Assembly (NCBI GenBank): GCA_963714085.1
Contig: OY970229.1
Location: 1,216,001 to 1,280,000 of the forward strand
Direction: 5' to 3'
Origin: an uncultured Candidatus Micrarchaeota archaeon
GTDB taxonomy: Archaea > Micrarchaeota > Micrarchaeia > Anstonellales > Bilamarchaeaceae
DNA length: 64,000 nucleotides
Below the pieces are notes generated by a model, which had not been told where the DNA came from, did no database searches, and saw nothing but the letters and a program-made list of their open reading frames with translations. Positions 1-64,000 of this stretch are shown in pieces (the stretch's first letter is position 1; every line of letters starts with the position of its first letter). Made by a program: the position numbers and the translations under genes.

Positions 1-240
1 CTCCACCACCGCGTCGTCCGAGAATTCCGCTTCCATCCCGACCGCCGCGGCGCTCTCGCGCAGGCGCTCGAGGTTGAGCCACGGATGGAAGATGGAAAGC
101 CGGCCGTCGTTCTTGATTATGCTCATGCCCTCGAACACCGCGTGGCCGTAATGGAGCGAGGCCGAAAGCAGGGGGATTCCCATCTCCCCAAGCGGCATGA
201 ACCTCTCCAGGTCAAGCGATGCGAAAATGCGCCTGTTCAT
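1..240 (-). CDS. ilvE: Class IV aminotransferase (branched-chain amino acid aminotransferase-like), N-terminal part; runs off the window
   Basis: Manual translation from ATG at 240: MNRRIFASLDLERFMPLGEMESPLLSASLHYGHAVFEGMSII...LNLERLRESA. LHYG.xVFEG and the RL..SA pattern match class IV aminotransferases. Not in the ORF track. Confidence 0.75.
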   Translation of the reverse strand, partial: MNRRIFASLDLERFMPLGEMGIPLLSASLHYGHAVFEGMSIIKNDGRLSIFHPWLNLERLRESAAAVGMEAEFSDDAVVE

Positions 241-617
241 CCCAATCACTTATAACTTTTTTATAAATAATGTAGAATTTATATACATTCCTGTGATTTC
301 TCTATATTTTATATCTTATTAAGATATTTTTTAACACTAAAACATGGGTGATTCTGCTGTTTTAATAAAAATCCTGCGAGCCTTCGAATGGGCCGCTTTA
401 GGGCAGATGAGCTTCAGAAAAAGTGGGAACAAGACGGGAAGCAGTAAGCATCATAAGGTGCGACCCTTCTGATTTGGCTTCCCGCCTTGTTAATTATATA
501 AAATAATACACTTTTTATAGCTTTGTGTTCGGGGTTGTAGGGTTGTCGTACGCTCCGTATCAGGCCAAGACGAGCCGCTATATTCCTATTTTATTCGTTT
601 CCCCCTCAATCCACTCC

Positions 618-905
618 ATGGAAGTCCGCCATCTGGTGAAGCCGCCGCACAGCAAATCCCTCAAAAGCGCCCGCGTCACGCTCGCTCCTGGCGAGGAGGT
701 CGGCGAGCACGTCACTGAGGAACGCGAAGAAGTGATTACTATTCTTAAAGGCAAGGCGCAGCTGGCGCTGGATGGCAATACGATTTCGCTTTCAGAAGGT
801 GAGTCCCATTTCATCCCGGAAGGCACGCGGCACAACGTGAAAAACGAATCAAAAGAACCGCTCGACTACGTTTACGTGGTCTCTATTTTTGCGCCACGTA
901 GGTGA
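618..905 (+). CDS. Cupin domain protein
   Basis: LAPGEEVGEH...EEVITILKG...GESHFIPEGTRHNVKN cupin motifs; ATG at 618 preferred over the upstream GTG. Confidence 0.85.
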   Translation: MEVRHLVKPPHSKSLKSARVTLAPGEEVGEHVTEEREEVITILKGKAQLALDGNTISLSEGESHFIPEGTRHNVKNESKEPLDYVYVVSIFAPRR

Positions 906-1635
906 AGAACTCCACGTCCTCCGGGCGATAGGACTCCTTGTAATCGCCGAACGTCCTTATCTCTCCGAATCCCGCTTCCTGCAGCAGGCCGCGGAGCTCG
1001 CCTCTTTTGAACGGGTACATCCCGAGCTCCCCCATGTCCCCTGTCTGCAGGTGCTCGTATTCCATCACGACTAGGTCCGGGTCCGCATGCACCAGCCTGC
1101 AGGCGACCTTGTCGATCCCGCAATAGACATATTCGCCGCTCTGGTAGAACCTTCCCCCGAGTATCCTCGGGTAATTCCTTTCGTCTATCATCAGCACCCC
1201 TTCCCTGCGGAGCAGCTCCCTGAAATTCCTGAGCACCTTTAGCTGCTCGTCATGGCCGAACACCATCGTCAGGGCATTCCCCAGGCAGGTGACGACATCG
1301 AACATATTCGGGATGGATGATGCCGCCACCCGCCAGTCGCAGGAGGTCGTGAACAGCTTCACATGGTTCTTTTCCGCTTCCAGGCGCGCTACCCTGAGCA
1401 TCTCGGCGTCTATCTCGTTTGAAAGTATATTGCTCACGCCCGAGAGTTTCAGGCCTATTGTCGTGGCGCCTGTCCCGAGGCATGCGTCGAATACGCGAGG
1501 GTCGGGGTTTCCCGAGTGCCTGAGTATGAACGGGACCTCCTTTCCCATCCTCCGCTCCAGGCATACGAAATCCGGCCATATCCTGGCGATCCTCTCCGCG
1601 TTCCCGGGTCCGGTTTTGCTTGTCTTACATTTCAT
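883..1635 (-). CDS. Class I SAM methyltransferase, glycine/sarcosine N-methyltransferase-like (copy 1)
   Basis: VFDACLGTG (motif I), DVVTCLGNALT, IDERNYPRIL, YVYCG and C-terminal FGDYKESY..DVEFFTYVAQK follow the GSMT family pattern. Confidence 0.8.
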   Translation of the reverse strand: MKCKTSKTGPGNAERIARIWPDFVCLERRMGKEVPFILRHSGNPDPRVFDACLGTGATTIGLKLSGVSNILSNEIDAEMLRVARLEAEKNHVKLFTTSCDWRVAASSIPNMFDVVTCLGNALTMVFGHDEQLKVLRNFRELLRREGVLMIDERNYPRILGGRFYQSGEYVYCGIDKVACRLVHADPDLVVMEYEHLQTGDMGELGMYPFKRGELRGLLQEAGFGEIRTFGDYKESYRPEDVEFFTYVAQK

Positions 1636-1728
1636 GTTGATTTATGTAGCTAATCTCTTTAATATAAATAACTCGATATTTTTGTTCCAAAACGATAATA
1701 TTATATGGATATTTTACATAATAGCTCC

Positions 1729-2682
1729 ATGGTTGGCCTGAAAGACCTGGACAGGAAAGACCGCTTGATACTCGCGGAGCTGGACAGGAACTGCAGGCAG
1801 AGCAATGCGGAGATCGCGCGGAAGCTCCGGCTCGGCAAGCACGTCGTCTCCTACAGGATAGCGCAGCTCGAGAAAAAGGGCGTCATAACGAACTATTACG
1901 CGGTCATCGACATGTCCAGGCTCGGCTGGCAGTCCTACCGCATATACCTGAAGCTCGCGCCGATGGAGGAGAAGGAGCACCGGCTGCTGCTCGACCACCT
2001 GACCGGCTCCCAGAGCACCTGGTGGATCGGGGAGATGGACGGCCAGTGGGACCTGGGAGTCGTCGTCTGGGTGCCGGGCCATTACGAGTTCGAGAGATTC
2101 TGGAATGCTTTCGTGGAGAAATTCCAGCCGTTCATAGAACAGAGCAGGGTGTCGGTCTACCTGCGCATGCACGCCTATTCGCAGGCCTCCTTCACAGGAG
2201 ATGCGGCGGATAGAAAAGAATACCTGACCGGCGCCGGGACAAAGGCGGATGTGGACGAAGTTGATTTGAAGATCCTCCGCGTGGTCTCGGGCCAGGGGAG
2301 GCTCGGGACGCTTGAAATCGCCAGGCTGACCGGCCTGACCCCGGTGCAGGTCGCCTACCGCATGAAGAAGATCGTCAAGAGCAGGATAATAGCCGGTTTC
2401 AGGGTCAACACCCTCCTCGACGACCTGACCTTCTACAAGGCCGACTTCCAACTGAAAAGCATGAGAAAGAAGCAGGAGATGCTCGCATTCGCTTCGTCCG
2501 ATGTATGGAGCGCGTACGTGGACGAGACCATCGGGTTCGCAGACTTCGAAATGGGGCTGCTCTGCCCGTCCTACCAGGACTTCAAGCGCTCAGTTGGGCG
2601 CTTCAGGAAGAGGTTCTTCGCCGAGATACGCGGTTACAATTTCGAGATTTACAGCCGTATCGTCAAAATACGCTACTTCTGA
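1729..2682 (+). CDS. Lrp/AsnC family regulator with two tandem HTH-RAM units
   Basis: LDRKDRLILAELDRNCRQSNAEIARKL and a second unit VDEVDLKILRVV...TLEIARLTG...VAYRMKK. Confidence 0.9.
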   Translation: MVGLKDLDRKDRLILAELDRNCRQSNAEIARKLRLGKHVVSYRIAQLEKKGVITNYYAVIDMSRLGWQSYRIYLKLAPMEEKEHRLLLDHLTGSQSTWWIGEMDGQWDLGVVVWVPGHYEFERFWNAFVEKFQPFIEQSRVSVYLRMHAYSQASFTGDAADRKEYLTGAGTKADVDEVDLKILRVVSGQGRLGTLEIARLTGLTPVQVAYRMKKIVKSRIIAGFRVNTLLDDLTFYKADFQLKSMRKKQEMLAFASSDVWSAYVDETIGFADFEMGLLCPSYQDFKRSVGRFRKRFFAEIRGYNFEIYSRIVKIRYF

Positions 2683-2687
2683 ACCAT

Positions 2688-3467
2688 TCACTGTTTTCGC
2701 GCCACGTACGTGAAGAACTCGACATCCTTCGGGTTATACGGCTCTTCTTTGTAATCCCCGAATAACTGGATCCGTCCGAATCCCGCTTCATGCAAAAGGG
2801 CGAGAAGCTCGCCTGTCTTGAAGGGGTATGTCTCGACCTCGACCTTATCTCCTGTCCCAAGATACCTGTACTCCATGACGACCGATCCGCTCGACGCCCG
2901 CACCAGCCTGGGAACGACCTTGTCGATCCCGCAATAGACGTACTTGCCGCTCGGGTTGAACCTTCCTTCGAGTATGCTCGGATAGTTGCGCGTATCGATT
3001 ATAAGCGCTCCTTTCGGTGTGAGGAGCGATGCGAAGTTCTTGAGCGACCTGAGCCGCGCATCCCTGTCGAAAACACGGGCAAAGGAATCCCCGAAGCAGG
3101 TGACCATGCCGAAGAGGCCATGCAGGTGCTGCGGGATGTCCGTCCATTCGTGTGAGAGCGCCTTTATGCTCACGCCCCTTTTCGCAGCCTCTGAAACCCC
3201 GACGTCGAGCATGTCCTGGTTCGTCTCGTTCGGGAGCACGTTGGCGATCTCCTTCAGCCTGAGCCCGATGGTGGTCGCCCCGCAGCCGAGGCAGGCATCG
3301 AAAACCAGGGGTTTCCGCCCCGGGACCTGGCTCGCTATGAATGGAACTTCTGTTTTCATCCTTTCCTCTATGTTCACGTAATCCGGCCACATCCTCGCTA
3401 TTTTTTTGGAATCGGATCGTCTGTCGCGTGCGAATGAACCGTCCTGCCGCTTCGTATATTCCTGCAT
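2688..3467 (-). CDS. Class I SAM methyltransferase, glycine/sarcosine N-methyltransferase-like (copy 2)
   Basis: Paralog of 883-1635: VFDACLGCG, VTCFGDSF, IDTRNYPSIL, YVYCGIDKV, DVEFFTYVARK. Confidence 0.8.
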   Translation of the reverse strand: MQEYTKRQDGSFARDRRSDSKKIARMWPDYVNIEERMKTEVPFIASQVPGRKPLVFDACLGCGATTIGLRLKEIANVLPNETNQDMLDVGVSEAAKRGVSIKALSHEWTDIPQHLHGLFGMVTCFGDSFARVFDRDARLRSLKNFASLLTPKGALIIDTRNYPSILEGRFNPSGKYVYCGIDKVVPRLVRASSGSVVMEYRYLGTGDKVEVETYPFKTGELLALLHEAGFGRIQLFGDYKEEPYNPKDVEFFTYVARKQ

Positions 3468-3570
3468 ACGCCGTTATTTGTGGCAGATTATTTAAAAAAG
3501 TTGTCTTTGCGCCGACCGCGGAAATCCACCCGGCTCATGCTTATAAACGGGGTCCTGCCAATTGTGCGCT

Positions 3571-4371
3571 ATGCTCGGCCATCTCATCTCCTTCCGCTCG
3601 GACCCGGAGCGCATCCTCTTCTGGAAAAAGGAGGAGACATGCGAGATGGAGCTTCCTGGCAAAGAGCTGCACATGCGCTTCTCGGATTCCATCCTATGCA
3701 CCGGATACCGCGACCTGGAGGGCATATACCGCTGCCCGCACGGCATCCGCGGCATGAAGCAGTGCGCCCACTGCAAGAACCGGGATATCTTGAAGGTGTA
3801 CACGCGGCTCGATTTCACTGGCTACGAGAGCATGAAGGACGAGTATGTGCAGCAGGAGTTCAGCGTCTACTTGGCCGGGTTCGGCGATTCGATCGTGAAA
3901 TGCGGGGTCACGCGCAGCGCTCGCGTGGAGGAGAGGACGCATGAGCAGGGCGCGGACTTCTGGGTCGAGCTCATGCGGTTCGACAACGGAGAGAACGCAT
4001 ACATGGCAGAAAACGCGCTGCAGCAGAAATTCGGGCTCCGCAATTTCGTGCGCAACAGCACCAAGCTCGAGCTCCTCGGGAAGCCCAAATCAAAACTTGC
4101 GCTGGAAGCGAAGGTGAAGGAGATAGTATCGCAGAACGTCCCGGGCGGAGCGCTGGACGGCATCGGAAGCGTGCTTGACGGAGCGGAGATAAGGGAGAAC
4201 TCGTATCCGGTCCCGCAATCGTTCGAGATATCCACCTCGATAGACGGCAAAATCACAGGCTCCAAGGCGCAGATGCTCTTCTACGAGAAGGAAGGGAAAC
4301 ACTTCGTTGTGCCCATGAGCGACGCGATAGGACGGGTTTTCCTGCTCAAAGAGCGCGGATCAAGCGAATAG
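3571..4371 (+). CDS. DUF2797 family protein (Zn-binding, GIY-YIG-like core)
   Basis: CTG...CP...QCAHC, VYLA, KCGVTR...RTHEQGA motifs. Confidence 0.75.
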   Translation: MLGHLISFRSDPERILFWKKEETCEMELPGKELHMRFSDSILCTGYRDLEGIYRCPHGIRGMKQCAHCKNRDILKVYTRLDFTGYESMKDEYVQQEFSVYLAGFGDSIVKCGVTRSARVEERTHEQGADFWVELMRFDNGENAYMAENALQQKFGLRNFVRNSTKLELLGKPKSKLALEAKVKEIVSQNVPGGALDGIGSVLDGAEIRENSYPVPQSFEISTSIDGKITGSKAQMLFYEKEGKHFVVPMSDAIGRVFLLKERGSSE

Positions 4372-4818
4372 CCTCTTGATAGAGACTCCTATGAGCTGGC
4401 TCGCCACGAGCACCAGCCCCGTGACGATGAGGTGCTCCGCCACCACGCGTCCGGTGTCCATCCGGTAGGATTTCGCGATGAGGTAGCTCAGCACCGCTAT
4501 GACGCCCAGTCCGTAGACGACCGACGCTGCGATCGCATAGTCCAGGGGGAGAATCACCACTAGCGCTATTATCACGAGGGATATGGCCAGCCGCGTCATG
4601 TAGTTGGAGAGCGTGCTGAGCTTGGTATGGGCCCTGGACTTGGATTCGGAGTAGATGTGCATCCCGAGAGAGTCCGCGATGTTGTCCGCGAAGGCGATGA
4701 CCAGCAGCGCGCCTATTATCCCTATCTTGGAGACCGCCAGCTGGTTGAGCCCGATGAGCAAGGCCAGGCAGCTGGTGACAGCCGAAGTCGCGCCGAAGCT
4801 GAATCTGCTTAAGTCCAT
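4360..4818 (-). CDS. VIT1/CCC1-like metal transporter membrane protein
   Basis: SFGATSA...IAFADNIADSLGMHIYSES with about five hydrophobic helices. Confidence 0.7.
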   Translation of the reverse strand: MDLSRFSFGATSAVTSCLALLIGLNQLAVSKIGIIGALLVIAFADNIADSLGMHIYSESKSRAHTKLSTLSNYMTRLAISLVIIALVVILPLDYAIAASVVYGLGVIAVLSYLIAKSYRMDTGRVVAEHLIVTGLVLVASQLIGVSIKRLFA

Positions 4819-4864
4819 GGTTGGATAACAGGGATTAGATATTAGATACTTCCGGACCGGCGCT

Positions 4865-5644
4865 CTATGCCTCTTCCAAAGGAGGGGCTGTAGTCATGAA
4901 TCTGCAATAGGTGGCGGTTTTTGGTTCAAAATAATCGATGCGTACGGGAAGTTCTCCGTCCATCAGCGCGAAAAGACGTAAGTTCGCCAGATGACTCATG
5001 CAAACGCCTGTCGGTTCGCTGAGCGAAGGTCTCGGTTCGTGATCGAATATATCCAAGGTATTCTCCCAGGTAGGGGGGAAATCGGCAAAAGATTGCGGGT
5101 GGAAGTCGTTCAAAATCTGCTCCTGGGATGGAGCAGGAGTCAGGACGGCGAAATGCTTCTGCCCTATAAGGCCCGTTTCTCTCAGGGCTTCCGTAAGCCC
5201 TCTGCTTGCGTCATGGCTGATCAAACGCTGGACGATGCGGACGATCTGTCCGCATACGGTGTCTATATGCGGTTCGACGTAACCGAGGTCGAAAACCTCT
5301 TTTTCGGTCAGGACCTGGCCGAGCTGGAGGCGGGCATCCGAGAAAAAATGCCTTCTCCGCTGTTCGAAGCCGTCCGTTCCATTCCCTATGAAAGCGACCG
5401 TATGAGCGAACCGGCGGGCTTCGTACGAAGCGTCGGTGCCAGGGAAACGTTCCGCGAACCCGGCGGAACCAGCCCGGCTCATCAGCAGGAGGTCCACCGA
5501 TCTTTTGCCGCTCTGATCGCTGTACGCATTGTCGACCAGTAGGAGCCGGGGCACGAAAATCTTTTTCGGATCGCGGTTTTTTGCGGGCGCATCCAGCAAG
5601 CGCGCTATCTCAGAAGCCATCAAATCCCCCAAGTACGACAACAC
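4865..5644 (-). CDS. Hypothetical protein, paralog B of 5769-6494
   Basis: 259-aa ORF sharing MASE..RL, DPKK.F.PRLL.VD, LGQVLTEK..FDLGYV.PH.DTVC and LRE.GLIGQK.FA with the neighbouring gene. Confidence 0.7.
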   Translation of the reverse strand: MLSYLGDLMASEIARLLDAPAKNRDPKKIFVPRLLLVDNAYSDQSGKRSVDLLLMSRAGSAGFAERFPGTDASYEARRFAHTVAFIGNGTDGFEQRRRHFFSDARLQLGQVLTEKEVFDLGYVEPHIDTVCGQIVRIVQRLISHDASRGLTEALRETGLIGQKHFAVLTPAPSQEQILNDFHPQSFADFPPTWENTLDIFDHEPRPSLSEPTGVCMSHLANLRLFALMDGELPVRIDYFEPKTATYCRFMTTAPPLEEA

Positions 5645-5696
5645 AGTGAGAATATTTAAAGATGCTGATTTTTACCATCTTGGGCGACTTTTACGA
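5641..5696 (-). repeat. Duplicated upstream/promoter segment (second copy at 6496-6550)
   Basis: acacagtgaRaatatttaaa...tttttacMatcttgggcgactttYacg precedes both paralogs and contains a TATA-like tttaaata on the minus strand. Confidence 0.8.
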
Positions 5697-5707
5697 TGAT
5701 AGGCTCT

Positions 5708-5733
5708 TACCAGTCCACCTTCTCCAGCCTTCC
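5708..5733. repeat. 26-bp exact direct repeat of the tyw3 3' end (other copy at 7149-7174)
   Basis: taccagtccaccttctccagccttcc occurs at both sites and encodes GRLEKVDW-stop on the minus strand. Confidence 0.9.
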
Positions 5734-5768
5734 CAGTAAATCGTGCTTTTTGTAGCGGCTACAGCTGA

Positions 5769-6494
5769 TTATCCTTCCAAAGGCGGAACGCTGGTACAGA
5801 ACCCATTGGAAATGCTGGTTCCTGGAACGTGGTAAGCGCCACCGACAAAAAATCCATCTCCCTTGCGCCCAAAAAGGTATAGCTGTATTGGATGAGATTC
5901 GCAAACTAATTTCGGTATGTTTTCATGGTCGGATTCGTGATCCAACACATCCAAAGTATGTTCCCATGTCCCTGTCAAATCATGATGCATCGTGGCAAAA
6001 TATTTTTGGCCGATGAGGCCTGCTTCTCTCAGGGTCTCGGTCAGTTCGCTGCGTTTGCCGTGTTTGCATAGATACTCAGCAACGCGGGCGATCTGTCTGC
6101 ATACGGTGTCCATGTGCGGGTCGACATAACCCAGGTCAAAAGCCTGTTTTTCGGTTAAAACACGGCCGAGCTGGAAATTGGTACCCGGAAAATGGTGCGT
6201 TTTCGTATGCGGGTAGTCCCCTGCTCCATTCCCCATAGACGCAAGTGCATTGTCATGGGCGAATTGTAAAGCGGCAGTAATATCGGTAACTTCCGGAAAG
6301 CGTTGTCTGAACTCCGCAGAAGCTGCCCGGTTCATAAGCACGAGATTTACCGTTGTTTTTCCAGCTGCCACATCATGAGTTGCACCATCAACTATGAGGA
6401 GCCGGGGTCCGAAAACCTTTTTCGGGTCTGGATTTTTTGCGGATGATTCTATCAATCGCAATACTTCTGAAGCCATTAAAAACACCGAATCCAT
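5769..6494 (-). CDS. Hypothetical protein, paralog A of 4865-5644
   Basis: 241-aa ORF, visibly collinear with 4865-5644. Confidence 0.7.
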   Translation of the reverse strand: MDSVFLMASEVLRLIESSAKNPDPKKVFGPRLLIVDGATHDVAAGKTTVNLVLMNRAASAEFRQRFPEVTDITAALQFAHDNALASMGNGAGDYPHTKTHHFPGTNFQLGRVLTEKQAFDLGYVDPHMDTVCRQIARVAEYLCKHGKRSELTETLREAGLIGQKYFATMHHDLTGTWEHTLDVLDHESDHENIPKLVCESHPIQLYLFGRKGDGFFVGGAYHVPGTSISNGFCTSVPPLEG

Positions 6495-6628
6495 TACACA
6501 GTGAAAATATTTAAATATACCAGTTTTTACAATCTTGGGCGACTTTCACGGGTGCGTCCGCGGATATTTGTCATTGTAGTACCTATTCTCATAAGCCATC
6601 AAACTGTTTTTGGCGATAAGGTCCGGTT

Positions 6629-7090
6629 TTATTCGTTTGTATCCTCGTCGCCATCCTGCCTGGGGCGCCTGCACCGTATTATTCCATGCCTGCGCATCCT
6701 TACCAGCGCTTCCTCCACGCAAATCCGGACCGTCAACGGTTTTTTCAAGGCCTCCTCCGGGTTGCCTCCGGTTTCCTCCATCGCGACCCGGAGTTCTCTG
6801 ATTTCCCACCGGCTGGCTTCGCTGGTCGGCCCTTTCCTGGTGAATGGCACCAAGTGCTTGGGAAACGCCTTGCCTGCCACCAGATCCATGGCGTCGGCCG
6901 CTGCGGCGCTTATCTCCTCAGGTTTCGCATCAGGCCCGTTTATGAGTATGGCTTCTGTCAGCACCCTGTCCCGCAATCCCCGCACCGCAGCATCGAGCCT
7001 GCGCCTCAAGTTCGGGTCTTCTCTCACTTTCTCGAGCATCGCTGCCGCCAGCCTTTGGCGTTCTGGCGTCGTTTGTTCAACTTTGGCCAT
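6629..7090 (-). CDS. Hypothetical protein
   Basis: 153-aa ATG-started ORF preceded by an AT-rich TATA-like tract; no family recognised. Confidence 0.55.
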   Translation of the reverse strand: MAKVEQTTPERQRLAAAMLEKVREDPNLRRRLDAAVRGLRDRVLTEAILINGPDAKPEEISAAAADAMDLVAGKAFPKHLVPFTRKGPTSEASRWEIRELRVAMEETGGNPEEALKKPLTVRICVEEALVRMRRHGIIRCRRPRQDGDEDTNE

Positions 7091-7147
7091 ACTAGTTTAT
7101 ATAAAACAACATAATAAAAAGATTTGCGAAAGTTCATCAGCGCGGGC

Positions 7148-7699
7148 CTACCAGTCCACCTTCTCCAGCCTTCCAATCAGTTCCAGGTTCTTCTTCATCA
7201 TCCTGTTTGCCATGTCCAGTATGCCGTTCCACTCGCCTTCCATGGGCTCCACAGGGAACGACATGTAGCTGCTGCCCGAGACCTCGATTGCCACCCGGCT
7301 CTTGCCTATCGCCTGGATGCCGCCGCGCCTCACGCCGTTGGCCCGCATCCTCTTCACGAACGCGTCCGCTGTCCCGATATCCCTGGCAGCCACGTGCAGT
7401 ATGAACGGCTCGCATTTGAACCAGAGGGGGAGCTTCCCGGAATATGCGTTCAGCTTTATCTCGAAATCCTCGTGCTCCACGGGATTGTGCCATTTCGCGT
7501 AGTGTGACGACTCCCTCTTGCCCTTGTCTATGTCGTAGACCAATAGATCTATCCTTCCTGAGCAGGAGGAGAGCGTCACGAGGTCCGGATTCGAATTGAG
7601 GATGTCCAATAGCTTGACCGCCGGGGCGTCCACCTTGCCTTCGGAGAGCGCCTTCTTGTAGGAAGCGAGGCGGCTCTTCCTATAAGTCGTCCACGACAT
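7148..7699 (-). CDS. taw3: tRNA(Phe) wybutosine methyltransferase Taw3/Tyw3
   Basis: KVD....LLDILN...VTLSSCSGRI, KWH, EPFILHV are Tyw3 signatures; start at ATG 7699 (MSWTTY). Confidence 0.9.
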   Translation of the reverse strand: MSWTTYRKSRLASYKKALSEGKVDAPAVKLLDILNSNPDLVTLSSCSGRIDLLVYDIDKGKRESSHYAKWHNPVEHEDFEIKLNAYSGKLPLWFKCEPFILHVAARDIGTADAFVKRMRANGVRRGGIQAIGKSRVAIEVSGSSYMSFPVEPMEGEWNGILDMANRMMKKNLELIGRLEKVDW

Positions 7700-8279
7700 G
7701 ATGAGCCCCCAGGAAATTGCCGAGGATCCGCTCGCCGTGCTCAGTGTGCCAGACCTCGGGATGGAACTGCACGCCGAAGATTTCCTTTTCCTCATGGCAC
7801 ATGGCCTCCACCGGGCAGGTGTCGGAGTGCGCGAGCGTCACGAATCCCTCGGGCGCTTCCTTGACCTCGTCGAAATGCGACACCCACGCGTTGAACGTCT
7901 TCGGCACGTCCATGAACAGCCCGTCCTTCTCGTCCACGTATATCTCGGATATCCCGTACTCGGCGTTCACGCCCTTGGCCACCCTCGCGCCCGCCAGCTG
8001 GCCGATTAGCTGGTGGCCGTAGCAGATGCCGAGGAGCGGCTTGTTGAGGCTGCCGTCCAGTATTTTCTTCACTATGACCTCGCTCAGGCCGTTGTTCCCG
8101 GCATACACCGAGCCAGGCCCGCCGCTCAGGATGATCTTCTCTATCTTCTTCTGGTTGGGTGCGACCGAGCGCTCGTAGGACGAGGAGTTATTCACGATCT
8201 GCGATTCGTAGCCCATGTCGCGGCAGTTGCGCATTATCAGGTGGGTGTACTGGGAGCCGTTGTCTATTATGAGGATCAT
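7680..8279 (-). CDS. guaAA: GMP synthase, glutamine amidotransferase subunit A
   Basis: IIDNGSQYTHLI, SGGP, LGICYGHQ, SHFDEV, GVQFHPEV. Confidence 0.92.
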   Translation of the reverse strand: MILIIDNGSQYTHLIMRNCRDMGYESQIVNNSSSYERSVAPNQKKIEKIILSGGPGSVYAGNNGLSEVIVKKILDGSLNKPLLGICYGHQLIGQLAGARVAKGVNAEYGISEIYVDEKDGLFMDVPKTFNAWVSHFDEVKEAPEGFVTLAHSDTCPVEAMCHEEKEIFGVQFHPEVWHTEHGERILGNFLGAHHVVDDL

Positions 8280-8430
8280 GAACGGTGTTTTGCGGCTTAA
8301 TTATATAATACGTGGCTCCAATAAGCGGTTTTCAGCACCAAAAGGCATCATTAAAAACCTTTCTAAATTAACTATAGCGATACCGGAGAAGGCTAGCTTT
8401 AATGCTGCGGTACGTTCCAGGTGGTCCTGC

Positions 8431-8682
8431 TTGAAGAAGAAGGTCGCTAAAACAATCGATGTGCTATCTCACGGGCTCGTTCCCGAGATGTCGGTGCTCT
8501 CATCTGATGAGAAGGCCAAGGTGCTCAAGAAGTACGGCATCAGCGAAAGCCAGCTGCCGGTGCTTCTGGACACCGACCCTACAGCCGTGGCGTTGAAGGC
8601 CTCGGCCGGGGACCTCGTGAAGATAACGCGCGAAGGGGAGACTGGGAAGTACGTCAACTACAGGATTGTGGTCTCGCAGTGA
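8431..8682 (+). CDS. rpo5: RNA polymerase subunit Rpo5 (H)
   Basis: H.LVPE..VLS, QLP.L...DP, GDLVKITR, YRIVV; TTG start with aggtgg RBS; first gene of the RNAP operon. Confidence 0.93.
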   Translation: MKKKVAKTIDVLSHGLVPEMSVLSSDEKAKVLKKYGISESQLPVLLDTDPTAVALKASAGDLVKITREGETGKYVNYRIVVSQ

Positions 8683-8770
8683 GGCGCTGCGTTTGCATTC
8701 GTGGGATAACGGTTCGGTTCAGGCATCCTTGCCGGAACACGAAACCTAAAAATCAAAACAGGGTGTATGG

Positions 8771-10231
8771 ATGGACAGTCTAGTAGAAGCTTATTACAGG
8801 GTCAACCCGCTCGTGAAGCAGCAGCTCAGCTCGTTCAATAATTTCCTGGACTACGGGCTGCAGGGAGTGGTGGACCGCATAGGGAGGATACAGACGAATG
8901 TCGAGGGCTTCGAGCTCAAGCTCGGCAAGGTCCGCATCGAGCAGCCAAGGTACTACGAGGTGAAGGGCGGCTACCGGCAGATCCTGCCGAACGAGGCGCG
9001 GCTCCGCAACCTCAACTACGCATCACCGGTGTTCCTTGAGATGGTGCCGGTGTTCAACGGCGTGGAGAGGCCGGTCTACTCGGACGTGTTCATAGGGGAG
9101 ATACCGGTCATGGTGAAATCCAAGCTCTGCTACCTGGCCGGCCAGAGCAAGGACCAGCTCATAGAATCAGGAGAGGACCCGGACGATCCGGGAGGCTACT
9201 TCATAGTGAACGGGAGCGAGCGCGCGCTGGTCTCCATAGAGGACCTGGTGCCGAACAAGCTCATGGTCACCAAGGAGCGCGCGGGCGTGGTCTCGAAGAT
9301 ATTCTCGACCCACCACGGGTTCCGCGCGAGGTGCGTGGTCACGAGGAACAACGAAGGCGCGTTCATAGTGGAGTTCCCGTCAGCGCCCGGAGGGCTCTCG
9401 CTCGTCCAGGTGCTGCGCGTGCTCGGGATGGAGCGCGACGCTGACATCGTGAAGGAGTTCTCCGAGGACAAGCGCATCAGGAACGACGTCACGCTCAACA
9501 TGGAGATCGAGGAGACCAAGAACAGGGAGGAGGCCGTGGACGTGCTCAGCAGGAAGCTGTCCCCTGGCCAGCCGCCGGAGTTCAGGCTCACCAGGATGGA
9601 GAACCTCCTGGACAATTACCTGCTCCCGCACGTGGGGGTCACCAAGACCGCCAGGTTCGCGAAGGCGAAATACCTGATAAAGATGTCGGAGCGCGCGACC
9701 CAGATATTCAACCACGAGGCGGCCCCGGACGACAAGGACCACTACTCGAACAAGCGCGTGAAGCTCGCGGGCGAGCTCATGGAGGAGTTGTTCCGCTACG
9801 CGTTCCAGTTCCTGATAAAGGACCTCGTTTACCAGGCGTCCCGCGCGGACGCTAGGGGCAGGAGGCTCCAGGTGCACACGCTGATAAGGCAGGACGCCAT
9901 GGGCGACAGGATACGCTACGCGATGGCGACAGGCAACTGGATAGCCGGGCAGACCGGCGTGTCCCAGCTGCTCGACCGCGTGAGCTACCTGAGCACGATA
10001 TCGCACCTGCGCAGGATAATCTCTCCGCTGAGCAAGAAGCATCCGCATTTCAAGGCCAGGGACCTCCATGGCACCACGCTGGGCAAGCTCTGCCCGTGCG
10101 AGACGCCCGAAGGCCCGAGCTGCTCGCTGGTGAAGAACCTGGCGGTGATGGCCGAGGTGTCCACAGGGGTGGACGAGGAGGAGATAGTAAACCTGCTCAA
10201 GGCCTACGATGTCAAAGAGGGGGCAGTCTGA
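8771..10231 (+). CDS. rpo2N: RNA polymerase subunit Rpo2N (B'')
   Basis: PNEARLRNLNY, GEIPVMVKS, DPGGYFIVNGSER, GQTGVSQLLDR, ETPEGPSCSLVKNLA. Confidence 0.97.
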   Translation: MDSLVEAYYRVNPLVKQQLSSFNNFLDYGLQGVVDRIGRIQTNVEGFELKLGKVRIEQPRYYEVKGGYRQILPNEARLRNLNYASPVFLEMVPVFNGVERPVYSDVFIGEIPVMVKSKLCYLAGQSKDQLIESGEDPDDPGGYFIVNGSERALVSIEDLVPNKLMVTKERAGVVSKIFSTHHGFRARCVVTRNNEGAFIVEFPSAPGGLSLVQVLRVLGMERDADIVKEFSEDKRIRNDVTLNMEIEETKNREEAVDVLSRKLSPGQPPEFRLTRMENLLDNYLLPHVGVTKTARFAKAKYLIKMSERATQIFNHEAAPDDKDHYSNKRVKLAGELMEELFRYAFQFLIKDLVYQASRADARGRRLQVHTLIRQDAMGDRIRYAMATGNWIAGQTGVSQLLDRVSYLSTISHLRRIISPLSKKHPHFKARDLHGTTLGKLCPCETPEGPSCSLVKNLAVMAEVSTGVDEEEIVNLLKAYDVKEGAV

Positions 10232-10244
10232 CCGGGTGATCACG

Positions 10245-12083
10245 ATGGTTAAAAAACGACGCAGAAGGGTCATGGGAGCTACTTCGATCTACCTCAACGG
10301 GAGGCTTGCGGGCACGCACCCGGACGGCGAGAACCTCGCCAAGCGCCTCAGGGATCGCAGGCGCATGAACGAGCTCAACGGCCAGATAAACATATTCTAT
10401 GACAGGCGGCTCAACGAGCTGCACATCGTCTCCGACAAGGGGCGCGTGCGCAGGCCGTATATCGTAGTCGAGGGCGGCAAGTCCAGGCTCACGCCCGAGG
10501 TCATGGCAAGGCTCAAGAACGGGGACCTCAACTGGCACCACCTCGTGAAGATGGGCATAATAGAGTACCTCGACGCGCTCGAGGAGGAGAACACGCTCGT
10601 GGCGTGCAAGGAGGCGGACCTGACCGAGGAGCACACGCACCTCGAGGTGGACGCGTCGTCCATATTCGGCGTCGTTTCCGGCGTGCTGCCCTATCCGGAG
10701 CACAACTCGTCGCCGAGGATCACCATGGCCTGCGCCATGGCGAAACAATCTTTAGGAACGTTCCTCACGAACTTCAACCTGCGCTACGACACGAGGAACT
10801 ACGTGATGTACTACCCGCAGCAGCCCATGGTGCAGACGAGCATCTACAAGGCGCTCAACCTGTCCAACAAGGCGGCTGGCCAGAACTGCGTGGTCGCGCT
10901 GACAAGCTACCACGGCTACAACATGGCGGATGCCATAGTGGTGAACAAGTCGTCCATAGACCGCGGCCTGGAGAGGGTCACGATGTTCAAGACCTACGAG
11001 ACCGAGGAGCGGCTCTACCCCGGAGGCCAGAAGGACAAGATAGAGGTCCCGACAGCCGAGGTGGCCGGCTACCGCGGCGAGGAGGCATACAAGCACCTCG
11101 CGCCGGACGGCATAATCATGCCGGAGAGCGACGTCGGCGGCAAGGAAGTGCTGGTCGGCAAGACGTCCCCGCCGAGGTTCCTCGAGGAGATATCCGTGTT
11201 CGGCACGGTCGAGGAGAAGAAGAGGGAGAGCTCGCTCGCGCTCAAGCCTGGCGAGCAGGGCCGCGTGGACTCGGTGCTCGTGACCGAAGGCCCGAGCGGC
11301 AACAGGCTCGTCAAGGTGCGCATACGCGCGAACAAGACCCCGGAGGTCGGGGACAAGCTCGCGTCCAGGCACGGACAAAAGGGAGTGATAGGGCTGATGG
11401 TGCCGGCCTCGGACATGCCTTTCACGGCTGACGGCGTGGTCCCGGACCTCATAGTCAATCCGCACGCCATACCCTCGCGTATGACCGCAGGGCACCTCCT
11501 GGAGATGCTCGGCGCCAAGGCGGGAAGCTTCAACGGCAAGCTCGTGGACGGAAGCGCGTTCTCCGGCAACACGGAGGAGGAGTTCAGGGCGTCGCTCAAA
11601 TCCATAGGGTTCGACGAGTACGGGGAGGAGGTCCTCTACGACGGCCTCACCGGGAAGCAGATAAAGTGCAAGATATTCGTGGGCGTGTGCTACTACCAGA
11701 GGCTCCACCACCTGGTCTCGAACAAGATGCATGTGAGGAGCAGGGGGCCTGTGCAATTGCTCACCCACCAGCCGACCGAGGGAAGGGCCCGCGAGGGTGG
11801 CCTCAGGTTCGGTGAGATGGAACGCGACTGCCTCATAGGCTACGGCGCCAGCATGCTCATCCGCGAGAGGCTGCTGGGCGAGTCGGACAAGACCGTGCAG
11901 CTGGTGTGCTCCGAGTGCGGCTCGATCGCGATACACGACTACGCGAGGAACCGCGACGTGTGCCCGGTGTGCGAATCCGAGAACGTCGAGCCATTGGAGA
12001 TGTCCTACGCGTTCAAGCTTTTGCTGGATGAGATAAAGTCCCTCTACATATTCCCGAGGATAATGACGAGGGAGAAAGGATAG
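10245..12083 (+). CDS. rpo2C: RNA polymerase subunit Rpo2C (B')
   Basis: GDKLASRHGQKG, NPHAIPSRMT, QPTEGRAREGGLRFGEMERD and C-terminal Zn ribbon. Confidence 0.97.
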   Translation: MVKKRRRRVMGATSIYLNGRLAGTHPDGENLAKRLRDRRRMNELNGQINIFYDRRLNELHIVSDKGRVRRPYIVVEGGKSRLTPEVMARLKNGDLNWHHLVKMGIIEYLDALEEENTLVACKEADLTEEHTHLEVDASSIFGVVSGVLPYPEHNSSPRITMACAMAKQSLGTFLTNFNLRYDTRNYVMYYPQQPMVQTSIYKALNLSNKAAGQNCVVALTSYHGYNMADAIVVNKSSIDRGLERVTMFKTYETEERLYPGGQKDKIEVPTAEVAGYRGEEAYKHLAPDGIIMPESDVGGKEVLVGKTSPPRFLEEISVFGTVEEKKRESSLALKPGEQGRVDSVLVTEGPSGNRLVKVRIRANKTPEVGDKLASRHGQKGVIGLMVPASDMPFTADGVVPDLIVNPHAIPSRMTAGHLLEMLGAKAGSFNGKLVDGSAFSGNTEEEFRASLKSIGFDEYGEEVLYDGLTGKQIKCKIFVGVCYYQRLHHLVSNKMHVRSRGPVQLLTHQPTEGRAREGGLRFGEMERDCLIGYGASMLIRERLLGESDKTVQLVCSECGSIAIHDYARNRDVCPVCESENVEPLEMSYAFKLLLDEIKSLYIFPRIMTREKG

Positions 12084-12091
12084 GTGTGCTT

Positions 12092-15795
<3,704 letters not shown>

Positions 15796-15809
15796 TCCAG
15801 GTGATATGA

Positions 15810-16304
15810 GTGGCAAAGGACGAAGACGAGGAAGCAGAAAACGCAGAAGAAGTTTCTGAGACTACCGAGGAAGCGGCACAGATCACGGAAGAGGCGGAAG
15901 GCCAGCAGGAAGGCGAGGCCGGAGCCGAGACCGAATCGAAGTCAGCCAAGAAGAAGAAGACCAGGAAGGTCGTGCGCAGGCGCAAGTCCAAGAAGGAGAA
16001 GGAGAAGCCCCTGACATCCGCCATCCGCCTCTGCGTGGAGAGCGGCAAGGTCGGCATGGGCGCAAGGACCGGCATCTCGGCAAGCCTGCTCGGCAAGGCG
16101 AAGCTCTTCGTGGTGGCGTCCAACACGCCGCTTGAGGTGAAGAGCCAGGTCGAGAAGTACTCGGCGGCGTCCGGCATACCGCTCATCGTGTTCGACGGCA
16201 GCTCCGTGGAGCTTGGTTCCGTGTGCGGAAAGCCGTTCCCGGTGTCCGTGCTCTCTGTCTACGAGCCGGGCAGCTCGCCCATAATGGAACTGGCATCCAA
16301 GTGA
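15810..16304 (+). CDS. rpl30e: 50S ribosomal protein L30e with a long charged N-terminal extension
   Basis: GKVGMGAR, ELGSVCGKPFPVSVLSV..PG.S; conserved position after rpo1C. Confidence 0.9.
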   Translation: MAKDEDEEAENAEEVSETTEEAAQITEEAEGQQEGEAGAETESKSAKKKKTRKVVRRRKSKKEKEKPLTSAIRLCVESGKVGMGARTGISASLLGKAKLFVVASNTPLEVKSQVEKYSAASGIPLIVFDGSSVELGSVCGKPFPVSVLSVYEPGSSPIMELASK

Positions 16305-16309
16305 TCCAT

Positions 16310-16855
16310 GTGGTCGAGCTGGACGGAAAAGGCCTGGGCTACTTCACGCAGTTCGAGAGCGTCACCCGCGTGATGCCCTCCGACTACCTGGAGACCGCGG
16401 GCTGGCTGCTTTTCCTGGTGGACATGCCGCACCTGGGCAAGGCCATAGGCAAGAAGGGCGCCAACGTCCGCAAGCTCGCTGACATGTTCAGGAAGAAGGT
16501 CGTGGTCATAGGCGACAGCGGCGACATCGAGACCTTCGTGCGCAACTTCTTCAACAACGTGGAGATCACAAGCATAGAGCTCATCGACATCATGGGCGAG
16601 AAGAACATAGTGCTCACCGTGTCGGAGAACGACCGCGGCATCGCCATAGGCAAGGAGGGCGAGCGCATAAAGGCGGCCAAGGAGTTCCTCAAGAGGAAGT
16701 TCAACGCGACGATCGTGCTCCGCACGAAACGCTCCATGGACTCGGGCTACGGGGTGGAGAGCCACGGCGTAGAAATGGTGGCCGAGGCCCCGATGGAGCA
16801 GGCAGCCAAGATAGAAGTGAAGAAGGAAGAGAAGAAGGACGAATCCTCAGAGTAA
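16310..16855 (+). CDS. nusA: Archaeal NusA (two KH domains)
   Basis: GKAIGKKGANV and RGIAIGKEGERIK KH loops; follows rpl30e. The start may be the GTG at 16301. Confidence 0.9.
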   Translation: MVELDGKGLGYFTQFESVTRVMPSDYLETAGWLLFLVDMPHLGKAIGKKGANVRKLADMFRKKVVVIGDSGDIETFVRNFFNNVEITSIELIDIMGEKNIVLTVSENDRGIAIGKEGERIKAAKEFLKRKFNATIVLRTKRSMDSGYGVESHGVEMVAEAPMEQAAKIEVKKEEKKDESSE

Positions 16856-16906
16856 ATCGAAAATATCCGTAGTCTGATTATCCGGAATCCGTGCTGCATC
16901 CAGCCG

Positions 16907-17281
16907 CTATCCTGACGCGCCCTGGGACCCGAACACCGAAACGCAATAATCCTTTTCCGTGGCGTTCGTGAACGCGTTGCAGATCGTGATGTCGCCCGCT
17001 GCCTTGGCGACCGTGCCGTAGCACGAGGGCCGGTTGGCCATGTCGATGAGGGTATCGCACCGCGCGGTGCTCTTCGTGTCAGCTGCCTCCTGCACGGCGC
17101 ACCCGTCCTTGCACAGCGTGCCGTTCCCGGAGTTGCCCGCCCCGCATTGGCTTATGCACCGCTGGAAATTGGCGCTGCCGGATGAGGACATGTTAGCGCT
17201 CTGAGCCGGAGCCTGCTGCCCCAGGCAGCCTGCGAGCAGCAACGCAAAAGCCAGTCCGACGAACATCATCGATGTTTTCAT
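16907..17281 (-). CDS. Cys-rich lipoprotein
   Basis: MKTSMMFVGLAFALLLAGC lipobox followed by eight further Cys; true start is ATG 17281 within the longer track ORF. Confidence 0.75.
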   Translation of the reverse strand: MKTSMMFVGLAFALLLAGCLGQQAPAQSANMSSSGSANFQRCISQCGAGNSGNGTLCKDGCAVQEAADTKSTARCDTLIDMANRPSCYGTVAKAAGDITICNAFTNATEKDYCVSVFGSQGASG

Positions 17282-17292
17282 TGGAAGCACCC

Positions 17293-17547
17293 CTAGAACC
17301 CGAGCCCTAGGAAATGGATGAGCAGCACCAGCACGACGCCGGGAATCCCTCCTATCGCGGCAATCCCGACTGAAAAGATGTTTATGGGTATGCCTACCCC
17401 CGCGAGATTCAGGATGAAGAAGATGACGATGCCCACGACCGAGTTCGCTATTACGTACACCGGGTTCTTCAGGAACGTCAAAAGCAGGTAGACTATCAGA
17501 AGGGCGACCAACAACCCGACCAATCCGAACACGACCACGGCGCACAC
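17293..17547 (-). CDS. BofA-family small membrane protein
   Basis: IANSVVG...GIPINIFS...IGGIPGVVL, three TM helices. Confidence 0.8.
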   Translation of the reverse strand: MCAVVVFGLVGLLVALLIVYLLLTFLKNPVYVIANSVVGIVIFFILNLAGVGIPINIFSVGIAAIGGIPGVVLVLLIHFLGLGF

Positions 17548-17548
17548 C

Positions 17549-17806
17549 TCAGACGAATGCCACTTTCATCAGTCTCAGCACGATTATCAGCAGGAGGCCG
17601 ACCAGGCCGCCGATCACCACGATCAGCACTGTAAGGATGTTGATCGGGATACCGAAGCCGAATATGGCGTTTATGAGGAACAGGATGAGGATCGCTATGA
17701 GAGAGTTGATGACCAGCGCGATCGGGTTCTGTATGAACATGAGCAGGAAGAGGAGCACGAGCAAGGCGAATACGACGCTTCCGATTTCGACATAGTTCGT
17801 TGCCAT
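17549..17806 (-). CDS. BofA-family small membrane protein (tandem paralog)
   Basis: VINSLIA...GIPINILT...IGGLVGLL. Confidence 0.75.
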   Translation of the reverse strand: MATNYVEIGSVVFALLVLLFLLMFIQNPIALVINSLIAILILFLINAIFGFGIPINILTVLIVVIGGLVGLLLIIVLRLMKVAFV

Positions 17807-17916
17807 GGTTAGACCCCACATCGAAGCTTTAAATGCGTTCCTGTACCATCGAAAGCCGCTTTCTGATAGCGGCGCCTGACCGCTCCTGGAAATATGAAAA
17901 AATAAAAAAGAGGGAT

Positions 17917-18357
17917 CTATTTCTCCTCGCTGCTAGCGGATTTCTCAGTCACGACCTTCTCGACGCGCCTGCCCGGCTTGTACTGGCCGCTGCTAGCGCT
18001 CCTATTCGGAGTGCTGGTCGTGACGGTGGTCTCGCTGCTGCTTTTTGCTTCGCCACTGTCGCTGCTATAATAATAACCGGCGATGAACATCAGTATCGCG
18101 ATTATTATCGACATACCCGGCAAGCCCACATAGATCGCCGGAAGCAGGAGGGTCGGGACATCGGCCCTGAGCTTGACCAGTTCGGCCGGAGGGGTTATCC
18201 CGCAAGCGGTAAGCTTGCCCATCTGGTCCGATGACGCGAAAGCCACGGCCGCGTTCAAGACGCCCGTGAAGTAATTCAGCACCAGATACGTGGATATCAC
18301 GATCATCAAGATGACGACTAAGACGAGGACTCCGGACACTACGTTGTGTTTACCCAT
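17917..18357 (-). CDS. Hypothetical membrane protein (2 TM, Ser/Thr-rich tail)
   Basis: ORF with two hydrophobic segments and a GGGATGA RBS-like sequence upstream. Confidence 0.65.
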   Translation of the reverse strand: MGKHNVVSGVLVLVVILMIVISTYLVLNYFTGVLNAAVAFASSDQMGKLTACGITPPAELVKLRADVPTLLLPAIYVGLPGMSIIIAILMFIAGYYYSSDSGEAKSSSETTVTTSTPNRSASSGQYKPGRRVEKVVTEKSASSEEK

Positions 18358-18383
18358 ATCGAATCATCCCCTTCACAATGAAT

Positions 18384-18503
18384 TCAGGTTCTCATGATCC
18401 TTTTTCCCGCCGGGCGGTTCTTGACCATGCCCTTTCCACCCTTTCCCTTCGCCGCGCGCCTTTTGGCCGCGGTCATTCTTCCACCCCTGCTTTTTTTCGC
18501 CAT
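18384..18503 (-). CDS. Small, highly basic 39-aa protein
   Basis: MAKKSRGGRMTAAKRRAAKGKGGKGMVKNRPAGKRIMRT with a GAGGTG RBS upstream of ATG 18503. Confidence 0.55.
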   Translation of the reverse strand: MAKKSRGGRMTAAKRRAAKGKGGKGMVKNRPAGKRIMRT

Positions 18504-18654
18504 ATTAACACCTCTTCGGTGGGACATCCGGGCATCGCACCATAAAAGACAACTTACCCAAGTATTAAAAACCATCCGCTAACCGCACCCCGAGGGAACG
18601 CGGGCCATGGGCGATTGGAAAGCCATTAATAAATGCGGCCGCGAAAGGATTTCG

Positions 18655-19470
18655 ATGGCAAAGAAACTCGGATCCAAGATATGGGATGCTTGGGTATGGG
18701 TAGTGTCGGGCACGCTCCACATCCTCTATTCGCTGGCCAAATCAGCCGTCGGGTTGATCGGTTCCATCTTCTCCAAAGCGCGCAAGGCAGGGGAGCGCAA
18801 GGCCAGGGCGAAGTACGGCGAAGCGGTCTACCTGCCGCTCGCAGTGGAAAAAAGCATGGCAGGGGACATAACCGAATTCGAGAAGAGACTCTCGTCCAAG
18901 AGCACCGTGGGGCTGATACTCGGCGCGCGCGGAAGCGGGAAATCGGCCCTTGGCATGCGCATCTTGGAGAACATGGCGGCCAAGGGCAGGAAGGTATGCG
19001 CCATGGGTTTCGACAAATCCGCGATTCCGGGATGGATCGTGTCCGTGGACGAAGTGGACAGGATACCGAACAATCATTTCGTGCTCGTGGATGAAGGCGG
19101 GATACTCTTCTCCTCGAGATCCTCGCAGTCCTCGGGGAACAAGCTGCTCTCATCCCTCCTTTTTGTGGCCAGGCACAAGGACGTGTCCGTGCTCTTCATC
19201 TCCCAGAACTCGGCCAATCTCGAGATAAACAGCATACGGCAGGCGGACTATCTCCTGATGAGGAAGCCGTCGCTACTGCAAAAGGAGTTCGAGCGCAAGA
19301 AGATAGGCCAGATATATGACGAGATAGACTTCAGCGGCCTGCCGGACGGGGGAAAATACTCGACTTACGTGTATTCGGACGAGTTCAGGGGCTTCGTGGC
19401 GAACGGGCTCCCTGGTTTCTGGAGCGACAAGGCGAGCAAGTCCTTCGCGCAGCTGAAGCTGAAGCAGTAG
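18655..19470 (+). CDS. P-loop ATPase, Zot/FtsK-HerA-like, with hydrophobic N-terminus
   Basis: Walker A GARGSGKS, Walker B VLVDEGG, ARH..VSVLFISQ and IRQ motifs. Confidence 0.75.
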   Translation: MAKKLGSKIWDAWVWVVSGTLHILYSLAKSAVGLIGSIFSKARKAGERKARAKYGEAVYLPLAVEKSMAGDITEFEKRLSSKSTVGLILGARGSGKSALGMRILENMAAKGRKVCAMGFDKSAIPGWIVSVDEVDRIPNNHFVLVDEGGILFSSRSSQSSGNKLLSSLLFVARHKDVSVLFISQNSANLEINSIRQADYLLMRKPSLLQKEFERKKIGQIYDEIDFSGLPDGGKYSTYVYSDEFRGFVANGLPGFWSDKASKSFAQLKLKQ

Positions 19471-19497
19471 TCCCGGCAGCGACGGAGGAATCCTGAT

Positions 19498-20073
19498 TCA
19501 AACCCGGATCCCGTAATGCGCTAACAAGATGTTCGCGGCGATTGCCAGGAATATCAGTCCGCCGATGATCTCTATCCTGTTGTCTATCAGATGGCCGATC
19601 CTCTTCCCGGTCTCTACGCAGACGAACGCCATCACCGCGGTCACCATGGCGACGATGATCGCGCTCCCCCAGATCATGCCGCTGGCGAATCCGATGCCCG
19701 CCCCCACGACGAGCGCGTCCATGCTCGTAGCGACGGCGAGCAGCGCCAGCACGCGGATGTCCAGGAGGTCCGCCCTCTTGCGCCCAGGTCCGCGGAAGGA
19801 TTCGTAGACCATCCTGAGTCCGACCGCCGCGAGGAGGATGAACGCGATCCAGTCGGCTACGCCGGAGAAGGACGCCCTGAGCACCTCGCCGCAGGCGCCC
19901 CCCAGGAGCATCATGGCGCCCTGGAAGGAGCCGAAGAACAGCGCCGCGAGCAACCCGGCCTCCGCGGTCCTCGCGCCGCCTTCCTTCCCGATGTCCGCTC
20001 CGCCGGCGAGGGAGACGGCCGCGCAGTCGCTCGCGAGGCCGATGCCGAGGAATATGTTCGTGATAATATCCAT
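19498..20073 (-). CDS. mntP: Manganese efflux pump MntP
   Basis: GLASDCAAVS and AVATSMDALVVG repeats, FGSFQ, IEIIGG. Confidence 0.88.
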   Translation of the reverse strand: MDIITNIFLGIGLASDCAAVSLAGGADIGKEGGARTAEAGLLAALFFGSFQGAMMLLGGACGEVLRASFSGVADWIAFILLAAVGLRMVYESFRGPGRKRADLLDIRVLALLAVATSMDALVVGAGIGFASGMIWGSAIIVAMVTAVMAFVCVETGKRIGHLIDNRIEIIGGLIFLAIAANILLAHYGIRV

Positions 20074-20220
20074 GGAAACCTAGGTTCCATGTGGCGCTTC
20101 AAATCTTAATGATATCGTGAAAACGCCGGTTGAAGGCGGAAGTACGGGCGTGGCTGCTCATCCGTGAAACGATCGCCGCTGGCTTCGCCTGATGGGGAAG
20201 AGGAAAATAAAATAAGCTGG

Positions 20221-20967
20221 TTATTCATCCACCGAGACCTTAGCGCTCTCGTCTGCGAAGCTCAGCGGGACCTCGGTTATGGTGACGTTCTTGTTCACCG
20301 ATATCTCGTAGAGGTCCGTGCCCTTCTCGACGTCGTTCTTGGCACCGGATATCCAGTAGTACGCCTTGCCGTTCGGGTCGAACCTCTTGGTGACCTGGGT
20401 CTTGTACCTGATCTTCTGCATCCTGTGCGAGTCGATCATCTTCGGAGCCGAGAGGTCGTCTGGCAGGTTGACGTTGAAGAACGCGTCGCCCCTCAGCTTC
20501 GGCTTGAGCGTCTTTATGACCTCGGCCAGCACCTTCTTGAGCTTCTTCGGGTCGCCCCAGCCGCTCTTGTCCCTCCAGTCCCGCCTGGTCTGGTACATGG
20601 ACAGCGCGATGGACGGTATGCCCTCAAGGGCCGCCTGCCAGCAGGCGCCGAGCGTGCCGGACGATATCAGAGCGGAGAAGGATGCGTTGTCGCCCCAGTT
20701 CACTCCTGAAAGCACCAAGTCCGGGGTCTCCAGCTCCCTCGAGTGCGTCGCGAACAGGACCGCATCCGCCGGGGTGCCGTTTATCTCGTAGAAATCCTGG
20801 TCGAGCTTCTCAAGGCGTATCGCCTTGTGGAGCGTGAGCGCGCTCGAAACCGCGCTCCTCTGCCTGTTTGGCACGAGGGCGTAGGCGTTGCCGAACTTCT
20901 TCGCGACATCCAAAAGGATGCGGAGCCCCTCAGTCTCTCCATCGTCGTTAGTAACCAGTATGTTCAT
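20221..20967 (-). CDS. surE: 5'/3'-nucleotidase SurE
   Basis: ILVTNDDG, GTPADAV, DLVLSGVN.G.N, SGT...A; start at ATG 20967. Confidence 0.93.
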   Translation of the reverse strand: MNILVTNDDGETEGLRILLDVAKKFGNAYALVPNRQRSAVSSALTLHKAIRLEKLDQDFYEINGTPADAVLFATHSRELETPDLVLSGVNWGDNASFSALISSGTLGACWQAALEGIPSIALSMYQTRRDWRDKSGWGDPKKLKKVLAEVIKTLKPKLRGDAFFNVNLPDDLSAPKMIDSHRMQKIRYKTQVTKRFDPNGKAYYWISGAKNDVEKGTDLYEISVNKNVTITEVPLSFADESAKVSVDE

Positions 20968-21207
20968 AGTGTATCCCTCTATAATGAGAGGTGGACAGAC
21001 GTTATCTTGCATCCACCATATCCCACAATATACTATATGTACCGAACTCTTTATAAACGGTGCGCGGCTGATACTCTCCTCTCATTCTGTCCGACAGCAT
21101 GCCATGCGCGTTCCAAAACCCCGAAATACCAGTGCGAGCGGGCCGATGCGCCGGTACGCGCTCTCGAAACGAATTAAAGACCAAAGCCCGCTAATAAGCG
21201 TGATAAT

Positions 21208-22461
21208 ATGGTGATGGCGAAGATATCCGAACCGCGGCCCGAGGCTCCGAAGCTAGCCGAACAGCCGCCGGTGACCGAGGTGCTCAGGAACGCGGGCCTT
21301 GAGCCGAAGAAGCTGAATCCCATCGAGCTCGAGTACTTCAAGATCGCGCTCCCGAGGCTGATGGCCGGATGGCAGGCGGCAGGCAGGAAGGTCGAGCTGG
21401 AAGCCGCCCGCTGGCTCGAGACCCAGGTCGCGCAGAAGCAGGAGTTCCTCAAATCCACGAACGCGTCCCCTGCGGAATTGCGCAATGTCCAGACGGACCT
21501 CAGGCACGTGCATGAGAAGGTGCTCGCCCTGGAGAAGGCCGGGCTCGTCGCGACGAAAACCGAAAGATTCCCCTACGGCATGATGCAGAGGCAGGTCGAC
21601 GAGCTCAAGAAGATGGGCATCGGTGATCCATACAAATCCACGTGGGAGCAGCGGAGGATCGCGGGCATCAGGTCCATGTACTCGAACCCGTTAGAATCAC
21701 GCGAGGGCAGGAGGGTGGAGCTCGCCGCATCGAAGCGCATGAAGGCCCTGCGGGATGCCGATATAGCCAGGAACGGACCGATGCAGGAGAGCCCTTTCAG
21801 CGACGAATACAGGATAAAAAACATGAAGAACGTCCAGGAACAGATGATGGCGAGCGCGACGTACAGGAAAGCCATCGAGGATCAGAACTCCAGGTTCCCA
21901 GCGCATCAGAAGACCGCCGCCAATATGATTATGGATGCGATAGCGAAGGCGCGCAACCCCAAGGCCGACATCGGGCCAGCGAGCTCGCTGTACGCGCGTG
22001 CCGTGAGGGAGTACTCCAGTATGCTGGAGATATACTCGAAGGACCGCGCCTTTGGCAGGGACCCGAAAGAGCGTATGGTCGCGGGCCTGGTCTCGGAGGA
22101 GAGGGCGATCAGGATCGCCATGGCCGAGAAGATCTCAAAGACTCTGATCGCCCAGCAGAAAGCCAGGCCGAGGGAGCCCGAGGACGCCATCGTGCACAAT
22201 TATGAATTCACCGTCGCAGGCTTCGGTTCCGAGGAGAAAACTACCACTTATCAGTTCTCCACCACGAATCCGATCGATTCGAGGCTATTCCGCCATGCGC
22301 TGGACGTCTCTTCTCCTGAAGAGGCGCGGAGCAATCTGGCGGCCCTGGGCGTCGTAGGTCTGTCTGCCAGGGCGATCGCCGAGATGCGCGAAGGGATCCA
22401 GGATCCGATCGCCCAGACCCAGCTCGTCGAGATCAAGGCCAAGAAGGGTACTAAGGGTTGA
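21208..22461 (+). CDS. Hypothetical helical protein
   Basis: 417-aa ORF with host-like codon usage; no family recognised. Confidence 0.6.
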   Translation: MVMAKISEPRPEAPKLAEQPPVTEVLRNAGLEPKKLNPIELEYFKIALPRLMAGWQAAGRKVELEAARWLETQVAQKQEFLKSTNASPAELRNVQTDLRHVHEKVLALEKAGLVATKTERFPYGMMQRQVDELKKMGIGDPYKSTWEQRRIAGIRSMYSNPLESREGRRVELAASKRMKALRDADIARNGPMQESPFSDEYRIKNMKNVQEQMMASATYRKAIEDQNSRFPAHQKTAANMIMDAIAKARNPKADIGPASSLYARAVREYSSMLEIYSKDRAFGRDPKERMVAGLVSEERAIRIAMAEKISKTLIAQQKARPREPEDAIVHNYEFTVAGFGSEEKTTTYQFSTTNPIDSRLFRHALDVSSPEEARSNLAALGVVGLSARAIAEMREGIQDPIAQTQLVEIKAKKGTKG

Positions 22462-23221
22462 TGGTAAATCCGCCCTTCGGGTTCGGCATCGGGCTTATCT
22501 TCGTGCTCCCGAAACGGACTTCTCCGCCATTTTCCGTGAAAGAGGATCCGTAGTCGGAGCGGGGCAGCTGCACGTCAACTGAAAAATCGGTCCCTATCTG
22601 GTCCACTACGATTTTACCGCCCACGGGCGCGAAGAACAGGAAGCCGGGCACCACCGCCATCTTCGCGTTCGTGACGTCCATCCCGTCCCCGTGTATGATT
22701 GTGTCGCCATGGATCGGGATCTCGCGTATCCTGTCCGTCTGCACGAAAATGCGGTCATCCGTAGCGACCCACGAGACGAACGGCCTGCTGAAGATGCGGG
22801 TCATGTCCTTATGGGAGAACAATTCGCCGAAGCTCCCCTGGCCCAGCGTTTCCTTATCCTGCTTCGCCTCGATGATGATCCATTTCCTGCTCGTGAGCAT
22901 GAAAGCGCGCTTCTCGCTGCACCAGACGCCATGGACCGTTTCTCCCTGACCCAGCATCTTCTCCGATCCAATCTCGCGCACAGTGGCGCCCGAGCGCTTG
23001 TACCTGAAGGTCTCGCCGTCGAATTCGCATTCGGCCTTGCCTGATTTGTGGCTCTTTTTCTGCGCCAGGGGCAAACCTCTTTTTCCGCTGGTCGCCTGCG
23101 TGTCCGCGAGGGGCGCCTTGCCCGTGAACGCGCTAGCATACGCGGGCGAGCGTACCCCCAGCACGGCTGAGAGCGCGAGCGCAGTGCATACGACCTTGAA
23201 TCCGCTTTGTGCCGGGCGCAA
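22451..23221 (-). CDS. Hypothetical secreted protein (beta-rich)
   Basis: Signal-peptide-like N-terminus VVCTALALSAVLG...AYA; no family recognised. Confidence 0.55.
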   Translation of the reverse strand: MRPAQSGFKVVCTALALSAVLGVRSPAYASAFTGKAPLADTQATSGKRGLPLAQKKSHKSGKAECEFDGETFRYKRSGATVREIGSEKMLGQGETVHGVWCSEKRAFMLTSRKWIIIEAKQDKETLGQGSFGELFSHKDMTRIFSRPFVSWVATDDRIFVQTDRIREIPIHGDTIIHGDGMDVTNAKMAVVPGFLFFAPVGGKIVVDQIGTDFSVDVQLPRSDYGSSFTENGGEVRFGSTKISPMPNPKGGFTINP

Positions 23222-23456
23222 TCTTATCCCCTTAAACAGTATTGTCGGCTCCTTCTTTTCTTCCTTCGCTTTTCCTCAATTCCGTGAAGAACAATCCCTG
23301 TTTGCACACGGGCCTCCTCACGCCGTCCTCGGAGTAGGCTAAGGTTTTGTGTTTGAGCATATGGTATATTATGTACATTAGAGTTTATAAAGATTGGTGT
23401 TTGGTTGCATGACCGATACAGAACAACGCCCGCAACGGCTCCTTCTGGAACCTGAT

Positions 23457-24749
23457 TCAGGGGTGCAGCCTGGTCCTGTCCCTCGGGAACAGCGTCGCGT
23501 CGCGGATGTTCTCCAGGTTGCAGATCTTCATGGTGAGCCTTTCCAGCCCTATGCCGCACCCTGCGTGCGGAGGGGCGCCCATCCTGAACGCGTTCAGATA
23601 AAACTCGAACTCCGCGGGGTCAAGGCCGCGCGAGCGCAGTGCGTCCTCGAGCATGGCCGGGTTGTGGATGCGCTTGGCACCTGAAGAAATCTCCAGCCCG
23701 CGGTAGACCAGGTCGAAGGCGTGGCATATCTTCTTGTCCTTCGGGTCCGGCATGGAGTAGAACGCGCGTATCGCGGTCGGCCAGTCGTATATGAAATACA
23801 GGTCCTCATCCATTATATCGAAGAGCTTCTTCTCGGCCTCCTTGGTGAAATCCTCGCCCCACTCCATCTTCATGCCGGCGGCGTTCAGCTTCTCCACGAG
23901 CTCGGTGTAGGAATAGCGGGGCACCTTCTCAGGGACCTCGAACTCCGGGTGCAGGGCCACTATCTCCGGGCCCATCTTGGACTTCACCTGGTCGAGTATG
24001 TGCAGCGTGACCTTCTCCAGCACGTCCATTGCGTCAAGGTGGTCAGCGAAGCCCATCTCGATGTCCATCATCACTATCTCGTTCAGGTGCGTCGTCGTGT
24101 TGTGCTTCTCGGCCCTGAACACGGGCATGGTCATGAACACCCTGTCGAAGCCGCCTATCACTGCCAGCTGCTTGTAGAGCTGCGGCGACTGCACCAGGTA
24201 GGCCTTGTTCTCGAAGTACTGTATCGGGAACACGTCCGCGCCGCCCTCGGTGGCCGCGCCGGTTATGGCGGACGGATGGATCTCCACGAATCCCAATTCG
24301 AGCAGCTTCTCCCTGAAGGCGGTCGCCACCACGGATTTTATCTTGAAAACGGAAGCGGACTCCTTCCTGCGCAGGTCCAGGTAGCGGAAGTCCATGCGCG
24401 TGTCTATCTCGCACGGCACCACGCCCGTGGGGTCCACCGGGAGCTTGCGCTCCACCTTGTTGAGCAGCCAGAACCCGTCCGGCACCATCTCCACCCCGTC
24501 CGGGGCGATCTTGTTCTCCTTCATCATGCCCTCGAAGGCAACAACGTCCTCCTTGTTCAGCGCCACCTGGGAGAGCAGCTCCTCGCTGACCACGCCCTTC
24601 TTCATGGTGACCTGGAGTATGCCGCTCCGGTCGCGTACGAGCGCGAACTTGAGCTTGCCCAGGTCGCGGAAATCGTGCACCCAGCCCGCTATTTTCACCT
24701 TCTCGCCCGCATGGGCCCTGGCATCCGCGATATAGTGAGTCCTGTCCAT
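23457..24749 (-). CDS. aspS: Archaeal aspartyl-tRNA synthetase, probably non-discriminating
   Basis: OB fold (GWVHDFRDLG), QSPQLYKQ, FRAE, GLEISSGAKRIH, GIGLERL, LFPRD; Pro in the anticodon-domain loop (KIAPDG) suggests the ND type. Confidence 0.95.
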   Translation of the reverse strand: MDRTHYIADARAHAGEKVKIAGWVHDFRDLGKLKFALVRDRSGILQVTMKKGVVSEELLSQVALNKEDVVAFEGMMKENKIAPDGVEMVPDGFWLLNKVERKLPVDPTGVVPCEIDTRMDFRYLDLRRKESASVFKIKSVVATAFREKLLELGFVEIHPSAITGAATEGGADVFPIQYFENKAYLVQSPQLYKQLAVIGGFDRVFMTMPVFRAEKHNTTTHLNEIVMMDIEMGFADHLDAMDVLEKVTLHILDQVKSKMGPEIVALHPEFEVPEKVPRYSYTELVEKLNAAGMKMEWGEDFTKEAEKKLFDIMDEDLYFIYDWPTAIRAFYSMPDPKDKKICHAFDLVYRGLEISSGAKRIHNPAMLEDALRSRGLDPAEFEFYLNAFRMGAPPHAGCGIGLERLTMKICNLENIRDATLFPRDRTRLHP

Positions 24750-24825
24750 GTGAACCAACCAGAAATGACCTGCTGTCTTCTTCTATAGGGAGCATTTTTA
24801 ATCATAATTACAGAAAGGAAGGAGC

Positions 24826-26082
24826 ATGGATCTGACCATGCCACTGCTGATCTTTCTGCCAGACACCGCCCTGGTCATGATCGGAGTCTCCCTCATGCTC
24901 AGCGTCGTCGTGACCGCGCTGTTCTACATGCTCGCCTACACGCTCCAGCACCCCCCGTTGTTCACCCTGGCCAAGGAGGAGCTCTCGGCGCTCCTCTTCA
25001 GCGTGATAATAATAGTGGCCTGGATGTCGTCGGCCAGCCTGATGGATCCCATCGCGAAGGGGCTCATCGCGCCCGTCGCGGTCCAGGTGCCGTCTCAGTC
25101 TTCGGACCTGTTCTCCTCGCACGTGACGCTTGCCATCGCCTCCACCGAGATCATGTTCAACAAGCTGCGGGAGATGTACATCTCCATGTACCTTTACGAG
25201 GCGCTCATAGGCTTCCTGTCCACGCTGAGCTTCCCCATAATATCGGCCGTGGCCGGCCCGGCCATAATCTCGTTCACCCTCATGCCCTTCGACGGCCTCA
25301 ACCTGCTCAGCAACGCGCACACCATCGTGGTCGAGGCCATAGGCACCATGATGACCCTCATCTGGGCCAAGGAGTTCATACTGATATTCTGCAGGGACGC
25401 ACTGCCGGTGCTGTTCCTCCCCCTGGGCCTCGTCATGAGGTCCATACCGTTCCTCAGGAAGACCGGCTCGTCCATAATCTCCATATGCTTCGCCGGATAC
25501 TTCGTGCTGCCCTTCGCCATCCTGTTCTCCAACTTCCTGATATTCGACGTCTACCAGCCTCCGGACTTCGTCTACGCGCCCGAGCACTTCAGCATATACA
25601 AGACGGACCTCACCGAGACCAGCGCGCAGAACGAGATAACCGGCGCGAGGGACAACGCGTCGTCCAGCCTGACCAAGCTGTTCTCCGCGCCCACCGCGGC
25701 GCAGCAGGCCACCACCACCGCGTCCTGTTCGGGCAACAGCGTCGTGCAGATGTTCTGCTCCGCGGGCAACATCGTGCGCAACATAGGCACCGGCATAGTC
25801 GACTTCGCCAGCTCGGTGTTCAACATCTGGAAGTTCATGATGGGCCTCACGGGCGATTTCGCATCCACGTTCCTGTCCGGGGCGAACCAGCTCCTGCCCG
25901 CGTCCGCTACGGCCGGGATGTTCTTCTTCATCATAGACTCCGTGGTGAGCGAGAGCCAGTTCCTGGTCCTCGTGATGATCTCCACGGTGATAGAGATAAT
26001 ATTCACCATAACCATGTACCGGAACATAGCGCTCATAATCGGAGGCGAGCTCGACATCGCGGGCCTCTCCAAGATAATCTGA
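24826..26082 (+). CDS. Polytopic membrane protein, CedA/VirB6-like array member 1
   Basis: LFYMLAYTL...AKEEL N-terminal hairpin; PLGLVMRSIPFLRKTGSSII...YFVLP core; C-terminus GGELDIAGLSKII. Confidence 0.7.
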   Translation: MDLTMPLLIFLPDTALVMIGVSLMLSVVVTALFYMLAYTLQHPPLFTLAKEELSALLFSVIIIVAWMSSASLMDPIAKGLIAPVAVQVPSQSSDLFSSHVTLAIASTEIMFNKLREMYISMYLYEALIGFLSTLSFPIISAVAGPAIISFTLMPFDGLNLLSNAHTIVVEAIGTMMTLIWAKEFILIFCRDALPVLFLPLGLVMRSIPFLRKTGSSIISICFAGYFVLPFAILFSNFLIFDVYQPPDFVYAPEHFSIYKTDLTETSAQNEITGARDNASSSLTKLFSAPTAAQQATTTASCSGNSVVQMFCSAGNIVRNIGTGIVDFASSVFNIWKFMMGLTGDFASTFLSGANQLLPASATAGMFFFIIDSVVSESQFLVLVMISTVIEIIFTITMYRNIALIIGGELDIAGLSKII

Positions 26083-26090
26083 GGTTGCAT

Positions 26091-27638
26091 ATGAGGAAGA
26101 CGCTGTTCGCCCTGCTGCTGCTGGCGCTTGCCGTCCAGGCACAGGCCGTGCCAACCACCGCGCCGCAGTCTCCGGTGTCCGTCTTCAGCTCCCAGCTGGA
26201 CGTCGCGATGGCGCTCATAGGCGCGATCATGGCCGCGCTGATAGCCCTCGCCGCGGTGGTCTACGCCGTGGGATCGCTTTTCGGGTCCGAGACGCAGGCG
26301 AGGGCGAGCGTCTGGGCCAAGTCCATGGTCAGTGCCGTGGGCGTCGCCGCGGTCCTGGTGGTCATCCTGTTCTTCTTCCTGCCCAACTACCAGCTCGCGA
26401 CCAGCGTGGATCTTGACACCATGATCGGCAGCCTCATGACCACCGCACGCGTGGTGCTGGGCGCGATACTGATGGCCCTCATCGTGCTGTCCGCCGCGAC
26501 GTACGCCCTGGGCCAGGTCGCCGGGGCGGAGACCCGTTCAAGGGCGACGGTGTGGGCCACCGGCATGCTTGCGGCCGCGCTACTGTGCGCCGTGTTATAC
26601 GTCCTGGTCTTCGTGGTGTTCACCCAGTTCGGCGACACGCTGCTGGTCGGCACCGTGCTCGAGCCCTACAAGAACATCGTGATAGACATCGCCTTCTTCG
26701 TGGCCGCCATAATACTCATCACGTACACCGCGGCCCGCGTGTTCGGGAACACGGAATGGGAGGCCTACCTGAACGTGGAGATGACCAACCTGGCCGGCTC
26801 CTTCCTGGTGCTGGTCTTCGTGCTGGGTTTCTTCGCCGCGGGCACCGTGTTCTCCACCTTGGTCATCGGCAACTCCAGCACCCCGCCGGCGGCGGCGCTG
26901 ACGTTCATGCGCCAGACCGTGGCCAGCAGCCTGCTCTCCGGGATGTACGACGTGTTCAGCATACAGACCTGCACCTCGATGCTGAGCACCTTCAGCAGGA
27001 GGTTCGGGGAAGCCGCCCTCACCAACGTGATAAAGGTGTTCCCTGGCATCAACGTCTTCGTCCAGATAACGAACGTGCTCGGCTACGGGTTCGTGACCAT
27101 CTACACCAGCGTCTCGGCGCAGATGACGGTGCTGAACCTGGTGGACGCCTTCATGGTGCCCTTCGTCCTGCCGGCCGGGCTGATACTGCGGTTCTTCCCG
27201 CCCACCCGCGACGCCGGCTCGTTCCTCATCGCCTGCGCGTTCTCGGCCCAGTTCATCTTCCCCCTGCTCTACATGATAAACTCCATGGTGCTCAGCGACC
27301 TCCAGGTCCAGGTCTACGACCAGGCGAAGTCCGCGCTCATCATAAGCTCTCTCTGCGGGCCGTTCAAGTTCGGGGTGACCGGCGTGCTGTTCCAGCCGAT
27401 CTCGAAAGGCGTCACCGCGATACCCCTGTTCTCGAACCTGCCGGGGATGGACACCCTGTTCAAGGTCATACTGTCCGAGCCCACGCTCAACATGCTGCCC
27501 ATGCTCGAGTTCGTGCCCGTGATGCAGTCCCTGGCGCTGCTGTCGCTGTTCGGGCTTTTCGTGCCCGCGTTCGCCCTGACAATGACCATAGCGTCCATAA
27601 ACGCTATAACTAAATTCCTGACTGCGAAGGTGTCATGA
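26091..27638 (+). CDS. Polytopic membrane protein, array member 2, with signal peptide and two extra pilin-like hairpins
   Basis: True start ATG 26091 (MRKTLFALLLLALAVQAQA); core PAGLILRFFPPTRDAGSFLIA...FIFP. Confidence 0.7.
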   Translation: MRKTLFALLLLALAVQAQAVPTTAPQSPVSVFSSQLDVAMALIGAIMAALIALAAVVYAVGSLFGSETQARASVWAKSMVSAVGVAAVLVVILFFFLPNYQLATSVDLDTMIGSLMTTARVVLGAILMALIVLSAATYALGQVAGAETRSRATVWATGMLAAALLCAVLYVLVFVVFTQFGDTLLVGTVLEPYKNIVIDIAFFVAAIILITYTAARVFGNTEWEAYLNVEMTNLAGSFLVLVFVLGFFAAGTVFSTLVIGNSSTPPAAALTFMRQTVASSLLSGMYDVFSIQTCTSMLSTFSRRFGEAALTNVIKVFPGINVFVQITNVLGYGFVTIYTSVSAQMTVLNLVDAFMVPFVLPAGLILRFFPPTRDAGSFLIACAFSAQFIFPLLYMINSMVLSDLQVQVYDQAKSALIISSLCGPFKFGVTGVLFQPISKGVTAIPLFSNLPGMDTLFKVILSEPTLNMLPMLEFVPVMQSLALLSLFGLFVPAFALTMTIASINAITKFLTAKVS

Positions 27639-28972
27639 TGACGACCCTAGACGTGTGGTATTCCACCTGGATCCCCCTCGCCGGGGCGGCCCTCGGGCTC
27701 GCCATCACGCTATCCGCCCTCGTCTACATGCTCGGCACGGCGCTCATGAACGACAAGATGAAGGGCTGGGCGAAGATGGAGCTGGTGGAGGCCTTCTACT
27801 CCGCGGTGATAATCGCGCTCATCGCCACTCCAGGGCTCGGCGCCCTCATGCTCGTGGACTCCGCGGTCCAGGGCGGCCTTTTCCTGAACCAGGCCAGCCC
27901 GACGGTGTTCATAGCCGAGAGGGGCATCTCCCTCCCGCTGTGCGGGGATGCCATAGCCTCGGACCCCAGTTCGATATACTACGACGTGACCGCCTGCCAC
28001 ATGCGGCTCGGCATCTGGTACCTGCACACGCTGTTCCAGGAGGAGCAGAGCCTCGCCTACAAGGACTACCTCACCTACATCTACACCTCCACACTGGCGG
28101 ACTTCACGATAAACTACGAGTTCATAACCCAGGCCGCGGGCATGTTCAGCATCACGCCCTGGAGGGGCTTCTTCACGACGGGCAACACCATAAGGAGCAT
28201 GGTGTTCGACTACCTCATCAAGCTGATGATAGTCACGAAGTTCCAGGAGGTGCTGCTCTCCTTCACAGCCACGGCCCTGTTCCCCGCGCTGTTCGTGAGC
28301 GGCGCGGTGCTGCGGACGTTCACCTTCAGCAGGCGCCTGGGCGGCCTGCTGCTCGCCATGTCGCTCGCGCTCTACTACGTGTTCCCCGCGTTCTATGCCC
28401 TGGGCGGCCTGCTGGTGTACCAGATCAAGGTCCAGATGGCGGGGGACCCGAGCTTCACGGCGATCTGCGGCCAGCTCGGGGCCAACGCCTGCAAGGACCC
28501 GCCCATCACGAACTTCATGTACGTCACCGGCCAGATCCCGCTTCCGGGGAGCAACCTGAGCACGGACGACGCGCAGGCCGCGTACAACACCCTCCAGGGG
28601 CAGACCATGGAGCAGCGGCTCAAGACCGACGAGAACGGCTCGGGCGGGTACATGGCGCTCAATTCGCAGAACGGCAACCCGGCCGCGGATTTCGCGCAGA
28701 TCCAGACCCTGGCCAACCGCGACCAGGCCATGAAAGACGCCAGCAACAAGACCAACTCCTGGTTCAACCTGGTGACCTCCTCGTCCAAGCTGGACACCAG
28801 CATCTTCAGCGCATACATGGCAGGGGGGCCGGTGGACGCGCTCGCGCGCCTCGCGTTCTTCTCCACGTTCTTCGCGCTCTTCGGCATACTCGCCACGATA
28901 GCGACAATACGATCGATCTCCGCGACGCTCGGAGGGGACCTGGAGATAGCCGGGCTCACGCACCTGATATGA
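27635..28972 (+). CDS. Polytopic membrane protein, array member 3
   Basis: LVYMLGTAL...WAKMEL; GAVLRTFTFSRRLGGLLLAMSLALYYVFP; C-terminus GGDLEIAGLTHLI; ATGA overlap with member 2. Confidence 0.7.
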   Translation: MMTTLDVWYSTWIPLAGAALGLAITLSALVYMLGTALMNDKMKGWAKMELVEAFYSAVIIALIATPGLGALMLVDSAVQGGLFLNQASPTVFIAERGISLPLCGDAIASDPSSIYYDVTACHMRLGIWYLHTLFQEEQSLAYKDYLTYIYTSTLADFTINYEFITQAAGMFSITPWRGFFTTGNTIRSMVFDYLIKLMIVTKFQEVLLSFTATALFPALFVSGAVLRTFTFSRRLGGLLLAMSLALYYVFPAFYALGGLLVYQIKVQMAGDPSFTAICGQLGANACKDPPITNFMYVTGQIPLPGSNLSTDDAQAAYNTLQGQTMEQRLKTDENGSGGYMALNSQNGNPAADFAQIQTLANRDQAMKDASNKTNSWFNLVTSSSKLDTSIFSAYMAGGPVDALARLAFFSTFFALFGILATIATIRSISATLGGDLEIAGLTHLI

Positions 28973-28976
28973 GGAT

Positions 28977-30218
28977 ATGAGGATGGACAAGAAAACGATG
29001 GTTCTCCTGGTGGCTGTTCTGCTCGTCGCCTTCGCCGGCATAGCGCTCGCGGACAGCCTCACGGACATGCTCAACACCCAGAACAGCACGCTGGCCACCG
29101 AGGGGAGCGCGTTCGTCAAGGCCACCCAGGCCGGCGTGGGCACGATACCAACCGTCTTCAACTCGGTGTTCGAGGCCTTCGATCCGGGCTTCTGCGGCAA
29201 CGACATGTTCACGGCGAACATCGGGTGGATAGAGGCTACCCTCGCCGCGCTCCTGGCGCTCGCGTTCGCGATCGCGCTGGTCTACATGCTCGGCGAGCTC
29301 ATGCAGATGCCGGGCCTGCTCGCCCTCGCCAAGGACGAGGCGGTCCAGATGCTCTACACCATCCTCAGGGTGGTCTTCATATTCGGCGTGCTCTTCGTGG
29401 CACAGACCTGGTTCACGATCCGGGTCTCGGGCAGCACCGACCCGGTGTACTCCATAACCAGCCCGGACCCGCTGAACCCCGGGGGAGCGCCCACGATCAT
29501 AGACGCGGCGATGGCGTTCTGCCGCTCCGTGATAGTCGAGATGATAACGAACTACTCCAACCTCGTGATGTACAACATGGTGATAAACACCGTGTACTCG
29601 TCCACGATGTGGTTCGGGGTCACCTGGCGCACGATGTACTCGTTCAACCTGGGCCCGGTGCTAAAGCCCCTCATAGACATCATCGGCATGGCGTTGCAGT
29701 ACCTGGGCCTGGGCATGGGCGAGTGGATGGCCCACCTGGCGATCCTCTGCCTCATAAAGAAATGGACCTGGACGATGTTCATCCCGGTGGCGATATTCAT
29801 GCGCGCGCTTCCCCAGACCCGCACCGCGGGCGAGGCGCTCTTCGCCATCACGTTCGCCCTGGCGCTGATATACCCATTCATGTTCCTGGTGACCTACGAG
29901 ACCCACAAGCTCATGAAGGGCAACCTCGTGGACAGCAGCCAGGCGCTGCAGTCGTTCGTGCAGAAATCCGGCATACTCAAGGTGGCCGGCTCGATGCTCA
30001 TAATCGTGTTCCTGGCCGCGGGCGTGTTCTTCCCGTTCTTCCTGGGCGCGGGCCTCAACATCGCCCTCGAGATGGTCAAGAGCTCGGTTTATTACGTGGT
30101 CATACTATCATTGTTGCTGCCGTTCATAAACATATTCGTGACCCTCACGGCGGCCAGGGAGTTCGCGAAGTTCTTCAACGTGGATGTGTCGTTCATGTCG
30201 TTCGTGAAAGTGATATAG
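28977..30218 (+). CDS. Polytopic membrane protein, array member 4 (signal peptide)
   Basis: LVYMLGELM...LAKDEA; PVAIFMRALPQTRTAGEALFA...IYP; C-terminus NVDVSFMSFVKVI. Confidence 0.7.
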   Translation: MRMDKKTMVLLVAVLLVAFAGIALADSLTDMLNTQNSTLATEGSAFVKATQAGVGTIPTVFNSVFEAFDPGFCGNDMFTANIGWIEATLAALLALAFAIALVYMLGELMQMPGLLALAKDEAVQMLYTILRVVFIFGVLFVAQTWFTIRVSGSTDPVYSITSPDPLNPGGAPTIIDAAMAFCRSVIVEMITNYSNLVMYNMVINTVYSSTMWFGVTWRTMYSFNLGPVLKPLIDIIGMALQYLGLGMGEWMAHLAILCLIKKWTWTMFIPVAIFMRALPQTRTAGEALFAITFALALIYPFMFLVTYETHKLMKGNLVDSSQALQSFVQKSGILKVAGSMLIIVFLAAGVFFPFFLGAGLNIALEMVKSSVYYVVILSLLLPFINIFVTLTAAREFAKFFNVDVSFMSFVKVI

Positions 30219-31298
30219 ATGCTGACCGCAGACCAGATAGTACAGAACACTGCCTGCCCCCCGTCAGCCGGGGCCTTCCAGCAGTTCCTCTGCGGCTGGC
30301 AGGGAACCATGGTGCTCGCCCTCACGGTGTCCGCGGTGTTCCTCGCGGCGTTCTACATACTGTCCGTGCTCATGAGGAACGAGGGGCTCAAGGGCTTCGT
30401 GAAGCTCGAGGTGTCGGAGCTGTTCGTGACCGTGGTGCTGGTGATGATACTCCTGGGCGCGATGGGCGCGGTCTCGGACCTCCCGTTCGGCTCCCTGGTC
30501 TCATCAAGCAAGCTGCCCGGCGTCACGGACAGCGCCAGCATCTACAACGTGACGGATACCTATTTCAATACGCTCGGCGATTTAATACCGTACTTCCTCG
30601 AGACCGATTACGTTCTGGGGGTCATGGTGGACTCCTTCGCCTCGGTGCAGTCCCAGCCCAGGCCCATGGGGGTCGGGATCGTGGCCCCGCCGTTCGCAGG
30701 GCTCGCCTCGCCCATCAAGCAGCTCCTCTACAGCATGTCCAACGCGCTCGCCATCGCGTTCGTCGTCAATTACGCGCAGCTCTACGTCTTCCTGTTCATG
30801 CTGGAGGGTTCGCTGCACTATTACATACCCCTGGGCATAATCCTGCGTTCCCTCACCCCCACGCGCAGGATAGGCGGCGCGCTGATCGGGCTCGGGGTGA
30901 GCTTCCTGTTCGTGTTCCCGGTGATATACTCGCTGACCTTCGTCATGTTCTTCGACGGGGCCGGGCCCATGGAGACCCTGCGCTCGTTCACGGAAAGCCG
31001 CTTCGACATGAGCCCGGGCGTGGGCAACCTGATAAAGAACTTCTACAGCAGCAAGGCCAACCTGGGCTTCCCGGACCTCGTGGTCTCGCTGATAGGCGAC
31101 CTGGGCAGCATGTTCGCGTCGTTCGTAGGGGAGCTGTTCACCCTGGCCATGGTGCTGCCGATAGCCGTGGTCGGCTTCGTGGGGGCCGCGGGCCTGGTAT
31201 CGGTGTTGGACATACTGCTCATGGTGCAGGTGACGTCCGCGCTCAGCAAGACCATGGGGGAGGAGGTCGACATCTCCACGTTGACGAGGATGGTCTGA
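30219..31298 (+). CDS. Polytopic membrane protein, array member 5
   Basis: FYILSVLM...FVKLEV; PLGIILRSLTPTRRIGGALIG...VFP; C-terminus GEEVDISTLTRMV. Confidence 0.7.
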   Translation: MLTADQIVQNTACPPSAGAFQQFLCGWQGTMVLALTVSAVFLAAFYILSVLMRNEGLKGFVKLEVSELFVTVVLVMILLGAMGAVSDLPFGSLVSSSKLPGVTDSASIYNVTDTYFNTLGDLIPYFLETDYVLGVMVDSFASVQSQPRPMGVGIVAPPFAGLASPIKQLLYSMSNALAIAFVVNYAQLYVFLFMLEGSLHYYIPLGIILRSLTPTRRIGGALIGLGVSFLFVFPVIYSLTFVMFFDGAGPMETLRSFTESRFDMSPGVGNLIKNFYSSKANLGFPDLVVSLIGDLGSMFASFVGELFTLAMVLPIAVVGFVGAAGLVSVLDILLMVQVTSALSKTMGEEVDISTLTRMV

Positions 31299-32396
31299 AT
31301 GGCATTCCTAGACGTTCTCTACCAGGACTGGCGTACCATCGCCGTGCTCGCCGCCGCAGGCTCGGTGCTCATCTCCATAGCCGTCATCATGCTCGCCCGC
31401 CTCTTCGACATGAAGAGCCTGGAGCAGGCCGCGAAGGCGGAGTTCGTCTATGCGGCGTCCACGGTGTTCATAGTGCTCTTCGTGGTGGGCATGATCGGGT
31501 TCGGCGACACGGTGCTCAAAAGCATCCTGGTGCAGATGTACATCAACACCATAACCGCCTGCCCGCCCGCCCAGGCCGCGGTCGCCGGCTCGCCCTGCAA
31601 CCAGCTCCAGGAGGCCGCGCCGACGCTCCAGGTCAACGTGGACACGCTGCCCGACATGATGACGCTGTACATGGACGGCCCGGCCAAATGCAGCCAGCAG
31701 TTCCTGGACTACATGTACTACGCGGCGATCCCGATAGACGCCTGCTCCTCGGTGTACATGGAAGTGTACATGTCCGAGCAGCTCACATGCTGGGGCCTCA
31801 AATGGGCGTCCGAGCGCATCACCAACGGGGTCCAGATACTCACGTTCTACATGTTCGCCTACTACCTCATCGGCCACGCGATGCAGTTCGTCAAGTACTA
31901 CGCGGGCTTCTTCTTCTCCCTGGGCGTGGCCCTGCGCGCGTTCCCGCCCAGTCGTGGCGGCGGCGCCTATCTCATGGCGCTGGCGGTCGGATTGTACTTC
32001 GTGCTGCCCTTCAGCTACGTGCTGATATCCAGCATGGCCATGTCCTACACGCAGTCCAACTTCTTCGCGGCGACCGGCACGACCCAGACCCCGACCGGCT
32101 CGACCATACAGTACGCGTGCAACACGCCCGCCATCGGCGACGTGACCGGCCTGGGCTGCGGCACCGGCTCCATGGCCAAGCAGGGGGAGCTCATGGGCTG
32201 GCTCACGGCGAGCAAGACCAACATCACGGACTTCTTCACCTTCCAGCTGCCCGCGCTCACGCAGCAGATGGCCTCGGTGATGTGCATATTCCCGTTCATA
32301 GCGTTCGCCATCTTCTTCACCTTCGTGCTCAACACCACGAGCCTTTTCGGAGGCAACATACCCGAGATAGGGCGCGGCCTCGTGAAACTCATCTGA
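31299..32396 (+). CDS. Polytopic membrane protein, array member 6
   Basis: IMLARLF...AAKAEF; SLGVALRAFPPSRGGGAYLMALAVGLYFVLP; C-terminus GGNIPEIGRGLVKLI. Confidence 0.7.
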   Translation: MAFLDVLYQDWRTIAVLAAAGSVLISIAVIMLARLFDMKSLEQAAKAEFVYAASTVFIVLFVVGMIGFGDTVLKSILVQMYINTITACPPAQAAVAGSPCNQLQEAAPTLQVNVDTLPDMMTLYMDGPAKCSQQFLDYMYYAAIPIDACSSVYMEVYMSEQLTCWGLKWASERITNGVQILTFYMFAYYLIGHAMQFVKYYAGFFFSLGVALRAFPPSRGGGAYLMALAVGLYFVLPFSYVLISSMAMSYTQSNFFAATGTTQTPTGSTIQYACNTPAIGDVTGLGCGTGSMAKQGELMGWLTASKTNITDFFTFQLPALTQQMASVMCIFPFIAFAIFFTFVLNTTSLFGGNIPEIGRGLVKLI

Positions 32397-32445
32397 GCCG
32401 CCCAAAACGCAATCTTTATATCCTGCATCCCCCCATCCCCTGTTC

Positions 32446-33024
32446 ATGCCGACCACCAGGTTCGTAATCGACACGTCCCTTTTCGTGAACCCATACGCCA
32501 GGGGGAAGTTCGGCAAGGACCCGCCCTCGGCGGTCACCGGCTTCATCAGGATGGCGAAGAAGGTGGACGCCCAGTTCTACATGCCCCCCTCGGTGTTCAA
32601 CGAGCTCAAGAACTTCATAGGCGCGAAATCGGACGACCTGGCGCTGCACGTGAAGAAGCGCGCCCCCAACACGTTCGCGCTCCCGCTCCCGGCGGCGGTG
32701 TTCTACGACTTCATAGACGACGTCCGCTCGCGGGTGAACAAGGGGCTGAGGCTCGCGGAGGACTTCGCGAAAGACAACCATCCGGACAACGACGCCAAGC
32801 TCGGGAAGCTGCGGGAGAAGTACCGCGAGAGCATGCGGACCGGCATAATAGACAGCAAGGAGGACCTGGAGCTCGTGCTCCTGGCCAAGGAGCTGGAGGC
32901 CACGCTGGTGACATCCGACGAGGGGGTCATCAAGTTCGCGAACAAGATAGGGTGCGAGTGCCTCGAGGGCGACAAGTTCCACGGATTATTGAAGACGCTC
33001 GCCAAGAAGAGAGCTAATCAGTGA
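32446..33024 (+). CDS. HARP, RNA-free RNase P ('RNA ligase partner', PIN_5 domain)
   Basis: FVIDTS, YMPPSV..EL, R.RVNKGLRLAE, LREKYR...R.GIIDS.ED, LAKEL...VTSDEG. Confidence 0.9.
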   Translation: MPTTRFVIDTSLFVNPYARGKFGKDPPSAVTGFIRMAKKVDAQFYMPPSVFNELKNFIGAKSDDLALHVKKRAPNTFALPLPAAVFYDFIDDVRSRVNKGLRLAEDFAKDNHPDNDAKLGKLREKYRESMRTGIIDSKEDLELVLLAKELEATLVTSDEGVIKFANKIGCECLEGDKFHGLLKTLAKKRANQ

Positions 33025-34084
33025 CCGACTTTCCGCCCAGCGCGTCGTGCAATGTTTTCGTGGTCTTCTTGTATATCTTCCTGAAGCGGATGCGCTTCCC
33101 GCCTTTTTCGTCCCGGTTGGAGATTATGTCGAGCTTCACCTCCTTGGACATATGGCGGTGTATCGTCTCCCAGGTCCCCGGGTCCCTGACGAATATCTCG
33201 AACTCCGCCTCGGATTCGCGGCCGGCCTCGACCTTCTCCAGGGCCCCCGTGAGGCCGGAATAGAACGCCTCCCCCAGGCGCTTCGCGTATTCCCCCCTGT
33301 CCAGGCCGAACTCCCTGATGAACATGCCCGAGCGGAACACCCGCTGCAAATAGAACCCCAAAGGCATGTCGAATAGCAATGGCGAGCCCTTCTCTATGTC
33401 CTCTATGTCAGCGTTCGGGGTCACGAACTTCACCGCGGCCTTCCTGTCCGGGGTCTTTATCACCATGCCCTCCTTCTTCGCCTTGTTGAGCGAGAGCGCG
33501 AGATTGCGGATCTTGTTGATGTCAGCGACCCTGTATCTGCCCAGCGCAGGTACGCTCTGGATGCCGTATCTCTTCAGGATCGCGTAGCGCTCCCCGCACG
33601 GGAGGTAGACGCCGCTGCCGTCGTCTATGTCGAATACGAAGAGCTTCACGTCGAATCTGTCCGTCGGTTCGGTGTACGGCGTGTTGCCGATCATCTCCCC
33701 GCATAGTATGCCTTCCGGGTAATCCTTGAAGAACCGCTCCAACCCCAGGTCCCGCGCCTTCTCGGTCGAGAAGGCATCGATATAGCCGCCCCTGGAGAAC
33801 GCGAAGATCCTCCCCTCCACCTTCGCGACGCGCAGGTTGAAGCCGTCTATCTTCTCCTCTATGTAGACCTCTCCGCTTTCGATATTGCGGCCCAGCCCCT
33901 TTTCCAGCGTGAATATCCTGGGGATGTGCTCGTAGCCCGGGATGACCCTGCTTTTGGTGACCACGGTGCCGCGCATGATCCTGCGGTCGGTGTCCCGGAA
34001 GCGCACGTACTCTATGTCCTCCTTGAGCTTCTCCGCCCTGCCCCTTTTTATGGCATCGAGGACCTGCTGCCTGGTGGGTTGCAT
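33014..34084 (-). CDS. ATP-dependent RNA ligase, archaeal Rnl3 (Pab1020) family
   Basis: Motif I EEKIDGFNLR, SRGG, LCGEM, FVFDI, EGMVIK, K.VT. Confidence 0.9.
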   Translation of the reverse strand: MQPTRQQVLDAIKRGRAEKLKEDIEYVRFRDTDRRIMRGTVVTKSRVIPGYEHIPRIFTLEKGLGRNIESGEVYIEEKIDGFNLRVAKVEGRIFAFSRGGYIDAFSTEKARDLGLERFFKDYPEGILCGEMIGNTPYTEPTDRFDVKLFVFDIDDGSGVYLPCGERYAILKRYGIQSVPALGRYRVADINKIRNLALSLNKAKKEGMVIKTPDRKAAVKFVTPNADIEDIEKGSPLLFDMPLGFYLQRVFRSGMFIREFGLDRGEYAKRLGEAFYSGLTGALEKVEAGRESEAEFEIFVRDPGTWETIHRHMSKEVKLDIISNRDEKGGKRIRFRKIYKKTTKTLHDALGGKSVTD

Positions 34085-34085
34085 C

Positions 34086-34262
34086 TCACTCCTCCAGCTC
34101 CTTGAGCTTCGCCTTGGCCCTGCCCTTGAGCACGCCGTCGATCATGACCTCGACGCGCTTCCCCTTCGGGTAGACCCAGAGCTTGTAGAATCCCTTGTGC
34201 GTCTTCACGAGCAGCTCCACCAGGCCGTCGCTCCTCTCCTCCACATAGGCCTTGAACCACAT
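34086..34262 (-). CDS. 58-aa hypothetical protein upstream of the RNA ligase
   Basis: Manual translation MWFKAYVEERSDGLVELLVKTHKGFYKLWVYPKGKRVEVMIDGVLKGRAKAKLKELEE; stop is 1 nt before the ligase ATG; host-like codons. Confidence 0.6.
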   Translation of the reverse strand: MWFKAYVEERSDGLVELLVKTHKGFYKLWVYPKGKRVEVMIDGVLKGRAKAKLKELEE

Positions 34263-34299
34263 GTGCTGGCTATCCGAGAGAATATTTTAATACGTGCGG

Positions 34300-34428
34300 C
34301 TATTCTTGTTTTTTCAATTTGAAGAATTTGATCGCACAGTCGAAGCACATGTCGGCATAGCCCCTCGCGCCGCCGGTGAGGAGCTTCCTCGTGTCGGCTT
34401 CCTCGTTGCATAGGAAACATTTTGCCAT
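34300..34428 (-). CDS. 42-aa CxxC...CxxC zinc-finger microprotein
   Basis: Manual translation MAKCFLCNEEADTRKLLTGGARGYADMCFDCAIKFFKLKKQE. Confidence 0.55.
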   Translation of the reverse strand: MAKCFLCNEEADTRKLLTGGARGYADMCFDCAIKFFKLKKQE

Positions 34429-34480
34429 GCCCTTACTTCCGGGCTAAGATTCTTACGCATTTCCTTTCACATCGCTGTCC

Positions 34481-34936
34481 ATGAAGACCCTGATAATCTG
34501 CATGTCCGTGCACCATGGGAACACGAAGAAAGTGGCAGACCGCATGGCCAGCGTCCTGGACGCCGACGTCCTCACGCCCATGGACGTGGCCGACGCGGCG
34601 CTCAAGAAGTACGACCTCGTCGGGTTCGGCTCTGGCATCTATTTCGGGAAGCACCACCGCTCGCTGTCCTCGTTCGTGGACAAGCTGCCCGACATGAAGG
34701 GGAAGAAGGCGTTCGTGTTCTCCACAAGCGGATGGGGGGATTTCTTCTTCAACCGGATGCTCTCGTCCGGCTTCCAGGATCAGCTCAGGAAGAAGGGGTT
34801 CATGGTCCTGGGTAACTTCGCCTGCCCTGGCTGGGACACGTTCGGCATGTTCAGCTGGTTCGGCGGCCTGAGCAGGGGCAGGCCTGACGAGAAGGACCTG
34901 CTCAAGGCGGAAGAGTTCGCGAAAAAACTCAAATAA
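34481..34936 (+). CDS. Flavodoxin family protein
   Basis: S.HHGNTKKVA, YDLVGFGSGIYFG, FSTSG, GRPDEKD. Confidence 0.88.
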   Translation: MKTLIICMSVHHGNTKKVADRMASVLDADVLTPMDVADAALKKYDLVGFGSGIYFGKHHRSLSSFVDKLPDMKGKKAFVFSTSGWGDFFFNRMLSSGFQDQLRKKGFMVLGNFACPGWDTFGMFSWFGGLSRGRPDEKDLLKAEEFAKKLK

Positions 34937-34938
34937 GC

Positions 34939-35442
34939 TCATTTCTTGCCGAAGCCGAGCCTGCCCAGCGCCCAATGCGCGGAGAGGGTCCAGACCGCGG
35001 ACACCAATATCGCCGAGAGCACGATCTGCACCAACAGTCCGGAGAAGAGGAGCATCACCAGCGCGACCAGCAGCCACACGGTGACGAAATAGACCGCGTT
35101 GGAGACCAGCAGGGCCGCCATGGCGTCCTGGAACCTGATCCCGTTCCGGCCGGCCGCGGCAGCAGCATCGAAGTTGTGCGCGAGCAGGTTGCCCAGGAAC
35201 ACGGAGTAGAACGCGCCCCTGCTCTTGTACTCCCCTATGACATGGTACACCTTGTACATCTTCGCGTTCTTCCTGAGCATGAAGAAGCAGACGCTGCAGA
35301 AGACCAATGCCGCGCATAAATAGTATACGAGGAGCTGGAACGGGCTGAAGCCCAGGCTCAGCCCCCACGCGACCGAAGGCGCGACCGTGAACGGGAAGTC
35401 CACAGCCATGAGCGCCAGGATGACGATTATCTCGATGATCAT
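34939..35442 (-). CDS. Hypothetical membrane protein
   Basis: Several hydrophobic helices; start at ATG 35442 (MIIEII). Confidence 0.6.
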   Translation of the reverse strand: MIIEIIVILALMAVDFPFTVAPSVAWGLSLGFSPFQLLVYYLCAALVFCSVCFFMLRKNAKMYKVYHVIGEYKSRGAFYSVFLGNLLAHNFDAAAAAGRNGIRFQDAMAALLVSNAVYFVTVWLLVALVMLLFSGLLVQIVLSAILVSAVWTLSAHWALGRLGFGKK

Positions 35443-35444
35443 GC

Positions 35445-35612
35445 TCACACCACCGGTTTCCTCACCGCGTACTTCGTGATCTCCAGCGAGCATGCGCCGT
35501 TCGTCCTGCAGAACCCCTCGCACATCTCGGCGTAGCCCCTCTCAGCGTAGCCGAAGCCGCACTCCTCGCACAGGTAGATGACCTTCCCCTCGTACATCTC
35601 CGTCCTTACCAC
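35445..35612 (-). CDS. 55-aa Cys-rich zinc-binding microprotein
   Basis: Manual translation MVRTEMYEGKVIYLCEECGFGYAERGYAEMCEGFCRTNGACSLEITKYAVRKPVV. Confidence 0.65.
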   Translation of the reverse strand: MVRTEMYEGKVIYLCEECGFGYAERGYAEMCEGFCRTNGACSLEITKYAVRKPVV

Positions 35613-35627
35613 GAAAGGCACTCTCGT

Positions 35628-36872
35628 CTAATGATTAAATCCTTTTGGTTCCGGCTTGTCCCCTTCCTTGAGCGCGCTGGCCACGAACTTGAAGATCCTG
35701 CTCAGCACCATGAACACGATTATCAGGACCACGATCACGACGAGGTACCAGTAGTCCATCGCCTGGTCCAGGAGGGTCTCGGTCTTCACGGTGAGGGTGA
35801 AGTCCTCGGTGTCCGTGAACGCCGTGCCCTGAGGGTCCTTGTAATTGAACATCAGGCCGGACAGCTGCTCCCCTGCGGTCGCGTCCTTGTCCACGACGAC
35901 GAGGTAGGTGAGGTTCACGGTCTGCCCTGGCATGAGCGACTCGACGTACCTCACCGTGCCGTCCGTGCTGAACGGGTAGATGGGCTGTATCCTCACCTGG
36001 ACGTCCTTGGCCTCCTCGCTGCCCGTGTTCGTCACCTGCACTGTGACCTGCTCGTTCTTGCCCGGGTTGACCACCGTGCCCGAGACCACGCGGGGCAGGA
36101 AGTCGGCCTGCTTCTTCACCGGCAGGTCGAATGTGAACGTCTGGCTCCCCGATGCGTTGTTCTCGCCCTCGTAATCGACATTGAGCGTCAGCTGGTAGTC
36201 CCCAGGGGTGGTGTTCTTGAGCGCCTCCACGTTGAACACCGCCGAGGTGCTCCCATGGGGCAGTATCTCCCCGAGTTCCTGCTGGCTGCCGGCCCACTTG
36301 ACTTCCACCCCGTCCTGGGCGGTCATCGCGGCCTGCGCCGACTCCACCCTTCCATTGCCGATGTTCTGGAAGGTCACCGTCACCGCTGCGTCATCCCCCG
36401 GGTAGACGTCCACTGGGTTCGAGCCGGTCACGGATGCCGTGAGCGACGGAGTCCCCAAGACCACGATGTTGAACGTGTTCGTGTTCGAGAACTTGTCGAA
36501 CTGCCACTGGTAGTTCGTGACGACCGTTATGGGGTAGGTGCCCTCCTGCGCAAGCGAGTCCACCGGGATGTCGAAGGAGACTGTCCCGTTGACGTCGTCG
36601 CCGTAGCAGATGGTGTCCAGGTACTTGGTGTCCATGCCCTGCACCGAGAGCGGATAGGATCCGATGATCTGCAGGTTTATCAGGTCCGCGCAGGTGGCCC
36701 ATTCCGTGTCTATGATATGCAGCGTGAGCGTGACCGTGTGCCCGGGCGCTGCCGGGTTCTCGCTCATCGTGTATGAGGTTATCTCGAGGTTAGGGTCTAT
36801 GGCCGCGAAGCTCGCGGCGCAGAGCGCCAATAGGAATACCAACACCAGTCCGTTTCTGAGAGGCCGCTTCAT
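35628..36872 (-). CDS. COG1361 S-layer-family/CARDB-like surface protein
   Basis: Signal peptide, three Ig-like repeats (PG..V...N.G), C-terminal TM anchor; directly downstream of the ABC genes. Confidence 0.8.
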   Translation of the reverse strand: MKRPLRNGLVLVFLLALCAASFAAIDPNLEITSYTMSENPAAPGHTVTLTLHIIDTEWATCADLINLQIIGSYPLSVQGMDTKYLDTICYGDDVNGTVSFDIPVDSLAQEGTYPITVVTNYQWQFDKFSNTNTFNIVVLGTPSLTASVTGSNPVDVYPGDDAAVTVTFQNIGNGRVESAQAAMTAQDGVEVKWAGSQQELGEILPHGSTSAVFNVEALKNTTPGDYQLTLNVDYEGENNASGSQTFTFDLPVKKQADFLPRVVSGTVVNPGKNEQVTVQVTNTGSEEAKDVQVRIQPIYPFSTDGTVRYVESLMPGQTVNLTYLVVVDKDATAGEQLSGLMFNYKDPQGTAFTDTEDFTLTVKTETLLDQAMDYWYLVVIVVLIIVFMVLSRIFKFVASALKEGDKPEPKGFNH

Positions 36873-36894
36873 GTCATCATCTCTACGTCAATGA

Positions 36895-38547
36895 TTATAT
36901 AAGTTCACGCTTGAACATCAGCACGCTGAGCGCCAGTATCCCCACTGCGAAACCACCGAGGAACAGGAGGTCAGGGACCACCATGCCGAGCGTGAAGCCC
37001 TTGATGATTATGCCCCTCAGGGCGTCCGACGCGTAGGTTATGGGCAGCACCTTGGTGAGCCCCTGGAGCACTTTCGGCATGGTCTCTATGGGGATGAAGA
37101 CCCCTGCAAGGAACATGCTTGGAAGGCTCACCAGCATGGCCAGGGCCATGTACTGCTCTTGGGTCTTGGCCATGACTGATAGTACCATTCCCATGCCCGT
37201 CGCGCCAGCCGCGTATATGGCTATGACCACTAGTATGTCCAGCAGGCTGCCTTTGACGAGGACCCCGAACACTAGCACAGAGACTGCGACTATGATGCAG
37301 GAACGGACGGTCTCGAAGATGCTGTAGAAGAGGACTGTCCCGGCTATTATGGTCGTGTTGGAGGTCGGCGTGAGGAAGACCCTGGTGAGCGAGCCGTCCT
37401 GCCGCTCGCCTGCTATCGCCCTGCCCATCCCCATGGCCGCGCCCTGGAACACTATGAGCGCGATTATGCTGGGTATCAGGAAATCCAATCCAGCCCTTCC
37501 GTTCCCGTACGGCTGTATTTGACTCAGCGTCACTGCGGTTGCCGATGTGTTGGAGGCGTAGTCCGCGATGTCCTGCGCCTCGGTCCCCGCGCTGCCTATT
37601 ATCCTCGCCGATAATTGCACCTCGCCCCTCTCCTGCTCCGCGTCCGCGTAGAGCGCCTGCGTGGACGCGAACACGCCGCCGCTGTCCCGCGCCACCGCGT
37701 CGGTGCTGCCCTGGAGGCCCTGCAGCTGCCCTATCTGGCCGAGCACCGCCTGCTGCGCGTCGCTCGCGGTCAGCAGGTCGTAGGTCGCGTCAGCCGAGGA
37801 CAGGTTGTGCTCGTAGTTGTAGACTATCACGTTCGGGTCGAAGAGGTAGCTCCCCAGGGAATTGAGCATGGTGAGCCTCGTGCCGGCGACCTGGCTGTCC
37901 GTCTGCGAGGTCGTGTACCTGTCGCTGATCATGCAGGCCTTCGCGCTCTCCAGCGCCTGCTCCTCGGCCCTGCCGTCCCCGGGGTTCACGATCGCGCCCG
38001 AAGATTCCAGCTGCCGGCTCATGCCCTGCGCCATCTGCGACAGCGCCGCCACCCGCGCTGCGGTGAGCTGGACCGACAGGCTCTGCACGGCAGCCTGGGT
38101 GGACGCCTCGGTTATCTGCGCTATCGTGGGATCGGATTCGTCCACTATGACCGATAAGGTGGCGGCGTGCCCGCTCTGGACATCGTCCCCGAAACCTTGC
38201 GGTATGATGAAAAGTATCTTGATCTGCCCGGATTCTATCAACGCCTTGCCCTCGTCCTGGCTGCCCACCTGGCGCGTTATCGAGAAGAGCTGGTCGGCGT
38301 AGAGCTGGGACTGCACCAGCTGGGAGTAGTGCGAGTTGTCGTAATCCGCGATGGCGGCCGGGATGTGCTCCGGGGTCTTGCCCGCGGTGTATCCGTAGAG
38401 CAGTATCATGATGAGCGGGAAGATGAGCAGGGACCTGAGCCTGAGCGGGTCAGAGCTTATCACCATCCAGTTCTTCTTCACTATGGCGTATATCTTCTTG
38501 AGGTCCAGGACCGTTTCGACCGAGTGGTTCCCGTTGTTCTCCGCCAT
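36895..38547 (-). CDS. ABC-2 type permease with a large extracellular helical insert
   Basis: N-terminal TM, AIADYDNS..S, C-terminal ER..GSL.R...TP, LAGVFIP.E.MP, P.TYA.DALR. Confidence 0.88.
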   Translation of the reverse strand: MAENNGNHSVETVLDLKKIYAIVKKNWMVISSDPLRLRSLLIFPLIMILLYGYTAGKTPEHIPAAIADYDNSHYSQLVQSQLYADQLFSITRQVGSQDEGKALIESGQIKILFIIPQGFGDDVQSGHAATLSVIVDESDPTIAQITEASTQAAVQSLSVQLTAARVAALSQMAQGMSRQLESSGAIVNPGDGRAEEQALESAKACMISDRYTTSQTDSQVAGTRLTMLNSLGSYLFDPNVIVYNYEHNLSSADATYDLLTASDAQQAVLGQIGQLQGLQGSTDAVARDSGGVFASTQALYADAEQERGEVQLSARIIGSAGTEAQDIADYASNTSATAVTLSQIQPYGNGRAGLDFLIPSIIALIVFQGAAMGMGRAIAGERQDGSLTRVFLTPTSNTTIIAGTVLFYSIFETVRSCIIVAVSVLVFGVLVKGSLLDILVVIAIYAAGATGMGMVLSVMAKTQEQYMALAMLVSLPSMFLAGVFIPIETMPKVLQGLTKVLPITYASDALRGIIIKGFTLGMVVPDLLFLGGFAVGILALSVLMFKRELI

Positions 38548-39506
38548 CAGTCCCTCACCTCCTTGTTCGTGAGGTTTATGAAGACCTCTTCCAGGGACGG
38601 TTCCTTGGCCCTCAGCTCCATCACGTCGACTTTCCTTTTCGATAGCAATCCTGATACCTGGTGGAGCACTCCGCCTTCCACCGTCGGCACGGTCAGCTGT
38701 ATGACGCCGTCGTCCACCGAGACGGAGGTGGCGTGCACCAGGGTCTTGAGCTCCGCGAGAAGCCGGTCGTCATGGTTTTTGAGCTCGAGCTCTATCCTGT
38801 GCCCGTTGCCGTACTTGTCCTTCAGCTCGTCGGGGCTGCCCTCCGCCTTTATCTCCCCCCTGTCCATGATGACCAGCCTCTGGCACAGCTTGTCCGCCTC
38901 CTCCATGTCATGGGTCGTATAGACTATGGTGATTCCGGATCGGTTGAGCTTCTGGGTCAGTTCCCTTATCGCTATCCGGCTCTGGGGGTCCAGGCCGGTG
39001 GTCGGCTCGTCCATGTAGAGTATCTCAGGTGTGTGGAGGATCCCGGCGGCTATGGAGAGGCGCTGCTTCATTCCTCCTGAGAAGCCCCCGGCCGGCACGT
39101 CTTTCTGCTTGAGGAGCCCGACGGTCTGGAGCAGCTCCTCGCTCTTGCGCCGGAGATGCTCCTTTTCCATGCCGTAGAGCTCCCCGATGTACCAGAGGTT
39201 CTCCATGGCGGTCAGCTCGTCGAACAGCGCGAACTCCTGCGGGACCACGCCGATCCTCGCCCGGACCATGGGCGCCTCTTTCTTTATGTCGTAGCCCGCG
39301 ACAGTCGCGTCTCCGCTTGTCGGAGATAAAAGGGTGGTGAGCATCTTCATGGTGGTCGTCTTACCCGCGCCGTTGGGGCCCAGGAAGCCGAACAGCTCGC
39401 CCTTCTTTATAGTGAGGTTGAGGCAGTCGACCGCGGTCAGGGTGCCGAACTTCCTAGTCAGGTTCTTGCACTCTATCGCATATTCAGTAGAGGTGGTGGA
39501 TTGCAC
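38547..39506 (-). CDS. ABC transporter ATP-binding protein (DrrA-like)
   Basis: GPNGAGKTT, FSGGMKQR, MDEPTTGLDP, TTHDMEEA. Confidence 0.95.
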   Translation of the reverse strand: MQSTTSTEYAIECKNLTRKFGTLTAVDCLNLTIKKGELFGFLGPNGAGKTTTMKMLTTLLSPTSGDATVAGYDIKKEAPMVRARIGVVPQEFALFDELTAMENLWYIGELYGMEKEHLRRKSEELLQTVGLLKQKDVPAGGFSGGMKQRLSIAAGILHTPEILYMDEPTTGLDPQSRIAIRELTQKLNRSGITIVYTTHDMEEADKLCQRLVIMDRGEIKAEGSPDELKDKYGNGHRIELELKNHDDRLLAELKTLVHATSVSVDDGVIQLTVPTVEGGVLHQVSGLLSKRKVDVMELRAKEPSLEEVFINLTNKEVRD

Positions 39507-39592
39507 GGTTATTGCTTAGACGAAGGAATTTATATGCTTATTGCAGAGCCGCCACTGCAAGGTATATATCGCCTCGCTTGCATAGAAATCGC

Positions 39593-40180
39593 ATGAAATC
39601 GCCTTCACTTTACGTCCTGCTCGGGATGATAGCCCTGCTCATAGCCGAGCTCGCTCTTAGCGGCTTCAAGCCTGTGGAAGCCGTGGCCGCTTCATTGCCG
39701 GTTTTCGTGCTCCTTGCCGAGATTGCACTGCCTTTCCTGCTGCTCGCCGTGGTGCTCAGAGGGAAGATACCCCTCATAGACGTGATCGCAGAGGATGGGC
39801 AGATGCTCGCGTTCCTGGTCGCAGCGACCGCCATGCTCGGCAGCCTCTTCTACCAGTTCGGCATGGGGCTCGTCCCCTGCGAGCTCTGCTGGTTCCAGAG
39901 GATATGCATGTACCCGCTGGTGTTCGTCATCGGGGTGTCGCTCTGGAGAAAGCAGCCAGATGCCTTCTACTATGCGATCCCGCTCTGCTTGATAGGCGCT
40001 GCGGTCTCCATATATCAATATTACTCGCAGATGTTCTCAGTTGTCCTGAGCTGCTCCGGCGGGACGGACTGCAGCCAGATCCAGGCCATGGCGTTCGGAT
40101 ACATGACCATCCCGCTCATGGCGCTGACCGCATTCCTTTCGATAACGCTGCTGCTTTACCTGAGGAAATGGAAGAAGTAG
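39593..40180 (+). CDS. dsbB: Disulfide bond formation protein B (DsbB/BdbC)
   Basis: PCELCWFQRICMYP, second Cys pair, FGYMTIP. Confidence 0.88.
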   Translation: MKSPSLYVLLGMIALLIAELALSGFKPVEAVAASLPVFVLLAEIALPFLLLAVVLRGKIPLIDVIAEDGQMLAFLVAATAMLGSLFYQFGMGLVPCELCWFQRICMYPLVFVIGVSLWRKQPDAFYYAIPLCLIGAAVSIYQYYSQMFSVVLSCSGGTDCSQIQAMAFGYMTIPLMALTAFLSITLLLYLRKWKK

Positions 40181-40182
40181 GC

Positions 40183-40713
40183 TCACTTGTAGATTCTCTC
40201 CCCGGCGCGGATCTGGACCGCCAGGGTGTTCTCTTCGGGCGGGTACGGGCACATGTACCCTTCCACGTAGGCGCAGTAGGGATTGTAAGCCCGGTTGAAG
40301 TCCAGCCAGTACTCGTCCGTGGGCTCGGCCTCGAGGTCCAGATAGCGGCCGTTGGCATAGCTCTCCTTCCCTGAGGTCTTGTCCTTGAACGGGACGAAAT
40401 AGCCCTCGGAATGAGCGCCGTGGACCGAGCGGTAGGCCTGGAGCACCAGGTTCTTTCCTCCCAGCTTGAATTCGAAGCGGCCCTCCCTGAAATACGCCAC
40501 CTTTATCCCCCTGCTTGTGGCGATGGACAACTGCTCCGGATCCGGGTAAGCGACGAACCGCGCCTTGACGCGGTACTTGGCGTCATAAGGGAAATACTTC
40601 AGTCCCTTGAATTCCACCTTTATCTGCTGGTTGAAGGGCGATTCCGCTCCGTCGCGGTAGAACTCGTCCTTCTTCTTCCTGAAATCCAGGACTTCGGCTT
40701 CGTTCCCGTCCAT
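40183..40713 (-). CDS. DUF1684 family protein
   Basis: GLKYFPYD..YRV, PFKDKTSGKESY..GRYL, LDFNRAYNPYCAY...CP.PP.EN.L...IRAGE. Confidence 0.9.
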   Translation of the reverse strand: MDGNEAEVLDFRKKKDEFYRDGAESPFNQQIKVEFKGLKYFPYDAKYRVKARFVAYPDPEQLSIATSRGIKVAYFREGRFEFKLGGKNLVLQAYRSVHGAHSEGYFVPFKDKTSGKESYANGRYLDLEAEPTDEYWLDFNRAYNPYCAYVEGYMCPYPPEENTLAVQIRAGERIYK

Positions 40714-40790
40714 GCAATTGCAAGCGGAGATGATATTTTATAATCTGCGCATGAACTGCTGAATCCCGGTTGATTTGGGTGACTACACGC

Positions 40791-41708
40791 TCAAACCTGC
40801 CTTCCTTCCGCACGGAGCTTCTCCAATTCCGCGGGCGGAGTCTCCCATCCCGGCGTCTCCACCGAGTCCGGAATCTTCCCCCGTTTGTACCTCCATAAAG
40901 GCGCGGTGTCCAGGCGGTAGAAGAACTTCCAGCTTGAATAAGTCGGCGCGTAATCTATCTTCGTGCAGCCCCTGCTCCTGGCCAATTTTATGTTTTCTGC
41001 CAGCGCGACTTTCAACGTGTCGCCGTATTCCTCGTCCACTCCCCAGACGCAGACTGACATCGTGGATTCGCAGAAGAAATACTGGGTTATCAATACGATT
41101 TTATCCCCTTTCATCACGGACCAGTATTCCGTGCGCGGGTCCCTGTCCAATATCTCGTAGGACGCCCTGTTCTCGGTCACGAAGTCGGACTCCTTGCCGA
41201 ACATCTTCTTGTTCAGCTCCGCCATGTCCTCGAGCGTCCCGTGTTTCTTGAATTCATACTCCCCGAACTGCTTCATGGAGTTCCTGAAATTCTTCTGGTG
41301 CTTGCCCGAGAACCTCTTGAGATAATCATCTATGCTGTTTATGTCCTTGAGGTCTATGAAGAACTGCGGGCAGAGCCCGGGAACGCAGCCGTCGAACTTT
41401 TCAACCAGGAAATCGAGATAGACGTTCTCGGGAATCTCTTTTGTTGTTTTCATGAACTCCGGGTCGAAGGTCAGGTAGTTCCTCTCCGCAGCTTCTCCTC
41501 CCAGGATGGTGTGGATCCCGTTCTCTGGCTCGAACTGCAGGGGGAAGAAGTTCTTCTCGTCGTAGAGGATGAGCGGCTTCCAGCCGAACGCCTTGGCTAT
41601 GGATACCCTGATGCCCCAGTCGTCGGTCCATATCTCCTTCTTCGGGACGAGGCGGTCCCAGATGAGTTTTCCTTCCTCAAGAGAAATCTCGCGTATCATG
41701 CTTTCCAC
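40791..41708 (-). CDS. GNAT/FemAB-like acyltransferase-fold protein
   Basis: IDL....SIDDYLKRFSGKHQKNFRN and IKLARSRGC..IDY...SWK are typical of the GNAT_6/FemAB-like family. Confidence 0.6.
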   Translation of the reverse strand: MESMIREISLEEGKLIWDRLVPKKEIWTDDWGIRVSIAKAFGWKPLILYDEKNFFPLQFEPENGIHTILGGEAAERNYLTFDPEFMKTTKEIPENVYLDFLVEKFDGCVPGLCPQFFIDLKDINSIDDYLKRFSGKHQKNFRNSMKQFGEYEFKKHGTLEDMAELNKKMFGKESDFVTENRASYEILDRDPRTEYWSVMKGDKIVLITQYFFCESTMSVCVWGVDEEYGDTLKVALAENIKLARSRGCTKIDYAPTYSSWKFFYRLDTAPLWRYKRGKIPDSVETPGWETPPAELEKLRAEGRQV

Positions 41709-41727
41709 TTCACTGTATCCCGGAGTA

Positions 41728-42264
41728 TCATCTCTTTTCCATAGGCCGGTTCCCTTTCAATTCGCCGAGTCGGGCAATCTTCTTCTGTAAATACCACGAA
41801 AAGTATCCGTCATATTTTTTTTGCAGCAGCGGATCCTTCCAGTCATCCCATCTTATCTCCTTCCTGCAATTCTTGGATCCGCAATTGCACTTGATTTTGA
41901 ACTTGTTAAGCGAAAGCACCATGGCGTAATCGAATACTATCTCCTCATTTGCCTTGATATCCCTCATCGCAACAAGAAAGATCTGCCCGTTTATCCCTGC
42001 GTTAGGGTCACAACTATGGTTTACGAAGTCTCCTTCCCCCAGCTCGTCCTCCTCTATCGCGCCTATCGCGAGGTTTTCATTAATGGTGATGCCCATATGC
42101 ATTATTTTTTTGGGAAGCATGCGCCATTTTTTCATCTCTAGGACGTGTCCACCAAAAACAGCTATCAATTCGCCCTTTCTGATGGCCTTTTTCGCGTATG
42201 TTCCGTTTCCGGATATCGAACTTAGCCTGGTCTCTGCTTTTTTTGACAGCCAATGGAATGACAT
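41728..42264 (-). CDS. SET-domain protein-lysine methyltransferase with post-SET motif
   Basis: G.GTYA...I.KGE, FVNHSCDPN, RDIKANEEIVFDY, CNCGSKNCR. Confidence 0.92.
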   Translation of the reverse strand: MSFHWLSKKAETRLSSISGNGTYAKKAIRKGELIAVFGGHVLEMKKWRMLPKKIMHMGITINENLAIGAIEEDELGEGDFVNHSCDPNAGINGQIFLVAMRDIKANEEIVFDYAMVLSLNKFKIKCNCGSKNCRKEIRWDDWKDPLLQKKYDGYFSWYLQKKIARLGELKGNRPMEKR

Positions 42265-42662
42265 ACCTGTCTGTCCGTGGTAAAAAATAAAAGGCCTTCC
42301 GCTTCCGAATTTATCGGATTCTCCCAGCTTTTATGCAAACGTATGGGTGCCCAGTTCCGATCCTTGTAATGAAATCAGCTACGCCTCTTCAGTTTGCTGG
42401 TTGCGGCCTCCAGACGATTATCCGCATTTCCCTGATGCTCTTTGTGCGGCTGACGATATTTAACCCGATGGTGCGGGCGTGGAACAAGAAGAAATACGCC
42501 CCGGGGATGCCAGTTTTACGACGTGGAAACGACCCTCGTTCCATGCAACATCCAGCATGTATAAGCAGGATATCGCAGGGAAAATTTTTATATGTTTGGG
42601 AGGGATCCCCTTCTCTCTTGGCATACGAAAAAACTGGCATAAAAAAGATAGCCATATAAACG

Positions 42663-42684
42663 TATATACGTATGTACGTATATA
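42663..42684. promoter_or_regulatory. Perfect inverted repeat overlapping the RHH start codon (putative operator)
   Basis: tatatacgta-tg-tacgtatata (10-bp arms), overlapping a 12-bp palindrome acgtatatacgt at 42660-42671. Confidence 0.6.
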
Positions 42685-42827
42685 TGGGTAAGCTGACCAT
42701 CAGTATATCTGATAAAATAGAGGAGAACCTCAGAAAAAAAGCTGCAGTAAAATTCGGTTTAAGAAAAGGCTCGATTAGAGATGCTATAGAGGAAGCAGTG
42801 TCGCAATGGCTAAAGAGGGAAAGTTGA
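42684..42827 (+). CDS. 47-aa ribbon-helix-helix DNA-binding protein
   Basis: Manual translation MGKLTISISDKIEENLRKKAAVKFGLRKGSIRDAIEEAVSQWLKRES; TGATG overlap with the MTase gene. Confidence 0.8.
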   Translation: MGKLTISISDKIEENLRKKAAVKFGLRKGSIRDAIEEAVSQWLKRES

Positions 42828-43954
42828 TGACACAACCGGAACTGCCGTGGAAGCAAAGCCCAAGCAATATGGGCAATCGTCTTCACACCATCTGCAGCTA
42901 TATGGCCATGTTCCCACCTTCTATTCCGAATTATTTCATAAAAAAATATTCAGAAGAAGGAGACGTGGTTCTTGACCCGTTTTCTGGAAGAGGCACTACC
43001 TCCTTGGAAGCGTCGATGCTAAACCGCATTGCCATAGGGTCGGACAAAAATCCGCTTGCATTCGTTCTCACATACGCTAAAGTGGATGTGCCTCCAAGAG
43101 AAAATGTCATCGAGCGGATTAACGACCTTTGGGCTAAGTATAAAAAAGCGCAGGGTATCGAGGTAAAAGAGTCCTGGGAAGTGAAAATGCTATTCAGTTC
43201 GTACACTCTCAAGCAGCTCGTGTATCTCAAGAAGAAGCTCAACTGGAAAAGGAATAATGTCGACGCATTTATCTCCGCGATGGTCTTGGGGATATTGCAT
43301 GGCGGTTCAGAAGGCTATCTCTCAATCCAGATGCCGAATACATTCTCAATGTCTCCTGGGTACGTGAAAAAGTTCATCAAGGACCATGAACTTGAAAAAA
43401 ATAAGCGGGATGTCTTCGTCCTCCTTCATAAGAAGTTAGATAGATGCTATCAAAAAGTCCCTACAAAAGGAAAGGCATACCTAATGGATGCTCGAAAACT
43501 CAACAAGATAAAAACCTCTTCTGTAAACCTTGTGCTCACGTCCCCGCCATATGCCTCGGTGATCAGATACGGGGCCTTTAATTGGATTCGGCTCTGGTTC
43601 TTGGACCAAGATGCTAAAAAGGTGGATCGCGGGCTTCTCTGCACGCAATCGCTCCCGTTATACCGCGACTTCATGCTGCAGGTCCTGAAGGAGAACTCCC
43701 GTGTATTAGTCGATGGCGGCATTGCAGTATATGTGATCGGAGACGTCAGGAAGAAAGAGTCCGGTAAGGTAATCAATCTCGCGCAATTCGTGTGGGACGA
43801 GTGCGCTAAACCCCTGGGCTATGACCTGGTTGAGCCAATCCATGCCGACGCCATAGAAGATTCGACAAAAGTCTCGAAGATCTGGGGCGAGAGGCGCGGG
43901 GATGCGACCAAGATCGACAGGGTGCTCGTTATCCGAAAGCCCCAGCGCAATTAG
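42827..43954 (+). CDS. Amino-DNA methyltransferase (probably N4-cytosine)
   Basis: Motif I DPFSGRGTT in the N-terminal part and catalytic TSPPY later. Confidence 0.9.
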   Translation: MTQPELPWKQSPSNMGNRLHTICSYMAMFPPSIPNYFIKKYSEEGDVVLDPFSGRGTTSLEASMLNRIAIGSDKNPLAFVLTYAKVDVPPRENVIERINDLWAKYKKAQGIEVKESWEVKMLFSSYTLKQLVYLKKKLNWKRNNVDAFISAMVLGILHGGSEGYLSIQMPNTFSMSPGYVKKFIKDHELEKNKRDVFVLLHKKLDRCYQKVPTKGKAYLMDARKLNKIKTSSVNLVLTSPPYASVIRYGAFNWIRLWFLDQDAKKVDRGLLCTQSLPLYRDFMLQVLKENSRVLVDGGIAVYVIGDVRKKESGKVINLAQFVWDECAKPLGYDLVEPIHADAIEDSTKVSKIWGERRGDATKIDRVLVIRKPQRN

Positions 43955-46659
43955 TCTTCTCCCAGTTGCAAGGACCTGAAAGACAGTATGAGCGTCTTCG
44001 CGACTCTTTGCATCTCCTCATCTTGTTGTTCTGAAGTCATCCCGGACGAGCGTTCTTCTACGGGTTCCGCAGATGCATGAACATCGCGGCTGTATTCCGC
44101 CTTATCACGGTCGTATTGCTGGAATAGGTGGTATGCAATATACGCGACGTATTTGTTCTCCACTCTCTGGACGTATTTCTCGCTACGGCTAAAACGCTGC
44201 ATCCTTTTTCGCTCGTCTTCCATGAACGCCGAGTCCATATTGACGCGCAAAATTAGCATATCCTTGCCTTCCTCATCGGTAGTTACGCTGAACTGCCCGA
44301 CCGTCATCTCAGTCCAACCGCCGAGTTCTGCCCAGCGATCCCGATGGATTCTTTCGAGGTGGTATTTGGGTTTTGCAGTCGGGGTCTCCTTCCCTTTTTC
44401 TGGAGGTTCCTCGCTTTGTTTTTCCTTAATGATGATGCATTTCCTCTTGTCCGACAGCGTTGGCCCACCTGGAACTGCGATGGAGATGGCAATATCAAAC
44501 TCCGTGTTTACCTTGACCTCATCATCGACATGAAGCGCCACTCTGATTGTGCCATTATAAGGACCCATCCTGCGCACTGAGGTAACGCCTTTGCACGAAA
44601 ACTTGATGTTGAACTCGCCACGATTTTCGCTCCTGTCAAGGATGTCGTTCGCCCCATCGAATCCGATGGCGATGGAATTGTTCTGCCCTTTCTTCAGCTT
44701 CAGGTCGCCCTTGTTGAGGAAAAACAGCTTTGTGGGCGGTTCCATAGGCATGTATTGCGGGGGCGGAGTAACTATGAAGAAGCGCTCCACGTTTTTCGAT
44801 TCGAGCAGATTGTCGGCTTCAAGGCGGAATTTTATGCTCCGACTCACGAACTCCTCGGCTTGTTCGGTTGCATGGAAGGTTACCGGCAATATCCCGTCCT
44901 TGAGCTTAGAGAACTGAACTACGACGTCGATCCCCGTACCCTCGTTTCCGCTCGTTGTGATCTTGCCCTTATCCTTTCTGCGTGTGAATAGGTCGTCCGG
45001 ACCATTTAGCGACATGCGCAAGGTCCTGCTCTCGCCCTTCCGCAGCTCGATGGGGTCTTCTTTCGACTTCATCTCAAAGGTGGTGGGCGGATCTTGCGGG
45101 ACGTATTTCCTTGTCCTGCCTGCCTCAGTTATATCCGACCCTTCTTCGAGTTTTCCTACTCCGAGGTCTATGCCTATTGTAAGCAGGCTGTCAAGCATGT
45201 TCCTAACTTCCTTGATGCTATCCTCATCCTCTGCACGTATCTCATTCAGCTTGTTCTCCCAGTTCCTAAGTTCGCGATCTTCATCACCGAGGCATTGGAT
45301 TAGACGGTTTTCAATGTGCTCAATGTCGTCCCCTTCCCGAACCAGCTCCATTCTCCCAGACGTAAACAACCGTCCCTTCACTTCGCGAGGGAGATCATCT
45401 AATACTACTTGCACTAGAAGCGACTCGGATACCCTGGGAAGGCGAGCTTTTTTAGAAATCAGGCTTTTTTCCAGCGTACCATGCCTCTGCCCATTCAGAG
45501 TCACTATGATGGTATTCGCGGAATTATCCCTTTCCAAGTGGTTAGTCAATGGTCTTTTTCCAGGCTCTTTTTCGTAGTGAAGGAGCCAGTACCGGATTGT
45601 CAGCTTTCCGTTATCCCCCCACTGTTCTTCATCAACATTCTTGTAAGCGATGTAATCGGCTTCCTGAAGGATAGCCCTGTCTCCGAACATGTTCCTGTTA
45701 AAGTCGGGGTTGCCTTCGCGCATGTCTTCCAATCGAAATGGCAGGATTGGGTCGAAGAGGTAGTTTCTGAACAGCCTGAACCCCAACCCACGAGAAAGGT
45801 TTTCCCACTCTTTTGCACGGTATTTTATATGAGCGATATAGCTCCCCTGTTTTATGGCGTTATCGCTTTTATCTGGTTTTTCTCGCGGTATCGCACCATC
45901 TCGAAGACATAGATACAGATAGACCGGCGGTTGGGTGACGTAAGTGACCTTTCCTGCCGTGTGATCCCATATCTCGAAGGCATCTGTCTGTCTAATGACT
46001 GTCCAGCCAATAACGTCTTCTTTCTTTGTAGTGCTCGGGTGCCGTCTGGAGATGAGAATGGAGTAGTTGGAAAAGCGGAAGGTAGACGATCCCCCATGCC
46101 CATAAGTACCGAGGAGGTGAGGTTTACTCAATTTATTGCTCTTTCCGAGCGATAGGAATGTGGTTTCGAAGTCATCCGGGTGCTGCCCGATCCCATTATC
46201 TTTGACGACTATGGTCGGATTCCGTGGGTCTTCCGAATCATAAAGCTGCACTGAAGTTACTTCCTTCGCGAGGGCGGTCTTGGCATTGTTGGACATGTTC
46301 CTCGAGTAGATCGCAGTGTCCCCGTTTGGGATGGAGTACCATTTTTCAACCGCTTTTCTTGGTGACGCGGGCAGTCTTTCCAGCGGCAGCGGCTTTCCAG
46401 CATTTGAGAGGTACTCTTTGAGCTCGACCGAGGCATCGGTTCCATTCGTTATCCTTTCAATGATAGGCGCGATAGTAACATTCGTCGTATGGATATTGGC
46501 GGCGTTACTGAACGCATTCCCCACTGGCTTCCATATGTATTTTTTGTCTCCTGGCTCTTTGGACGGGTCCGCAGCTCCAATATCCGCTAAGAACTCAACT
46601 ATCTCCTTTTCCGTCTTGATGCTCAGCAGTCTCGCTACAAGGCTGTCATTTGTCGTCAT
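43951..46659 (-). CDS. Large GHKL (MutL/MORC-like) ATPase with duplicated C-terminal beta domains
   Basis: ERITNGTDA (N box), VKDNGIG (G1), SNK, GTYGHGG (G2); no nuclease motif seen. Confidence 0.75.
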   Translation of the reverse strand: MTTNDSLVARLLSIKTEKEIVEFLADIGAADPSKEPGDKKYIWKPVGNAFSNAANIHTTNVTIAPIIERITNGTDASVELKEYLSNAGKPLPLERLPASPRKAVEKWYSIPNGDTAIYSRNMSNNAKTALAKEVTSVQLYDSEDPRNPTIVVKDNGIGQHPDDFETTFLSLGKSNKLSKPHLLGTYGHGGSSTFRFSNYSILISRRHPSTTKKEDVIGWTVIRQTDAFEIWDHTAGKVTYVTQPPVYLYLCLRDGAIPREKPDKSDNAIKQGSYIAHIKYRAKEWENLSRGLGFRLFRNYLFDPILPFRLEDMREGNPDFNRNMFGDRAILQEADYIAYKNVDEEQWGDNGKLTIRYWLLHYEKEPGKRPLTNHLERDNSANTIIVTLNGQRHGTLEKSLISKKARLPRVSESLLVQVVLDDLPREVKGRLFTSGRMELVREGDDIEHIENRLIQCLGDEDRELRNWENKLNEIRAEDEDSIKEVRNMLDSLLTIGIDLGVGKLEEGSDITEAGRTRKYVPQDPPTTFEMKSKEDPIELRKGESRTLRMSLNGPDDLFTRRKDKGKITTSGNEGTGIDVVVQFSKLKDGILPVTFHATEQAEEFVSRSIKFRLEADNLLESKNVERFFIVTPPPQYMPMEPPTKLFFLNKGDLKLKKGQNNSIAIGFDGANDILDRSENRGEFNIKFSCKGVTSVRRMGPYNGTIRVALHVDDEVKVNTEFDIAISIAVPGGPTLSDKRKCIIIKEKQSEEPPEKGKETPTAKPKYHLERIHRDRWAELGGWTEMTVGQFSVTTDEEGKDMLILRVNMDSAFMEDERKRMQRFSRSEKYVQRVENKYVAYIAYHLFQQYDRDKAEYSRDVHASAEPVEERSSGMTSEQQDEEMQRVAKTLILSFRSLQLGED

Positions 46660-46666
46660 GCCATCA

Positions 46667-46894
46667 CTACTTTAGTTCAATCGCAAGCGCTGCTGGCTTT
46701 TCGAATTGAACCTTTACCCGCCGAAGTTCTTTATCGATGACCGAGAATAATTTCTTGACATCATCTCCGTCATATTCGTACGACTGACGATTCGAACAAT
46801 GTCCAAGTACTCGTAAAGCTTCGAGCACTTTGTTGGCCCGTTTTACTGCTAGTCTCTTGAACCGATCACGTTTTCCCTCATTTTGTAGTGCCAT
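46667..46894 (-). CDS. 75-aa helical protein upstream of the GHKL ATPase
   Basis: KRDRFKRLAVKRANKVLEALRVLGHCSNRQSYEY...VKKLF; co-oriented, 7 nt before the GHKL ATG. Confidence 0.7.
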   Translation of the reverse strand: MALQNEGKRDRFKRLAVKRANKVLEALRVLGHCSNRQSYEYDGDDVKKLFSVIDKELRRVKVQFEKPAALAIELK

Positions 46895-46992
46895 GTAGTG
46901 ATTAATGTTCAAAGCATTTATAAACCTGTTGCTAACTGGTTTAAATCTGGTATAAAAATATCTTTCATTTGGTTGGAATATTCATTACCATC

Positions 46993-47110
46993 AAAGTCGC
47001 TCCGTCTGCTCCTTCGTCGTGCTCGTCTTAACCGTTCCCCCTCGCTCGAGCGGAAAAGCGCTTAATAGTCAATGCTACCTCTGGTTCGCATTGCGAGAAG
47101 GGAGATATAA
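46993..47110. repeat. Intergenic repeated element A (homologous to 54022-54200)
   Basis: Shares aaagtcgctccgtc, tcgtgctc and gaaaagYgcttaa in the same order with element B. Confidence 0.6.
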
Positions 47111-47240
47111 AAAGAAGAGTCGGCCAAGTACATCCTTGGTGCTGAGTGGAAATTGGGGCTCGTCAGGGAATGATTCTGGTTAAAACGAGCGGGGTCGGGT
47201 ATTTAATAACATCAGATTCCATACGAAACTGGTGCATCCT

Positions 47241-48284
47241 ATGAAAGTTTGTACCGTCGTGGACGCCTTCTGCGGGGTCGGTGGCCTCACCCACGGTTTT
47301 GTAACCGAAGGCTTCAATGTTGCCGCAGGGTTGGACATAGACGAATCCTGCAAGTACGCCTATGAGCAGAACAACAACGCGTTGTTCATCAGGAAAGACA
47401 TCAAGCGGGTCACTGGCAAATACCTATCTGCACTCTATCCGAAGGGTCATCTCAAGGTTTTAGTTGGTTGTGCGCCTTGCCAACCGTTTTCCACATACAA
47501 CCAGAAGAAGAACAAGAGGGATTCTCGTTGGGACCTGTTATACGAATTCCTGCGCGTGATAAAGAAAGCGCGACCCGAGATAATTTCCATGGAGAACGTC
47601 CCGCAGCTCAGGAAAAAAAAGGTCTTCGCCGATTTCCTGAAAGGCTTGAAAAAAATGGATTATCACGTTTCCTATTCGGTTGTATACTGCCCGGATTACG
47701 GCATTCCCCAGAAACGATCGCGCCTCGTGCTGCTTGCTTCAACCCTAGGCGATATCAGTTTGATAAATCAAACTCACACTTCGGACATGTACCCTACCAC
47801 CCGCGATGCTATCGGAGCGTTGCCCCCACTTGAGAATGGGGGCGTGGACGCCGCAGACCCGCTTCATCGAGCTCGGAAACTTACCGAAATCAACCTCAAG
47901 AGGGTACGGATTACTCCTGCAGGGGGGGATTGGAGAAATTGGCCCCAAGAACTCGTCCTCGCATGCCATAAAAAGGAGAGCGGCAAGACCTTCAAACGCG
48001 TGTATGGGCGTATGAAATGGGACGACCAGGCCCCGACAATGACGACGCTATGCACCGGTCTGGGTAATGGACCGTTCGGTCATCCCGATCAAGATCGCGC
48101 GATCTCGTTCAGGGAGGCCGCTTTGATACAGACTTTCCCGAAAGGATACAAGTTCATAGACCCTCTGGTCGGGTTCAGTGCAAAGAACATCTCCAAACAC
48201 ATCGGCAACGCAGTACCTGTAGGCTTAGGACGAGTGATTGCTAAAAGCATCAAGAAGCACATGAGGCGGTACGATGACGCATAG
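47241..48284 (+). CDS. dcm: C5-cytosine DNA methyltransferase
   Basis: FCGVGG (motif I), GCAPCQPFS (IV), ENVP (VI), PQKRSR (VIII), IGNAVP (X). Confidence 0.95.
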   Translation: MKVCTVVDAFCGVGGLTHGFVTEGFNVAAGLDIDESCKYAYEQNNNALFIRKDIKRVTGKYLSALYPKGHLKVLVGCAPCQPFSTYNQKKNKRDSRWDLLYEFLRVIKKARPEIISMENVPQLRKKKVFADFLKGLKKMDYHVSYSVVYCPDYGIPQKRSRLVLLASTLGDISLINQTHTSDMYPTTRDAIGALPPLENGGVDAADPLHRARKLTEINLKRVRITPAGGDWRNWPQELVLACHKKESGKTFKRVYGRMKWDDQAPTMTTLCTGLGNGPFGHPDQDRAISFREAALIQTFPKGYKFIDPLVGFSAKNISKHIGNAVPVGLGRVIAKSIKKHMRRYDDA

Positions 48285-50271
48285 ATATAAGCTGAGGATA
48301 AGCTTGAACGTTCTCGAAGCCCTGGGGGCGAATTTATACAGCTCAATGCCTGCCGTCGTTTCAGAAGCGGTGGCGAATTCGTGGGATGCTGACGCTCATA
48401 CCGTAAATATTGGTCTTGATACCGATAATGGGATAGTTACGATCGAGGATGACGGATGTGGGATGAGCGAAGACGATATTAATAAAAAATACTTGATGGT
48501 TGGGTACCACAAACGGGACGGCGAACCTGAAACCCCCGAAGGCAGAAGACCTATGGGGCGTAAGGGGATAGGGAAACTTTCACTATTTTCAATGGCCCGG
48601 ATAGTGCAAGTAGAAAGCGTCAAGGTGCATAAAGATGGTCGCAAGGAAAAAAACGGGTTCATCATGAATTCAAAGGACATCGAAGACCTTGCAAAGGCGG
48701 CGGTGGATGGGAACGAACCCACTCCATATCATCCCGTCGAAATCCCGGCAGATAATATACGCCTAGATGGCAAAGGAACACGAATAACTCTCCGAGACTT
48801 GAAAATGGAAATTTCTAAAACCAGGATTCATCTTCGCAAAAGACTCGCCCGACGTTTTTCAGTAATCGGTCCGGCAAAAAAATTCCACGTTTTTGTCGAG
48901 GGCAAAGAACTAAAGCCTGAAGATCGTGACTATTTCAACAAACTAGAGTACTTATGGTATATAAAGCAAGATGGGGAAAACGCTGGGGCGGAGTACGTTG
49001 AGCATTGCGGAAAGCTCAAACGAAGCGAAGAACTGAGCGATGCCCGTTTTGTGGATAAAACAAGAGATTTCGAAATCACTGGCTGGGTTGGTTCGGTAGC
49101 AGAACATAAGGATTTGGAGGAAGGCAACAACTCAATCGTCGTGTTCGCAAGAGGCAAGCTGTTTCACGAGGACATTCTTGCAAATGTTAAAGAAGGCGGC
49201 GTTTTTTCCAAATATCTAATAGGAGAAATTCACGCTGATTTCCTTGATCGCGACGAGCTGGCCGATATGGCAACGACCGGACGCCAACTGGCTAAAGACG
49301 AGGAGCGGTTCGAACTTCTAAAAGATCACATCAAGAAAAACATTGTCGCGCCCATAGGTACTTCCTGGGGCAAATGGCGCGTAGAAGACGCTGTAAAAGA
49401 TGCGGAGGAGGAAGAGCCTAAAATAAAGGACTGGTTCGACAACCTCAAACCCACGAGCAAACCCATAGCTGAAAAACTATTCCATCAGATCAGCCAGATT
49501 AGGGCTCCAAGCAAGGAGGTCAAACGGCAGCTATACAAAAATGCGATCATAGCTTTCGAAACACTCGCATTGAAAGACCGCCTCAAATCAATAGATTCGA
49601 TACAAACCGAAGAGGGAGTTGAGGTGCTAGTTGAAGCATTTCGGAGCATAGGCGACCTTGAAGCCGTGCACTACTACGATATAACTGAAAGCAGACTCAG
49701 CGTGCTGAGGAAATTTGCCGGTCTTACCGAACTTGATGCAAAAGAAAAGGTGCTTCAGGAATATCTATTCCAGCGGTTATGGCTACTTGACGCTTCCTGG
49801 GAAGCTGCGAGTTACGAAACACACAAGGAAGAAACTGTGACGAAGGAATTCAAAGATGCGCTCAACCTGACTGATGAAGAAAAACGCGCGAGAATTGACT
49901 TGCGTTATAGAAGCACCGAAGGTAAATACGTGATAATTGAGCTCAAGAGGTATAATGTCAAGGTGACGGCCGGCGAGTTGGTAGATCAGATTAACAAGTA
50001 TAAAAGCGCACTAAAAAAATGCCTTCTAAATCGGTTTCCATCTGATTTTGTTGGAAAGGAGCCGGTTATCGAAGCCATTTGTGTGGTTGGCATCAAGCCA
50101 ACTGGCGAGGATGTAGATAAGATCCTCAAGGGCGCGAATGCTATGGTGATCACTTACGACGAGCTGATAGAAGATAATCAGCGGCGCTATGCCGATTATC
50201 TGAAGAAAAACCACGGAGTAGTAGATAGTATCCGTAAGGTCGTAGAACTACTAGAAAAAAGGAAAGAATGA
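48274..50271 (+). CDS. GHKL ATPase fused to a PD-(D/E)xK restriction endonuclease (HgiDII/BbrUII-like)
   Basis: EAVANSWDADA, DDGCGM, GRKGIGK; C-terminal RIDL...VIIELK; overlaps dcm. Confidence 0.8.
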   Translation: MTHRYKLRISLNVLEALGANLYSSMPAVVSEAVANSWDADAHTVNIGLDTDNGIVTIEDDGCGMSEDDINKKYLMVGYHKRDGEPETPEGRRPMGRKGIGKLSLFSMARIVQVESVKVHKDGRKEKNGFIMNSKDIEDLAKAAVDGNEPTPYHPVEIPADNIRLDGKGTRITLRDLKMEISKTRIHLRKRLARRFSVIGPAKKFHVFVEGKELKPEDRDYFNKLEYLWYIKQDGENAGAEYVEHCGKLKRSEELSDARFVDKTRDFEITGWVGSVAEHKDLEEGNNSIVVFARGKLFHEDILANVKEGGVFSKYLIGEIHADFLDRDELADMATTGRQLAKDEERFELLKDHIKKNIVAPIGTSWGKWRVEDAVKDAEEEEPKIKDWFDNLKPTSKPIAEKLFHQISQIRAPSKEVKRQLYKNAIIAFETLALKDRLKSIDSIQTEEGVEVLVEAFRSIGDLEAVHYYDITESRLSVLRKFAGLTELDAKEKVLQEYLFQRLWLLDASWEAASYETHKEETVTKEFKDALNLTDEEKRARIDLRYRSTEGKYVIIELKRYNVKVTAGELVDQINKYKSALKKCLLNRFPSDFVGKEPVIEAICVVGIKPTGEDVDKILKGANAMVITYDELIEDNQRRYADYLKKNHGVVDSIRKVVELLEKRKE

Positions 50272-50301
50272 GGACCCAGTAGCGATTCAGATATTTCCGG
50301 G

Positions 50302-50712
50302 TCATGCGCGCCCTTCGGATTTGATAGCCAAAGCAACTCTGCTGGCACATTTAGCCGGATTTTCCAGGATCTTATGCTCCCAGAACCGCATCAATCTCCA
50401 GCCCTCTTTCTTCAGCTTTGCATCCGTTTCCATGTCCCTTTCAATATTCCGCTTTAATTTCGGGATCCAGTAATCCCTATTGCTTTTCGGATACCCGCCG
50501 TGTTCAGGACAGTCGTGCCAGAAGCAGCCGTCTACAAAGACCGCAAGCCTCTTGGATGGGAAGGCGATGTCTATCTTTTCTTTGCCGTAATGAGTTCTAT
50601 AGCGTAAGCCGAGTTTCGAAAGTTCTCTTCTCAACGTGAGTTCTGGTGCAGTGTCGAAATGGCGGACCGCAGACATGATACTGGATCTTTTCTTTTTGCT
50701 CACTGTGTCCAT
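50302..50712 (-). CDS. vsr: Very short patch repair endonuclease Vsr
   Basis: MD.VS..KRS.IMS.V...DT.PE, FVDGCFWH, YW..K..RN.ERD, GW..MRFWE. Confidence 0.93.
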   Translation of the reverse strand: MDTVSKKKRSSIMSAVRHFDTAPELTLRRELSKLGLRYRTHYGKEKIDIAFPSKRLAVFVDGCFWHDCPEHGGYPKSNRDYWIPKLKRNIERDMETDAKLKKEGWRLMRFWEHKILENPAKCASRVALAIKSEGRA

Positions 50713-50815
50713 CCGAATACCTGTTGCTGCTTCGTTGCAAACAAGATTAAAAGTTTGTTCTCGGATAAGTAATGACCTTTGTGGTCTCGCAAAATATCGA
50801 AACGGGTGGTGCTCC

Positions 50816-51802
50816 ATGGTCGGGAAAATCGTTTACATCGAGAAAGACGCTAAAACCGAAGGTTCGAAATATCGGTACCTCTTGACACGTAAATGGTCGG
50901 AAACTCCCCGTTTGGCCGTTTTCATAATGCTCAATCCGAGCACCGCAGACGATAAAAAAGACGACCGGACTATTCAGAGGTGTACTAATTTCGCGGCGGA
51001 ACACGGTTGCGGTCGTATGGAAGTCGTGAACCTGTTCGCTTATCGTGCTACTCGACCGTTAGACCTGAAAAAGGCAGAAGCGGAAGGTTTCGACGTCGTC
51101 GGACCAGAAAACGACCGATACATCTTAGAGGCGGTCAAGAAAGCGGACGTGGTGATCGCTGCGTGGGGAACTGACGATTTGGCGCACGACCGAGGCGAAC
51201 GAGTGATATCCATACTTGCGAATGCTGACCTGCATCATAAATTGTTTTGCCTCGGCAAGACCGAAGAAGGGGCGCCGAAACATCCCCTCTACGTGAACAA
51301 GAGCAAACGCGTCGAGGAGTACGAGGTGCGTTGGATGCCACTATATTTCGCCTACGGAAGTAACATGTCGCTTGATCAAATGCGGAAGCGCGTCTCTCCC
51401 GCAATAGAACCGAAATTCGTTGCGTGGATGGATAACGCCGAACTCTGCTTCCCAAGAGACTCAGTCAACCAAAAAGGAGGGGTTGCGAGTTACCGGACTG
51501 AAAAAGGGGAACGGATGTACGGCGCTGTTTTCGATTTGTGCGAGAGGGGCGTCGGAGCTCTCGACGGCCACGAAGGTTTCGTACCTGAAGGGAAAGACAA
51601 CGCGTACGAACGTTTGTACGTCACGGTTTACGATTTGTCTGGGAATCCACATCTTGCATTGACCTACAAAGCGAACGAAAAAGGCGAATACTTGCCGAGC
51701 TCGTACTATATGCTAAAACTGATCACGGGTGCGGTGGAATGCGGTCTACCTAGCGAATACGTCGCGAAGTTAAAAGACGTGAAGACGAACGGCGTCGAAT
51801 AA
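50816..51802 (+). CDS. DUF1643 domain fused to a gamma-glutamylcyclotransferase (GGCT/AIG2-like) domain
   Basis: YRY.L.R.W, MLNPSTAD, NLFAYRAT.P, AAWG, PKHPLY, then YFAYGSNM, LDGHEG, Y.R, PS..Y in one frame. Confidence 0.8.
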   Translation: MVGKIVYIEKDAKTEGSKYRYLLTRKWSETPRLAVFIMLNPSTADDKKDDRTIQRCTNFAAEHGCGRMEVVNLFAYRATRPLDLKKAEAEGFDVVGPENDRYILEAVKKADVVIAAWGTDDLAHDRGERVISILANADLHHKLFCLGKTEEGAPKHPLYVNKSKRVEEYEVRWMPLYFAYGSNMSLDQMRKRVSPAIEPKFVAWMDNAELCFPRDSVNQKGGVASYRTEKGERMYGAVFDLCERGVGALDGHEGFVPEGKDNAYERLYVTVYDLSGNPHLALTYKANEKGEYLPSSYYMLKLITGAVECGLPSEYVAKLKDVKTNGVE

Positions 51803-51896
51803 GAGTGGAACGAGACTACACGTACGTGAAAATTCCTTCGACGCACCAGTTTTTTGGTTTGATGGACGAAGTGGAAGGTTAGCCTGCTCCAGAAAT

Positions 51897-53861
51897 TTAA
51901 GGTGGTGTAATTGGAAAATAAACGTTACGCATATGTGCGGGTTTGTTAAGAATGTCATTTATTTTACTTAAAAAGCGACCGTAAGTATCTGTTTGGAGAT
52001 CGAGAAATGAACGGCTACTTTTCCATTTATTTTGATCGGTGTCGTTTTTAACCATTTCTCGCATGAGTTCGGTAAGCGTAGCCGACCAAAGGGAAAATAA
52101 CTTGTATTTAGTCGATGGGGCGTTTTCATCAAGGATAATCGGTCTCGTCTTATCGGCATTAATCGTAAAACTTTCATATGCTTTCTTAGCCCACCATGCG
52201 TCTATGTCAGTACCGACCAATGCCTCTTTCAATTTGCTTTGGTCGGTATCTCCACGAGCGATGGTATGAACAATATGATAAATAGCTGCGACATGATAAT
52301 ACTGCCATTTTGTTAGGAAATCCATTTGATTTATCAAAATATTATAAGTGGAGTCACTTGGCCGTTCTCCTTCTTCATACAAATCAAGTTTCTTCTTATA
52401 CATATGTGAAAATGCAGAACTTAGCTTGAAAAGAGCGAAACCAAAAAGGGTATCGTCGATAAAATACCCCATTTTGCCGCTTTTCATAAAAATGTTTTGT
52501 GGGGTAATAGCAAGATCTGCATTATTGAATCTAGCATCCATCGGTAGCTGATAATTGAATATCGAATTATAATACGATGGACTTGAAAAGATTTTCCGTT
52601 TTTCGTTTCTGGAAAGGTTGGGTTTTCCCATTAGTGCAAGGTAGATCTGACCAGCATGAGTGTTCTCTATGGTGCGATAATTTTTGCCCCGAATTCTGTA
52701 ATTATGTAATTTATTCTCTCGGCCTACTTGGTCTAACTGACCCTCGCGGTAAAGATATAAAATTTTAGGATTGAAATCGTTAAACGCCGAATGTATGTCC
52801 TTTTGAATTTGATCCTTAGAATGCAAATCACGCTCTCCGATTGGATTCTGGTTATTCGTTGCCAAAGTGATATCCTTAACTAAATCCGGATCCATCGACT
52901 TTATGACGCGGACAGGAACAACTGCGGGGTATTCCTCCATAAGCTTATCGCGTTCTAAATCTTTTCCTACGTCATAAATTGCCCAGGAAGTTTGGCAACC
53001 ATTCACTATCTGAGGGTTTACCGGCGTGAAAATCCCATCTTTTAAATCATCCATGCGTACGCATGTGATGGTGATCCCATTATTCATCACAGCCAGTTTT
53101 TCCGGATTAACCAGAATTGTTTTTTTGATTTCTTGGCCGATCTTACTTTTAGTCTTTTCAACTAAACGGTATCTGAGATTTTCCTCAAAAATTCCGTCTT
53201 TATACTCTTTTACGGCATAGTATACGTATTTGATAGGGCAAAGAAAAGAATAAAGCTCATAGGTTGGTGTTTGCATTTTGATAAATTTTCCTGAGGGAAC
53301 CCCTAGGGACATGGTCTCCGGTCGTTTGGACGGAGCAGCGCCCCTAAGATACGTGCACATGTCTTTAATTCGATTAAAGTCATAAATTTCAACACCCGTA
53401 TTGTTGGCATATGCCTGCACGCCACTTGAGTCAGACAAATCCCCAAAAATAGCTGCTATTTTTAGTACTGGTTTCTCTTTATTTTTAACCATCGGATTAA
53501 AAATTTGCGCAAATGCTTTGCGCTTATCATTTCCAGTGCTAGGCGAGTCAATCAATCTTCGTTCTGCAGCGATGATCTCGTCTACAATATCTTTATTGTA
53601 GTGTTGTTTTTCACCGTCTTCTGAATATTTACATTGAACTAAAAAAATAAGATCGTGATCCTCATCGCATATCCCTAAATCTAATTTTTCATCCCTACTA
53701 CAGCCTATAAAATATTCTTCAGCGCTTTTATCTTCATCCTCACCAAGAACATTGATAGCAAACCATAATGAAAATGCATTGCCGAGGTTATTCAAACCAT
53801 ACGCATCCTTGATTTCAGTTACTTCGCCAAGAACCGTTCTTACGAATTCAGAATCTTCCAT
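51897..53861 (-). CDS. AIPR family protein
   Basis: ENLRY.L, NNGITI, PQIVNGCQTS, ATNNQNPI..RDL; low GC. Confidence 0.88.
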   Translation of the reverse strand: MEDSEFVRTVLGEVTEIKDAYGLNNLGNAFSLWFAINVLGEDEDKSAEEYFIGCSRDEKLDLGICDEDHDLIFLVQCKYSEDGEKQHYNKDIVDEIIAAERRLIDSPSTGNDKRKAFAQIFNPMVKNKEKPVLKIAAIFGDLSDSSGVQAYANNTGVEIYDFNRIKDMCTYLRGAAPSKRPETMSLGVPSGKFIKMQTPTYELYSFLCPIKYVYYAVKEYKDGIFEENLRYRLVEKTKSKIGQEIKKTILVNPEKLAVMNNGITITCVRMDDLKDGIFTPVNPQIVNGCQTSWAIYDVGKDLERDKLMEEYPAVVPVRVIKSMDPDLVKDITLATNNQNPIGERDLHSKDQIQKDIHSAFNDFNPKILYLYREGQLDQVGRENKLHNYRIRGKNYRTIENTHAGQIYLALMGKPNLSRNEKRKIFSSPSYYNSIFNYQLPMDARFNNADLAITPQNIFMKSGKMGYFIDDTLFGFALFKLSSAFSHMYKKKLDLYEEGERPSDSTYNILINQMDFLTKWQYYHVAAIYHIVHTIARGDTDQSKLKEALVGTDIDAWWAKKAYESFTINADKTRPIILDENAPSTKYKLFSLWSATLTELMREMVKNDTDQNKWKSSRSFLDLQTDTYGRFLSKINDILNKPAHMRNVYFPITPP

Positions 53862-54021
53862 GCGACCGCCAGAAATATGATAAGTAATTGGATTTAAATT
53901 ATATCCCATCGTTATACGCAACGCCTCCCCACATTCTTAATTCTATAATTTCTAGCCGAAATTTTCTGCATTACCTAATTTGAACGAGTAAATCCCTCCC
54001 CCATCACGATTTCAACATCTA

Positions 54022-54200
54022 AAAGTCGCTCCGTCCTCTCGCTTCCAGGGGGTTTCCGCCCCATGTCCCTTCAACTGCTTCGCAGTTCAAGGCCGCTCGT
54101 GCTCATTTTATTCCTTTCCCCAGCCTCCGATCTGAAAAGTGCTTAACGCTCAAGATGCCTGCGGTTTCGTGAAACTTTTTGGGGTTGGAAAAAGAACGGG
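54022..54200. repeat. Intergenic repeated element B with a GC-TTC-GC hairpin
   Basis: Homologous to element A; inserted hairpin ccttcaactgc-ttc-gcagttcaagg at 54068-54092. Confidence 0.6.
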
Positions 54201-54369
54201 CAACCCGCCCCGCGATGGACCAGGAGAAAATCCTGTCTGCCATTGGAGCAACCTGTTGCCTACCTGCTATCCAAGTTTAAAGAAAGACGGGTCTAATCGT
54301 ACGGTAGACATGCGCCAGTAAATACAGGAAACCTATGCTCTTTTATATCCAGAAACATTAGTTGGTAAC

Positions 54370-57189
54370 ATGAAGAATGTTCCTGCTCTCGTTTTGGAAT
54401 TGGTCGACCGATTCCGCAGTAACAAGGATACGTACCTTTCTGACTACAACGAGACTAGACTTAGACGCGAATTCATCGACACTTTATTTGAAACCGTCTT
54501 TGGATGGGATATACAGAACAAGTCTAATACTTCTCCTGAATACCAAGATGTTATCCATGAGGATTCAATCAAGGTTGCCGGCTCTACCAAAGCACCTGAT
54601 TATTGTTTTCGCGTCGGAAAAGAAAGAAAATTCTTTTTAGAAACGAAGAAGCCGTCCGTCAACATCAAGGAGGACGTTGGCCCTGCATATCAACTCCGCC
54701 GCTATGGGTGGAGTGCACACCTCCCACTCTCTCTCCTCACGAACTTTAAGGAATTTGCTATTTACGACTGTCGTATAAAGCCGAAGCAAAATGACAAAGC
54801 GGACGTCGCACGCATAGCATACTTCACCTACGAAGAATTGCCACAGAAATGGGCGGAGTTTGCCGCAGTATTCTCTCGGGAGGCAGTATGGAAAGGCGAT
54901 TTTGACCGATATGCCGAGACAACGAAGAAGAAGCATGGAACATCTGAAGTTGACGACGAATTCCTTGAGGAAATTGAACATTGGAGGAATATACTTGCCC
55001 GAAACATCGCCCTACGGAATCCGTCCTTATCGGTTGAGGAATTGAATTATGCAGTCCAAAAGTTAATCGACCGCATCCTCTTCCTTAGGATGTGCGAGGA
55101 TCGGGGAAGCGAAGAATATGGACAACTGAACAATGTCATCGCAAAAGAAGGCACCTATGCACACTTGTTCGCGCTCTTTGAGCTTGCGGATGACAGATAT
55201 AACAGCGGTCTTTTTCACTTCAATGCCGAACGCGGGCGCAAGTCGCCACCGGACATGCTGACACCGAAACTAATAATCGACGACAAGACGCTAAAGGACA
55301 TCATCAAAGACATGTATTACCCAGACAGCCCGTACCAGTTCTCGGTTCTGCCTGCTTACATCCTCGGCAACGTCTACGAGCAGTTTCTGGGCAAAGTTAT
55401 AAGACTTACTAAAGAACATCACGCCATTGTTGAAGATAAGCCAGAAGTAAAAAAGGCCGGGGGCGTCTTCTATACACCAAAGTACGTGGTCGATTATATC
55501 GTGGAGCAGACCATCGGTCAGCTCATCGAAGACAAGACACCGAAGGAAATCTCGGAGCTCAGAATTCTTGACCCAGCATGCGGGAGCGGAAGCTTTCTCA
55601 TTGGAGCCTACGAGAAACTCCTTGATTTCCATCTAAATTGGTATCGTACTCACCACCCAGAAAAACATAAAGACGCAGTATTCCAAGGTGTAGGCGGTTT
55701 ATGGTATCTTACAGTCGATGAGAAAAAGCGCATCCTTCTCAACAATCTCTACGGCGTCGACATCGACGCCTCGGCTGTCGAAGTAACAAAACTCAATCTT
55801 CTATTGAAGGTATTAGAAGGCGAGCATCTCGACCCGCAAAAGAAACTTCGCGCCCGCGTGCTACCCGACCTCGACCAGAATATCAAATGTGGAAATAGTT
55901 TGATAAGCCCCGACATATACGACAAGCAGACGATTACTGATGCTGTAGAACAAAAAAGAATTAATCCATTCAACTGGGAAAGTGAATTCCCTCAAGTAAA
56001 GAGAGCGGGAGGGTTCGATTGCGTGATTGGAAACCCACCATATGGTGCATCCTTCAGTGAATTAGAAGCCAGTTATTTCCACGACAAATACCCTGTCTTT
56101 CATGGAGTGAAAGATGTATATACTTGTTTTATAGCAGCTAGTTTGACTCGCCTGAAGGATCACGGACTATTCTCATTTATTGTTCCTTCTGCTTGGTTGG
56201 GCGGTCCTGACTACGAGAGTCTTCGAAAATTATTCTTATCTAATAAAATCGTAACCATAGTCTTACTACCATATGATGTCTTCAAAGCATATATTGATAC
56301 AGCAATCTTTGTTGTTTCAAAAGATACCATCCCTACAACACACCAAGTGCAAACTTATGTTTACGATAAACGTGAAAAACTCACAAATATCGCCCTGTCG
56401 CCCAAGGATTATCAGGTAGTCAAGCAAGAAGAATGGAAAACGACAGAAGGGGCCAAATTTGTGTTGGACTCTTCGACTATTCAGCTTCTTGAACGGATTC
56501 GAACAAGATGTTCTTCCAAGTTTGGCGATGTGATCGACATTAAACGTGGGGTTCTCTTCGATAAAGGTTTACTTTCTAGTAACAGAACTTCACCTATCAG
56601 TCACCAATATTTCGAAGGTGACGTCTACAGATATAAAATTAATGTGATTGCCAATCAATGGATTGAATTTGATGACCAGATGAAAGAACGCCCTAAAGAA
56701 TTTATCTGGTTTGAAGGTCCCCGACTCTTGTTACGCCGTTTGGTTAACCGCCGGCAACAGCTCATGGCGACATTTACTTCAGATACATTTATTACTAATA
56801 AAAATCTCTATAGCGTCCTGCTCAAAGACAAAACTAAAGACCTCTTAACGGTACTTGGTATACTTAATAGTAAATTGATATCCTATCTTTATCTCAAACA
56901 AGTAACACAAGCGACGAAAGACGACTTCCCTCAGGTAACAATCAAAGATATACTCACATTGCCATTTCCTGCGAAGATAGATAAGACTCAACAAGACAGT
57001 ATGGTTGCGTATGTTGAAGAAATGCTCGTCCTCCAAAAACAGCATGCGGCTGCTCGAATGCCTGAAGAACAAAATCGCATCCAGAGACAAATTGATGCTA
57101 TCGATGAGCAGATAAACAACTTAGTCTACTTGGTCTACGGTTTGTCAGTAAAGGAGACCGAGGAAATCGAGGGTAAAGGCAACTGCTAA
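54370..57189 (+). CDS. Type IIG (Eco57I-like) fused restriction-modification enzyme, m6A MTase with TaqI-C-like target recognition domain
   Basis: N-terminal APDY...FFLETK nuclease, GVFYTP, DPACGSGSFL, VIGNPPY, C-terminal LGILNS.L. Confidence 0.92.
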   Translation: MKNVPALVLELVDRFRSNKDTYLSDYNETRLRREFIDTLFETVFGWDIQNKSNTSPEYQDVIHEDSIKVAGSTKAPDYCFRVGKERKFFLETKKPSVNIKEDVGPAYQLRRYGWSAHLPLSLLTNFKEFAIYDCRIKPKQNDKADVARIAYFTYEELPQKWAEFAAVFSREAVWKGDFDRYAETTKKKHGTSEVDDEFLEEIEHWRNILARNIALRNPSLSVEELNYAVQKLIDRILFLRMCEDRGSEEYGQLNNVIAKEGTYAHLFALFELADDRYNSGLFHFNAERGRKSPPDMLTPKLIIDDKTLKDIIKDMYYPDSPYQFSVLPAYILGNVYEQFLGKVIRLTKEHHAIVEDKPEVKKAGGVFYTPKYVVDYIVEQTIGQLIEDKTPKEISELRILDPACGSGSFLIGAYEKLLDFHLNWYRTHHPEKHKDAVFQGVGGLWYLTVDEKKRILLNNLYGVDIDASAVEVTKLNLLLKVLEGEHLDPQKKLRARVLPDLDQNIKCGNSLISPDIYDKQTITDAVEQKRINPFNWESEFPQVKRAGGFDCVIGNPPYGASFSELEASYFHDKYPVFHGVKDVYTCFIAASLTRLKDHGLFSFIVPSAWLGGPDYESLRKLFLSNKIVTIVLLPYDVFKAYIDTAIFVVSKDTIPTTHQVQTYVYDKREKLTNIALSPKDYQVVKQEEWKTTEGAKFVLDSSTIQLLERIRTRCSSKFGDVIDIKRGVLFDKGLLSSNRTSPISHQYFEGDVYRYKINVIANQWIEFDDQMKERPKEFIWFEGPRLLLRRLVNRRQQLMATFTSDTFITNKNLYSVLLKDKTKDLLTVLGILNSKLISYLYLKQVTQATKDDFPQVTIKDILTLPFPAKIDKTQQDSMVAYVEEMLVLQKQHAAARMPEEQNRIQRQIDAIDEQINNLVYLVYGLSVKETEEIEGKGNC

Positions 57190-57331
57190 GGATGGGTTTT
57201 GTCTACTCAAAAAATCTCATAAATAAGCACTCTTAAGTCCGTCCTAAATTCTGTTGAAAATCCAGTTTCTTAGTCCGTTTGTCCATCTTCGCAAATGAGA
57301 TTTGATCATTAATTTTCTGCCTTCCCCGCTC

Positions 57332-57590
57332 GACCAGAAAAAGACTTACTGGTCAGGCCGCTTCGCGGTTCGGGCTACGCCCGAAACCAATAATGTCTTT
57401 TTCGGCCTCGCTTTCTGTTATTCTTCTGCTTAGGTCATCTGAACCTCCGACTTTTCCACTGCTCCTCCCTATAGCCTCGTCTCCAGCTCCTCTCCTGCTC
57501 GGTCGGATGCCTGTTTTTGCTCGCTCCAAAAACGCAGCCCTTACACCCAAGTTTGCGGGCTTCGTTTTGGAGCTCGACGAAAAAACCGGC
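57332..57590. other. Hairpin-rich intergenic element C
   Basis: Y-shaped fold at 57337-57403 (stem with ccgc-ttc-gcgg and ttcgggc-tac-gcccgaa arms) and a long hairpin pairing 57523-57540 with 57557-57573. Confidence 0.6.
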
Positions 57591-57617
57591 TAGAGAAGCC
57601 GGGGAAAGGTGTTAAGT

Positions 57618-58151
57618 ATGACGAATGAAAAGACGGAAAATGGCGTGATGGAGGCCTTCTCCTTCAGGAAGGGTGTGGTGAAGATAAGCGGCCGCTGGGT
57701 CCGCTTCGGTCCGGCGCTTGAAGGGGCCATAAAGGGGCTCTCCGTGGGCGACCGGGTAAGCTACACGGTTGAGGATGGCTTCCTCAAGAACATCCAGAAG
57801 GAGCAAAAGGAGCAGCCCCAGGCTGTTTCCCCAAGGCCGGCAGCGTCAGCGGCCCCGGCCAAGGCCCAAGCACCAGCTCCGGCCCCGGCAGAGGGAAAAC
57901 ATCAGAGTTCCCCCTTCGAGGACCGGAACCAGAGCATAGAGCGCCAGGTCGCGCTCAAGGCCGCGGTCGAGCTCGCGGGCCTCTACGGCTACAAGAGCAC
58001 GAAGGAGTGCCTGGACGTGGCGGCCAGCTTCGCGGCCTGGATTAGGTCCGCAAGCCCCGGGGACGTGGAGCTCCCCCCGAACGGCCATATGGCGGCGAAT
58101 GCGGCGGGAAAGGCGGCGGGCACTCCGCCTTCCTCTTACCTGCGCTCCTGA
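57618..58151 (+). CDS. Hypothetical protein: beta-rich (OB-like) N-domain, Pro/Ala linker, helical C-domain
   Basis: aggtg RBS; LSVGDRVSYTVE; PAASAAPAKAQAPAPAP; SIERQVALKAAVEL...F..W. Confidence 0.7.
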   Translation: MTNEKTENGVMEAFSFRKGVVKISGRWVRFGPALEGAIKGLSVGDRVSYTVEDGFLKNIQKEQKEQPQAVSPRPAASAAPAKAQAPAPAPAEGKHQSSPFEDRNQSIERQVALKAAVELAGLYGYKSTKECLDVAASFAAWIRSASPGDVELPPNGHMAANAAGKAAGTPPSSYLRS

Positions 58152-58161
58152 GGTGGCTGCC

Positions 58162-58269
58162 ATGTGCAAAACATGCCGAAAAAAGAGCGTCGAGGAGGAG
58201 CAGCTCCGCGGCGCCAAGGAGCTGGCAATCGAGATGGCCGAGACGGAGGGAGACTATGACGCAGAATGA
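58162..58269 (+). CDS. 35-aa CxxC microprotein
   Basis: Manual translation MCKTCRKKSVEEEQLRGAKELAIEMAETEGDYDAE; gaggtgg RBS; bridges the two neighbouring genes. Confidence 0.5.
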   Translation: MCKTCRKKSVEEEQLRGAKELAIEMAETEGDYDAE

Positions 58270-58642
58270 CGCACCCGCGAACGGCTTCGAGGGTTTCGAG
58301 GTCATCGACACCTACACGCTCAAGGACGCGCTCAAGGACGGAACCTTCATCGACCTTTCCCAGATAAAGGGGATCCCCATCTACGCTCCGGTGTGCCGGG
58401 CCATCCGGTACGCCACGAGCTCGCTCCTTTCCAAAGGATACACCGAACGGGACGGTTTCAATCTCCCGAACCTGGCCGATCTTCTGGTCCAAGTGTCCAA
58501 AGGCATCCGCAAGGGCCTTATGAATGGCGAGGACCGGCTTTTCGAGTGCCGGGTTGAGTTCCCGGATGGGCATCGGGAGAAGGTGTGGGCGGTCGCAAAC
58601 GAGGAGGGGAGCCTGACGATTATGATGCCGGAGGACTACTAA
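58256..58642 (+). CDS. Mobile-element-type protein (DUF6573-like)
   Basis: VIDTYT..DA..DG..ID and C-terminal LTIMMPEDY resemble the plasmid/ICE-associated family ending in TI.LP.EY. Confidence 0.55.
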   Translation: MTQNDAPANGFEGFEVIDTYTLKDALKDGTFIDLSQIKGIPIYAPVCRAIRYATSSLLSKGYTERDGFNLPNLADLLVQVSKGIRKGLMNGEDRLFECRVEFPDGHREKVWAVANEEGSLTIMMPEDY

Positions 58643-58705
58643 AAGCAGCTGTGGCGGGCAGGGTAGCAACATCCATCCCGCAAGGAGTGGATGACCTGCC
58701 ACGGC

Positions 58706-59290
58706 TCAATTCTTTTCACTACGAGCTGTTTCATTGTAGAAATAGCGCAATATCACGTTGTTTTTGCCAGAATATTTTTCGACGTAGCGCTTGATTTCCC
58801 CACTTTCCTCAACTGGAATGTCAATCTGGACCAGGATGCCATACTTGATTGGTGTGCGGTCATCTTTATTTTTAAGTTTGGCATAATCGTCCCTGAAGCT
58901 ACCGAAGGTCGCCCCGTGTATTTTGCCATTATTAATATACCTTATTCTAAACTTGAATTCTATTGCGCAAAGCAGATTGACACTGTCCGTTTTATCGTCC
59001 AGAATAGCTAAATCATACTGCCTATCCAGAATATTCCTGTTATCATACTGTAAAGTTATGAGTTGCGGATCGAAATTTGCCACCAGGCGCGTTTCTTTTT
59101 TCCCTTTGGTTCGACGAAGCATTTTTTTCCTTGATAAGATCCGATAAAGAATCAGCCAACTGACACAACGGACGTCATCCTCGAAGAAAAAGTCGTGAGG
59201 GTGTCTTTTTACTCGTGTTTCCAGTTTTTTGCAGAATTCTTCCATTACTCCCTTAATTTTTGGAATCTCCGCATTTCGGTGAGCAGACAT
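58706..59290 (-). CDS. Putative PD-(D/E)xK nuclease
   Basis: E.D, QYDLAIL...CAIEFK, DY.KL; low GC. Confidence 0.55.
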   Translation of the reverse strand: MSAHRNAEIPKIKGVMEEFCKKLETRVKRHPHDFFFEDDVRCVSWLILYRILSRKKMLRRTKGKKETRLVANFDPQLITLQYDNRNILDRQYDLAILDDKTDSVNLLCAIEFKFRIRYINNGKIHGATFGSFRDDYAKLKNKDDRTPIKYGILVQIDIPVEESGEIKRYVEKYSGKNNVILRYFYNETARSEKN

Positions 59291-59349
59291 ACTGTAAAAG
59301 TCGGCTTACAATCTTATAAATACCTCATAGACTAGCCCCTCATGCAGCT

Positions 59350-60708
59350 TCATATCTCAATCGTCTCCCCTTTCTTCGGTTTCACTATCTCGGAAGCAGC
59401 ATTGTCGAAGTCATCGGCATCATTCGTGTGCACCGGGATCGTGGTCCCCGCGTTCAGCTGTTTTATGAAAGACAGGATATCTCTCCTGCTCGCATGGCCC
59501 GAAGAATGGACCGGATGGAACCGGATATCGAAATGCTTCATCCAGTTCTCCCAGACCGTCCTCTGGGCTTTGTTGTCGTCCCCTTCATAGAAATGCTCCG
59601 ACATGGAATAGATGAAATCCGCGTTCTTCGGCTGGATGTAGACCAGCTCCATGAGCCGGTAGAACCCGAGGTGCATGACATACTTCTTCTGGTTCTTCGA
59701 GACATCCTCGGAAGTCACCCTCTTGGCTATATACGCCCTTTCCCAAGGGGAGTAATCCTTCTCGCAGTAGGTGCACGATTTCGATATCCTGAAATACACC
59801 GCGATATTCTTGTCCGTCTTGACGTCCGGCAGGACTTTGATCTTGTCCTTCATGCTGTCGAGTATCAGGGCGATTCTCGTGTCGATGACAAGGACCCGGC
59901 CATTCCGCTTTGCCGCCCTGTAGAAGCACATGAACCGGTCCAGGTTGGACATGGAGAAATACGTCAGGACGAGGCCTTTGGAGGCCTTGATTATCTCCGA
60001 TGCCTTCTTCTCGACCTCCGCTTCCGTGAAATTGTGCTCCTGTTCGTGGCCCATCCTCGTTCCTTCGCAAATGAGCACCTTGGGCTTAGCGGCCGCTGCT
60101 TTCTTGGCGAATTCTTCGCTCATGTCGGCTCTCGGCCCGTGTAGGCGGAAATCCCCCGTGTAAACCACCGGGCCTTTGGATGTGTGAATGATGAACCCGT
60201 ATGCGCCAGGTATCGAATGGTCGACATGGATCGGCTGTACCGTGATATGGCCTATCTTCAGCTTATCCCCCGAGCTGAATAGGTGGAGATTCTTGTGCTC
60301 ACCTATGTTCGAGAAGCTGGGAAAGAGCTTATGGTATACCTCAGTTATCCGGTGAGCTCCGTGGCCCATATAGACCGGGATTTCATCGTCCAGAAATTCC
60401 ATGTGCCCGATATGGTCGGCATGGGGGTGGCTTATCAGGACGGCGTCGACATCCGGCTTCTGGTATTTCAGTTCCGTCAATTTCAGCAGATTCTCGCCAT
60501 AAAGGCCCTTGATTTTCGGAAGCATATCGAACTCGAAATAGACCTCGAGGCCGTTGGCCGTCCTCGGGGCGAGGTATTCATAGAAGAAATCCTCCCCGAA
60601 AGTGAAGCTCTGGCCGAAATCCAGGTATAGCTTTACGCCCTTGTCTTCGAGCAGTATCTTGTTGCCGCCTATCTCGTTCGCGCCGCCGTAGGGGGTTATG
60701 GAGACCAT
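59350..60708 (-). CDS. Metallo-beta-lactamase/beta-CASP hydrolase, RNase J-like
   Basis: GGANEIGGN, HPHADHIG, VDHSIPGA, YTGDFRLHG, CEGT, HSSGHA, IPVHT. Confidence 0.88.
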   Translation of the reverse strand: MVSITPYGGANEIGGNKILLEDKGVKLYLDFGQSFTFGEDFFYEYLAPRTANGLEVYFEFDMLPKIKGLYGENLLKLTELKYQKPDVDAVLISHPHADHIGHMEFLDDEIPVYMGHGAHRITEVYHKLFPSFSNIGEHKNLHLFSSGDKLKIGHITVQPIHVDHSIPGAYGFIIHTSKGPVVYTGDFRLHGPRADMSEEFAKKAAAAKPKVLICEGTRMGHEQEHNFTEAEVEKKASEIIKASKGLVLTYFSMSNLDRFMCFYRAAKRNGRVLVIDTRIALILDSMKDKIKVLPDVKTDKNIAVYFRISKSCTYCEKDYSPWERAYIAKRVTSEDVSKNQKKYVMHLGFYRLMELVYIQPKNADFIYSMSEHFYEGDDNKAQRTVWENWMKHFDIRFHPVHSSGHASRRDILSFIKQLNAGTTIPVHTNDADDFDNAASEIVKPKKGETIEI

Positions 60709-60712
60709 AAAC

Positions 60713-61648
60713 TCAGCTCGTTTTTTCGATTATCCAGTCAACCAATCCATATTTGATTACCATCTCGGATACGCCACGAACTCCTAAAATGAAGCGCCGT
60801 TTGTCGGATTTCATTTTCTCGGCGTATTCTTCTAGGTCTTTTTTTGGTGTGTGAACGACAAAAAAGAATCTGTCGTAACCAGTATTCTCAAAATTTTGAG
60901 CGTATTCCTCAAATTCTTTCAGACCAGATTCTGATTTGACTTGGACGCAATAATATTCATCTGTTATTGGAGATTGATAAAGGATATCGATAAACTTTTG
61001 CGTCTTACCTGTAAGGGTAATTTTTTGAAGGCCGGCACGTGAAAAAATCAGTTCAACTAAAATCTCGAAGTCATAGGGAGTCAATAGTCGTATCAATCCT
61101 TGGAGTTTTTCCTGAAGATTTATTTTTGCCTCGTTCGCATCTTTGACATCTTCCGGTATTTCGGCATTTATTCTTTTGACCAAATATTCGAATTCAATAA
61201 CAGAGCATATAGTTCCACGATATGCTTGGGTACGTGTTAACTTTCCGCTTAGTTTGTTTATATACAGCGGTTGTCCATTTATATCCTCTGAACTCCATGA
61301 ACCGACAACTTGGCGAATCTTGGTACCGCCCGGCTCTTGGGATACTCCAGATTTTGAAAAACACCACCATAATTTTTCATCAAAAAATGTTATCCACAAA
61401 ACAGTTTCATCTGCCTCGTAAAACCATTGCAACTCATTAACATCTCTCGTGGCTGCTCCGCCGGGTTTTACCCACCCCTCTTTTATTTCCATGGCTTTAA
61501 TGGCTTGCCAATCCCTCTTAACACATAATTCATGCGGGATACCTGACCAACCAACACGAAGTGTACCGGTTCGTTTGCATTCCTCTTCCCACTTGCCACC
61601 TTTTCCTAGTTTTATGTAATACGCTTTACTTGGCTTGATTTTTTCCAT
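60713..61648 (-). CDS. Mrr-like (type IV) restriction endonuclease
   Basis: C-terminal FE.LV..IF...G, IDI, VQVKS (Mrr_cat pattern); distinct N-domain YIKLG.GG.WE..C. Confidence 0.75.
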   Translation of the reverse strand: MEKIKPSKAYYIKLGKGGKWEEECKRTGTLRVGWSGIPHELCVKRDWQAIKAMEIKEGWVKPGGAATRDVNELQWFYEADETVLWITFFDEKLWWCFSKSGVSQEPGGTKIRQVVGSWSSEDINGQPLYINKLSGKLTRTQAYRGTICSVIEFEYLVKRINAEIPEDVKDANEAKINLQEKLQGLIRLLTPYDFEILVELIFSRAGLQKITLTGKTQKFIDILYQSPITDEYYCVQVKSESGLKEFEEYAQNFENTGYDRFFFVVHTPKKDLEEYAEKMKSDKRRFILGVRGVSEMVIKYGLVDWIIEKTS

Positions 61649-61686
61649 TCAAATCGCCTTCAGCAAATCCTCAAACTTCTTTTGCT

Positions 61687-62358
61687 TCACTTATAGTTTA
61701 TCTCGAATCCGATCATGTCTATTATCTTGGCTTTAGTATAACTTCGTTCAGTTGGCTTCCCATCTGCAATGCCGATGGTTTTTATCTCGCTAGAATACTT
61801 ATCAATTAATTCTTGATGATTGGTGTAAAAATCACGTATCTCTTTCAATCCCTTTTCGCTCAGCGGGTGGTGTAAGCTTTGGCTAAAGTAGGTGTCAAAA
61901 GCCGGGGTATCTCCAAAAACAGCCAAGGTTATCTTTGTAGTGAGAATATCCGTAGGAGTGAATGGAAATGCACTTTTTAGCTTTTTATCGAATTCCAGTA
62001 TCTCCCGAATTGAGTCGTCCGTATACCGGTCTACGTCCAACTTCCACAGGTTTTTTTCTGAGGCGATTAACCGAATCACTTTCTCGTAAACCAATACACT
62101 TTTTTCGAATAATGGGCTAGATGCCCTTAGCATCCCCCAGGTTGCCAGGTAATACCCAAGATAATGGCAGGAAACGTAGAGCTGCTTGCCTGAAGCCATC
62201 TCGCTGAGTTTGCCGTTTTCGTAAAACTCCCTGAAATAGTTAAAACAGTAGTCATACGAGGCATTGCTATGTTCTGGGTTCCTGTTTTCACTGTCTTTAT
62301 TGAAATCTTCTATGGCTTTTTTTATATCACCATTCGATAAATCGCATAGTTTGACCAT
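61687..62358 (-). CDS. Hypothetical protein (defence-island type)
   Basis: SYDYCFNYF, YLATWGMLR, TKI...FG.TPAFD.YF; low GC. Confidence 0.65.
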   Translation of the reverse strand: MVKLCDLSNGDIKKAIEDFNKDSENRNPEHSNASYDYCFNYFREFYENGKLSEMASGKQLYVSCHYLGYYLATWGMLRASSPLFEKSVLVYEKVIRLIASEKNLWKLDVDRYTDDSIREILEFDKKLKSAFPFTPTDILTTKITLAVFGDTPAFDTYFSQSLHHPLSEKGLKEIRDFYTNHQELIDKYSSEIKTIGIADGKPTERSYTKAKIIDMIGFEINYK

Positions 62359-62408
62359 CCCATCACCTCAAATTTATTTATCATGCATATTTTACAAACA
62401 TTTGCTTA

Positions 62409-63539
62409 TTATTTTTCAAATTCCTTCACCTGCTCGAACATGGGCGCGAACCGCTCGCGGGCCTCCGGCGTCGCCATGACGTTCTTGGCCTGGGCGAACC
62501 ATTCGGCGGTCGTCGGCTTCACCGCAGCCTTCGCCCTGGAAAGCATCTCCTGGCTGACGAGGACCGGCCTGCACCCTTGCGCCGCTTTCACGAAGGCCGT
62601 ATTCGCGGCCTGCTTCACCAGCTGCTTCAGGTCAGCGCACGAATACCACTTGGTCATTTTCGAGATATTCTCCAGATCCGCGTCATCGGCCAGAGGTATG
62701 CTTTTGCAGTAGCCCTCCAGGAGCGCGAGCCTCTGGGGCTCATCCGGGCACGGCACGTAGTAAAGGGCGCCGAAACGGCCGTTCCGCATGAGCATGGGCT
62801 CTATCAGCCATGGGGAGTTGGTGCAGCCCACCACGATGAGGTCCTTGTTGCTCTCCGCGCCATCGAGCTGGGTCATGAGCGTGTTCGAGAATACGCGCGC
62901 TTCCATGCCCCCCTCGTTCCTCTTGAAGCCCAATACCTCGACTTCGTCCAGGAAGATGAGCGAGTTCTTGAGTTTCCGGCCTATGGTGAAATAGTCTTTC
63001 AGCACATTCGCATTGGATCTTACGACATCCCGAATCTGCACGGCGATGAAATATTTCCCCATCTCTCCGGCCAGCGCCCGCGAGAATGAGGTCTTTCCGC
63101 AGCCCGGGGGGCCATAGAGCAGCGGGTACTCGACGCTTTCGTGGAGCCCGTAGCTGGATGCGAGGCCGGCGTTCCGCATCGGCATGACAAGGCTATCATG
63201 CAACCGCTTCTTCAAATCGCCATATCCGCTGATTTTCTCGAAACTGTACTTTTCCTGATTGAGGAACTCGTGCACGATGCAAGCGGCCATGCAGTACTGG
63301 CCGTTCGATGCGCTCCGAAAGCCCTCAAGGCGTTTCGCGAACTCCCCCTCACCGATCCGATTCAGCCACTTTTCCACTATCCCATTGCTCCTGAAATTCG
63401 CGAGATACCTTTGTAGGATATAATCGTCGCCCAATTCCAGCATATTCAGCAGATCCTCGCGCGAATGCAAATCAACGCCTGGGATCTCGTCCATCTTATG
63501 CGACAAACGCAGAATCGCCTCATTGTTCTCTATTTCCAT
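62409..63539 (-). CDS. AAA+ ATPase (single CDC48/SpoVK-like module)
   Basis: LLYGPPGCGKT, IFLDEVE, CTN.P, R.GRF (second region of homology). Confidence 0.88.
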   Translation of the reverse strand: MEIENNEAILRLSHKMDEIPGVDLHSREDLLNMLELGDDYILQRYLANFRSNGIVEKWLNRIGEGEFAKRLEGFRSASNGQYCMAACIVHEFLNQEKYSFEKISGYGDLKKRLHDSLVMPMRNAGLASSYGLHESVEYPLLYGPPGCGKTSFSRALAGEMGKYFIAVQIRDVVRSNANVLKDYFTIGRKLKNSLIFLDEVEVLGFKRNEGGMEARVFSNTLMTQLDGAESNKDLIVVGCTNSPWLIEPMLMRNGRFGALYYVPCPDEPQRLALLEGYCKSIPLADDADLENISKMTKWYSCADLKQLVKQAANTAFVKAAQGCRPVLVSQEMLSRAKAAVKPTTAEWFAQAKNVMATPEARERFAPMFEQVKEFEK

Positions 63540-63552
63540 AAAATCACCATAC

Positions 63553-63573
63553 TGTATAGCTATTTTCTATACA
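63553..63573. promoter_or_regulatory. Inverted repeat TGTATAG-N7-CTATACA in the divergent promoter (putative operator)
   Basis: Perfect 7-bp arms between the AAA start (63539) and the CARF start (63611), next to a tttataag TATA-like box. Confidence 0.55.
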
Positions 63574-63610
63574 CAACTATTTATAAGCTTGACGGACAAA
63601 AACAGATATT

Positions 63611-64000
63611 ATGAGCGGCACGACGCTGATTTGCACATTCTACTCGTTCGAGCCCATCGTGGCCTCGGCGACGCAGTATTCGCCCAAGAGGATAATCCTG
63701 CTGGTGGCATCCGACTCGCTCAAAAAGCAGGAGGTCCGGGAGAACATCGAGCGGGCGAGGTCCACCTACAAGAACGTGGTTCCTGTCTCGATTGCGGAAA
63801 CCGGTGACTCGGACCTGCTCAAGATAGCCGGGGACGCCGCGAAGCTCATAGAGGCCGAGAGCAAGGCCGGGAACAGCGTCGTGGTGAATGTTTCCGGGGG
63901 CTGGAAGCTGCTCGCCCAGGGCACGCTTTACGGCTGCTACGCTCGGAGCGCAATGGTGGACAGGATAATCTGCAACGACCTCTCCGTGGAGGGGAGGATA
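63611..64000 (+). CDS. CARF-domain (Csa3-like) protein, truncated by the window end
   Basis: Manual translation MSGTTLICTFYSFEPIVASATQYSPKRIILLV...VVVNVSGGWKLLAQG; Rossmann beta1 strand and N.SGG.K CARF motif. Not in the ORF track. Confidence 0.75.
   Translation, partial: MSGTTLICTFYSFEPIVASATQYSPKRIILLVASDSLKKQEVRENIERARSTYKNVVPVSIAETGDSDLLKIAGDAAKLIEAESKAGNSVVVNVSGGWKLLAQGTLYGCYARSAMVDRIICNDLSVEGRI

Follow-up and report, generated by a model that had tools for sequence, protein, structure and literature searches.

A locus in the genome of a Candidatus Micrarchaeota archaeon bears on the question of how DPANN archaea make contact with, and take from, other cells; the archaeon belongs to this group, and its symbiont status is assumed from its phylum. 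The window, i.e. the whole stretch of 64,000 nucleotides that was analysed, carries six plus-strand genes at positions 24826..32396, between a tRNA synthetase gene and a PIN_5 ribonuclease gene, which we take to be aspS and HARP, respectively (Table 1). The first-pass annotation had proposed that the six genes encode CedA/VirB6-like membrane proteins. It appears probable that the six paralogues together form the membrane base, of VirB6/CedA-like kind, of a type IV secretion-like machine encoded on the chromosome. Such a machine would build a VirB2-type pilus and act as a cell-to-cell conduit. The evidence for this reading is presented below, along with the alternatives.

Six paralogues in a fixed order

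The six genes are co-oriented and overlap or lie at most 8 nt apart, as originally described; the gaps from g1 to g6 are 8, -4, 4, 0 and 0 nt. All six products are five-helix membrane proteins. Their mutual homology, also claimed at the outset, holds up: 13 of the 15 pairs beat all 400 locally shuffled controls (the exceptions are g1-g6 and g3-g4), and all six match a single family profile with E 1e-58 or better, the profile having been built with these six included. The motifs said to be shared by all fared unevenly. The hairpin glutamate and the core R..R..G..P residues are invariant in an alignment of 12 paralogues, but the strict core pattern is matched by five proteins of six (g4 has A in place of G) and the strict hairpin pattern, YML..AK.E, by three of six. 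The C-terminal tail is indeed present in five of the proteins, being absent solely from g2, and the cysteine-containing outside loops are real, with 2-8 cysteines per protein enriched in the predicted outside segments. None of the six proteins scores above any curated cut-off in Pfam or NCBIfam, so no transporter family, the outcome that the first-pass annotation had set against its own proposal, can be named.

Table 1. Features of the array and its flanks (window positions)
Feature	Position	Strand	Description
Flank, outside the machine	23457..24758	-	Class II aminoacyl-tRNA synthetase (Asp/Lys/Asn), divergently oriented
Subunit 1 (g1)	24826..26082	+	418 aa; hairpin resembling a pilin, then a long helical stalk on the outside and the core hairpin G..LR..P..R..G
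Subunit 1 (g1), continued	within 24826..26082	+	Variable outside loop, then last helix and inside tail
Subunit 2 (g2)	26091..27638	+	515 aa; family core preceded by a predicted signal peptide and two fused pilin units; no C-terminal tail
g2 signal peptide, predicted	26091..26147	+	Ends A-Q-A; assigned by eye, without a predictor
Fused pilin unit 1	26148..26384	+	27 bits, E 1.5e-10 to the profile of 26 free pilins
Fused pilin unit 2	26412..26630	+	34 bits, E 1.4e-12 to the profile of 26 free pilins
Subunit 3 (g3)	27635..28972	+	445 aa
g3 N-terminal hairpin	27671-27826	+	Weak Pfam T4SS_pilin match, E 0.017 genome-wide, below cut-off
Subunit 4 (g4)	28977..30218	+	413 aa; predicted signal peptide
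Subunit 5 (g5)	30219..31298	+	359 aa
Subunit 6 (g6)	31299..32396	+	365 aa; 8 cysteines
Flank, outside the machine	32446..33024	+	PIN_5 ribonuclease; often found downstream of arrays of this type in the host's family

Two features had escaped the first-pass annotation: g2 opens with a predicted signal peptide followed by two units resembling pilins, and the host genome contains a second six-gene array and a singleton in addition to the window array (array A hereafter), i.e. 13 family genes in total.

This platform family is found in 178 of 201 Micrarchaeota genomes. Of 102 loci fetched, which were chosen around top matches and are not a random sample, 98 have the six genes in order; the remaining four are cut by contig or locus ends. 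Positions 1, 2 and 5 each form a single clade across 38/38 arrays, and positions 3, 4 and 6 resolve into two to three pure clades apiece in the same 38. These positional clades rule out a recent tandem amplification. Judged from their sequences, the six paralogues are an old, fixed-order divergence of one membrane protein. Among the matches listed, the homologues that have names all belong to Micrarchaeota, while 3,753 representatives at 50% identity are without names. A search of a collection of genome contigs with g5 alone returned no relative.

The array had been judged not to be a recent mobile import, and positional clades, host-like codons and flanking core genes (aspS or leuS, and HARP) bear this out. 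A model trained on the genome puts its codon usage at the 92nd-98th percentile, its GC3 is 0.89-0.92 (genome median, 0.82), and tblastn found no match among 72,556 plasmids. Nothing in this set of observations places the array in a mobile element; as far as genomic comparison can tell, the six genes are vertically inherited. A scan for sigma-70-type promoters and terminators yielded nothing useful, the sigma-70 model being ill-suited to archaea.

Relationship to VirB6 and CedA

Of the proposed likeness to CedA and VirB6, the sequence likeness to CedA finds support. The CedA profile NF041796 (cut-off 330 bits) gives 78 matches with E<=0.01, distributed over 65 of the 201 genomes. All 48 that could be checked are members of the platform family, matched at the stalk-to-core segment and far below the cut-off; the best score in the 201 genomes is 27.9 bits, which places these proteins outside the CedA family proper. 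The match in the host genome (14.6 bits) lies in one of the second array's genes, and none of the CedA, CedE, CedA1 and TrbL/VirB6 profiles matches the six genes of the window. When 129 family members were scanned against NCBIfam, the two best E-values were those of CedA and CedE, matching three and two members, respectively; the best to any model was 2.5e-4, below cut-off. Together these matches point to a remote homology, weak but specific, of the membrane core to CedA/CedE.

The N-terminus of CedA is homologous to its own pilin (PMC9905601). A hairpin-pilin likeness may extend, in weak form, to the platform family: the pilin and platform hairpin profiles match in hhalign with a probability of 43% (E 2.4e-4), the g3 hairpin matches T4SS_pilin with E 0.017, and CedA1 occurs in 23% of members of an Atlas neighbour cluster (score 0.90).

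The structural part of the proposal fared less well, the fold match being below significance. AlphaFold models were obtained for g4 (residues 51-413, pLDDT 85.6) and g5 (pLDDT 72.5). In VIA, where the significance mark for helical proteins is ~13, TrwI/VirB6 ranks first for the g5 model (Z 10.2, rmsd 6.0, 240 residues aligned), under that mark. With the better model, that of g4, VirB6 ranks tenth (Z 7.5, rmsd 6.7, 254 aligned), after a designed protein and glutathione transferases. The Foldseek E-values for VirB6 are 0.24 and 1.1 with the two models and are not significant. VirB6 and DotA nevertheless give the longest alignments in the top ten of both models (240/293 and 254/273 residues). The fold likeness to VirB6 is suggestive only. 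The platform family profile has no match among PDB sequences. A complex prediction with g4, g6 and g5, run on 50-row alignments without controls, scored 0.00 and is uninformative on binding either way.

Partner genes

In three other families (f10, f11 and f12) the ATPase gene lies in the same operon as the six genes, at 16 of 18 loci. The order in f10 and f11 is pilin(s), a gene for a 244-aa membrane protein, the six genes, two PrgI-like genes and the ATPase (13 of 14 loci); in f12 it is pilins, the six genes, PrgI-like and ATPase (three of four loci, the fourth ending at a contig edge). A VirB4/CedB-like ATPase is found in 177 of the 201 genomes, all of them among the 178 that have the platform family, and the tallies by taxonomic family are identical for the two, except for one genome. 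The pilin and VirB4-like genes that the first-pass annotation had suggested seeking elsewhere thus exist, both in the genome and, in other families, in one operon with the six.

In the host genome itself the pilins, the two PrgI/TrsD-like genes and the ATPase lie apart from the array. ATPase module 1 is located at C1 470821-477148, ~760 kb from array A, and three signal-peptide free pilins are encoded at C1 1144782-1148202. Two arrays and the singleton face two ATPase modules, one of which is tied to the singleton. The pairing of array A with an ATPase module is one that we infer, since array A is unlinked to any ATPase and there are three family loci to two modules.

Both host ATPases have CedB as best NCBIfam match, followed by the CD1110-type VirB4, below the family cut-offs; their CedB scores of 98.5 and 79.3 bits fall well short of the 700 that defines the family. 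The Walker A and B motifs are intact in the ATPase family consensus. Of 26 free pilins, 13 match Pfam T4SS_pilin and 12 TrbC/VirB2 (E<=0.1; best E 1.3e-7), with no Pfam pilin match among the three signal-peptide pilins of the host genome. The main pilins carry signal peptides, as judged by eye. The CedA1-type pilin profile NF041797 matches nothing in the host genome. Among PDB sequences no solved pilin matches the profile of the free pilins, KdpA being a chance match only. As to the PrgI-like proteins, four of 33 match CedB and one a VirB4 (best E 2e-4); the Atlas neighbours of this gene are TraC-like/PrgI, with scores of 0.80-0.81 that provide a lead only. Neither a relaxase nor a VirD4 coupling protein is present among the conserved genes of the operon loci. 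An 823-aa membrane ATPase (C1 223747) was considered as a core coupling protein and rejected, because it occurs in 16 of 201 genomes and in none of the 37 of the host's own family.

Pilin units fused to platform subunits

The first fused unit of g2 shares 33% identity with a free pilin of the host genome across 93 aa. The second shares 38% identity with a free pilin across 103 aa and retains the free-pilin motif GAETR.RA.VWA. Fusions of this kind involve four of the six subunits. They are present in 21 of the 39 arrays of array A's type in the host's family and in 0/63 other arrays. aspS adjoins all 17 arrays that have fused pilins on subunit 2. The idea that fused and free pilins evolve in concert was considered and rejected: the own genome ranked first for two of 31 units.

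Helix 1 of VirB6 is the proposed recruitment site of VirB2 (PMC9259494). The fused units probably correspond in position to this site of R388 VirB6, in which case they would act as pre-loaded subunits of the pilus, covalently attached primers or anchors.

A model and its alternatives

The machine is best read as a domesticated, relaxase-less system that may work like Ced and Ted while standing outside Ced membership. One copy of each of the six subunits would assemble into a hetero-oligomeric ring, to be driven by ATPase module 1 and to use the three free pilins described above. The machine would not transfer itself, because the conserved gene set is without relaxase or coupling protein. Given such a machine, the single most likely cargo is nucleic acid taken up from the contacted cell, as in Ced, an assignment that we hold tentatively; contact alone and protein export are two less likely functions, neither favoured over the other.

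An alternative model, which we consider unlikely, assumes the same ancestry but makes array A an ATPase-independent or non-transporting attachment structure, a static adhesion plug, transport being left to the other array or the singleton. It would fit the position of array A, apart from every ATPase gene in a genome where 13 family genes share two modules, one of them singleton-tied. Fused pilins, moreover, stay in the membrane unless cleaved; the fusions are confined to the type of array A and do not track the pilins of their own genome (ranked first for 2/31). However, the inside loops and the tail, which would face an ATPase, retain the invariant residues of the family, fusion-free arrays of the same type are intact in 44 other loci, and the single-operon families hold all parts together.

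It is quite improbable that the six proteins make six separate homo-oligomeric platforms, each for a different partner or cargo in the manner of a receptor repertoire. The solved R388 VirB6 ring is a homopentamer capped by VirB5, not a hexamer (PMC9259494), Rickettsiales maintain tandem VirB6 paralogues (PMC7648143), and the outside loops of the array proteins vary strongly in length, all of which would suit a repertoire. Gain and loss of copies would then be expected, yet the six are in fixed order in 98/98 complete loci and fall into positional clades, and the stops and starts of adjacent genes overlap or abut.

In mce operons, too, six tandem paralogues make up a constant set. An envelope complex of six subunits without kinship to type IV secretion, such as an Mce-like lipid or nutrient importer resembling VirB6 in its long helical hairpins only, would agree with this arrangement, with the non-significant fold scores and with the lack of a library family over cut-off. 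It is very unlikely, as it accounts neither for the operon that pilins and a VirB4-like ATPase share with the six genes and their joint occurrence across genomes, nor for the 48/48 specificity of the CedA matches, nor for the repeated pilin fusions.

The gene set provides concrete candidates for a contact apparatus, namely six platform subunits, a pilin and a split ATPase, in 178 of the 201 sampled genomes. Cryo-tomography of a Micrarchaeon revealed a 21-nm envelope barrel where host tubes dock, the barrel proteins of which are not named; VirB, Ced and pilin are not terms of the main text (PMC11329633). A VirB6-like ring in which all six subunits differ would, if true, break the five-fold homopentamer model of type IV secretion systems, and the natural pilin-platform fusions offer a ready test of the pilin-loading site. 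In its boldest form, which we regard as doubtful, the model makes this the third domesticated archaeal type IV secretion system, vertical and phylum-wide in Micrarchaeota, with an obligate ring of six different subunits that docks to or taps other cells and, in one family, with pilins repeatedly fused at the loading site, marking the start of the pilus. The published literature that was covered, which takes in few subscription papers and not the supplementary CedA/VirB6 tree of PMC11868833, has no description of the six-gene array or the pilin fusions.

Comparison with known systems

R388 TrwI/VirB6 and Legionella DotA give the longest structural alignments to the g4 and g5 models, with a similarity below significance (rmsd 6-9 A). 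In both, as here, the N-terminal membrane hairpin leads into a long helical stalk on the outside. The R388 homopentamer carries a VirB5 cap (PMC9259494), whereas no VirB5 or VirB7-10 was seen here.

Rickettsiales, a host-dependent lineage, likewise have several chromosomal VirB6 paralogues. All of these are expressed and some carry very large extensions; the four of Anaplasma function within a full Gram-negative, effector-secreting system (PMC7648143). We presume that this tandem and the six-gene array originated independently.

Patescibacteria (CPR) possess a chromosomal type IV secretion system of MPF-FATA ancestry, and one strain requires components of it to grow as an epibiont (PMC12102498). 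Like the Micrarchaeota machine it is lineage-wide, mostly relaxase-less and found in small-genome organisms, and its parts (VirB4, TrsD, PrgI/VirB3, VirB6 and VirB2-like pilins; PMC12102498) have putative counterparts in that machine. It is bacterial, however, and a six-paralogue array is not mentioned in the accessible text of that paper; no VirB8 or coupling protein was identified here.

The closest systems are Ced (CedA, CedE, CedA1, CedA2, CedB and CedD; Sulfolobales and Desulfurococcales) and Ted (TedA, TedB and TedC; Thermoproteales). They too are chromosomal and combine a pilin, a VirB6-like membrane protein and a VirB4-like ATPase. Ced imports DNA in one direction and is induced by DNA damage. 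The membrane protein of Ced opens with a pilin-like hairpin, of which there are weak signs here, CedE has five helices (PMC11868833), as does the platform core, and TedC, like the free pilins here, is a signal-peptide pilin. In NCBIfam, the array-family proteins match CedA and CedE best, and the ATPases CedB. The statement that CedA is typically single-copy needs a qualifier, as Saccharolobus has the paralogue CedE (PMC11868833). No conserved second ATPase like CedD was found here, and the scores are far under the cut-offs. In contrast to the one or two paralogues of Ced and Ted, the Micrarchaeota machine has six in fixed order, an ATPase apparently separate from its N-terminal part, two PrgI/TrsD-like membrane genes, four further conserved unnamed genes, and whole extra pilin units fused to its subunits.

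Subunit anatomy

The array at 24826-32396 consists of six plus-strand genes separated by gaps of 8, -4, 4, 0 and 0 nt, as the first-pass annotation had described, in a genome assembled as one contig of 1.57 Mb. Its claims of shared motifs and host-like codon usage are upheld as well. The 12 paralogues of this genome share, without variation, a Glu in the hairpin and an Arg, Arg, Gly and Pro in the core, the C-terminal tail is absent from gene 2 alone among the six, and the array is more host-typical in codon usage than 92-98% of genes. The six are mutually homologous; 13 of 15 paralogue pairs score above all 400 shuffles preserving local hydropathy. The named homologues come from Micrarchaeota, are annotated as hypothetical proteins and lack Pfam domains; a Pfam and NCBIfam scan of the six returned nothing over a cut-off, transporter families included.

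Each subunit has five membrane helices. Among 129 family members, Lys and Arg make up 12-21% of residues in the hairpin loop, core loop and tail; the figure is 2-5% for the variable loop, the N-terminus and the helical stalk of 100 residues. Under the positive-inside rule, this distribution suggests that the conserved motifs are cytoplasmic and that the stalk faces outward. Gene 2 is longer because it starts with a signal peptide and two pilin-like units, which match a profile of 26 free pilins (E 1.5e-10 and 1.4e-12) and share 33-38% identity with a free pilin of this genome.

Distribution and ancestry

Matches to the family profile occur in 178 of 201 Micrarchaeota genomes; they are not copy numbers, at most about 10 candidates being scored per genome. 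A VirB4/CedB-like ATPase profile matches 177, with tallies per Micrarchaeota family the same as for the array bar one f10 genome; these co-occurrence counts carry no statistic, and kin genomes are not independent. ATPase matches number two or three in each of the 37 other genomes of the organism's own family, against one in most genomes from outside the order. In families f10 and f11, 13 of 14 fetched loci run pilin(s), 244-aa membrane gene, the six, two PrgI/TrsD-like membrane genes (PrgI-like), ATPase, conserved tail. One of the 13 (L092, genome G194) has its ATPase split over three frames (247, 180 and 86 aa), either a frameshift or an assembly error. Family f12 has pilins, the six, PrgI-like and ATPase in three of four loci, the fourth being ended by its contig. 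The operon pilins match T4SS_pilin (13/26) and TrbC/VirB2 (12/26).

Exactly six genes are present in 98 of 102 loci selected around top hits, the remaining four being cut by ends. In a midpoint-rooted FastTree tree (38 arrays, 229 rows, 289 columns; clades read without a clade test), positions 1, 2 and 5 form one clade each (support 0.72, 0.93 and 0.98), and positions 3, 4 and 6 form two to three pure clades, chiefly as f10/f11 branch apart. These positional clades indicate that the six paralogues predate the sampled families and that two complete arrays are present in the taxonomic order. Profile score and flanking leuS/aspS and HARP genes serve to define the window's array type, which is not monophyletic throughout the subunit trees. 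The array is real, ancient and chromosomal.

Pilin fusions

Of the 39 window-type arrays of the own family, 21 have additional pilin units ahead of the core (threshold, 20 bits). Subunit 2 is fused in 17 arrays from three genera, all adjoining aspS, with two units detected in 15 proteins and one in 2 of equal length. Fusions also affect subunit 1 (3 arrays), subunit 6 (2) and subunit 4 (1), and in two arrays a pair of subunits is fused. Because four different subunits are fused, we infer at least four fusion events. None was found in window-type arrays outside the own family (0/26), second-type arrays, which resemble this genome's second array (0/17), or other arrays (0/20). The fused units retain the free pilins' motif and do not track own-genome pilins (own genome first for 2/31). 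Fusion of pilins to subunits is independent evidence that the array works with pilins despite their distant genes. Helix 1 of R388 VirB6 is a proposed VirB2 recruitment site (PMC9259494); by analogy, an N-terminal fusion would hold the pilin there with topology kept. Outside the arrays, pilin-profile matches lie inside longer frames (708, 727, 369 and 283 aa), which may be further fusions or merely long open frames.

Related genes in the genome

The genome has 13 family genes: the window's array, a second array and one singleton. The search for VirB4 and pilin genes proposed in the first-pass annotation yielded two VirB4-like ATPase modules, three signal-peptide pilins and a short pilin. Both ATPases match CedB first and CD1110-type VirB4 second, well below cut-offs.

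Features related to the array or near it (G000:C1, this genome's contig; other G numbers, other genomes; L numbers, examined loci)
Feature	Location	Description
Second six-gene array	G000:C1:669904-677450 (L001)	same family; beside giant surface proteins
ATPase module 1	G000:C1:470821-477148	PrgI-like > ATPase > 156 aa > 266 aa > 844 aa
ATPase module 2	G000:C1:778903-783762 (L002)	singleton > PrgI-like > ATPase > 234 aa; one unrelated gene inserted
Signal-peptide pilins	G000:C1:1144782-1148202	three
Short pilin	G000:C1:889987-890235 (L222)	
Membrane ATPase	G000:C1:223747-226218 (L218)	823 aa, multi-helix; best match CedB
VirB4/pilin locus	G000:C1:293780-299540 (L004)	separate VirB4, two Pfam-grade pilins
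Gene after ATPase	L217:7372-8169 (-)	conserved with orthologues
Longer-frame pilin match	G136:C3:351222-353622	
Longer-frame pilin match	G178:C5:1131-1379	
Longer-frame pilin match	G070:C17:20002-20295	
P-loop ATPase	window 18607-19470 (+)	small; weak Zot/STAND matches; unassigned
RNA ligase	window 33014-34084 (-)	Pab1020-type; convergent with HARP; in 13 of the loci clustered
Probable acquired island	window 42001-64000	G+C 0.39-0.53, down from about 0.58-0.63; several long frames (902, 665, 674, 939 aa)

After the second array comes a cysteine-rich surface protein of 1,533 aa, and a protein of about 1,100 aa faces the array; position 3 of the second type (17 arrays) carries large outside insertions in proteins of 574-1,380 aa. 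In about 15 relatives (L108-L177), module 2 begins with a short pilin, mostly 81 aa, with no evident signal peptide; the module is minimal and Ced-like, and possibly a separate one-subunit machine. In L121, L129, L143, L164 and L172 the module's ATPase has a frame of 994-1,025 aa, in which the match starts at residue 70-71, just past Walker A; this looks like intein insertion. The gene of 234-266 aa after the ATPase ends with a coiled coil, then a tail that is winged-helix-like (weak EAP30/PCI matches), and is a candidate substrate or DNA adaptor. The 823-aa ATPase was probably acquired sideways, since just 16 of 201 genomes have it and, apart from this one, they belong to families f10/f11. 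L004 is probably on a mobile element; the array-family profile found no member there.

Proposed mechanism and cargo

One copy of each subunit would form a ring, as the fixed number, fixed order and coupled reading frames suggest. The split VirB4, along with anchors tentatively identified as PrgI/TrsD-like, would bind the conserved loops on the inner side and move signal-peptide pilins out of the membrane to build a pilus, which fused units would prime or anchor. Among the conserved genes, neither a relaxase nor a coupling protein was recognised, so self-transfer is unlikely. Purine, pyrimidine and lipid synthesis genes appear to be encoded here (judged by eye), and strict host dependence is thus not established for this organism. 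Given such a machine, nucleic acid uptake from contacted cells is the favoured, still tentative, reading of its cargo. Ced imports DNA (PMC11823120, PMC11868833), the Patescibacteria system is required for growth as an epibiont (PMC12102498) and effector export is proposed for nanohaloarchaeal VirB4-like giants (PMC10266531).

Relation to known systems

The CedA/VirB6-like identity first proposed holds in part. With the CedA model, 65 of 201 genomes yield 78 matches at E<=0.01. Families in which no array was found have none, and all 48 matches within examined loci are family members, matched at the stalk-to-core segment. The best score is 27.9 bits, where the cut-off is 330; this genome's sole match is a second-array gene, none of the window's six. 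The CedE, CedA1 and TrbL models matched no family gene of this genome; among 129 members scanned, the best E-values were to CedA (3 members) and CedE (2). As to structure, R388 VirB6 ranks first among 48,161 chains for the gene 5 model (pLDDT 72.5; Z 10.2, rmsd 6.0, 240 aligned) and DotA third (8.6, 9.2, 293). The better gene 4 model (pLDDT 85.6) places DotA fourth (8.1, 7.5, 273) and VirB6 tenth (7.5, 6.7, 254), after unrelated helical proteins. Foldseek E-values against VirB6 are 0.24 and 1.1 for the two models. The modelled likeness is consistent with a VirB6 fold but not significant. The VirB6/CedA case rests on gene context together with profile matches that are weak but specific.

Beltran et al. 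(PMC9905601) describe the CedA N-terminus as homologous to its pilin. Here the pilin profile aligns to the array hairpin with 43% probability, and the gene 3 hairpin matches T4SS_pilin weakly (E 0.017). No description of a six-subunit system was found in a limited literature library. The array machine would resemble Ced/Ted and the Patescibacteria T4SS in its way of working, but it falls short of Ced membership, scoring under the family cut-offs and having another type of pilin.
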